This document shows, piece after piece, positions 1-31,867 of a DNA stretch of 31,867 nucleotides. The notes beneath the pieces are model-generated. The model was not told the DNA's origin. It saw only the letters and a program-made list of their open reading frames with translations, and made no database searches. This stretch comes from Promethearchaeota archaeon (GTDB taxonomy: Archaea > Asgardarchaeota > Lokiarchaeia > Sigyniarchaeales > SOKP01). A program made the position numbers and the translations under genes. The stretch spans positions 1-31,867 of the forward strand of contig JBHLMP010000044.1 in assembly GCA_048938025.1 (NCBI GenBank). Direction: 5' to 3'. Each line of letters opens with the position of its first letter. Positions within the stretch are counted from its first letter, which is position 1.

Positions 1-1172
1 CTTCTCGGCGATGGACTTTACGCCCACCAACCCGTTTCCCAGAGTCTACAGCGCCAGCAGTTTCGGAGTTTAAGAGTGGGGCGAGAGATTTCTCTCCCAT
101 ACCACACAATTAGTGCTCTACACCACTGGCTACTTCGTCTGAGACTTGGCTGATACCAACTTCGGGGAGAACCAGCTATCACCGATCTAGATTAGCCTTT
201 TGCTCCTATTCCCAGTTCATCCAAGCGAATTGCACATCAGCACTGGTGCAGACCTCCATCACCCTTTCGAGCGACTTCATCTTGACCAGGAATAGATCGA
301 CCGGCTTCGGGTATTATGACAGAGACTTTAGGCCCTTTAAGACCATTCTTCTGGCCTAATCCCTTAGAAGGAATAGCTAAACGTTTTCCAGATGGCAAAA
401 CCATCCTTCAACGAGTAGTTTTCCCTAATGTGATAATTAAGTTGCAAGAATATTGGTTTCCCTACGCCTACATGGGTGATCCACTTAAGCTTGCCTCTAC
501 CATAAACTCCCTGGCCAATGATTCCAGACTGATGATGCAACCCTAGTCCTCTGTACTTTGATATTCTGTCACCAGAACTCATTCGTACAGAATCTGTCCT
601 TTCAGGCTGCATCCCTACTAAACTATTTGGTTTCAAGCACTTTTCACTGCCCTTCCGGGTTACTTTTCATCTTTCGCTCACGCTACTATTTCTCTATCGG
701 TCTTGGGACATATTTAGATTTACCAGCGTGTATCTGGCACATTCGTACGAGAAAACCATCCCGCACTAATCGGGGACTCTCGCAGCAACCACCTAGATTA
801 TGATTACGCGGCTATCACGCTCTATGGCTCGGCATTCCAAGAGTATTCATCTTCTCTAGGGAGGTCGTACAAGGCCCACACACCACATCTCCCATAGGTT
901 TCCCTAGGGATTCGGTTTGATCTGTTCCGCTTTCGCTCGCCGTTACTCACGGAATCACTATTGTTTTCTTTTCCTCCTGGTACTAAAATGTTTTACTTCC
1001 CAGGGTTCCCCTTCCCTTCCGGGAATCTTGTGGATTATTAGGCCACAAGCGGATGTCCTATTCGAGGATCTCGGGGTCAACGTCTACTTGCGACTAACCC
1101 GAGCTTATCGCAGCTTGTCACGCTCTTCATCGGTGCCCAAGCCAAGATATCCACCAAATAGCGGAGGCGTAT
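1..1172 (-). rRNA. rrl: 23S (LSU) rRNA, 5' portion (domains I-II), runs off the window start
   Basis: The reverse complement reads GCUAUUUGGUGGAUAUCUUGGCUUGGGCACCGAUGAAGAGCGUGACAAGCUGCGAUAAGC (archaeal 23S 5' end), with conserved AGUACCAGGAGGAAAAGAAAA, CCGAUAG-N-AGUAGCGUGAGCGAAAGAUGAAAAG and GAUAGCUGGUUCUCCCCGAA blocks. GC-rich relative to the flanks. The 5' end is placed by analogy (+/- about 5 nt). Confidence 0.97.
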
Positions 1173-1540
1173 TGGCGTCTAATCGAGGAAAGATTCAGAT
1201 TGCTTGTATAAAGGATTGTATACTAGGATAATAAGTTAATTGGAACGATTCTTTGGAAATTATTACTTAATGGGGAGTATGTTCCTATGAGCATGATTTT
1301 TCATGCTTGGCTTGGTTTACTCACTTCCCGTATCACCTTAATCATTAGATACTCCATGCGCCGGAATAGACATTTCTTTATTTTTCATACGATTTCAATT
1401 TCTCGCATGTTTCACTTTTTAAGATGTACTTCCGCGAGGCCAATACCAATTAAAGGTGTATATCATCCAAAATAGATGACATATTTTCCCACCAATAATT
1501 TTAATAATTTTGATGGCAAATATACCATCGGCAAAATATT
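1173..1540 (-). other. Structured 5' leader (external spacer) of the unlinked 23S pre-rRNA
   Basis: No credible ORF, 16S or tRNA. Nested inverted repeats at 1169-1179/1436-1446 and 1274-1280/1349-1355, plus hairpins at about 1290-1308, 1463-1479 and 1512-1529. Confidence 0.6.
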
Positions 1541-1550
1541 AGAGTAATTA

Positions 1551-1570
1551 CTTAATTAAAAATTTTATGG
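1551..1570 (-). promoter_or_regulatory. Candidate BRE/TATA promoter for 23S pre-rRNA
   Basis: The minus strand reads CCATAAAATTTTTAATTAAG just upstream of the structured leader. The AT-rich background makes this weak. Confidence 0.3.
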
Positions 1571-1772
1571 TCTAAAATTATTAAAAAACAAGAATTATTT
1601 GTGAAAAATCTAAAAATAAATTAATAGTAAATAAAACCTATTTTTATATATTGGATTTAATCCAAATCAGAAAATAGAATAAGTTTTATAGTTTAAGTAT
1701 AGATACCTTAATTATTAGCAATAGAAAAGAAAATTTTGTATTAAATAATTATAATTAATTTACCATTAAATT

Positions 1773-2642
1773 ATGTGTTGTAAAGTTCTAGTTGGTACTT
1801 CTGGTTGGGGTTATGATGAATGGGTCGGACCTTTTTATCCAAAAGGTCTAAAGAAAGAGGATTACCTTCTTTATTATTCAGAAATTTTTTATACGAATGA
1901 GATTAACACTACCTTTTATAAAATCCCTTCAAAACGGATAGTAGAAAATTGGCTAAATAAAACTCCAAAAAATTTTTTATTTTCAGTAAAGATACCTCAA
2001 ACAATCACGCATGAGCATAAATTGGATATTAAATTCTGCTTAGATGATTTAGATTATTTTTTAAAAGTTATGAATCCACTAATTGAATCTAAGAAATTAA
2101 TATCATTTTTAATTCAATTGCCTCCCTCTTTTAACAAAGAAGAACACTTTGGCAATTTAAAGCAATTTATAGACAATTGGCCAAGAAATCGTGAAAATGA
2201 TCATTATTATATAGTAGTTGAGTTTAGACATAAATCTTGGATGGATCCCGAGACATTTAATTATTTAAAGGAAAATCTTTTAACTTATTGTATTGTAATA
2301 GAGCCATTGTTACCGCCCCGCATGGATGTAACCAATCCAGAATTTGCTTACATTAGGTTTCATGGTTATGGTAAGAAAATCTGGTTTGATTATTTTTTTA
2401 AAGAAGAAGAAGTAAAAAATTGGGCACATTCAATAAAAATGATAATTCCAACAGTAAAAAAGATAAGCATCTATTTTAATAATCATTTCTCTGGCTATGC
2501 TGCAAAAAATTCTTTAATGTTAATGAAAGAATTAGAACTTGAACCTAGACATTTCCCTAAAAACATAAACATTCTAGAAATTAAGAAAAAATCAGGGACA
2601 TTTTCAAAAGGGCAAATAGGCTTGGATGAATTTATGAAATAA
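1773..2642 (+). CDS. DUF72 (YecE-like) TIM-barrel protein with C-terminal PIP-box-like motif
   Basis: VGTSGWGY..W, EINTTFY, F.FSVKIP..ITH, LIQLPPSF, VEFRH.SW, YIRFHG and YFNNH motifs are diagnostic of DUF72. Ends QIGLDEFMK. Confidence 0.93.
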   Translation: MCCKVLVGTSGWGYDEWVGPFYPKGLKKEDYLLYYSEIFYTNEINTTFYKIPSKRIVENWLNKTPKNFLFSVKIPQTITHEHKLDIKFCLDDLDYFLKVMNPLIESKKLISFLIQLPPSFNKEEHFGNLKQFIDNWPRNRENDHYYIVVEFRHKSWMDPETFNYLKENLLTYCIVIEPLLPPRMDVTNPEFAYIRFHGYGKKIWFDYFFKEEEVKNWAHSIKMIIPTVKKISIYFNNHFSGYAAKNSLMLMKELELEPRHFPKNINILEIKKKSGTFSKGQIGLDEFMK

Positions 2643-2705
2643 TTATAAAGTATTATAACATAGAATTTAGAAGTTTTATGAATTTATAACGGAGTCAAAA
2701 AAAGA

Positions 2706-3713
2706 TTGGATAAAATAAAATTAAAGATTGGTGTTATTGGAGCCGGTTCTATAGGGAGTTTGTTTGGTGGATATATTGCAAATTTTAAGTTTAAAACACA
2801 TTTCCCTGAGGTAATATTTTTTTGTAGAAAAGATCATGCTAAAGCTATTAATAAAAATGGTTTAAAAATTATTAGGAATCAATCTACTTATGATATAAAA
2901 AGTATTAAAGCTTATGAAAATGAGAAAAAAATTGAAGATAATATATCTAAGAATTTATCTTTTAGTTTTGATTTTATTTTTCTTACTACTAAGGCATACG
3001 ATATTGAAACTGCTATATTTCAATATAAGAAAATAATTGAAGCAAGTAAATATTTAATTATTTTGCAGAATGGAATTGGGAATGAAGATATCGTAAGTAA
3101 ATTTTACCCAAAAAATAAAATTATTAGGATAGTAACTACTAATGGAGCACTTTTAACTGAACCGGGGAAAGTTATCCATACTGGCTTAGGTATAACAAAA
3201 ATTGGATTTCCATTTCTTTTTAGATTGGATCTTAAACCAAAAGATTTTGAACAATGTCAATCAGATATAAATTTGTTGAAAAATATTTTCAATTTCGTAG
3301 GTTTAAAAACAATAATCGTTGATGATATTATTAGTGAATCTTGGGAGAAAGTATTCATAAATGTTGGAATTAATCCCATTGGAGCTTTAACTCAATTAAG
3401 AAATGGTGAATTATTGGAAATCGAGGGGTTAAAATATTACATGGGTGAAGCAGTTAAAGAAGCAATTAATGTTGCTAGAATGAAAAAGATTAACCTTTCT
3501 GAAAAAGATTATATTGCTTTAACTTATGAAGTAGCGAAAAAAACTTCAAAGAACAAAAATTCTATGCTACAGGATATTTTAAATGGGAAAACAACAGAAA
3601 TTGATTTTTTAAATGGAAGAATAGTGGAATACGCCAATAAACTAGGAATTGAAGTGCCAATTAATAAAGTTTTAACATCTTTAATCAAGGGATTAGAATA
3701 TTCATTATCTTAA
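2706..3713 (+). CDS. panE: 2-dehydropantoate 2-reductase (ketopantoate reductase)
   Basis: GAGSIG Rossmann motif, TKAY, LQNGIG, WEK..N..INP, NSMLQD and TEIDFLNG. TTG start preceded by GGAG. Confidence 0.93.
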   Translation: MDKIKLKIGVIGAGSIGSLFGGYIANFKFKTHFPEVIFFCRKDHAKAINKNGLKIIRNQSTYDIKSIKAYENEKKIEDNISKNLSFSFDFIFLTTKAYDIETAIFQYKKIIEASKYLIILQNGIGNEDIVSKFYPKNKIIRIVTTNGALLTEPGKVIHTGLGITKIGFPFLFRLDLKPKDFEQCQSDINLLKNIFNFVGLKTIIVDDIISESWEKVFINVGINPIGALTQLRNGELLEIEGLKYYMGEAVKEAINVARMKKINLSEKDYIALTYEVAKKTSKNKNSMLQDILNGKTTEIDFLNGRIVEYANKLGIEVPINKVLTSLIKGLEYSLS

Positions 3714-4243
3714 TCAATATCAACATTTTGAACCATGTAGTACGCGTTTTCTCCATCTCGGTAATAATTCTTTTTGACATTATCCATTTTAAAGTTAAAT
3801 TTTTCATATAATTTTATCGCGATATAATTTGATACCCTTACTTCTAGGACTAATTCTGTGATTTTATGTTTTTTTACAGCTGATATACTATTAGATAACA
3901 ATGTTGTACCAATTCCTCTTCTTCTATATTCTTCAGAAACTGCAATAGATACCAAGTGTCCTTTATTTACATATCTTAAACTATCCATAGAAGGAATTTG
4001 CTCAACTCTCCACATCACATAACCTATAACTTTATTATCTTTATCGGTTGCTACCAAAAACGCTTCTGAAAAATTATCAAGAATGCTTTTATAGAAAAAG
4101 TAGGGATAATCTTCTGGTAATTCTCGTTCATTTACCTCGATTACGCCCTCCAAGTCATTTAATTTACATCTCCTTATTAAAATCTGAGATTCAATTTTAA
4201 TATTATTTATAATGTTTATCTTAGTTTCTTTATCAGTACCCAT
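3710..4243 (-). CDS. ard1: N-terminal acetyltransferase, Ard1/RimI family
   Basis: LPEDY, GHLVSIAV..YRRRGIG, LEVRVSN..AI.LY and YYRDGENAY motifs. Confidence 0.92.
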   Translation of the reverse strand: MGTDKETKINIINNIKIESQILIRRCKLNDLEGVIEVNERELPEDYPYFFYKSILDNFSEAFLVATDKDNKVIGYVMWRVEQIPSMDSLRYVNKGHLVSIAVSEEYRRRGIGTTLLSNSISAVKKHKITELVLEVRVSNYIAIKLYEKFNFKMDNVKKNYYRDGENAYYMVQNVDID

Positions 4244-4348
4244 TGTTATCCTTGATTAATGATAGTTTTTAAAAGATAGATTGTTAATATATAGGATAAT
4301 AATAATAGAAACATTTAAGCTTTTATGAATTAGTTTATAATAGCTATT

Positions 4349-5152
4349 TCACGTTCCTAAAATTTTAAAAGGATCTTCTTTTTGTTTTTCTATATAATTT
4401 ATTATAAGATCTAAAGTATTTTGTATATTCTTTTTATTATCAAAGTTTTCAATAATTTTCTTTAATTCATTTTCACTAAATTTTTTTAGTTCCCCTGTGA
4501 TTTTAATCATTTCAGGTAAAGTTCTGACTATATTATCTACAATGGTTATATCTGCACATAATGACGTTCTACTTAAAGGATTTAAATCGACAGCAATAAC
4601 CTGTTTATTTAATTTTTTCAGTGCCTCAGTTCTATCCCCATCCTCTAAGGGAATTAATACTACATCTGCCAAATAAATACCATTTGGGTCAACTATTCTC
4701 CTATTACTTGAAAGTTCTTTGATTTCAACCATTTTTTTTTCATCTATACCTAAAAGATTAGATGCACCAGCATTTTCCAATACTTTTTTAATTGCCCCAA
4801 TTCTACCCTCTTTTCTATAAAATAAATTTATTTCAAGAGGTGCATTAACAGCATTAGATAATTCTATAAGGTATTCGGGGCATAACGCAGCAGTATTTCC
4901 ATTAACAGATATTACTGGTTTTCTAGCTAATAATAAAAGGGCAACTGCCGCTTTAATAGCGTTCTTGGCTGTACTATTTGTTTTCTCACCTAGTATATAA
5001 TCAAAACATTCTCCCCTACCATGTGCTATTAAACCAGCTTCAGCAGTAATTAAATTTCTCATTCCTTCAATAATTTTATGTCTATAATTCAAACTCTGAT
5101 AACGTGGATGATCCTTTGGAACCTTATGATCTTGATTCTCATTAGAATTCAT
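4349..5152 (-). CDS. pps: 4-phosphopantoate--beta-alanine ligase (phosphopantothenate synthetase)
   Basis: HPRY.SL, GLIAHGRGE.FDY..GE, PVISVNGN, PLEDGDRTEAL and DLNPLSRT motifs. Confidence 0.95.
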   Translation of the reverse strand: MNSNENQDHKVPKDHPRYQSLNYRHKIIEGMRNLITAEAGLIAHGRGECFDYILGEKTNSTAKNAIKAAVALLLLARKPVISVNGNTAALCPEYLIELSNAVNAPLEINLFYRKEGRIGAIKKVLENAGASNLLGIDEKKMVEIKELSSNRRIVDPNGIYLADVVLIPLEDGDRTEALKKLNKQVIAVDLNPLSRTSLCADITIVDNIVRTLPEMIKITGELKKFSENELKKIIENFDNKKNIQNTLDLIINYIEKQKEDPFKILGT

Positions 5153-5228
5153 GATTCATAGATAAGTATAGGTCTTTATATAGTTTAAAATAAAGGAAAA
5201 CTATTAATCTTTTGTATCTTTTATATTT

Positions 5229-6515
5229 TTGTTGATAATTATGAGCTCTATGGTAGAAAAGAAAAGCAACGATTTGCAAATTTATCACACGAAAAAAGTT
5301 TTAGAAGACCTTAAAGGTAAAAAGGGATTCCACACAGAATTAATTTCATTGTACATTCCGCATGATCGTAAGGTTTCTGATGTAACAAATTATCTTAAGA
5401 ATGAAATCAGTGAAAGCCAAAATATTAAATCAAAGTTAACTAGAAAAAATGTATTAGATAGTATAAATAGTCTTTTAGGTAAACTGAAAAATGTAAGAGA
5501 TATTCCTGAAAATGGGTTAATTATGTTTTCAGGAGCAATTCCGCAAAACGATACACCTGGGACTGAAAAAAATGAATTAACAATTATCGACCCTCCGGAA
5601 AAAGTTACAACATTCAGATACCATTGTGCGAGTGAATTTTTATTATGGCCTCTAGAAGAAGTACTTAAACCAAAAGAATCCTATGGTTTAATTGTTATTG
5701 GAAGATCTAAATCTGCCGTAGGTTATATTAGGGGTGAACATGTAGAGGTTGTGAGAGAATTCACTTCAGGAATTCATGGTAAACATCGAGCTGGTGGACA
5801 ATCACAGAGGAGATTTGAAAGAGACATTGAGGAACAAGAAAAACAGTTTTATCGTAGAATCTCAAAGGAAATCAGTGATTTATTTTTATCTATGGAAGAT
5901 TTGCAGGGAATCTTTATTGGAGGACCTGGTCCATCTAAAGAAAAATTTGTAAACGATGAGAGCTTGGATTATAGACTGCGTGAAAAAATAATGGATATAG
6001 TTGATCTTGGATATGGAGGCGCTGAAGGTATTCGAGCATTAATTGAAAAGATAATGGATAAAATTGAAAACGTAAAATATATCCGAGAAAAACAAATTAT
6101 GCAGCAATTTTTAAAAGAAATTTCAAACGATACTGGACTAGTTGCATATGGTCTTGAAGAAGTCCAAAAAGCATTAAATATTGGTGCTATTAAAACACTA
6201 ATTTTTTCTGAAAAGTTGGATGTGCATAAATTAAATTTAGAATGTTCTAATTGTGGATATAAAGAATCGAGAACTGCTAGAGAACAAGAATTAATAATGA
6301 TTGAATCATCAATTCAAGATGAACTCTGTCCAAAATGCAGTTCGAACACATTTAATATTTCAGAAAAAACTACATTAATTGAAGACCTTGGAGCTATCGC
6401 AGAGACTATGGGGACTGCAGTAATAATAATTTCCTCTGAAACTGAAGAAGGAGAAATGCTATATAGTACATTTGGAGGGATAGTTGCCATCCTCCGATTT
6501 AAACTTACATATTAA
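5229..6515 (+). CDS. prf1: Peptide chain release factor aRF1/eRF1 (true start probably ATG 5241 or 5250)
   Basis: TELISLYIP, NIKS, YHCASEF (YxCxxxF), GGQSQRRFER, CxxC...CxxC mini-domain and FGGIVAILRF end. Confidence 0.97.
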   Translation: MLIIMSSMVEKKSNDLQIYHTKKVLEDLKGKKGFHTELISLYIPHDRKVSDVTNYLKNEISESQNIKSKLTRKNVLDSINSLLGKLKNVRDIPENGLIMFSGAIPQNDTPGTEKNELTIIDPPEKVTTFRYHCASEFLLWPLEEVLKPKESYGLIVIGRSKSAVGYIRGEHVEVVREFTSGIHGKHRAGGQSQRRFERDIEEQEKQFYRRISKEISDLFLSMEDLQGIFIGGPGPSKEKFVNDESLDYRLREKIMDIVDLGYGGAEGIRALIEKIMDKIENVKYIREKQIMQQFLKEISNDTGLVAYGLEEVQKALNIGAIKTLIFSEKLDVHKLNLECSNCGYKESRTAREQELIMIESSIQDELCPKCSSNTFNISEKTTLIEDLGAIAETMGTAVIIISSETEEGEMLYSTFGGIVAILRFKLTY

Positions 6516-6606
6516 CCAAATATTAGTTTTTATCTTAAAATTAACTGACTCTATTAGAATAGTTTTTAAAAATTTAGAGTAAAATTGGTAAAATGGAGAA
6601 TAATTT

Positions 6607-7599
6607 ATGGATTTAAAAGAAATTTTATTGAATTTAAATATGGTAATGTTTGGAGGCAAAGGTGGTGTTGGAAAAACAACATGTGCTTCAAGTTCAGCAA
6701 TTTGGGCTGCTGAACATGGTCGGAATACTTTAATTATTAGTACAGATCCAGCTCATTCATTGGGTGATAGCTTAGGAGTAGATTTACCTCCAGGTGAACC
6801 AAAACAAATACCTGGTATTGCTAATTTAACAGCATTAGAAATTAATCCTAAAGCTAATATTTCAGAATTTCGCGGATTAACAAATATAAATCCAATAGAT
6901 GAAATGGGCATGCCTGATATTATGGGAGGAATGCCATTAATGGAAGATTTGCTAGAATTAACTTCAATGAATCCTCCTGGTATAGATGAGGCTTTAGCTT
7001 TATTAAAAATGTTAGAATTCGTAGAAACGGAACATAATTATGATTTAATAATTTTTGATACAGCCCCCACAGGTCATACACTTAGATTTTTAAGTCTTCC
7101 AGAAACTTTATCGGGATGGATAGGAAAACTTATTAAAATGAGAATTAAATTTGGAAATATGTTTGGCGCAATAAAAAGAATTTTTACTCGAGAGGAAAAA
7201 AGAGAGGATAATTCTTTAAAGATTTTAGAAAGATTAAATAATTCCATCCTTAATGCAAGAGATGACCTCACTAATCCTTTGAAAAATTCATTTGTAATTA
7301 TTATGATCCCCGAAGAAATGGCAATAACAGAAACAGGTAGATTATTAAATGAACTTATTAAAAATAATATCCCCGTTTCAAATATAGTCGTAAATCAATT
7401 ATATCAAGATCCATCTGATTTATGTAATTTTTGTAGAGCCAGACGAGAGATGCAACAAAGAAACCTAATTAAAATAAGAGAAATTTTTAATGAAAAATTA
7501 GGTAAGAACTTGATTGAACTACCTCTTTTTAAAGGAGAAATAAGAAAGTACTCAAAATTGAAAGAATTAGGAGAATATTTAATTAATAATATGCCTTAA
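6607..7599 (+). CDS. Get3/TRC40-type (ArsA-family) ATPase
   Basis: GGKGGVGKTT, STDPAHSL, PGIDE and DTAPTGHTLRFL motifs. Single ATPase domain, Met-rich helical insert and CNFC (CxxC) motif. Confidence 0.9.
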   Translation: MDLKEILLNLNMVMFGGKGGVGKTTCASSSAIWAAEHGRNTLIISTDPAHSLGDSLGVDLPPGEPKQIPGIANLTALEINPKANISEFRGLTNINPIDEMGMPDIMGGMPLMEDLLELTSMNPPGIDEALALLKMLEFVETEHNYDLIIFDTAPTGHTLRFLSLPETLSGWIGKLIKMRIKFGNMFGAIKRIFTREEKREDNSLKILERLNNSILNARDDLTNPLKNSFVIIMIPEEMAITETGRLLNELIKNNIPVSNIVVNQLYQDPSDLCNFCRARREMQQRNLIKIREIFNEKLGKNLIELPLFKGEIRKYSKLKELGEYLINNMP

Positions 7600-8576
7600 G
7601 TAAAATCTTTTAAATAATTACAATATGTGCAAATTTTAGTATTTCCACATGGATATCCACATAATTGACAAAAATTATAATCTATTTTCTCATTCTGATA
7701 ATACAATGATTTTGATAATTCTAAAAATCCATTGAATAGATTGAATTCTATCTCTGGACTATAATTTTTACATTTCTGAATAAAATCTAATACCCTCTTT
7801 CTTATTATAGGATCTTTTTCTCTATACGGACAGTGTGAAGGATAATAATCGAATTTTTTTATGTTTGCATATAAAAAGATCTCATCCTCTGGAATTCTCA
7901 TCAAGGGTGTTATCTTCTTTATAAAATAATTATCAATTCTACTATTCTGCTCCTTAAAGAGATACTGATTTGCTATTATTTGAAAGCGTTTATATAAAAT
8001 ATTCATTAAAAATGTTTCTGCCACATCAGTAAGATTATGACCTAATGCTAAAACAGTACCTCCTAAATCTTTTGCGCTATCATTTAACAATCTTCTTCTA
8101 AACGTTGCACAATAATTACAAGCATATCTATAATCAATATATTTCTTCTTGATACTTATGATCTCATCTAATTTATATCCTATTTTTTCCTTAAATGAAA
8201 TAATTTTATGTTCTATATCATATATCTTACAAAAATCTTTAGCTTTTTCAATGCTATTTTTTCTATAACCTTTTATTCCTTCATCAATCATTAATGCTAT
8301 AATTGGCTCAGAATTATATGTTCTTTCCTGAATTTTTATTAAATTATAGAGGAGGGAAATTGAATCTTTCCCACCAGACAATGCAACAATAATTTTATCA
8401 TGAGGATTTAGCATTTTATATTTAGAAATAGTTTTGTAAATATTTTTTTCAATATTCTTTTCAAAACATACAGTACAGAGGGTTTCTCCAGAATACCTTC
8501 TCTTAATGACAACTGCATTTTTACAATGAGAACATTTTCCTTTTTCTAAGAATAATTTATAATTCATTAAAACCAA
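7596..8576 (-). CDS. ncsA: tRNA 2-thiolation protein NcsA/TtuA/Ctu1 family
   Basis: N-terminal CxxC..CxxC, SGGKDS PP-loop, DEGI.GYR, CNYC..FRR, GHN..D.AET, CPY and a C-terminal CxxC..CxxC. Confidence 0.93.
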   Translation of the reverse strand: MVLMNYKLFLEKGKCSHCKNAVVIKRRYSGETLCTVCFEKNIEKNIYKTISKYKMLNPHDKIIVALSGGKDSISLLYNLIKIQERTYNSEPIIALMIDEGIKGYRKNSIEKAKDFCKIYDIEHKIISFKEKIGYKLDEIISIKKKYIDYRYACNYCATFRRRLLNDSAKDLGGTVLALGHNLTDVAETFLMNILYKRFQIIANQYLFKEQNSRIDNYFIKKITPLMRIPEDEIFLYANIKKFDYYPSHCPYREKDPIIRKRVLDFIQKCKNYSPEIEFNLFNGFLELSKSLYYQNEKIDYNFCQLCGYPCGNTKICTYCNYLKDFT

Positions 8577-8612
8577 GTAAAGTTCAATTTTTTAAGTGAT
8601 AACAAATGATTA

Positions 8613-10412
8613 CTAAATCCAAAAAGTTAGTGATCCAAATTTCACAATTGATAAGATTAAGTTCCCAGCCACTATAATTAATGTAAATAATCTAATAATA
8701 TTAAGAATAGATCTTTTTAATGGTTTTTTTCTATCGTGCCAATATTCATATGAGACCTCAATTATTGAATTTTTATCTAATTTACTTTGTTCCGGTAAAT
8801 CTAATATCAATGTTTCTTTAAAGCCATCTCCAAATTTATCTATTAGATTATAATTATCTTCTGATAATAGAATTTCACTGGATTCTTTTATATTTGAAGG
8901 GTCTTGAATTGAAATTTTTACAGAATTTACATTTTCTACACGATATTCTGATAAATCATATTCATTTGCATCTGGTGTAAACTGATATTTATCTTTCTTT
9001 TTTTTTATTATCTTATAATCTTCTCCAATCCCCCAATTGAGTAATTCTTTTACCATTCTATCTCCATCAAATATAGGTAAAGGCAAATTATTAAAGAGGG
9101 TTATACTGAATGCTATTATAAAAAGCCAAGCTATTTCTCTTAATAAGAATTCAGGAAAAAAACTTGTAAAAAATTTAGCAACTCCATTTTTATACATCCA
9201 AAAAATATTCGTAAAAATCCCTATGAGAACCCCAATAACTTCAACATCCAATATCCATGATTCTGAATTTGAAGAAAGATTTATAGTATTCAAATTGAAA
9301 ACTGTTAAACGTTTTTCTAATGTATCTCCATTTGTAATATTTATAGGAATTCCATCAATTTTATTAATGATTAATCCTACTGTTATATTCCCATAATTAT
9401 TTCCCCCTTCAGCATCAGTATAAACCTTGGTTATTTCTAATTCATCATTAGAAATGTATTCGTATCTAATTCCTATATTGTATCGAGGACCAAGTGTAAT
9501 ATTCTTTTCAAAATGTTTATCATTTGATGGATGGTAAATTTTTAATGTCAGATTATCACCAATAGAACATTTTAAACTAGTCTTATTATTTAAAATATTA
9601 CTAAGCGTTCTTTTTTCATAATTGTCAAGTTTAACATAATCTTCGTCAGGTGATCCTTTCTGTTTAATTGCTAGTATTACGTCACCGTTAGAGATGTTTC
9701 CATAATTGAAACCTCCTTCTTCCTGCTTTAGTACTGTGTTTATCTGAGCAACTTGGCGATACCAAGGTGATATCATTAATGGAAACGCCAATAGTAGTAT
9801 TAGAGCAATCCCTGCAGTAATACTATTTATATAAGTACCTGCTGCTGCTATTCTTAACCGTGTATTTCTGTGGAATTTAATAGAATTTAATTCCCTTTCA
9901 TCAACTTCTACAAAAGCTCCAAATCCAATTATAAAAAAAAAACCTGCTCCCAGAACTCCTGTAGATTTAATATCTACCCCATCAACGCTAGCAGCAATTC
10001 CGTGAGCAAATTCATGAGTAGTTAATATAAACAAGAGGGGGAGAATTAGATAAAAAAATAAAGGCAGATCTATTGTAACGCCGGGAATTAAGGGAACTAC
10101 GGCTTGTTCAATTCTAGGATTTATTATTAAATTAATGAAATTTACAAAGAAAAAATAAAATGCAAAAATTGTGAATCCAAATGATACAAAAATCCCAATA
10201 GTCCAAAAAATTTTCCAAAACTTTTGTGCTCTTCTAGAAATTTTTTTTATAAAATTATTTAACTTTTTAGTTTTAAACATAGCTAACAATGGGAAAAAGA
10301 GATACGCTGCCTCTTTTCTATTTCTTAATAGAAACGCTAATAGAGATACTAGTATCCAAAAGATGAGAGAAATTATAAACCAAGGATTAAAGAAAAAATC
10401 TAAGAACGTCAT
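8613..10412 (-). CDS. Site-2 protease (M50 intramembrane metalloprotease) with two PDZ-like repeats
   Basis: HEFAH zinc motif, GAFVE, RIAAAG..IN, NNLPLPIFDG and multiple TM segments. Internal repeat EEGGFNYGNISNG / AEGGNNYGNITVG. Confidence 0.92.
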   Translation of the reverse strand: MTFLDFFFNPWFIISLIFWILVSLLAFLLRNRKEAAYLFFPLLAMFKTKKLNNFIKKISRRAQKFWKIFWTIGIFVSFGFTIFAFYFFFVNFINLIINPRIEQAVVPLIPGVTIDLPLFFYLILPLLFILTTHEFAHGIAASVDGVDIKSTGVLGAGFFFIIGFGAFVEVDERELNSIKFHRNTRLRIAAAGTYINSITAGIALILLLAFPLMISPWYRQVAQINTVLKQEEGGFNYGNISNGDVILAIKQKGSPDEDYVKLDNYEKRTLSNILNNKTSLKCSIGDNLTLKIYHPSNDKHFEKNITLGPRYNIGIRYEYISNDELEITKVYTDAEGGNNYGNITVGLIINKIDGIPINITNGDTLEKRLTVFNLNTINLSSNSESWILDVEVIGVLIGIFTNIFWMYKNGVAKFFTSFFPEFLLREIAWLFIIAFSITLFNNLPLPIFDGDRMVKELLNWGIGEDYKIIKKKKDKYQFTPDANEYDLSEYRVENVNSVKISIQDPSNIKESSEILLSEDNYNLIDKFGDGFKETLILDLPEQSKLDKNSIIEVSYEYWHDRKKPLKRSILNIIRLFTLIIVAGNLILSIVKFGSLTFWI

Positions 10413-10583
10413 ATAATTTTTTACTCATTTTCCAACTTCTTCTATCTAATTTATATTAAAAGTTAAAGTTATTGGTTATAATTTCTTTTTAATACCCAGT
10501 TATCAATACAAATTTCTATTCTTAATTTTGGGATTAAAAAATACCTAAAAATAGAAAAAAATTAAATTATAATTTTAATATTG

Positions 10584-10593
10584 TAATATATAG
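10584..10593 (+). promoter_or_regulatory. Candidate TATA box for tRNA-iMet
   Basis: TAATATATAG about 50 nt upstream of the mature tRNA 5' end. Confidence 0.35.
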
Positions 10594-10638
10594 ATTAAGC
10601 ATCAATCTTATAGTCCTTACCATCCTCAAGGAATTAAA

Positions 10639-10770
10639 AGCGGGGTGGGCTAGCCTGGTTTATGCCGCAGGGCTCATATGTGGTAAATATTTACCATGGA
10701 GAGACCCTGAGATCGTTCGTTCAAAAGTAAGGTGCTGATTTCCAGCAGGTTGAAAATCGAACCCCCGCTA
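10639..10770 (+). tRNA. Initiator tRNA-Met (CAT) with two introns: 10679-10703 (37/38, 25 nt) and 10726-10756 (59/60, 31 nt). CCA is not encoded.
   Basis: AGCGGGG/CCCCGCT acceptor stem with A1-U72, G11-C24, CAGGG/CCCTG anticodon stem (three G-C pairs), GTTCG/CGAAC T-stem and a mature TTCAAAT loop. Both junctions fit BHB geometry. A T-tract follows. Confidence 0.93.
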
Positions 10771-10939
10771 CTACTTTTTCCTATTTAATAATGAAATCAA
10801 AAATTATTAAAACACACAGTTTTAATTAAAGATTTAAAAATAATAATTATTATTTGCAGCTTAACAATTATAGCTAAAATAATTTGTTCATATAATAATA
10901 CTTATCTAGAATTTATGAATCATAAGAAATGGAATTTGA

Positions 10940-11638
10940 ATGAGTTTTTATCAAAGTAAATTTCCAGCAATTAAATGTATGATTAAGCATGTTTTAGAGG
11001 GTAAATTTTCTGAAGACGATGTCTTACTATATACTATTTTTGGGAAATTAAAGAATGTTCATATTATTGGAACTATTATTGAAAAGCGAGAGGAGGTTTA
11101 TCAAAGAGAAGGTGAAGAAAGACAAAGAATTATATTCGAGTTAGATGATGGTACTGGATTTGTTCAGGCAGTTAAATGGGAAGGTAATTTTGAAAAATAT
11201 AAAAACTTAAAGAAAGGAGATATCATTGATTTGGTTGGAAATTTCCCAAAAAAATGGAAACTGTATAACACAATATCAATAAATTATTTAACGAAAGTAG
11301 AAGATCCAAATCTAATTTTATTGAGAAATGGGGAAATAGTTAAAAAAATTAAATCAGGAGAAGTCCAAGAGATTCCAGATCTACTAGACACTGTTAATGA
11401 TGTTGATGAAATCGATGTAGATGATGTATTTAACGAGGAACAAAACATTAAAAAAGAGGATATTAAAGAAAACATATATGAAGTAATTGAAGAACATTCT
11501 TCAAATGGATTTGGGATTAATTTTGAAGAGCTTAACAAAATAATTCAAATTAGTGAAAGTGTTTTAAAAAAATATATTAAAGATCTAGAGATGGAATCTA
11601 GAATTTATCAATCTGATAATTATTATCAATCTTATTAA
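10940..11638 (+). CDS. RPA32/RPA2-like OB-fold protein with acidic linker and C-terminal winged helix
   Basis: V.IIGTII, FELDDGTG..QAV.W and GDIIDLVG OB strands, DPN..LL, a D/E-rich linker and a wH-like end (GINFEEL...LEMESRIYQ). Confidence 0.8.
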   Translation: MSFYQSKFPAIKCMIKHVLEGKFSEDDVLLYTIFGKLKNVHIIGTIIEKREEVYQREGEERQRIIFELDDGTGFVQAVKWEGNFEKYKNLKKGDIIDLVGNFPKKWKLYNTISINYLTKVEDPNLILLRNGEIVKKIKSGEVQEIPDLLDTVNDVDEIDVDDVFNEEQNIKKEDIKENIYEVIEEHSSNGFGINFEELNKIIQISESVLKKYIKDLEMESRIYQSDNYYQSY

Positions 11639-11724
11639 AAATAAAGTTATAAAACAACTTTTAAAAATAGTAAAATATATTTTCTACGCAATTTTTTATA
11701 TTTATAATTAAGTTTAATTCGAAT

Positions 11725-12150
11725 TTGATAATAATCATGGATTTATACGATTATAAGAATTTGCTAGATAAAGCATATGAAAAAATTCCAGAAAATGTAA
11801 AGCAGTCTGCTAGATTTGAGATTCCCAAGGTAGAAATTCGTATAGAATCAAAAAATACTTTTATCACAAATCTTAATAAAATTCTTAACACTCTAAATAG
11901 AGATAAAAAGCATTTTATGGGAATTTTCCTTAAAAAAGCGGGGACAATGGGGGAGATTCGTGGGCAACAATTATTCTTGAAAGGCCAATATAAAGAACAA
12001 GTTTTAAACCGGCTAATTGAAAGTTATACAAAAACCTATGTATTATGTAGTATTTGTAATAAACCAGATACTCAAATTCAAAGAGAGGGTAAAAAATATT
12101 ACCTTAAATGCACTGCCTGTGGAGCAAGACAAGAGATAAAAGAAAAATAA
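11725..12150 (+). CDS. eif2b: Translation initiation factor aIF-2 beta (likely start ATG 11737)
   Basis: Y..LLDKAY, RFEIP, T.ITN, YVLCSICNKPDT and LKCTACGA motifs. Confidence 0.96.
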   Translation: MIIIMDLYDYKNLLDKAYEKIPENVKQSARFEIPKVEIRIESKNTFITNLNKILNTLNRDKKHFMGIFLKKAGTMGEIRGQQLFLKGQYKEQVLNRLIESYTKTYVLCSICNKPDTQIQREGKKYYLKCTACGARQEIKEK

Positions 12151-12162
12151 ACCGGGAAGTAT

Positions 12163-12459
12163 ATGAAAGTATACCTAAAAATTCATATTAAAGATGAGAT
12201 TGAAACAATTGCTTGTTGCGATGAAGAATTACTTAACCAAGTTTTCAAGGAAGGTAAGTTGAGAATCGAGATTTCAAAGCAATTTTTTGGAGGAAAATTA
12301 ATTAATTTAGATGATGCTATTGAAATTTTAAAAGAAGCATCTTACTTCAATATTGTAGGTGAGAATATAACTAGTAAAGCAATTTATTATAAAATTCTCC
12401 CTAAAGAGGGAGTCAGATGTATTAATGGAGTTCCAATGGCTTTAAAGATGATGTTTTAA
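12163..12459 (+). CDS. DUF424 family protein
   Basis: ACCDEELL..F, FFGG, NIVG and INGVP motifs, in the conserved position after aIF2beta. Confidence 0.9.
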   Translation: MKVYLKIHIKDEIETIACCDEELLNQVFKEGKLRIEISKQFFGGKLINLDDAIEILKEASYFNIVGENITSKAIYYKILPKEGVRCINGVPMALKMMF

Positions 12460-13373
12460 TGCCAAATCGATTTTGTGCCATATGTGGCAAAGTAATTAGT
12501 GATACTGATCCTCATTTTGGAATGTGTTATGATTGTTATTTAAAGGAAAAACCTTTATTTGATTTACCTAAACAATTTTCATTGAATATCTGTTTAGATT
12601 GTGGAACTTATTCCAAAAAAGAAGATTGGATTAAACCGATAGATCCCGAATTATTCCCTACAATCAATGAAGCGATCCATAGATTTTTGTTAAAAAATTA
12701 TTTGAAAAAAGGTAAAATTGATTTCTCTATCACTTTTGATGAGAAAAGTTATGTATTTTCTTCAGAAGGTTTATTAAAAAACCTCGATGTCATTGTTAAT
12801 GGAAAAATGAAAGAAAACAACAAATTGAAGCATCAAGAAACAATCAACATAAATTTAAATTATCTTCTGTGTAAAAACTGTTCAAATATAAGAGGAGGTA
12901 CTTATTATTTATCAATTATTCAATTACGAGTGAAAGATGAAACCCAATTTGATTTAATAGATAAAGCTATAAATGAGATAAATAAGTATGTTGAAAAAAT
13001 ATTTGAAAAGGATCAAAAACATTATATTTCAAAAAGAGAGGATCAAAAATTTGGTGTAGACTTATATTTAAGTTCAAATGAATTAATGAATTATCTCATA
13101 AACCTACTAAAAGTGAAGTTTTATTTTTTAATGAAAAGGACAAAAAAATTAGTTGGCAGAGATATTCAAAAGGGTAAAAATCTATATAGATTAAAAACCT
13201 TGATAAAATTTTTACCAATACAAAAAAATGATATTGTTATAATAGAAAATGAAGATTTTCTTGTTGAGAAGATTACTAAAAATAAAGTCTTCCTAACAAG
13301 CAAAAAGAATTCAAAATTGATAAAAAGTTATTCTTACTTTTTTAATGAGAAAATTATTAAGAAAAAAATATAG
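12459..13373 (+). CDS. nmd3: NMD3 family ribosome biogenesis protein
   Basis: FC.ICG...MC.DCY, C.DCG...W, LC.NCS...GTYY.SIIQLR, GVDLY and KLVGRD motifs. Confidence 0.92.
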   Translation: MPNRFCAICGKVISDTDPHFGMCYDCYLKEKPLFDLPKQFSLNICLDCGTYSKKEDWIKPIDPELFPTINEAIHRFLLKNYLKKGKIDFSITFDEKSYVFSSEGLLKNLDVIVNGKMKENNKLKHQETININLNYLLCKNCSNIRGGTYYLSIIQLRVKDETQFDLIDKAINEINKYVEKIFEKDQKHYISKREDQKFGVDLYLSSNELMNYLINLLKVKFYFLMKRTKKLVGRDIQKGKNLYRLKTLIKFLPIQKNDIVIIENEDFLVEKITKNKVFLTSKKNSKLIKSYSYFFNEKIIKKKI

Positions 13374-13384
13374 AGGCAACTTTA

Positions 13385-14233
13385 TTGGAACAAGATAAAG
13401 ATGAAACAGATGAGGATTTCGATGAAATTTTTAATAATGAGTTCAACAACAAATTTGATACTAATATTGATGAGTTACAAAAAAGGAAAATAGATGATAA
13501 AAGAATAAAAAAAATTGATCATTCAAAGAAAAGAGCAGCAATAGAATCTGTTTTTGATGAACGTACAATTTTTCAATTAAATAGAATATTAACACATGGA
13601 CCATTAGAAAGAATTGAAGGGATAATATCCACCGGGAAAGAAGCAAATGTTTATCTAGCATATGATACTAGTGGAAAAGAAGTTGCTGTTAAAATTTATA
13701 AAATTGATAGTAATACTTCAAAATGGATGAGGAATTATATTATTGGAGATCCAAGATTTAAGAAAATTCCTAGTAATATTTCAAAAATTATTTTTTTATG
13801 GGCAAGTAAAGAATTTAAGAACCTTAAAAGAGCATTTAAAGTGGGATTAAGTGTTCCAAAACCAATATTTGTTAAGAATAACATATTAATAATGGAATAT
13901 ATTGGTTTTGAATCCATTCCTGCTCCAATATTGAAGGAAATTAAGAGACCAAAGAATTTAAATGATTTGTTAGATGAAATATTAGATTTCATAAAGATAT
14001 TATATCAAAAAGCTAAGCTAGTTCATGGAGACCTTAGTGAGTTTAATATCTTGTATCATAATCAAAAACCGGTCGTAATTGATATTTCACAAGCAGTATC
14101 AGTTCAACATCCTAAAGCAGAAATTTATCTAGTTAGAGATATTAAGAACATGTTAAATTATTTTAAAAAATTAGGGGTTAAAACACCAAATCCCGAAAAA
14201 TTTTATTATAAAGTCATAAATTTAGACAATTAA
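13385..14233 (+). CDS. rio1: RIO1 atypical serine kinase
   Basis: STGKEANVY, AVKIY, YI.GDPRF, WA.KEF.NL, LVHGDLSEFNIL and IDISQAV motifs. TTG start after GAGG. Confidence 0.96.
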   Translation: MEQDKDETDEDFDEIFNNEFNNKFDTNIDELQKRKIDDKRIKKIDHSKKRAAIESVFDERTIFQLNRILTHGPLERIEGIISTGKEANVYLAYDTSGKEVAVKIYKIDSNTSKWMRNYIIGDPRFKKIPSNISKIIFLWASKEFKNLKRAFKVGLSVPKPIFVKNNILIMEYIGFESIPAPILKEIKRPKNLNDLLDEILDFIKILYQKAKLVHGDLSEFNILYHNQKPVVIDISQAVSVQHPKAEIYLVRDIKNMLNYFKKLGVKTPNPEKFYYKVINLDN

Positions 14234-14277
14234 AGAAATAAAATAAAAAGAATTAATCAGAATATTTTTATATAAAA

Positions 14278-14835
14278 ATGAAAATCGGTAAAAATCGTAT
14301 AGCAGTCTTAATCGGGAAAGATGGAGAAACAAAAAAAGAGATTGAAAAAGCATTAGCAGTAAAAATTAATCTAGATAGTAAAACCGGTGAATGTGAGATT
14401 TTACCGTTAATTAATGTTCTAAATTACAATCCAATTAATGTTTACGCAGCAGAAAAAATTATCAACGCGATTAATAGAGGTTTTAATCCTGTTAAGGCGA
14501 TGAAATTAGTAGAGGAAACATATGAACTAGAAATTTTTAATCTTTTTTTGCTTTTAGGGAAATCAGATAAGAGGATTAAACGAATAAAAGGCCGTATTAT
14601 TGGAAGAAATGGAGAAATGCGTAAGGCAATTGAAAGGTTTACTGAAAGTTATATTTCAGTATATGGAAAAACGGTATCCATCATAGCGGATTATGAAAAT
14701 TTACAGATTGCAAGAAAAGCAGTTAGTATGTTGATAAATGGAATGCCTCATCATGTTGTTTTAAAGTTTCTAGAAAATAAATATAATGAAAAAAAGAAGG
14801 AGCAATTTAGACAGTTATATAAGCCTGAATTTTAA
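14278..14835 (+). CDS. KH-domain pre-rRNA processing protein Dim2/PNO1
   Basis: RIAVLIGKDG, AINRGF.P..A, RIKGRIIGRNG and G.PH..V motifs. Follows rio1. Confidence 0.93.
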   Translation: MKIGKNRIAVLIGKDGETKKEIEKALAVKINLDSKTGECEILPLINVLNYNPINVYAAEKIINAINRGFNPVKAMKLVEETYELEIFNLFLLLGKSDKRIKRIKGRIIGRNGEMRKAIERFTESYISVYGKTVSIIADYENLQIARKAVSMLINGMPHHVVLKFLENKYNEKKKEQFRQLYKPEF

Positions 14836-14839
14836 TAGC

Positions 14840-15208
14840 CTATTTTAAAAACTTGTTTTTATAAATTTTAGAGGCACTATTTAAAATATCTTTTCCATAT
14901 ATAATCTCTTTTAATTCCTTGAATAAGAGGTTTTGATTTCTAATGTTTTCTACTGAAAAAATTTCCTTTAACTCTTCCTTTTTGGAATAATTAAGGTGAA
15001 CTTCAAAACTTTTAATAGAATATGAATTCTTAGTATAAGATTTGAAAATAACTATACTCCGTGGATAAAGACTTTTTTCTTTTAAGAAAATAGCCCAACC
15101 ATCGAAATAAAAATCAAAATTAATAGAAAAGAATTTTTTCCAAAAACTTATTTCTTTAAGAATCACATCTATTTCATTTTTTATTTTTGGAGAAAACTTG
15201 TTTTCCAT
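14840..15208 (-). CDS. Hypothetical protein
   Basis: 122-aa ATG-start ORF that fills the gap downstream of ftsZ. No family recognised. Confidence 0.7.
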   Translation of the reverse strand: MENKFSPKIKNEIDVILKEISFWKKFFSINFDFYFDGWAIFLKEKSLYPRSIVIFKSYTKNSYSIKSFEVHLNYSKKEELKEIFSVENIRNQNLLFKELKEIIYGKDILNSASKIYKNKFLK

Positions 15209-15253
15209 ATAATTTAGTATAAATAGGAATATTTAAAGAAATATTAAAAAAAA

Positions 15254-16360
15254 TTAATCAAAAGCAATTTCACCAATGTTAAATATATCGTTAGATAAAC
15301 CTAATTTCGATTTTTTAAATTTAGATTTATAGGATGGTTGATTCATTGAGAAACAATTACCAAAAATTTGAGGAGATTTAATACCTGTAATAAGAAGCAT
15401 GACTCTTAAAAACCCATCAAATTCATCTGAAACGCGTGCACCCCAAATAACCATAGAGTCATTTACATCCATTTTTTCGGATATTTTTTTAGCTACTAAG
15501 TTAGCTTCTGCTAAAGTCATGTCATTTCCTCCACAAATGTGAATTAACGCACCTTTTGCTCCTTCTATACTCACATCTAATAATGGAGAATTAAGTGCAT
15601 CATTAATAGCATCATCAACACGATTCTCATCTCCATTTGATTCACCAACCCCTACAATTGCTACACCACCAGTACTCAATATTGTTCTAACATCTGCGAA
15701 ATCCAAATTAATCAAGGATGGTAATGATATTGTTTCAGTAATACCTTTTACCATTGTTGCTAATACTTCATCAGCAACACTAAAAGCTTCTATAATTGGT
15801 AAGTTAGGAGCAATTTCTAATAATCGATTATTATCTATTACGACTAATGTATCAACATATCTTTTTAAAAGATTCAAACCAATTTTTGCCTTGTCCATTC
15901 GTCCTATTTCTGTTTCAAATGGTAGAGTCACTACTCCCACTACAATAGCACCTTCCAGTTTCGCAATTTCAGCTATAATGGGAGCACTGCCCGTTCCAGT
16001 TCCCCCTCCTTCTCCACATGTTATAAATACTAAATTTGAATCTCTTAAAACTCTTGTTAAATCTTCTCGAGATTCTTCCGCAGCTGCTTTACCAATCTCA
16101 GGATCACCACCCGCACCAAGTCCCCTTGTTAAATTTTTTCCTATTAAAATTTTTATATGAGACTCCACAGCATCTAAATGTTGACAATCTGTATTTACAG
16201 CAATACACTGAGCCCCTCTTATACCTATTTTCATTAATCTATTAATTGTATTATTTCCTGCACCACCACATCCAATGATCTTAATATTGGCATAGCCCAA
16301 ATTCTCAATTTGAGCTTTATTTATTTCTCTCTTACGTGCATTTTTAATAAATGATTCCAT
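15254..16360 (-). CDS. ftsZ: Cell division protein FtsZ
   Basis: GCGGAGNN, NTD, G.GAGGDPE.G, GGGTGTG tubulin signature and NLDFADV T7 loop. Confidence 0.98.
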   Translation of the reverse strand: MESFIKNARKREINKAQIENLGYANIKIIGCGGAGNNTINRLMKIGIRGAQCIAVNTDCQHLDAVESHIKILIGKNLTRGLGAGGDPEIGKAAAEESREDLTRVLRDSNLVFITCGEGGGTGTGSAPIIAEIAKLEGAIVVGVVTLPFETEIGRMDKAKIGLNLLKRYVDTLVVIDNNRLLEIAPNLPIIEAFSVADEVLATMVKGITETISLPSLINLDFADVRTILSTGGVAIVGVGESNGDENRVDDAINDALNSPLLDVSIEGAKGALIHICGGNDMTLAEANLVAKKISEKMDVNDSMVIWGARVSDEFDGFLRVMLLITGIKSPQIFGNCFSMNQPSYKSKFKKSKLGLSNDIFNIGEIAFD

Positions 16361-16462
16361 TCAAAATCAATTATTGAATTTAATTAATTCTTTACAAGAA
16401 AAAATAAAATTGAAAAATTATAATTGATGTGTTATCTAAATATTATATATATTTTATAAAAT

Positions 16463-17683
16463 TTAATGTAACGAAAAATCGTTTTGAATATCAGGATCAA
16501 AGATTTGCTTTAATTGATTATCTTTAATGAGGAAAATCTTTGGTAAAGGATATGGAAAGCGATTTGAAAAAGTTAAACAGTACGCACCTGTATTGGTGAC
16601 TAAAACTATATCCCCTTCTTTTAAATACTCACTAAAAAAGTAATCTTTTGCTAATACATCTTGATCAGTTGGAACTATTCCTAAGAATGTTGTTGGTTTA
16701 TTATGCGAAAGACTAATTTTAGATGCATTATAAAACCTTAGAGAACATCTAGCGAATTTCGGACATATGTGATTTCCTATATTTAAGAAAGCATTTCTAT
16801 CATTAGATACTTTTAGAATTTTAGCTATAAATAAACCAGCATCACCAACAAAGTACCTACCAGGTTCAATATAAATTTTCTCATAATTAATACTAAAATC
16901 CTCAAAGATGGTTCTTATATCTTTAAAAATTTTTTTTAACTGGTTTTTAGGCATTATAGTAGCTTCTGGAAACCCCCCTCCAATATTTATATTTTTAATA
17001 TTAATCCCAACTCGCGAAAAATTCTTTAAAGACTCTACGATAGCTGTAATATTTTTTTTAAATTGCTCAAAATTATTCATTTGAGTACTATAATGAGATA
17101 GCATTGTTGTTATTTTGATATTTTTACAACTTTTAATTAGCCTTTCTAAAATTATTAAGTTTTTTTTATCAAAATTAATACCTAATTTACTTTTATATTT
17201 CTGAGAATTAACTCTGATACAAATATTTTGGTTAGTATTATATTTCTGAGCAACTAAATTAACTTTTTTTATGTCATTTATATTATATACTATTAATTCT
17301 TTGATTTGGTTTTTTATACTAAGTTTTATCATTTCTTTTGGTAAATAGGGACCTCCAGCTAATATTTTATTAGGGGGAAATCCGATTTTTAATGCTAATC
17401 TAAGTTCAGGTAACCCAACAACATTTGCACCAATTCTTTCTGAACATATAATATTACAAATATCGGGAAGAAAATTAGCTTTAAATGAATAATAGCATTC
17501 AAAATCATTAAACTCAGAACTAATAACATCTATAAATGATTTGATATTATCTCTTATTCTGTTTTCCAAAAAAATTAATAATGGCGTTTTAAATTTATTT
17601 AGAATATCTTCAAGGTATATCAAATCAATTAAAATTTTGCCTCCCTCTTTCTTTAAGAAAGGATTTCCAGAGATTTTCTTCAT
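16463..17683 (-). CDS. Fold-type III PLP enzyme, diaminopimelate/ornithine decarboxylase-like (divergent)
   Basis: TP..I, YSFKAN (PLP lysine), SKLG, NIGGGF, EPGRYFV and GAY motifs. Several LysA active-site residues differ. Confidence 0.8.
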   Translation of the reverse strand: MKKISGNPFLKKEGGKILIDLIYLEDILNKFKTPLLIFLENRIRDNIKSFIDVISSEFNDFECYYSFKANFLPDICNIICSERIGANVVGLPELRLALKIGFPPNKILAGGPYLPKEMIKLSIKNQIKELIVYNINDIKKVNLVAQKYNTNQNICIRVNSQKYKSKLGINFDKKNLIILERLIKSCKNIKITTMLSHYSTQMNNFEQFKKNITAIVESLKNFSRVGINIKNINIGGGFPEATIMPKNQLKKIFKDIRTIFEDFSINYEKIYIEPGRYFVGDAGLFIAKILKVSNDRNAFLNIGNHICPKFARCSLRFYNASKISLSHNKPTTFLGIVPTDQDVLAKDYFFSEYLKEGDIVLVTNTGAYCLTFSNRFPYPLPKIFLIKDNQLKQIFDPDIQNDFSLH

Positions 17684-17693
17684 ATTTTTATCA

Positions 17694-18992
17694 TTATTGT
17701 TTATTTATTAGATTTTGGTATAATATGTGTGTTTTTTCTGCTATTATATCCCATGTATAATTCTGTGATACTTTTGATTGTCCTGCTAAGCCCAATTTTT
17801 TTTTTAATCTCTTATTTTTTAATAGAACTAGAACCTTATTTGCAATATCAATTGGATTATCGAATTCCACTAAGAGTCCATCATAATTTTCTCTTATTAC
17901 TTCTGGTGTAGCACCAATTCTCGCTCCAATTACTGGTTTTCCAGCCGCCCAAGCTTCTAAAAATGAAATTCCAAAAGCATCACTTCGACTTGGCATTAAA
18001 TACAAATCTGCTTCTCTAAATGCACTCAGTTTTTTTTTATCATAATAACCAGTTAAATTATCGGGTGTAAAATTAAGGATTCTAGCATTTCTTAACTTAC
18101 GAACTTTTGATAATTCACGGTTAAATGCTAAAGTTGAAGGACCAATAAAAACAAAATAAATTCTAGGAAATTTTTGTAAGATGTAAGGGATTGCTTTTAA
18201 GATTGAAATAGCCCCTTTTTCATAGTTTTTGTATCCACTGAATAATACTAACTTATAATTTTTTTCCTTTCTTTTAAAAAAATTTTGTTTAAAATAAGGT
18301 TTTACATGTTTCAAGTTTTTAATGTCTTTAAATTTTTCATAATCCACACCCATAGGAATTACCATGATTTTTTCTTCTTGAATTCCATAATTTTTTATCA
18401 AAACTTTCTTTTCAAGATTTGTACAAGTTATAATAATATCGAATTTGCTTAAAACCTCAATTAAACTTGAATCTAAGTAACGTGGATTTGAAAAATGAAA
18501 AAATGGAGTACAAATTTTAGGTTTGTTAATGAGATTTCCTAAAATTAAAGCAATGATTAAATTAAAATAAGGATAAAATGTAGCATGTATTAAATCATAA
18601 TTTATCGTTGTTTTTTTTAAGAAAAAATTGATTAAATCCTCCATATACGGCCCATTTTCTATAAATTTTATTAAACTTTTATCATGTAAATTCAAAAATT
18701 CATAACTAGGAATTTTTTTCAAAGTAGTTATTATTTCTTCATGAGAAAGATTATGGTTTATCGAGAATCTATTAACGCTAATGTTATTTACTCCATAAAA
18801 ATACTTATTATTCCTCGTTATAAATCTCCCCTTAGATTCGCGTAAAGCTTTGAAGTCAATCGCATTTGATGTGTAGATATCTATATTATAATTATATTTT
18901 TTTGATAAAATTTCTGCCATTCTTTGAAAATAAAATTCAGCACCAGATATTGATGGATAATATCTTGTAGGAAGAAATAAAATATGGTTCAA
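17694..18992 (-). CDS. Glycosyltransferase family 4 (GT-B)
   Basis: YYP.ISGAE, VIPMGVD, KG, PSRSDAFGISFLEAWAAGKPVIG and YTWD motifs. TTG start. Confidence 0.93.
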   Translation of the reverse strand: MNHILFLPTRYYPSISGAEFYFQRMAEILSKKYNYNIDIYTSNAIDFKALRESKGRFITRNNKYFYGVNNISVNRFSINHNLSHEEIITTLKKIPSYEFLNLHDKSLIKFIENGPYMEDLINFFLKKTTINYDLIHATFYPYFNLIIALILGNLINKPKICTPFFHFSNPRYLDSSLIEVLSKFDIIITCTNLEKKVLIKNYGIQEEKIMVIPMGVDYEKFKDIKNLKHVKPYFKQNFFKRKEKNYKLVLFSGYKNYEKGAISILKAIPYILQKFPRIYFVFIGPSTLAFNRELSKVRKLRNARILNFTPDNLTGYYDKKKLSAFREADLYLMPSRSDAFGISFLEAWAAGKPVIGARIGATPEVIRENYDGLLVEFDNPIDIANKVLVLLKNKRLKKKLGLAGQSKVSQNYTWDIIAEKTHILYQNLINKQ

Positions 18993-19042
18993 AATATATT
19001 GATCCTTTTTACTTATTAATTATAATTATATATAAGATACAA

Positions 19043-19435
19043 ATGTCAAAAGATTTATTATTAGCCATTTTTGACATGGCTAAAAAGAAACAGGTTCTAG
19101 ACGAGGATCTAATAGATTTCTTAGAAGTCCTCTTTCCTAACAGATCTACTAATATTATTGAAGTATTAAAAAGGGGAATTACAAAAAACATTTATAAACC
19201 TTCAAATAGAATAGTTTGGACAGCGATGGGTGAAAATCAAGAACATTTAATTTATCCTAAAATATTTTGTAGTTGTCAAGATTTTTATAAATCAGTTATT
19301 ATTAAAAGGGAAAAACTTGTTTGTAAGCATCTTATAGCTCAAATCATTAGTGAAGCCCTAAACAATTATAAAATTAAAGAATTAAAAGATCAAGAATTTA
19401 GTGATCTAATTAAGGATTTGAGGTTAAAGGTATAA
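19043..19435 (+). CDS. SWIM zinc-finger protein (Sws1/ZSWIM7-like)
   Basis: FCSCQDF...CKHLIA matches the SWIM pattern CxC-x15-CxH in a small stand-alone protein. Confidence 0.8.
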   Translation: MSKDLLLAIFDMAKKKQVLDEDLIDFLEVLFPNRSTNIIEVLKRGITKNIYKPSNRIVWTAMGENQEHLIYPKIFCSCQDFYKSVIIKREKLVCKHLIAQIISEALNNYKIKELKDQEFSDLIKDLRLKV

Positions 19436-20059
19436 AATTTCGACACTTCTTATTGATTCTTTTACTAGATCAACTACATTAATAGTTGATTCAGCTTTAA
19501 TAATTTCTAAAGGTTTTGCGTGAGTTTCAGGAAATTGAGGATTATATTGGCAACTAGCTGAACTTTGAGAACAAATATTGTACAATCCGATTTTTTCACT
19601 TAATCTTATTACTTCAAGTTTATCCCAGCCTATTAAGGGACGCAGGATAACAAAATTCTCTAGTAAGTTATTATATGCAAATAAGTTATCAAGAGTTTGA
19701 CTAGCTTGTTCTCCTAAAATATCGCCAGTAACTATGAGATTAGTGTTTTCATTTTTTCCAATCTGCATCGCTATCCTTAACATTAATCTTTTACATAAAA
19801 TGCAGGTTAATTTTCTTTCACTTCTTGTCTTAAAAAGTTCTAAATTTAAATTATGGTTAATTAAGTACAATTGTATATTATTTTTTGTAAATACTTTTAA
19901 GATTTTAACAATTTGAATTATTTTTTTTTTCATGGAATGATTTATATCTTCTGAAGTTAAAAACGATAAAAAAATGGGATGGTATTTCTTATTAATCATT
20001 AAAAATGCAGCAACTGGACTATCTAACCCTCCCGAAAGTAAAGAGACAAATTTCTTCAT
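19424..20059 (-). CDS. ThiI-like PP-loop sulfurtransferase, catalytic domain only (no THUMP)
   Basis: LLSGGLDSPVAA, CILCKR.M, TGD.LGEQASQT..N, RPLIG.DK and a distal Cys. Only 211 aa. Confidence 0.85.
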   Translation of the reverse strand: MKKFVSLLSGGLDSPVAAFLMINKKYHPIFLSFLTSEDINHSMKKKIIQIVKILKVFTKNNIQLYLINHNLNLELFKTRSERKLTCILCKRLMLRIAMQIGKNENTNLIVTGDILGEQASQTLDNLFAYNNLLENFVILRPLIGWDKLEVIRLSEKIGLYNICSQSSASCQYNPQFPETHAKPLEIIKAESTINVVDLVKESIRSVEILYL

Positions 20060-20121
20060 ATTATTCTTATCAAACTTTTCTTAATTTAAAATTCTTATAT
20101 GTTATATATTTTTAAAGCAAA

Positions 20122-20727
20122 TTATTTCACTCTGATTTCTATACGATCCCATTCTTTTATTGCTTTATTGAAATCATCAAGAGATATTTCACGTGCGATC
20201 TTTATCTTATTTTCAAATTCTAATTGTCTTATCTTTAATATCAAGTTTTTGTTTTTTCTATAAAACCTTTCAACATTTGGATATTCAATTTCAAATATTT
20301 CTTTAGCCTGATTCAAATCTATGTTCTTTAATTCATTATAATTTTTACTAACAAAATTACACAATGGATCAATACTTAGCTCCATATTAAATGAATCTAT
20401 TCTTTTTAAGGCTAAAGGATATGCTTTACATGCTAAAGGTTTTTTTTCATGAATAGTACAACCTACTTCTTGATTGTAAAAAGGACAACATGCCTTAGGA
20501 TTGTCTAAGCATATCTTAAATGTTAGAACTAAAATGTTTTTATTAAGAATATCAGGAAAAATTAAATCTTCTATAACTTTAAATTCAATTTCATATTTTT
20601 TCGCTAGCTCAATTAATTCATCTACTTCTTCTGGATAAACGGGAATTCTCTTCCTATATCCAATTTCATTTTCCTCAACCTCATAACAACATATTCCACA
20701 CTTCATACAACGATATTTCAAAATCAT
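20122..20727 (-). CDS. YkgJ-family (CxxCxxCC) Fe-S/Zn cluster protein
   Basis: CMKCGICC...CPFY..GCTIHEKKPLACKAYP...C. Confidence 0.88.
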   Translation of the reverse strand: MILKYRCMKCGICCYEVEENEIGYRKRIPVYPEEVDELIELAKKYEIEFKVIEDLIFPDILNKNILVLTFKICLDNPKACCPFYNQEVGCTIHEKKPLACKAYPLALKRIDSFNMELSIDPLCNFVSKNYNELKNIDLNQAKEIFEIEYPNVERFYRKNKNLILKIRQLEFENKIKIAREISLDDFNKAIKEWDRIEIRVK

Positions 20728-20933
20728 AAGTTTATAAATTATTAAGGTTGTTCTCGAGCCTAATAATTAAGATCCTTGATAGGATCAAGTTGTATTCTTA
20801 AATTAAGTTTTTGATAATATGATTATATTACTTTTACAATAAATCTTGTGTCTACTAGGATAATACATCGTTTTTAAATTGATAAAAAAAACCTTATTAC
20901 TAGGATAATTTTTAAAAAAATAAGGTTTAAGAT

Positions 20934-21743
20934 ATGGAAGGAATAAGAATTATCAAACATATAGATCTTTCTAAAGAAGATTTTAATAACCCAATTTGTA
21001 TCTTGGGAATGCCTGGCATTGCTGATGTTGGTAAATTTGCATTAGATTCGTTAATAGGCCAGCTTGATGCTAAGAATTTTATGGATATTATTTTTGATGA
21101 TTATCCAGCAGGAGCAATTGTAGATGACAGTATTTTATCTGCTCCTAAAGCGGAAATTCTCTATTGGAAAGATCCAAATAATTTGAGAGATATTATATTA
21201 ATTACTGCTGATGCTCAAAGTTTAACTCCTAAAGGAATATATAAAATATCAAATTTTCTTACAAAAATCATTATGCACTGTGGGATAAAATTAATTGTAG
21301 CTTTAGGAGCTTATCCTGTAAGTAGTCGAATGCTTAACTCAAGAATTCCAAAAATATTTGCTAGCTCTACAGATCGTGAGTTATTAGAGAAATATTTAAT
21401 AAAAGATAAATGTGAGAAGATCCAAAAAGGAGTCATTATTGGTGCAAATGGTTTAATTCCTACATTGGCAAAGGCAAGATTTAATGTTGATGGTTTAGTT
21501 TTTCTTGCTGAAACTGATAATATTGCAATGGTTAACGAGGATATTACTGATTTGAAAGCATCCATTACACTTTTAGAAATGCTTAAGAAGTCATTTACAT
21601 TACCAATTAAAAAGAAATATTCTTTAGAGAATATTGAAAATATAACAAAAAATCTTCAAATCAAACGAGATCAATTAGAAAAGGATCTTGAGACTCTCCA
21701 AATTATTGATACTGATGATAAAAGAAAATCATTATATATTTAA
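20934..21743 (+). CDS. PAC2-family proteasome assembly chaperone (Pba-like) with C-terminal HbYX motif
   Basis: GMPGIADVGK, ALGAY, G.IIGANGLI and LAET..D.KAS motifs. Ends ...SLYI. Confidence 0.88.
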   Translation: MEGIRIIKHIDLSKEDFNNPICILGMPGIADVGKFALDSLIGQLDAKNFMDIIFDDYPAGAIVDDSILSAPKAEILYWKDPNNLRDIILITADAQSLTPKGIYKISNFLTKIIMHCGIKLIVALGAYPVSSRMLNSRIPKIFASSTDRELLEKYLIKDKCEKIQKGVIIGANGLIPTLAKARFNVDGLVFLAETDNIAMVNEDITDLKASITLLEMLKKSFTLPIKKKYSLENIENITKNLQIKRDQLEKDLETLQIIDTDDKRKSLYI

Positions 21744-21845
21744 GGTTATAGATTAGATTAATAATAAATTATACTTATAAAACTCTTCTCTACGTTAAAG
21801 AGATTAAGCAAAAAATATATTAATTATGTTAAATTCAAAATAATA

Positions 21846-21995
21846 ATGAGATATATATGTGCTAGAAAAAGCTGTGGAAAAGAAGTGAGTAAAAAAGAAT
21901 TAAGTGCACTTCCTGGTATTAAATGTTCTCACTGTGGATTTCGAATATTATATAAAAAACGACCAGATATTATAAAGCGAATTAAAGTTCGCTAA
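21846..21995 (+). CDS. rpo12: DNA-directed RNA polymerase subunit Rpo12 (P), 49 aa, absent from the ORF track
   Basis: My translation is MRYICARKSCGKEVSKKELSALPGIKCSHCGFRILYKKRPDIIKRIKVR, with the YxC..CG...IKC..CG.RILYK.R signature. Confidence 0.93.
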   Translation: MRYICARKSCGKEVSKKELSALPGIKCSHCGFRILYKKRPDIIKRIKVR

Positions 21996-22001
21996 TAGTT
22001 A

Positions 22002-22030
22002 TTCTTTTTTTAAAAAAAAGGCTTTTTTAA
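22002..22030. terminator. Candidate bidirectional oligo-T terminator between convergent rpo12 and tfb
   Basis: A T7 run immediately followed by A8, then a further T6 run, just after the rpo12 stop. Confidence 0.4.
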
Positions 22031-22076
22031 TTTGTTAATATTAAAAAACCTAAAGTATTCTAGAGAGATGCTTTAT

Positions 22077-23006
22077 TTATACATTTAATTCAAAATTGAG
22101 ATGATTTAGAAGTTCTTTATATCTATTCCGAATAGTTGCTTCAGTCACACCAGCAGTTAAGGAAATTTCTTTTTGTGTTCGACGCTCACCTTCCTGAATA
22201 GCTGCTACGTATAAAGCAGCTCCTGCTAAACCTGTTGGGGCTTTCCCTGCTGTGATACGATGTTTTTTTGCTAATTTCAAAATTGAAGCAGCCCTGTTTT
22301 GAGTTCTTCCTGAAAGTTTTAATTCAGCGCAGAATCTTGGAATAAAATTTATTGGGGAAGATACTTTAATATTAATTTTTAATTCTCCTAAAATTAACCT
22401 ATAACATCGTGCAACCTTCCTTTTATCAACTGATGCAAATTCAATGAAATCATCAAGAGTTTTTGGTATGATATTTAATCTACAAGATAAGTAAATCGAT
22501 GCTATTAACATAGCTTCTATTGATCTTCCCCTAATGAGATTTTTTTGAGCCATCTTTCTGTAAATATGAGCTGAAGATTCTTTTAAATCTTTAGATAAGT
22601 TTAGTTGAGAAGAAAATCTATCTAATTCATTCATTGCATACGCTAAATTCCTATCGATTGATTTATTTGTCCTTGTTCTTACATGCCATTTCCTTAAACG
22701 GTATACTTCTGCTTTCATTTTAGGGCTTATAGTTTTTCCAAAAGCGTCTTTATTTTTCCAGCCTATCATTGTACTTAATCCTTTATCATGTAAAGTTAGA
22801 GTTGTTGGTGCTCCTACTCTAACTTTCTTGTTTGCTTCTTCTGATGTAAATGCTCGCCATTCAGGACCGGAATCGATGATTCTTTGTAATAATACCAGCC
22901 CACATACATTACATATCACCTCACCCCGAGACTCATCTGAAATTAAATTTTTATTGCCACATTCTGGGCATAAATTTAAATTTTTTTGAGTCATTGAAAG
23001 ATCCAA
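22077..23006 (-). CDS. tfb: Transcription initiation factor B (start TTG 23006 or ATG 22994)
   Basis: CPECG..GEVIC..CGLV Zn ribbon, GPEWRAF, HDKGLST, RGRSIE and GVTEATIRNRYKEL. Confidence 0.98.
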   Translation of the reverse strand: MDLSMTQKNLNLCPECGNKNLISDESRGEVICNVCGLVLLQRIIDSGPEWRAFTSEEANKKVRVGAPTTLTLHDKGLSTMIGWKNKDAFGKTISPKMKAEVYRLRKWHVRTRTNKSIDRNLAYAMNELDRFSSQLNLSKDLKESSAHIYRKMAQKNLIRGRSIEAMLIASIYLSCRLNIIPKTLDDFIEFASVDKRKVARCYRLILGELKINIKVSSPINFIPRFCAELKLSGRTQNRAASILKLAKKHRITAGKAPTGLAGAALYVAAIQEGERRTQKEISLTAGVTEATIRNRYKELLNHLNFELNV

Positions 23007-23174
23007 ATATGTCTACTCTTTTAAAATTCAGCTATTTAATTTCTATAATCATTTTCCCACATTTAAATGTTTGCGTTTCGAGGATTTGTCGGTTAATAAT
23101 ATACTCAATCACTAATTTTTGTTTTTTAAATTAAATCGAAAAATTTTAATAAGTTCGGTATTTCTCTTAATATA

Positions 23175-23639
23175 ATGCGACATTTTTATAAGACTCATGG
23201 AAGACACTGCTATCTTCGTTCTTTTCAAACAAAATGCCCAAAATGTGGTGTAGATGTGCTATATTGGGAATGTACGCATGGTAGTAAAGTATTTTTTGAT
23301 TACCCACCCTATGGAAAATTAGTAAGGCATTTTTGTCGATATCAAACAGCTAGGTTTGATAGAAAAAGAAAATTTCCGATAGTAGTTAAAATTCCAAAGG
23401 GTTTATTAGAAAATAGATCACCAAGTTGTCCAGTATGTGGGAAATTGTTCAAAAATGATAAAGATCTTAATAATCATTTAGAAACTCTAAGAAAGGATGA
23501 TAAGCCCCATAAAACATTTTTTAAAAATAAATTTGTATTTCAAAATGACAGTTGGAATAGCAATCAAAAAAACATTGATCAAATTAAACTTTATGATAAA
23601 CCAAAATTTGGTAGAATTAATATTAAAAAAAAGAATTGA
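23175..23639 (+). CDS. Multi-zinc-finger protein (N-terminal Cys/His domain plus C2H2-like finger)
   Basis: CPKC..CTH..HFC cluster and CPVCGKLF-x5-L-x2-H pattern. Confidence 0.7.
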   Translation: MRHFYKTHGRHCYLRSFQTKCPKCGVDVLYWECTHGSKVFFDYPPYGKLVRHFCRYQTARFDRKRKFPIVVKIPKGLLENRSPSCPVCGKLFKNDKDLNNHLETLRKDDKPHKTFFKNKFVFQNDSWNSNQKNIDQIKLYDKPKFGRINIKKKN

Positions 23640-23767
23640 AAAGTTAAGAGTATCGTTATGAATAAATTTTTAATTAATTAGTATATAATTATTTTATAAT
23701 AAATATTAATGTCATTTAATGTTATTAGATTCAGATATTAATCTATTAGAATGGGGAAAAAAATAAA

Positions 23768-24379
23768 ATGCCAGTTGATCCAGAATCTGCGATTCATAAT
23801 TTAATGCAAGCTGAACCATCAATTATTGCTGCTGTAGTGATCCGTGGAAGGGATATTGTCTATTCTACAGATAATTGGGATATAAGTGCTGATGTTGGAA
23901 GAGTTGTATCAAGTTGGACCTCTATGAATGCTCAATTCATTATGATATCAGGAGTGAAATATTCACTTCTGCAGTGCACTGCAGAAAGATTAGTTGCCAC
24001 TTCAATTAGAGGTGAAGGCCATATTGTTGGGGCAAAAGATGAAGAGCATAAAGTTATTACTTATGTTGAACCAGATGGTCCAATGAATGCAGCATATATG
24101 GATACTGCAAGAACGTTGGCATCAATGAGCTCCCAAGGTCAATACATGAATGGAAATACTCAGTTAGGTGCTAAAGGTGCTGCAATGGGAGGGATAACCA
24201 AAGCAAGTACAAATATTGATCCTCATCTAAAAGGTGAGATTCAATCATTTTTAGAGTGGCTTAAAGATACTGAAGGTCTTTCAGGATATATCAGTTATTA
24301 TCTTCAACAAAACAATACCCAAATAATTACTGAATTATCAAAAATTTATAATGAATTAAGACAAGTTTTTGGTGTTTAA
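23768..24379 (+). CDS. Asgard (Loki-type) profilin with about 80-aa C-terminal extension
   Basis: IVYSTDNWDIS, ISGVKYSLLQCTAERLVATSIRGEGHIV and ITYVEP match the Loki-profilin pattern as I recall it (TENWNIS...IQGIKY...TEERKIGTNITGKGHV...AYVNP). Confidence 0.82.
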   Translation: MPVDPESAIHNLMQAEPSIIAAVVIRGRDIVYSTDNWDISADVGRVVSSWTSMNAQFIMISGVKYSLLQCTAERLVATSIRGEGHIVGAKDEEHKVITYVEPDGPMNAAYMDTARTLASMSSQGQYMNGNTQLGAKGAAMGGITKASTNIDPHLKGEIQSFLEWLKDTEGLSGYISYYLQQNNTQIITELSKIYNELRQVFGV

Positions 24380-24451
24380 AATCCAGTTACTTAAACAAGA
24401 GAAATTTATTATGGATCCAGATTTTAAATACAATTTAAATATTGGACAACT

Positions 24452-24910
24452 GTGAGATTTATGGGAGACAAAAAAGAAAAAAGTTACTTAAAAAAAATGA
24501 AAAATCTTTTTGCTAAAAAAAAAAAACCAAAAAATCAACATGGGAGTATCTATTATCCATCAGAAGAAGATGTAGAATTACAGATTCCAACTATACCAGA
24601 AGCACCAAAACAAAAAGAAAAATTTGCTTTAGATTCTCCTGATATAACACCCGATGTACTTGAAAGAATAAGGAAAGTAGAATCTCCTGATACGAGAGTT
24701 GTTTTAGTAAATTGTGAAAGATGTAAAGCAGTTATACCTATACCTATCCTAAAAAGGATGGTTTTAAGTTCAAATTTACCAGTAGTTCCTGTAAGTTATG
24801 TTCATATGAACCTCCAAAATAAGGATCAACATTGCATAACAGTACATATTGATCACGACTTTGATATTCGAAGACAAAGGATATCTGATGTTATTCTTTC
24901 TTCTGATTAA
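24452..24910 (+). CDS. Hypothetical protein with polybasic N-terminus and C-terminal CxxC...H...H Zn domain (likely start ATG 24461)
   Basis: SYLKKMKNLFAKKKKPK, then CERC...VSYVH...QHCITVHID..F.IR. Confidence 0.7.
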   Translation: MRFMGDKKEKSYLKKMKNLFAKKKKPKNQHGSIYYPSEEDVELQIPTIPEAPKQKEKFALDSPDITPDVLERIRKVESPDTRVVLVNCERCKAVIPIPILKRMVLSSNLPVVPVSYVHMNLQNKDQHCITVHIDHDFDIRRQRISDVILSSD

Positions 24911-25001
24911 TTTTATGACTATCTCTGATCTTAAATAATCATCTTTTCAAATACTTTAATTTATAATATTAAAAAAGATTTTTTTTTGATATACCTGATT
25001 G

Positions 25002-25232
25002 TTAAAAAATTATTAAACTAGTTAGGAGCGCAATAAGAAAAGGAAGTAGGCACAAACAACATAAAAATCCACACCAACTTTTCTTCCATTTAATATAATC
25101 ATTAGGATTTAGAATTGCATGACAATTTGAACAATATTTTTGTGATTGATCATTAATTTTTGTCCCGCAATTATAACATAAGAGCAGTTCATTATCTAAT
25201 TTTCTATTATTTTTAAGCTCAATTTTTAACAC
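25002..25232 (-). CDS. Small zinc-ribbon protein with Cys-rich C-terminal transmembrane helix
   Basis: CYNCG..KYCSNC ribbon followed by terminal WCGFLCCLCLLPFLIALLTSLIIF. The GTG start is uncertain. Confidence 0.68.
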   Translation of the reverse strand: MLKIELKNNRKLDNELLLCYNCGTKINDQSQKYCSNCHAILNPNDYIKWKKSWCGFLCCLCLLPFLIALLTSLIIF

Positions 25233-25388
25233 TTCGAAATTTACTATGAAATGAATTTATAATATGATTATATAAAATGACGACTAATTTTTATATAATA
25301 TTTAAATAAAATTAAATTATATAAGCATTGTTAAAATAGGACTTATATATTTTACTATTTCCTTAAAAGTAATATTAATTGGAAAAAA

Positions 25389-25751
25389 ATGAAGCTCTTA
25401 GCAGAAAAGGATATAAAAATTGAAGATATTACAATTTATTTAAATCTTTTTCAATTACATAAAAGTTATCTTTTACTTATATCAGATCAAGAAAATATGG
25501 GAATTGGAAATGTAACATTAGGAACACCCCCTCCTATTGAAGGTTTAAAATCAACCACAGCATCATATAGTTTGTTTGGTGTAGACCCAAAACTCTTAAG
25601 TACATTGATAGCTGAAAGAGCTTCAAATATTCTTAAAGCACCTGTATTGCTTCTCTTATTTCTGAAAATTAAGAAAAAGGATAAGGAAATAGCTAAACCA
25701 CTTATAGATTTCATAAATAACGTCTTAAATGCTATTAAAGAAAAAAAATAA
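25389..25751 (+). CDS. PAC4/PSMG4-like proteasome assembly chaperone
   Basis: 120 aa with YLLLISD...IGNVTLGTP...SLFG...LSTLIAERAS.ILKAPVLL, resembling the PAC3/PAC4 fold. Confidence 0.65.
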   Translation: MKLLAEKDIKIEDITIYLNLFQLHKSYLLLISDQENMGIGNVTLGTPPPIEGLKSTTASYSLFGVDPKLLSTLIAERASNILKAPVLLLLFLKIKKKDKEIAKPLIDFINNVLNAIKEKK

Positions 25752-25753
25752 AA

Positions 25754-25917
25754 TGCAGGGAGTGGGATTTGAACCCACGTACTCCTGTGAGACCGGATTT
25801 CTCATCAGAAATTGCAATAATCAACGGTAATCGTGTTTAACAGATCTTGAGTCCAGCTTATGAGATTTTTTCGCTCAAAAGAGTCCGGCACCGTTGACCA
25901 GGCTTGGTTATCCCTGC
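25754..25917 (-). tRNA. tRNA-Leu (CAA) with two introns: 25851-25882 (32/33, 32 nt) and 25799-25845 (37/38, 47 nt), separated by a 5-nt exon 25846-25850. CCA is not encoded.
   Basis: GCAGGGA/TCCCTGC acceptor stem, A73, long variable arm TCTCACAGGAGTAC, GTGGG-TTCAAAT-CCCAC T-arm and CCGGA/TCCGG anticodon stem. Both introns have 3-4-3 BHB geometry. Confidence 0.9.
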
Positions 25918-25987
25918 TTGAAGAATTTTTTACATAAATTAATACTATGAAAAATAAAAACTATGATAAAAACCCTCTAGTATTCAG

Positions 25988-26224
25988 TTATGCGAATAAC
26001 ATAGGTAAAGTTATTACCAACATCATTACTGCCAACATTACAATTAAAAAAATACACTGGATCCTCCCTTTTTTCTTCTGTTTTCTCTCTTGTTCAATAT
26101 AGTTATCTTTACAGCCTTGGCTGCAAAATTTTCTATCAGTTGGCATTGCCTTACCACAAATAGGACAATGTAGATGAGGTCCCCATTTTTTTTTAATTTG
26201 ATCTTTCCACGAGGATTGAGACAT
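25988..26224 (-). CDS. DUF2116-family Zn-ribbon protein with C-terminal TM helix
   Basis: PHLHCPICGKAMP..RKFCS..C, a basic helix and a terminal hydrophobic segment. Lies downstream of pyrH. Confidence 0.85.
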   Translation of the reverse strand: MSQSSWKDQIKKKWGPHLHCPICGKAMPTDRKFCSQGCKDNYIEQERKQKKKGRIQCIFLIVMLAVMMLVITLPMLFA

Positions 26225-26301
26225 ACAATTTTCCTTTTAATTTGATTAAATTAAATGCTATATTAATTAAATAATCTTAGTTAAAATAATTTATGAGATC
26301 T

Positions 26302-27015
26302 TCAATCTTTCGAGATAATAGTCCCACTTATAGCTTTATCTCCACTCCAAAATTTTTCGAATTCACTAAGCTCTTTCCCAGACATTAGAAACACTTTAAT
26401 ATTACTGCGTTTTAAGATTTGTAAAGAAACAGCATCAAAAATACGATATTCTCCTGCAGCAGCCTGTTTAGAATAGGGCAGTTCTAAAATTAATTCTTGT
26501 AGTTCATCGTAATTAAGGTGTTTGAATATTTTTGCATCATCAAACTTTTTTGGATCTTTATCATAAATACCATTTACATCTGTTAGAATTACTAAATCTT
26601 GTGCGCCTATAAACTCTGCTACTTCAAGAGCTACAGAAGTTGTAGACTGTCCTGGTTGCAATCCACCCATTATAATAAATTTATTAAAAAGAATTGCTGT
26701 AGACAATTCCTCAATTGATTTTGGTACAAGTGGATAAGCAAAATCTTGAAAAGATGCTATAAGTAATTTCGAATTAATACGGGATATTTCAATACCAAAA
26801 GCATCACATAATGCTTCTGATCCATTAAACGATCTCACTGCATTTATATACTCTCTTGCAACTAGTCCCCCGCCACAAACAATAACATGAGTACCTGAAC
26901 ATTTCCTGCTTTTAAAAATCTTACAAAATTCAGCAATTTTTTTTAAATTAATTTTGCATTCTTCAGTAAATAATAGTGATCCGCCGATTTTTATGACGAC
27001 ATTTTTATCTTTCAT
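26302..27015 (-). CDS. pyrH: Uridylate kinase
   Basis: VIKIGGS, VCGGG.VAREYI, GGLQPGQST..VA, TDVNGIYDKDPK and AG.Y..FD motifs. Confidence 0.95.
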   Translation of the reverse strand: MKDKNVVIKIGGSLLFTEECKINLKKIAEFCKIFKSRKCSGTHVIVCGGGLVAREYINAVRSFNGSEALCDAFGIEISRINSKLLIASFQDFAYPLVPKSIEELSTAILFNKFIIMGGLQPGQSTTSVALEVAEFIGAQDLVILTDVNGIYDKDPKKFDDAKIFKHLNYDELQELILELPYSKQAAAGEYRIFDAVSLQILKRSNIKVFLMSGKELSEFEKFWSGDKAISGTIISKD

Positions 27016-27174
27016 TGATTTTCACACATAAAGATTTGTTTAACAAAATTTAGTTAATATTCAAGAGTGCATACAAACTGATATATATTTTATATTTTTA
27101 TTCATAATATTTTCATTCAATTTATCCTTTTATTAATATATAGTTGATTTAATAAATTAAGTTTCTTAACATAG

Positions 27175-28140
27175 ATGAACTTAGATTCAAAAGAAGTTAT
27201 TGTTGAAGTTCCTCACAGAATATCAGCATTCTTTGAGATTGTAGATAAAATTAATGATAAAAAAATAAGGAATCCTGAAAAAATTGGCTCAAGAGGAGCT
27301 GGCTTTAACGTTAGTGCTGTGGGCAGAACTAAAGTAATAATAGGAGGCGTGGATGAATTAGATAAAAATGGATTAAATATATATATTAACAAAAAAAAAG
27401 TTAACCAAAAAGCCGAAACTACCTATTACATTTATAATTATATTAACAAATTTCATTTATCGAAGTCTATTAAAATTGAAATTTATCATGATTTTGATTT
27501 ACCTGTTGGATGTGGATATGGAGCAAGTGGTTCAGGAGCTTTAGGTGCAATATATGGTTTAAACCAAGTTTTAAATTTGAACTTATCGAAAATTGAAAAA
27601 GGTAGAATTGCTCATATTGCCGAAGTTGTAAATCGAACAGGATTAGGTACAGTATGTGGACAATTGGCAGGTGGATTATGCATATTAAAAGAACCTGGGT
27701 ATCCCTGTATTTTTGAGCGTATTGTCTTTCCTAAAGATTTAATAATTATTAGTGGATCTTTTGGGATAATCCCTACCAAATCTATTTTAACAGATCCCGT
27801 ATTAAATTTGAAGATAAAGATAGCCGGTAGAAGGGCTTTAGAGAAATTAGCTTCCAAACCAAATATAAAAACCTTTATTAATGCTGCAATTGAATTTGTA
27901 GAAGAAACAGAGATTCTTAAAATCTTAAACTTAACTGAAGTTAAAGAGTTAATGACGAGTTTAAATAAATTGAATATATTAGGAGCAAGTATGAATCAAT
28001 TAGGACGTTCAGTATATTGTATTTGTAAAAACAGGAATAGAGAGCAAGTCTTAGAAATATTTAATTCATATAAACCACAAATAGAAATTTATAACTTATT
28101 ATTTAACGATAAAGGACCTCAAATTCTGAAAAATATTTAA
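27175..28140 (+). CDS. pok: Pantoate kinase (GHMP family)
   Basis: VP..IS.FF, GSRGAG, LPVGCGYGASGSG, AHIAEV...TGLG.V..Q..GG, PG.P and SMNQLG motifs. Confidence 0.92.
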   Translation: MNLDSKEVIVEVPHRISAFFEIVDKINDKKIRNPEKIGSRGAGFNVSAVGRTKVIIGGVDELDKNGLNIYINKKKVNQKAETTYYIYNYINKFHLSKSIKIEIYHDFDLPVGCGYGASGSGALGAIYGLNQVLNLNLSKIEKGRIAHIAEVVNRTGLGTVCGQLAGGLCILKEPGYPCIFERIVFPKDLIIISGSFGIIPTKSILTDPVLNLKIKIAGRRALEKLASKPNIKTFINAAIEFVEETEILKILNLTEVKELMTSLNKLNILGASMNQLGRSVYCICKNRNREQVLEIFNSYKPQIEIYNLLFNDKGPQILKNI

Positions 28141-28164
28141 AAAAAGAGATTCTTCTTATGGAAT

Positions 28165-28683
28165 TTATTGGAATATATTATTAAATATATCACTAATATT
28201 ATGGCAATTTCTTATACTATAATCATTCCATAAATTATACTTCAAAATAATTTTATTTGCTTTCTTACCTAAATGTTGAAAATTATTTTTGCTTAAGTAT
28301 TTAATTCCTTCTTTATAATTTTGAGGAACTTTTATATATATGTATGCCAATCCTTTTTGTTTTTGAATACTTAAGAATTCTTTTAACAATTTTTCTCCAA
28401 TTTTTTTATTACGAGAGATAGGATTCACAAATAATAAGTGTAAGTACATGATAGGGACTAATTTCTCTAGTGAATCCAATTTTTGACTCTTATCTTCAGC
28501 TATTAAAATACCCACTAATATATCATTAAGATGAGCTGATAGAACAAAAAAATCTTTATTTAAAAACTTATTCTTAAAATCATCAATAAAATCTATAAAC
28601 TCTTTTGCACATAAATCTAAATCAGTTAAACTTTCATTATTTGCCGGTCTAATCTCAATTTTTAAGTTAGATGTTCGAGACAT
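28165..28683 (-). CDS. GNAT-family acetyltransferase (divergent)
   Basis: YLHLLFVNP.SRNKKIGEKLL motif A and GI.YL.KNNF motif B. Confidence 0.75.
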   Translation of the reverse strand: MSRTSNLKIEIRPANNESLTDLDLCAKEFIDFIDDFKNKFLNKDFFVLSAHLNDILVGILIAEDKSQKLDSLEKLVPIMYLHLLFVNPISRNKKIGEKLLKEFLSIQKQKGLAYIYIKVPQNYKEGIKYLSKNNFQHLGKKANKIILKYNLWNDYSIRNCHNISDIFNNIFQ

Positions 28684-28693
28684 TGTTAAGAGA

Positions 28694-29425
28694 TTATTTG
28701 TATAATTCTTGCTTTAAATTTTGTATTAGATCTGCCTTTATCATTCCATTAGTTCTATCATTTCCCTCACATATAACGCTTCTTACACCAATTATATCAG
28801 GAGAGATCTGCTTAATTTTAGGTAAAACTTTAAGATTTATATTTCCAGCTAAAGCAACTCTAAGATTCGATTTTATGGCTTTATTTTTAAACTCAAGTAG
28901 TTGATCAACATTTAAAAAATCAAATAAATTTTTTTCATCTTTAATATAAGTATCTAGCATAGCAATTTCAGCTCCAGATTTAGTTGCTATTTCTGGAATT
29001 GATAAAAATTCAGGTGATGTTTCCATTCTAGAATAATCAGCATAACCAGCAGCTACGACTAGGATATTTTTATTAAAATCTTTTACTGCTTTAACAACAT
29101 TCTTCATTAATTTAATACCCTGTTCCTTATTTTTTGGACCTTTCAATCCTACTTTTATAATATCTGCTCCTGAAACTGCTGCTCCTAAAGCAGCTAATGA
29201 AGCAGAACCCGGTAAATTAGGAAAATCACCAATAGTTGCACTTAACAATTGAGAACTATGATACGGGATTAGTTCTCTCATCATTTTAATCATCCAAGGA
29301 AAATTTGCCCCCAAAGATCCCTCTTCAGGGTTTTTACAATCTATGTAATCAGCTTGAGCATTAATAGCAATTTTAGCCTCTTCAATATTTTTAGGACTTA
29401 CTAATAGTTTGATTTTGTTCCGCAT
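28694..29425 (-). CDS. mfnB: (5-formylfuran-3-yl)methyl phosphate synthase (methanofuran biosynthesis)
   Basis: LLVSP..EEA, ID.KNP.EGSLGANFPW, SATIGD, IKVGL, MLDT..KD, ALAG and PDIIGVR motifs. Confidence 0.94.
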   Translation of the reverse strand: MRNKIKLLVSPKNIEEAKIAINAQADYIDCKNPEEGSLGANFPWMIKMMRELIPYHSSQLLSATIGDFPNLPGSASLAALGAAVSGADIIKVGLKGPKNKEQGIKLMKNVVKAVKDFNKNILVVAAGYADYSRMETSPEFLSIPEIATKSGAEIAMLDTYIKDEKNLFDFLNVDQLLEFKNKAIKSNLRVALAGNINLKVLPKIKQISPDIIGVRSVICEGNDRTNGMIKADLIQNLKQELYK

Positions 29426-29595
29426 AACTTATCTATATTAAGTAAAAAATATTTAAAATATTTTTTAGGTATTAATATATACTGCAATTTAATCTTAGTT
29501 AATTAACCTATAAAAAAATCTTAAATAAAAATATTACATAAAAATTTAAATTCAATTATTATTATTAAATATAAAATAAAATTTGGTAATGTATT

Positions 29596-30123
29596 ATGTC
29601 TCCAAAAGAAATTACAAAAGTAGACATGACTAATGAGGTTTTTAAAGAACCAATTGAAGTGATTAAACAATTATCTGATAATCTAGATTTAAAGTATACT
29701 AAAATAATACAAACCTATGTTATGGAAGATAGGCGATTAAATCTATCATTAGAACATCAAGGCTCTAGTTATTTTAAAGGAAAAGTAGTCTGGATTGGTA
29801 ATAAGAAAGATGATACTGATGGATCTATATTTTGTGTTGATACAAAAGATGAGCTCAAGCAAATTAATCCTACTGCGGAAAATACTGAAAAAGTAATTTT
29901 AGATATAAAAAAAGAATTAATTAGAGTTGAAACTGCGTCGAAAACAAAGTGTTCTGTATGCGGCAAAAATATAGAAATCTTTGATGAACTAACCGGTTGT
30001 CCTATATGTGAAGCAAAAGCGCATAAAGATCATTTAACAGATTGGGTAAGAATGAAACACTCTTGCCCTGTTTGTAAGAAATCTTTAAATGTATCAAGTA
30101 CAGGTGTGATTTTTATCGATTAA
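29596..30123 (+). CDS. RING-variant zinc-finger protein (putative E3 ubiquitin ligase)
   Basis: C-x2-C-x12-C-x2-C-x4-H-x2-H-x10-C-x2-C, with HxxxW and CPxC. Confidence 0.72.
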   Translation: MSPKEITKVDMTNEVFKEPIEVIKQLSDNLDLKYTKIIQTYVMEDRRLNLSLEHQGSSYFKGKVVWIGNKKDDTDGSIFCVDTKDELKQINPTAENTEKVILDIKKELIRVETASKTKCSVCGKNIEIFDELTGCPICEAKAHKDHLTDWVRMKHSCPVCKKSLNVSSTGVIFID

Positions 30124-30872
30124 TTTTTTTTGTTTTGCTTAAAACTTTTCAATTTATCAATATTTAATGATCCATCATATAAAGCAGTAGCAATTAATAC
30201 ACCTGAGAAATTTTGTTCTTTATAACTTATTATATCATTGAAATTTTTAATACCTCCTCCTACCAATATGTTTCCCTTGAAAGAACGCAAAATTTCTAGA
30301 TATGATAAAGGAATACCTCCCAATTTCTGCCCAACTCGATATAAATCTAAAAGTATAATTTCCCTAATCCCTATTTCTTCTATTTTTTTAATCACTTTCA
30401 AAGGTATTTGGTTCTTTATTTCTTTAATACTTGAGATGATTTTTCCCTTATACATATCTATACTTACAATTAATTTATCAAACCCTACAATATTTATAGC
30501 GTCAGAAATTATTTGAAAATCTCCCATTGTTTCTAAACCCAAAATTAATTTATTAAAAGCAAATTTAGAAAAAACTAAAAGATCTTTTCTATTTCTAATT
30601 CCTGGATCTATCATTATATTTACATTTAAAGTCTCTAATATTTCCCTATATAAGTCTAAATTCGGTTTTTTTTTAATAATAGCATCTAAATCTGCAATAT
30701 AAAATTCATAAAAGCAAATTTGTTGCTTTAAATCTTTTATAATTTCAATTGGATTTGAAAATTTAAAAATCTTGGATTTTAAAGGCTCATATTTACCTCT
30801 TTCACCTTTTACCGCATGTACCGCTTCAGAATTTAATATATCTATTACGGGTATAATTTTAAAGCCGACCAT
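30120..30872 (-). CDS. HisA/HisF-related TIM-barrel protein (type associated with C1-cofactor gene clusters)
   Basis: IIPVID....AVHAVKG.R..Y.P, YIADLDAI, LGLET, ILLDL.RVG...G, VGGGI and ATALYDG motifs. Confidence 0.85.
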   Translation of the reverse strand: MVGFKIIPVIDILNSEAVHAVKGERGKYEPLKSKIFKFSNPIEIIKDLKQQICFYEFYIADLDAIIKKKPNLDLYREILETLNVNIMIDPGIRNRKDLLVFSKFAFNKLILGLETMGDFQIISDAINIVGFDKLIVSIDMYKGKIISSIKEIKNQIPLKVIKKIEEIGIREIILLDLYRVGQKLGGIPLSYLEILRSFKGNILVGGGIKNFNDIISYKEQNFSGVLIATALYDGSLNIDKLKSFKQNKKN

Positions 30873-31049
30873 AGAATTTAACTACAAATAATTTCTATAA
30901 TTAATACAAAAGTTCAAAAAATTACAGATATGGAATACTCTTTTTTTTTTTAAAAATTGATATTAATTAATTATTAAATAATTTTATTTTTAAAGTATAA
31001 TTTCTAAAATACCATTGATTAATCAAACCGCAAATTTGTTGTGTTTTAT

Positions 31050-31867
31050 ATGAAAACTGAGGCATATATTAGGAAAATAATTGAAAATACAGGGTTAGAA
31101 AGAAAGGAAATTGAACAATTAGTTGAAGAAAAGAAGACAGAGTTAAAAGGTTTAATTTCTGATGAAGGTGCTTTATTTATTATTGCTAAAGAGTTAGGAG
31201 TTGATATAAAGGAAGAAACTAGAAAGCTCCTAGAAGATATTGATATTAAGGTTGCTGATATTAACGTAAATATGAAAAATATAACTCTGATAGGCAGGGT
31301 TAAAGAAATCAATAGAGTTTTCACTTTTAATAAAAGTGATGGTAATGTTGGAAAAGTAGGATCCTTTTTATTACATGATGATACCGGAGATATTCGAATT
31401 GTCTTATGGGATGATCACACAAATGTCTTTCAAGAAAATAATTTTGTTAAAAATGAATTGGTTAAGATTTTAAATGGACATGCCAAAAAGGGTAAATATG
31501 AAGAAGTAGAAATTCATGTTGGTAATTTTGGAAAGTTAATCTTGTCACCCGATGATATTGATTATAAAAATTATCCTAAAATAAAAGAGGAATTTGTGCC
31601 AGTTAATAGTATTGATTTAACAATGAAATCAGTCGCTATTGAAGGTAAAGTAATACAAAATTATCCAATAAAAGAATTTGTAAAAAAAGATGGAGGAACT
31701 GGAAAAATAGGGTCTCTTATTTTGATGGATTCTACAGGATCTATAAGAGTTACTTTTTGGAATGAAGAAACTCAAAAAATTAAAGAAATTGAGCAGGGAA
31801 ATTTTATATCAATTACTAATTTGAATCCAAGATTAAGCAATCTTGATTCTACAACAATAGATTTATT
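31050..31867 (+). CDS. Replication protein A large subunit (multi-OB-fold ssDNA-binding protein), 3'-truncated and absent from the ORF track
   Basis: Open frame from ATG 31050: MKTEAYIRKII...GLISDEGALFIIAKELGV, then OB repeats F.KSDG..GKV..DDTGDIRIVLWD and F.KKDG..GKI..DSTGSIRVTFWN. Confidence 0.92.
   Translation, partial: MKTEAYIRKIIENTGLERKEIEQLVEEKKTELKGLISDEGALFIIAKELGVDIKEETRKLLEDIDIKVADINVNMKNITLIGRVKEINRVFTFNKSDGNVGKVGSFLLHDDTGDIRIVLWDDHTNVFQENNFVKNELVKILNGHAKKGKYEEVEIHVGNFGKLILSPDDIDYKNYPKIKEEFVPVNSIDLTMKSVAIEGKVIQNYPIKEFVKKDGGTGKIGSLILMDSTGSIRVTFWNEETQKIKEIEQGNFISITNLNPRLSNLDSTTIDL

Follow-up and report, generated by a model that had tools for sequence, protein, structure and literature searches.

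A long Asgard profilin with a conserved, order-specific C-terminal helical module as a candidate docking adaptor

Introduction

Eukaryotic formin FH1 regions, Ena/VASP and WASP recruit profilin–actin through polyproline, an arrangement in which the tether belongs to the partner and profilin binds its proline runs. The villin headpiece exemplifies a different design: actin-regulating cores are followed by a flexible linker and, as the very last part of the chain, a small helical domain. For Asgard archaea, the question is how profilin–actin is guided to the places where filaments grow. The available part of PMC8410842 reports no polyproline binding by the Loki-1, Loki-2 and Odin profilins, and that of PMC9433394 states that nucleation machineries ‘have yet to be discovered in Asgard archaea’. 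Extensions of Asgard profilins are discussed for the N-terminus in a survey of 256 such proteins (PMC8410842, available part). For another actin regulator, Loki 2DGel, the accessible text of PMC9433394 describes a linker and Zn domain that is restricted to Loki and always C-terminal; it recurs in multidomain proteins of unrelated kinds, exists as a small protein in its own right, and showed no association with F-actin.

Here we describe a 203-residue protein encoded in the window (the whole 31,867-nucleotide stretch of Promethearchaeota archaeon DNA that was analyzed), which an earlier note, made from the sequence alone, had read as a profilin fused to an extra helical domain. In profilin sequence and predicted fold it is like 5ZZA chain P, 5YED, 5ZZB, 7PBH and 6YRR. 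Those chains have a single domain and are 121–148 aa long, in line with what the note had said of characterized Asgard profilins, whereas in the 203-aa protein a linker and a further domain of 54 aa (hereafter, the module) follow. It is a variant profilin architecture, with an extra domain, and not a single-domain protein of 120–150 aa. In eukaryotic polyproline recruitment the tether is on the partner; here, by contrast, the tether and the putative docking domain are part of profilin itself, and by analogy the two arrangements possibly play the same logical role of bringing profilin–actin to an assembly site.

The design also parallels the Loki 2DGel ‘Link-Zn’ arrangement, as far as the available text of PMC9433394 describes it: in each case an actin regulator is extended by a long linker that leads to a small domain, C-terminal and restricted to its lineage, which is reused in other proteins and occurs free-standing. 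The small domains themselves are unlike one another. The 2DGel of the window’s own genome ends in a (CxxC)2 zinc motif, whereas the module is all-helical and lacks this motif, and we found no sequence relation between the module and the Loki 2DGel Zn domain. The two systems have a design in common, not an ancestry.

Results

A three-part protein

The protein is encoded by one ATG-initiated open reading frame of 203 codons plus stop, with the linker and C-terminal sequences that the earlier note had quoted (Table 1). A search of a 5.8-billion-protein collection returned 652 homologs at E ≤ 1e-3 among 714 scored candidates, and the best 120 of these 652 are 188–212 aa long and cover 94–100% of the query at 65–100% identity, which excludes a chance reading frame. 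Where names are given, the homologs are hypothetical proteins from Promethearchaeota- or Lokiarchaeota-type metagenome bins. The start codon is correctly placed, since the N-terminal MPxDPE sequence is kept across the family alignment of 33 sequences. Pfam assigned no family to the 203-aa protein, even at E ≤ 10, and NCBIfam returned only noise.

An AlphaFold2 (AF2) model of the whole protein, built from the alignment of 33 family members, supports an anatomy of profilin, linker and helical module. Residues 1–120 assume the helix, strands, helix order of profilins with pLDDT values of 76–88 per block, pLDDT falls below 50 over residues 124–150, and three helices follow (residues 152–166, 171–180 and 184–201). 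The succession of a Gly/Ala/Ser-rich linker and a helical module, which had been proposed from the sequence, is thus also what the model predicts.

Table 1 Coordinates of the long profilin, its parts, its neighbors and related loci. Unprefixed coordinates are positions in the window.
Feature	Coordinates	Strand	Basis or remark
PAC2-family protein	20934-21743	+	E 3.5e-27
Transcription factor B, divergent neighbor	22077..23006	-	TFIIB repeat E 5e-42; TFIIB zinc ribbon
154-aa zinc-finger/zinc-ribbon protein, upstream neighbor	23175..23639	+	Weak C2H2-type matches below curated cut-offs
Whole ORF, long profilin ‘paralogue 1’	23768..24379	+	ORF list and homologs
Profilin domain, residues 1-121	23768..24130	+	PDB phmmer, AF2, Foldseek
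Disordered Ala/Ser/Gly-rich linker, residues 122-149	24131..24214	+	pLDDT, identity, composition
Small motif at linker start, residues 122-135	24131-24172		Two invariant residues
C-terminal three-helix module, residues 150-203	24215..24376	+	AF2 alone, identity; no known family
152-aa uncharacterized Asgard-family protein, downstream neighbor	24452..24910	+	No Pfam family
Weak PAC4-like match	25389-25751	+	E 0.002, below cut-off
Second long profilin, 215 aa, profilin and module, contig C86	L006:1489-2136	-	Profile
169-aa Ras-family GTPase, contig C86	L006:2482-2991	+	Divergent from second long profilin
Free 53-aa module-only protein, contig C41	L007:1495-1656	-	Profile E 1.6e-13
241-aa proline-rich protein, own genome contig C10	L002:575-1300	+	No Pfam family
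Actin paralog	L002:1489-2610	+	Directly downstream of proline-rich protein
Lokiactin gene of own genome (Lokiactin-region frame)	L001:3-872	-	290 aa present; cut at contig end
Lokiactin-region frame	L001:1374-2345	+	
Lokiactin-region frame	L046:1501-2646	+	
Lokiactin-region frame	L046:2787-3869	+	
Ras-family GTPase, proline-rich linker, module, genome G267	L072:3480-4538	-	352-aa intact ORF
Ras-family GTPase, proline-rich linker, module, genome G230	L073:2614-4038	+	474-aa intact ORF

An Asgard profilin domain

In phmmer searches of the PDB, residues ~6–121 matched the Odin profilin (5zza, E 4.9e-13) and the Thor profilin (7pbh, 3e-10) ahead of Loki profilin-1 (5yed, 3.9e-7) and Loki profilin-2 (5zzb, 1.2e-6). 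The claim that the N-terminal residues are a Loki-type profilin thus holds for the profilin identity and fails for the Loki type, the domain being closer to the Odin and Thor proteins. Foldseek placed 5zza_P first (TM(target) 0.89, rmsd 1.5 Å, 30% identity), followed by other Asgard profilins and then by yeast, amoeba, plant and human profilins. There were 45 PDB matches at E ≤ 0.001, and those listed are profilins, a poxvirus profilin-like protein or engineered profilin chimeras; roadblock, longin and GAF domains, the folds that the earlier note had named as the case against a profilin, are absent among the matches listed. By sequence and predicted fold, residues 1–121 are a genuine Asgard profilin, and this identity makes the 203-aa protein a putative actin-monomer binder of the Odin/Thor type.

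The protein does not reach the gathering score of the Pfam profilin family PF00235, and its distant module-bearing relatives score 20–25 bits against a cut-off of 25. We do not count the miss against profilin membership because this branch is poorly captured by the Pfam model. Aligned to 5yed, the stretch after NWDIS is shorter by six residues, in two 3-residue gaps that may or may not be the published ‘Loki-loop’; the earlier note had pointed to this shortening relative to Loki profilin-1, and the same stretch is also shorter than in the Loki-profilin-1-like paralog of the protein’s own genome.

A disordered, variable linker

Across the 33 family members the linker is 25–33 aa long with a mean pairwise identity of only 34%, and its composition is dominated by alanine (19%), serine (17%) and glycine (15%). 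At its start lies a small motif (residues 122–135) in which Y126 and G134 are invariant in all 33 members, and a Y-M...Q-[LMF]-G pattern resembling it is visible in some distant members. As a sequence pattern, this motif is a candidate that may act as a short linear binding motif.

A linker of this length would allow the module to reach any face of the profilin domain on the same chain, and the module could in principle be an intramolecular regulator that folds onto the profilin domain and masks or tunes its actin- or lipid-binding surface until released. Conservation of the motif at the linker start would suit such a mechanism. However, the interdomain gap ranges from ~14 to ~145 aa in distant family members, the whole-chain model predicts no confident packing between the parts (pTM 0.54, which is weak evidence), and the module is retained without a profilin domain, both by GTPases in which that domain was lost and in a free-standing protein of 53 aa (see below). 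We regard intramolecular regulation as quite improbable.

A conserved three-helix module

When residues 147–203 were folded alone by AF2 from a diverse 37-row alignment, the module again formed three helices, with a pLDDT of 95. Its mean pairwise identity of 83% is the highest in the protein, compared with 75% for the profilin domain and with the much lower value of the linker (33 members). The extra C-terminal helical domain of the earlier note is therefore upheld by both measures, and the predictions support a helical domain that folds by itself, is strongly conserved and is tethered flexibly to the profilin. It is acidic (pI 4.75, net charge −3), and its sequence contains no cysteine.

Searches for known relatives of the module were uniformly unproductive. 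Foldseek returned no match in the PDB, and a wide VIA-align comparison with 48,161 chains gave a best Z of 5.5, a single chain at Z ≥ 5 and top rows consisting of unrelated helical segments. The ESM Atlas gave no usable match for the module, and a PDB search with its sequence profile gave only weak ones (best E 2.7e-4), with no single matched stretch passing. Pfam searches of 22 module sequences reached a best E of 0.018, with no family matched by more than two members, and NCBIfam has no family for the module.

The module resembles the villin headpiece (PF02209) in its placement, and one alternative is that it forms a second, headpiece-like actin-binding site, through which profilin would be held along the side of filaments or the module would touch the bound monomer. 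Such a site would match the architecture, in which a flexible linker leads to a C-terminal domain on proteins that regulate actin (two profilins and a gelsolin-bearing fusion). The very high conservation of the module would likewise be in keeping with a highly conserved partner such as Lokiactin, whose relatives are 79–95% identical. There is also a precedent in the available text of PMC7444086, which hypothesizes an actin side-binding C-terminal extension for Thor 1DGelX; homology of domain X to the module is possible but unsupported, the module profile having no significant match in the gelsolin-bearing frames of the window’s own genome. Against such a site, none of the 22 module sequences matched PF02209 at E ≤ 10. 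Moreover, Lokiactin (pI 5.2) is acidic like the module, the module is also found on GTPases and an LRR protein, and the analogous Loki 2DGel Zn domain is reported to lack F-actin association (PMC9433394, available part). On balance, a headpiece-like site seems to us rather unlikely.

Reuse of the module on other proteins

The earlier note had called for a survey of where else the C-terminal module occurs. A phmmer search of residues 122–203 against 1.84 billion cluster representatives returned 49 proteins, of which five were set aside. Four giant proteins (P0121, P0137, P0142 and P0160) were summed-repeat artifacts in which each repeat scores no more than ~10 bits, and in the fifth (P0169) the module part was not matched at all. 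For the 44 real representative clusters that were kept, architectures were called with local profiles and with Pfam, the latter on 24 of the 49 proteins.

Complete profilins precede the module in 14 of the 44 clusters and partial profilins in four, and 19 consist of short proteins or fragments. In four clusters the module is joined to a Ras-family GTPase, and in one of these four a gelsolin repeat and the first part of a profilin come next. The remaining architectures are represented once each: a module that precedes a proline-rich stretch and a profilin domain; a short profilin remnant followed by an unassigned stretch and the module (P0131); and an LRR protein that ends in the module (P0168). 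Besides profilins, then, the proteins that carry the module include Ras-family GTPases, one with a gelsolin repeat and one with LRRs, and the module also exists as a free 53-aa protein.

Two of the GTPase fusions are intact ORFs in genome assemblies, with lengths of 352 aa (G267) and 474 aa (G230). Directly before its module the 352-aa fusion retains a short remnant of a profilin domain, which implies that it derives from a profilin–module gene in which the module was kept and the profilin lost. In the 474-aa fusion, CxxC...HxC zinc-knuckle-like motifs flank the module on both sides. Homology between the CCHC-like knuckle of the GTPase fusions and the 2DGel Zn domain was considered but is not claimed, as the motifs differ.

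Eukaryotic small GTPases carry a C-terminal hypervariable region and a lipid anchor at the position that the module occupies in these fusions. By this parallel the module, which in the Ras-family GTPases comes last, behind a long and variable linker, might be a membrane or lipid anchor that holds profilin and GTPases at the cell envelope, much as C-terminal lipidation does for eukaryotic small GTPases. That Asgard GTPases are reported to be without a lipid anchor (PMC10933270, available part) would suit such a role. Against an anchor, the module is predicted to be a compact globular bundle and not an amphipathic helix, and its net charge is negative. We consider a membrane anchor very improbable.

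Module genes and their distribution

The window’s own genome has three module genes, which encode the 203-aa profilin, a second long profilin of 215 aa and the free 53-aa protein. Between the two long profilins, identity is 40% over the profilin part and 60% over the module. Besides these, the genome encodes short profilins with a single domain, at least two in number (126 and 137 aa), and its gelsolin-bearing frames gave no significant match to the module profile. In all 12 loci sampled, the 53-aa mini-protein has a DEAD-box helicase as a neighbor, and in 11 of the 12 a DnaJ-type CXXCXGXG zinc protein lies beside it as well.

Positions conserved across the three paralog groups are mostly hydrophobic (FLEWI, GL, I, L, IY and F). 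Hydrophobic conservation of this kind is more readily explained by a common fold than by a common binding surface and does not indicate one common receptor. The pattern suggests a shared fold with group-specific surfaces, and heterotypic assembly or separate partners would fit the conserved positions better than a single receptor common to all three groups.

To map the distribution of the module, we used a module-only profile over 400 genomes of the phylum. It was found in 152 of the 153 other genomes of the window’s order (133/134 in family f1, 1/1 in f2, 14/14 in f3 and 4/4 in f4), in none of seven genomes from other families of the class, and in one of the 239 remaining phylum genomes, the last being a marginal match (E 3e-4). 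Genomes that carry the module usually have two or three copies, the typical set of three being the two long profilins and the mini-protein. A profilin-domain profile, used as a control, matched 347 of the 400 genomes, including all seven from the other families of the class. The module is thus confined to one archaeal order, with one marginal exception in 239, whereas profilin is phylum-wide. With the mini-protein as query, 140 of the 154 genomes of the order were matched (f1, 126/134; f3, 12/14; f4, 0/4); the matches listed are mostly frames of 49–87 aa, together with a few weaker ones on profilin-fused modules, and the single f2 match is such a profilin-fused module.

Gene neighborhood

The neighbors of the long profilin are conserved in 30 orthologous loci, the best-scoring loci of the module-profile survey (29 from family f1 and one from f3): transcription factor B is syntenic with profilin in all 30, the zinc-finger protein in 28 and the 152-aa protein in 27. 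The nearest Atlas cluster of the 152-aa protein is unnamed and archaeal (Promethearchaeota). The zinc-finger protein, profilin and the 152-aa protein may form an operon. Conserved neighbors across these loci being a zinc-finger protein and an uncharacterized protein, the neighborhoods indicate no partner for the profilin. Near the profilin, the window also encodes a PAC2-family protein and a weak PAC4-like match, PAC2 and PAC4 being homologs of eukaryotic proteasome-assembly chaperones.

At the second long profilin, a divergent 169-aa Ras-family GTPase raised the idea of a GTPase effector. Conserved linkage between the two genes was rejected, as the pair occurs in only 3 of 20 sampled loci in addition to the window’s own genome.

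Actin genes and a proline-rich protein

Elsewhere in the genome, a 241-aa protein with 16% proline and long PPxxP-type runs is encoded directly upstream of an actin paralog. Pfam assigns it no family. Its C-terminal 25 residues, which end in an LKKI-containing helix and form a tail that looks WH2-like, are near-invariant in three of three same-genus loci (L002, L048 and L050), with one substitution in one locus, and in each of these loci the protein adjoins an actin paralog of 373 or 374 aa. From its sequence, the 241-aa protein is a candidate proline-rich actin-assembly factor. Its position beside an actin paralog leaves room for proline-based recruitment and counts against the suggestion, made in the earlier note, that the module stands in for polyproline.

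The Lokiactin gene of the genome is cut at a contig end; the part that is present is 98% identical to a 381-aa gene of a same-genus genome (G189). A HEAT and LRR protein lies directly downstream of Lokiactin in both genomes.

Discussion

The combination seen here, a flexible tether and an autonomous, constrained, lineage-specific domain that is reused on other proteins and also occurs free, is characteristic of adaptor or docking domains. We propose that the module is an order-specific docking or targeting adaptor that localizes profilin–actin or makes it multivalent, a reading that we hold about equally likely to be right or wrong. In this mechanism, a disordered tether of 25–33 residues would join an Odin/Thor-type profilin to a 54-residue three-helix domain, and the module would dock profilin, and hence profilin-bound actin monomers, onto a conserved cellular partner. 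The partner might be other module-bearing proteins, such as the second long profilin, the 53-aa mini-protein and, in some lineages, Ras-like GTPases, or it might be a common receptor. Docked in this way, profilin–actin would be delivered locally or in multivalent form. Both the binding of a partner by the module and the localized actin assembly that would follow from it are steps that we infer.

Evidence gathered since the earlier note, namely the reuse of the module and its free form, favors a tether or adaptor role, because the same domain is shared by a second profilin, Ras-family GTPases, gelsolin-bearing and LRR proteins and a free 53-aa protein. A more specific version of docking would have the modules bind one another, homotypically or heterotypically, and thereby wire profilin–actin to Ras-like GTPase signaling and to the second profilin, with the 53-aa protein serving as a cap or competitor. 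We consider this particular wiring unlikely, though not far-fetched.

To our reading of the literature, the architecture appears to be new. A full-text search turned up no account of a profilin that carries this domain at its C-terminus, although some Asgard profilin papers were beyond its reach and may show the long form, and the accessible parts of 10.1101/2025.11.30.690169, PMC10933270, PMC7444086, PMC9834061, 10.64898/2026.10.28.762692, PMC8410842 and PMC9433394 do not describe the module architecture. What appears to be new, prior mention being possible, is a profilin carrying an undescribed, order-specific domain of adaptor type.

More broadly, the most conserved part of this long profilin is an unannotated, docking-type domain that nearly every sampled genome of the order possesses. 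At 54 aa, the module offers a clonable handle on actin regulation in an Asgard lineage. Under the more specific wiring, the module would represent an Asgard-specific form of recruitment for actin assembly, doing the job that the polyproline tracts of formin, WASP and VASP do in eukaryotes. If the module does serve recruitment, actin regulation in this lineage would have an adaptor layer of its own that arose independently from that of eukaryotes.

Follow-up and report, generated by a model that had tools for sequence, protein, structure and literature searches.

How can a tRNA mature when its anticodon sits on an exon of five nucleotides, and when the splicing motifs of the two flanking introns claim the same letters? 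This question is raised by a gene in a 31,867-nt stretch of DNA from a Promethearchaeota archaeon, a Loki-type member of the Asgard archaea; the stretch is called the window below. The gene is a class II tRNA-Leu(CAA) gene on the minus strand (25917-25754, 164 nt). Its anticodon CAA is carried by the exon UCAAG, between a 32-nt intron at position 32/33 (intron 1) and a 47-nt intron at the canonical position 37/38 (intron 2). We consider it likely that the locus is a real, working Leu(CAA) gene with two protein-spliced BHB introns, and that intron 1 is removed first, with refolding before intron 2 follows. The gene is probably the sole UUG decoder in these genomes, in which case translation would depend on two successive splicings within seven nucleotides.

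Anatomy of the gene and its two BHB motifs

All features described here lie on the minus strand. The gene runs from G1 to the discriminator A73 (25754..25917) without an encoded CCA, and a T-rich run directly after the discriminator base (25741..25753) is likely a transcription stop. The arms are the acceptor GCAGGGA/UCCCUGC, a D-arm, the anticodon stem CCGGA/UCCGG, a long variable arm and the T-arm GUGGG/CCCAC. The 5' exon (positions 1-32, 25883..25917), which is almost invariant in the genus alignment described below, comprises the acceptor strand, the D-arm and the 5' strand of the anticodon stem, CCGGA, followed by C32; the letters CCGGAC of positions 27-32 lie at 25888-25883. They are followed by intron 1 (25851..25882), the micro-exon U33-C34-A35-A36-G37 (25846..25850), intron 2 (25799..25845), A38 (25798) and UCCGG, the 3' strand of the anticodon stem (25797-25793). 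At its other end, the window opens with an archaeal 23S rRNA, of which it contains the 5' part.

With default settings, ARAGORN found no tRNA in the window. When introns were allowed, the same gene was called Lys(CTT) with a single 67-nt intron. We rejected this reading: the CUU/UUU triplet on which it is based varies among orthologues, and the tRNA body is of the Leu type. The Rfam tRNA model did not match the gene either, even at E up to 10. The failure of both tools at this locus shows why the tRNA sets of Asgard genome bins look incomplete. After in silico removal of both introns, ARAGORN called an 85-nt tRNA-Leu(CAA). Excision thus restores a canonical tRNA, as judged from the spliced form made in silico, from natural genes that lack intron 1 and from a DNA contig without the 32 nt (both described below). 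No second Leu(CAA) was present among the 32 ARAGORN calls in the assembly, and the gene is apparently its only tRNA-Leu(CAA).

Each intron is bounded by a 4-bp central helix with two 3-nt bulges on opposite strands and at least one flanking helix. In the motif of intron 1 (BHB1), the central helix is formed by CCGG of the anticodon stem (C27-G30, 25885-25888) and CUGG near the 3' end of the intron (25853..25856), with 4/4 pairs, one of them G-U. The bulges are ACU and ACU, and the inner stem CUUUUGAG/CUCAUAAG has 7/8 pairs and one U-U mismatch. The outer helix has at most 2 pairs, which makes the motif a relaxed one of the HBh' type. In the motif of intron 2 (BHB2), the central helix CUCA/UGAG also has 4/4 pairs; its 5' strand consists of C32 (25883) and U33-A35 (25850-25848), and its 3' strand lies at 25801..25804. 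AGA and AAA form the bulges of BHB2, the inner helix is weak (2 pairs, then a mismatch), and once intron 1 is gone the anticodon stem itself serves as the outer helix (h). In a BHB the cut falls after the second bulge nucleotide. A cut assumed at this point agrees with the invariant UGAG found 2 nt before A38.

The two motifs overlap. BHB1 occupies the last six nucleotides of intron 1 (intron positions 27-32) and U33 as helix strand and bulge, while the helix strand of BHB2 is made up of the nucleotide preceding U33 and U33-A35. Because of these overlapping nucleotides, and because intron 1 sits within the strand that BHB2 needs, the two motifs are mutually exclusive. Competition for the same nucleotides therefore makes cutting sequential, with refolding between the steps. 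A preliminary description of this DNA had proposed a two-intron tRNA-Leu(CAA) gene with two BHBs that cannot coexist and are resolved by sequential splicing with refolding. Its letters and coordinates are matched by the sequence, the spliced form is called Leu(CAA), both central helices and 3-nt bulges are as it described, and the sharing of nucleotides is confirmed.

Distribution of the introns among relatives

A DNA search of 41 related genomes, 32 of which gave matches, yielded 18 full-length orthologues (alignment A1, the genus alignment). The exon UCAAG is invariant in all 18, and both introns, present in 17 of them, are variable in sequence. The exception, L002, lacks intron 1 exactly and reads CCGGACUCAAG. 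This natural intron-1-less gene scores 42.3 bits with the Rfam tRNA model (cut-off 29), and in the Rfam alignment 49 nt are inserted after the anticodon, at the site of intron 2. The T-loop of 5/18 orthologues is interrupted by a third intron.

The search was extended to the family, where 72 of 135 genomes matched at E up to 1e-8. Gene models, 77 in all, were obtained from 84 loci, with none from L023, L024, L159 or L163-L166. Parsing succeeded for 72 of the 77 models; L025-L028 and L030, which have other stems or anticodons, were dropped, and 67 of the parsed genes belong to the family of the window gene (L001-L018, L113-L158, L160-L162). Intron 1 is present in 59 of these and absent from 8. 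The absence is exact in five genes that keep a long intron 2 (L002, L117, L142, L151 and L153). The remaining three, the g15 genes L160-L162, carry a D-loop intron and an intron 2 of 21-25 nt. The third, T-loop intron was found in 10 of the 64 genes L001-L018 and L113-L158.

A further case came from a DNA contig of sequencing run X3, which skips 32 nt at the intron-1 site, with a 6-nt ambiguity of the boundary that corresponds to a GGACUC repeat. Being DNA, the contig represents an allele without intron 1 in a relative and not a spliced RNA. A search for additional intron-1-less lineages returned mostly matches to the 3' exon. L159 and L163-L166 were examined as intron-1-less candidates and rejected; they are other Leu isoacceptors (UAA, GAG) with D-loop introns. 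In another family (f2, 14 genomes) only 3 already known genes were found. The sole RNA data set among 20 sequencing runs, a leaf-litter metatranscriptome (share 0.16), contained contigs of a relative that still carry introns and none that is spliced, and is uninformative on expression.

Maintained pairings and the CCGUUGA block of intron 2

In alignment A1 the central helix of BHB1 is paired in 95.7% of cells and that of BHB2 in 100%. The preliminary description had suggested that orthologues be compared for covariation, and the comparison bore this out: in A1, four of the eight pairs in the inner stem of intron 1 have changed on both sides, and across the family the pair 28:i29 has gone from C:G to U:A in 6 genes (CUGG-stem lineages). 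In L118 and L122 the inner stem of intron 1 is formed by unrelated sequences. The variable arm has three fully compensated pairs (A1). A 4/4 central helix of BHB1 is found in 47 of the 59 genes that carry intron 1, a 3/4 helix in 11 and a 2/4 helix in one (L016). The BHB2 helix as it forms after removal of intron 1 is 4/4 in 62 of 64 genes (L001-L018, L113-L158), and UGAG or UGGG is likewise found in 62 of these 64.

Intron 2 contains a second conserved feature. The block ACCGUUGAUUA (25828-25818) is the complement of UGGUCAACGGU (25900-25890), which comprises the D-loop and the 3' strand of the D-stem in the 5' exon, and its core CCGUUGA is near-invariant in the family. When 37 distinct 47-nt introns of the family were compared, intron-2 positions 19-26 (CCGUUGAU) were at least 90% conserved and the flanks variable. 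The longest stretch of Watson-Crick pairing that intron 2 can form with the 5' exon measures 7-8 nt in 60/64 genes and falls on the UCAACGG region in 58/64; per-sequence shuffles gave p values with a median of 0.02, the highest being 0.49. The resulting 11-pair helix between D-arm and intron 2 is 87.9% paired in A1. It shows no covariation because its exon side is invariant. The helix is seen in the MFE fold of the window precursor and in the RNAalifold consensus of two-intron precursors. No complement to the D-arm of at least 7 nt was found in the other introns among the 18 intron-bearing ARAGORN calls of this genome, where CCGTTGA near a T-arm motif occurs once, at the window gene. Among the entries listed by a literature search for introns with a block that can pair with the D-arm, none was relevant.

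Two readings of this block were weighed. According to the first, the block is unrelated to splicing order, being either a relic of the origin of the intron or an element with a function in the intron after excision, when it may be circular, such as an antisense guide acting on tRNA-Leu D-arms. We regard this as possible, if rather doubtful. Guides of the box C/D class carry a C box (RUGAUGA) and a D box (CUGA) that flank the guide. We tried intron 2 as such a guide and rejected it, as conserved C or D boxes are missing: the D-like CUGA before UGAG varies among orthologues (CUAA, CCAA, AUAA, UUUA), and the Rfam snoRNA matches are below threshold and on the other strand. A pure relic, for its part, should not stay at least 90% conserved amid scrambled flanks. 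The block is also absent from the three g15 genes, with their short intron 2 and no intron 1. What speaks for a role outside splicing order is the occurrence of the block in genes without intron 1: it is kept in 5/5 intron-1-less family genes with a long intron 2, and it is present in L020, which belongs to another family and lacks intron 1. The tRNA-Trp intron of Haloferax volcanii, moreover, is a reported precedent for a guide within a tRNA intron (PMC4090602).

The second reading connects the block to the order of splicing. The D-arm:intron-2 helix and the anticodon stem exclude each other topologically, except in a pseudoknot, and formation of the helix leaves positions 27-30 available to BHB1. 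This points to a fold switch by which intron 1 would go first. We hypothesize, tentatively and with more doubt than belief, that the block is an intron-encoded switch of this kind, in which pairing with the D-arm (UCAACGG) would block the cloverleaf and BHB2, permit BHB1, and so set the order of intron 1 and then intron 2. The presence of the block in the five intron-1-less genes and in L020 counts against any role tied to intron 1; the genes found without it (L160-L162 of g15, L019 and L021) all lack intron 1 as well. Such a switch may also have made position 32/33 permissive for the gain of an intron. If it exists, it would be a case in which an intron dictates the order of processing of the RNA that contains it.

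Order of splicing and comparison with known systems

The order in which the introns leave was examined by folding and by comparison of the family genes. The MFE structure of the window precursor is the BHB1 conformer (-55.1 kcal/mol), and forcing the true anticodon stem raised the energy to -43.0 kcal/mol. RNAalifold gave BHB1 for 44 distinct two-intron precursors. For 42 sequences from which intron 1 had been removed in silico, it gave the anticodon stem together with CUCA/UGAG. The 5' bulge in this consensus shrinks to 1 nt, as GAUC can also base-pair with GAUU in the block. In 6 natural intron-1-less genes, the consensus was again the anticodon stem and CUCA/UGAG, with 3-nt bulges. On these models an order of intron 1 first, then intron 2, is plausible.

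Two results count against this order, the 1-nt bulge and the folding of the second step. In single-sequence folds of the intermediate without intron 1, the D-arm:intron-2 helix was favoured over BHB2 in the window gene (-48.0 vs. -39.7 kcal/mol), in L007 (-41.1 vs. -38.0 kcal/mol) and in L154 (-39.2 vs. -38.2 kcal/mol). Nearest-neighbour energies alone therefore do not predict this step to be spontaneous; the calculations take no account of tertiary contacts in the tRNA, of proteins or of pseudoknots.

An alternative is that intron 2 leaves first, or that either order occurs. The anticodon-stem strand would then be replaced by CUGGA from the 3' end of intron 1. The preliminary description had seen such a surrogate in the repeated GGACUC. 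A canonical BHB2 requires C32 to adjoin U33, and in the window gene the surrogate stem could substitute: CUGGA pairs 5/5 with UCCGG, and the last C of intron 1 completes CUCA/UGAG, so that intron 2 might go first in this gene. The surrogate stem is 5/5 in 41 of the 59 family genes with intron 1, and in a red alga splicing order is reported to follow BHB stability, so that order can be kinetic (PMC3728597). The repeat itself has another origin. Because CCGG is self-complementary, any partner of positions 27-30 resembles a copy of them and could also pair with positions 40-43, and a surrogate stem arises automatically.

The two can be told apart in 8 family genes with the non-palindromic stem CUGGA/UCCAG. 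The central helix of BHB1 is 4/4 in all 8. Near the 3' end of intron 1, three of them read CCAG, three CUAG and two CUGG, and in 6/8 the intron end is the complement of the stem, not a copy of it. The surrogate stem is 5/5 in only 2 of these genes, 4/5 in 3 and 3/5 in 3, and thus imperfect in 6/8. In four genes (L114, L144, L154 and L155) the last nucleotide of intron 1 is A, and the BHB2 helix is 3/4 before removal of intron 1 and 4/4 after it; in L144, L154 and L155 the surrogate stem is 3/5. Taken together, the 8 non-palindromic genes and these four indicate that selection maintains BHB1, and not a route in which intron 2 is cut first. The family data thereby serve as a natural test of which pairings are under selection, BHB1 being maintained and the look-alike surrogate stem not.

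The folds point the same way. With the surrogate stem and BHB2 forced, the window precursor reached -47.0 kcal/mol, 8.1 kcal/mol less stable than the BHB1 conformer, and when intron 2 was removed in silico from 42 sequences, the RNAalifold consensus was the true anticodon stem, not BHB1. We therefore regard removal of intron 2 first as improbable. The preliminary description had held ordered splicing to be required. An order with intron 1 first stands as plausible and agrees with the consensus folds; the route through the GGACUC copy found no support.

That the gene is a decaying or non-functional copy with leftover BHB-like pairings is hardly credible, for although standard tRNA detectors fail on it and BHB1 helices are degraded in some orthologues (L016, L018, L157), the exons are almost invariant, both introns are kept with compensatory changes in 59 genes from several genera, the three variable-arm pairs are fully compensated, and ARAGORN calls no other Leu(CAA) in the genome.

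An enzyme suited to a relaxed motif appears to be available. The assembly encodes two EndA paralogues, both with PF01974/PF02778, of 201 aa (contig 66) and 200 aa (contig 33). Catalytic subunits of heterotetrameric crenarchaeal enzymes (3p1z_B, 3ajv_B, 2cv8, 2zyz_B) are the closest matches of the 201-aa protein. From end to end, N-terminal loop region included, it can be aligned with 3p1z_B, the catalytic subunit from Aeropyrum, and it carries a His where chain 3ajv_B reads A. Its close relatives come from Promethearchaeota/Promethearchaeia, including Loki_b31. In the 200-aa protein, no His is found in the stretch taken by eye as corresponding. Asgard archaea are reported to possess an (alpha-beta)2 EndA with an L1 insert (PMC5829648), a type able to cut relaxed motifs. 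Judged by their sequences, the two paralogues fit this type and would be predicted to cut such motifs.

In the pathway that we propose, the primary transcript would fold so that BHB1 is presented. A heterotetramer-type EndA would cut at BHB1 and a ligase would join the ends. The RNA would then refold to the anticodon stem and BHB2, and intron 2 would be removed.

Several elements of this scheme have counterparts elsewhere. Asgard tRNA genes with multiple and non-canonical introns, missed by standard tools, have been published (Valentin-Alvarado et al. 2024, PMC11291895; Goswami et al. 2026, 10.64898/2026.10.13.758758). They come from the same host group as the window gene, and the published accounts centre on Atabeyarchaeia and Jordiarchaeia (Freyr). 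A term search of the main text of the preprint (10.64898/2026.10.13.758758) gave no hits for Lokiarchae-/Promethearchae-, splicing order or micro-exons; its supplements could list such cases.

For some archaeal pre-tRNAs it has been described that the BHB of the last intron forms only after the others are removed (PMC3728597, PMC3978253, citing Sugahara 2007 and Tocchini-Valentini 2009). The nested pre-tRNAs of Thermoproteales likewise have one BHB that depends on prior removal of an intron, with sequential cutting and joining. They belong to another phylum, whereas here the introns are 5 nt apart within the anticodon loop. The pre-tRNA-Pro(GGG) of ARMAN-2 has two T-loop introns, at 53/54 and 59/60, with strict hBHBh' motifs and an epsilon2-type enzyme (PMC3239211). 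It shares with the present gene the placing of two introns in one 7-nt loop with a very short exon between them, but in the T-loop instead of the anticodon loop. In Cyanidioschyzon merolae, ordered removal of multiple BHB introns, with 37/38 last, is reported to have been shown experimentally (PMC3728597). This is a eukaryote, and its BHBs fold independently, the order being attributed to motif stability or position.

The box C/D intron of the Haloferax volcanii tRNA-Trp resembles intron 2 in having a conserved segment that pairs with its own exon (PMC4090602). Here there are no conserved C/D boxes, and the target is the D-arm and not positions 34 and 39, so the likeness is a loose one. Asgard tRNA genes with several introns, and archaeal pre-tRNAs whose introns are spliced in a dependent order, are thus already known, and the idea of an order is not new. 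What the tRNA-Leu(CAA) family adds to these systems is a natural test of the pairings under selection, and a conserved block of intron 2 that is complementary to the D-arm.

Setting of the tRNA-Leu(CAA) gene

The two-intron tRNA-Leu(CAA) gene (25754-25917, minus strand) occupies an intergenic gap in the window, and the features flanking this gap lie at 25389-25751 on the plus strand and at 26302-27015 on the minus strand. An open reading frame of 120 amino acids on the strand opposite the tRNA ends 3 nt from the 3' end of the tRNA, and the T-rich stretch that directly follows the discriminator base (25741-25753, minus strand) therefore overlaps the end of this reading frame. At 1-1178 on the minus strand, Rfam identified part of an archaeal 23S rRNA that continues beyond the start of the window; the match covers the 5' 1100 positions of the model. 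Since the Rfam scan of the 31.9-kb window at the gathering threshold reported no 16S rRNA, the rRNA genes seem not to be linked here.

A third intron in the T-loop of related genes

Ten orthologues from related genomes (loci L003, L004, L005, L016, L018, L140, L143, L156, L157, and L158) carry a third intron of approximately 30 nt in the T-loop, which is absent from the window's gene. The inserted sequences fall into at least two types unrelated to each other, suggesting that the T-loop intron was gained repeatedly or has turned over. An insertion in the T-loop, 33 letters long relative to the window's gene, was present in a contig from a leaf-litter RNA library (run X20, record 17) that resembles the gene and was aligned on window positions 25753-25918. 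In the anticodon region of this contig, 41 different letters replace the 73 of the window. The contig comes from an intron-bearing relative, and it could equally be carried-over DNA.

Interruption of other tRNA genes

Introns in the D-loop were found in tRNA-Leu genes of sister genera, both in Leu-UAA (L159, L163, and L166) and in Leu-GAG (L164 and L165). In each of these five genes the intron contains a second copy of the D-loop sequence GGUCAA, to which the 5' part of the intron is complementary. In two genomes of genus g12 (L120 and L121), the Leu(CAA) gene is preceded at a distance of approximately 125 nt by a second stretch that resembles the 5' end of a tRNA-Leu, namely its acceptor strand and the start of the D-arm, and that could represent either a further interrupted Leu gene or a relic. 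The window's own assembly (G000), with an estimated completeness of 96.7%, yielded only 25 matches to the Rfam tRNA model above the cut-off, many of them spanning 97-182 nt, and the ARAGORN calls included several anticodons that are implausible (att, act, aga, aac, agc, and atc). Taken together, these numbers, lengths, and anticodons indicate that many more interrupted tRNA genes are probably still hidden in this assembly.
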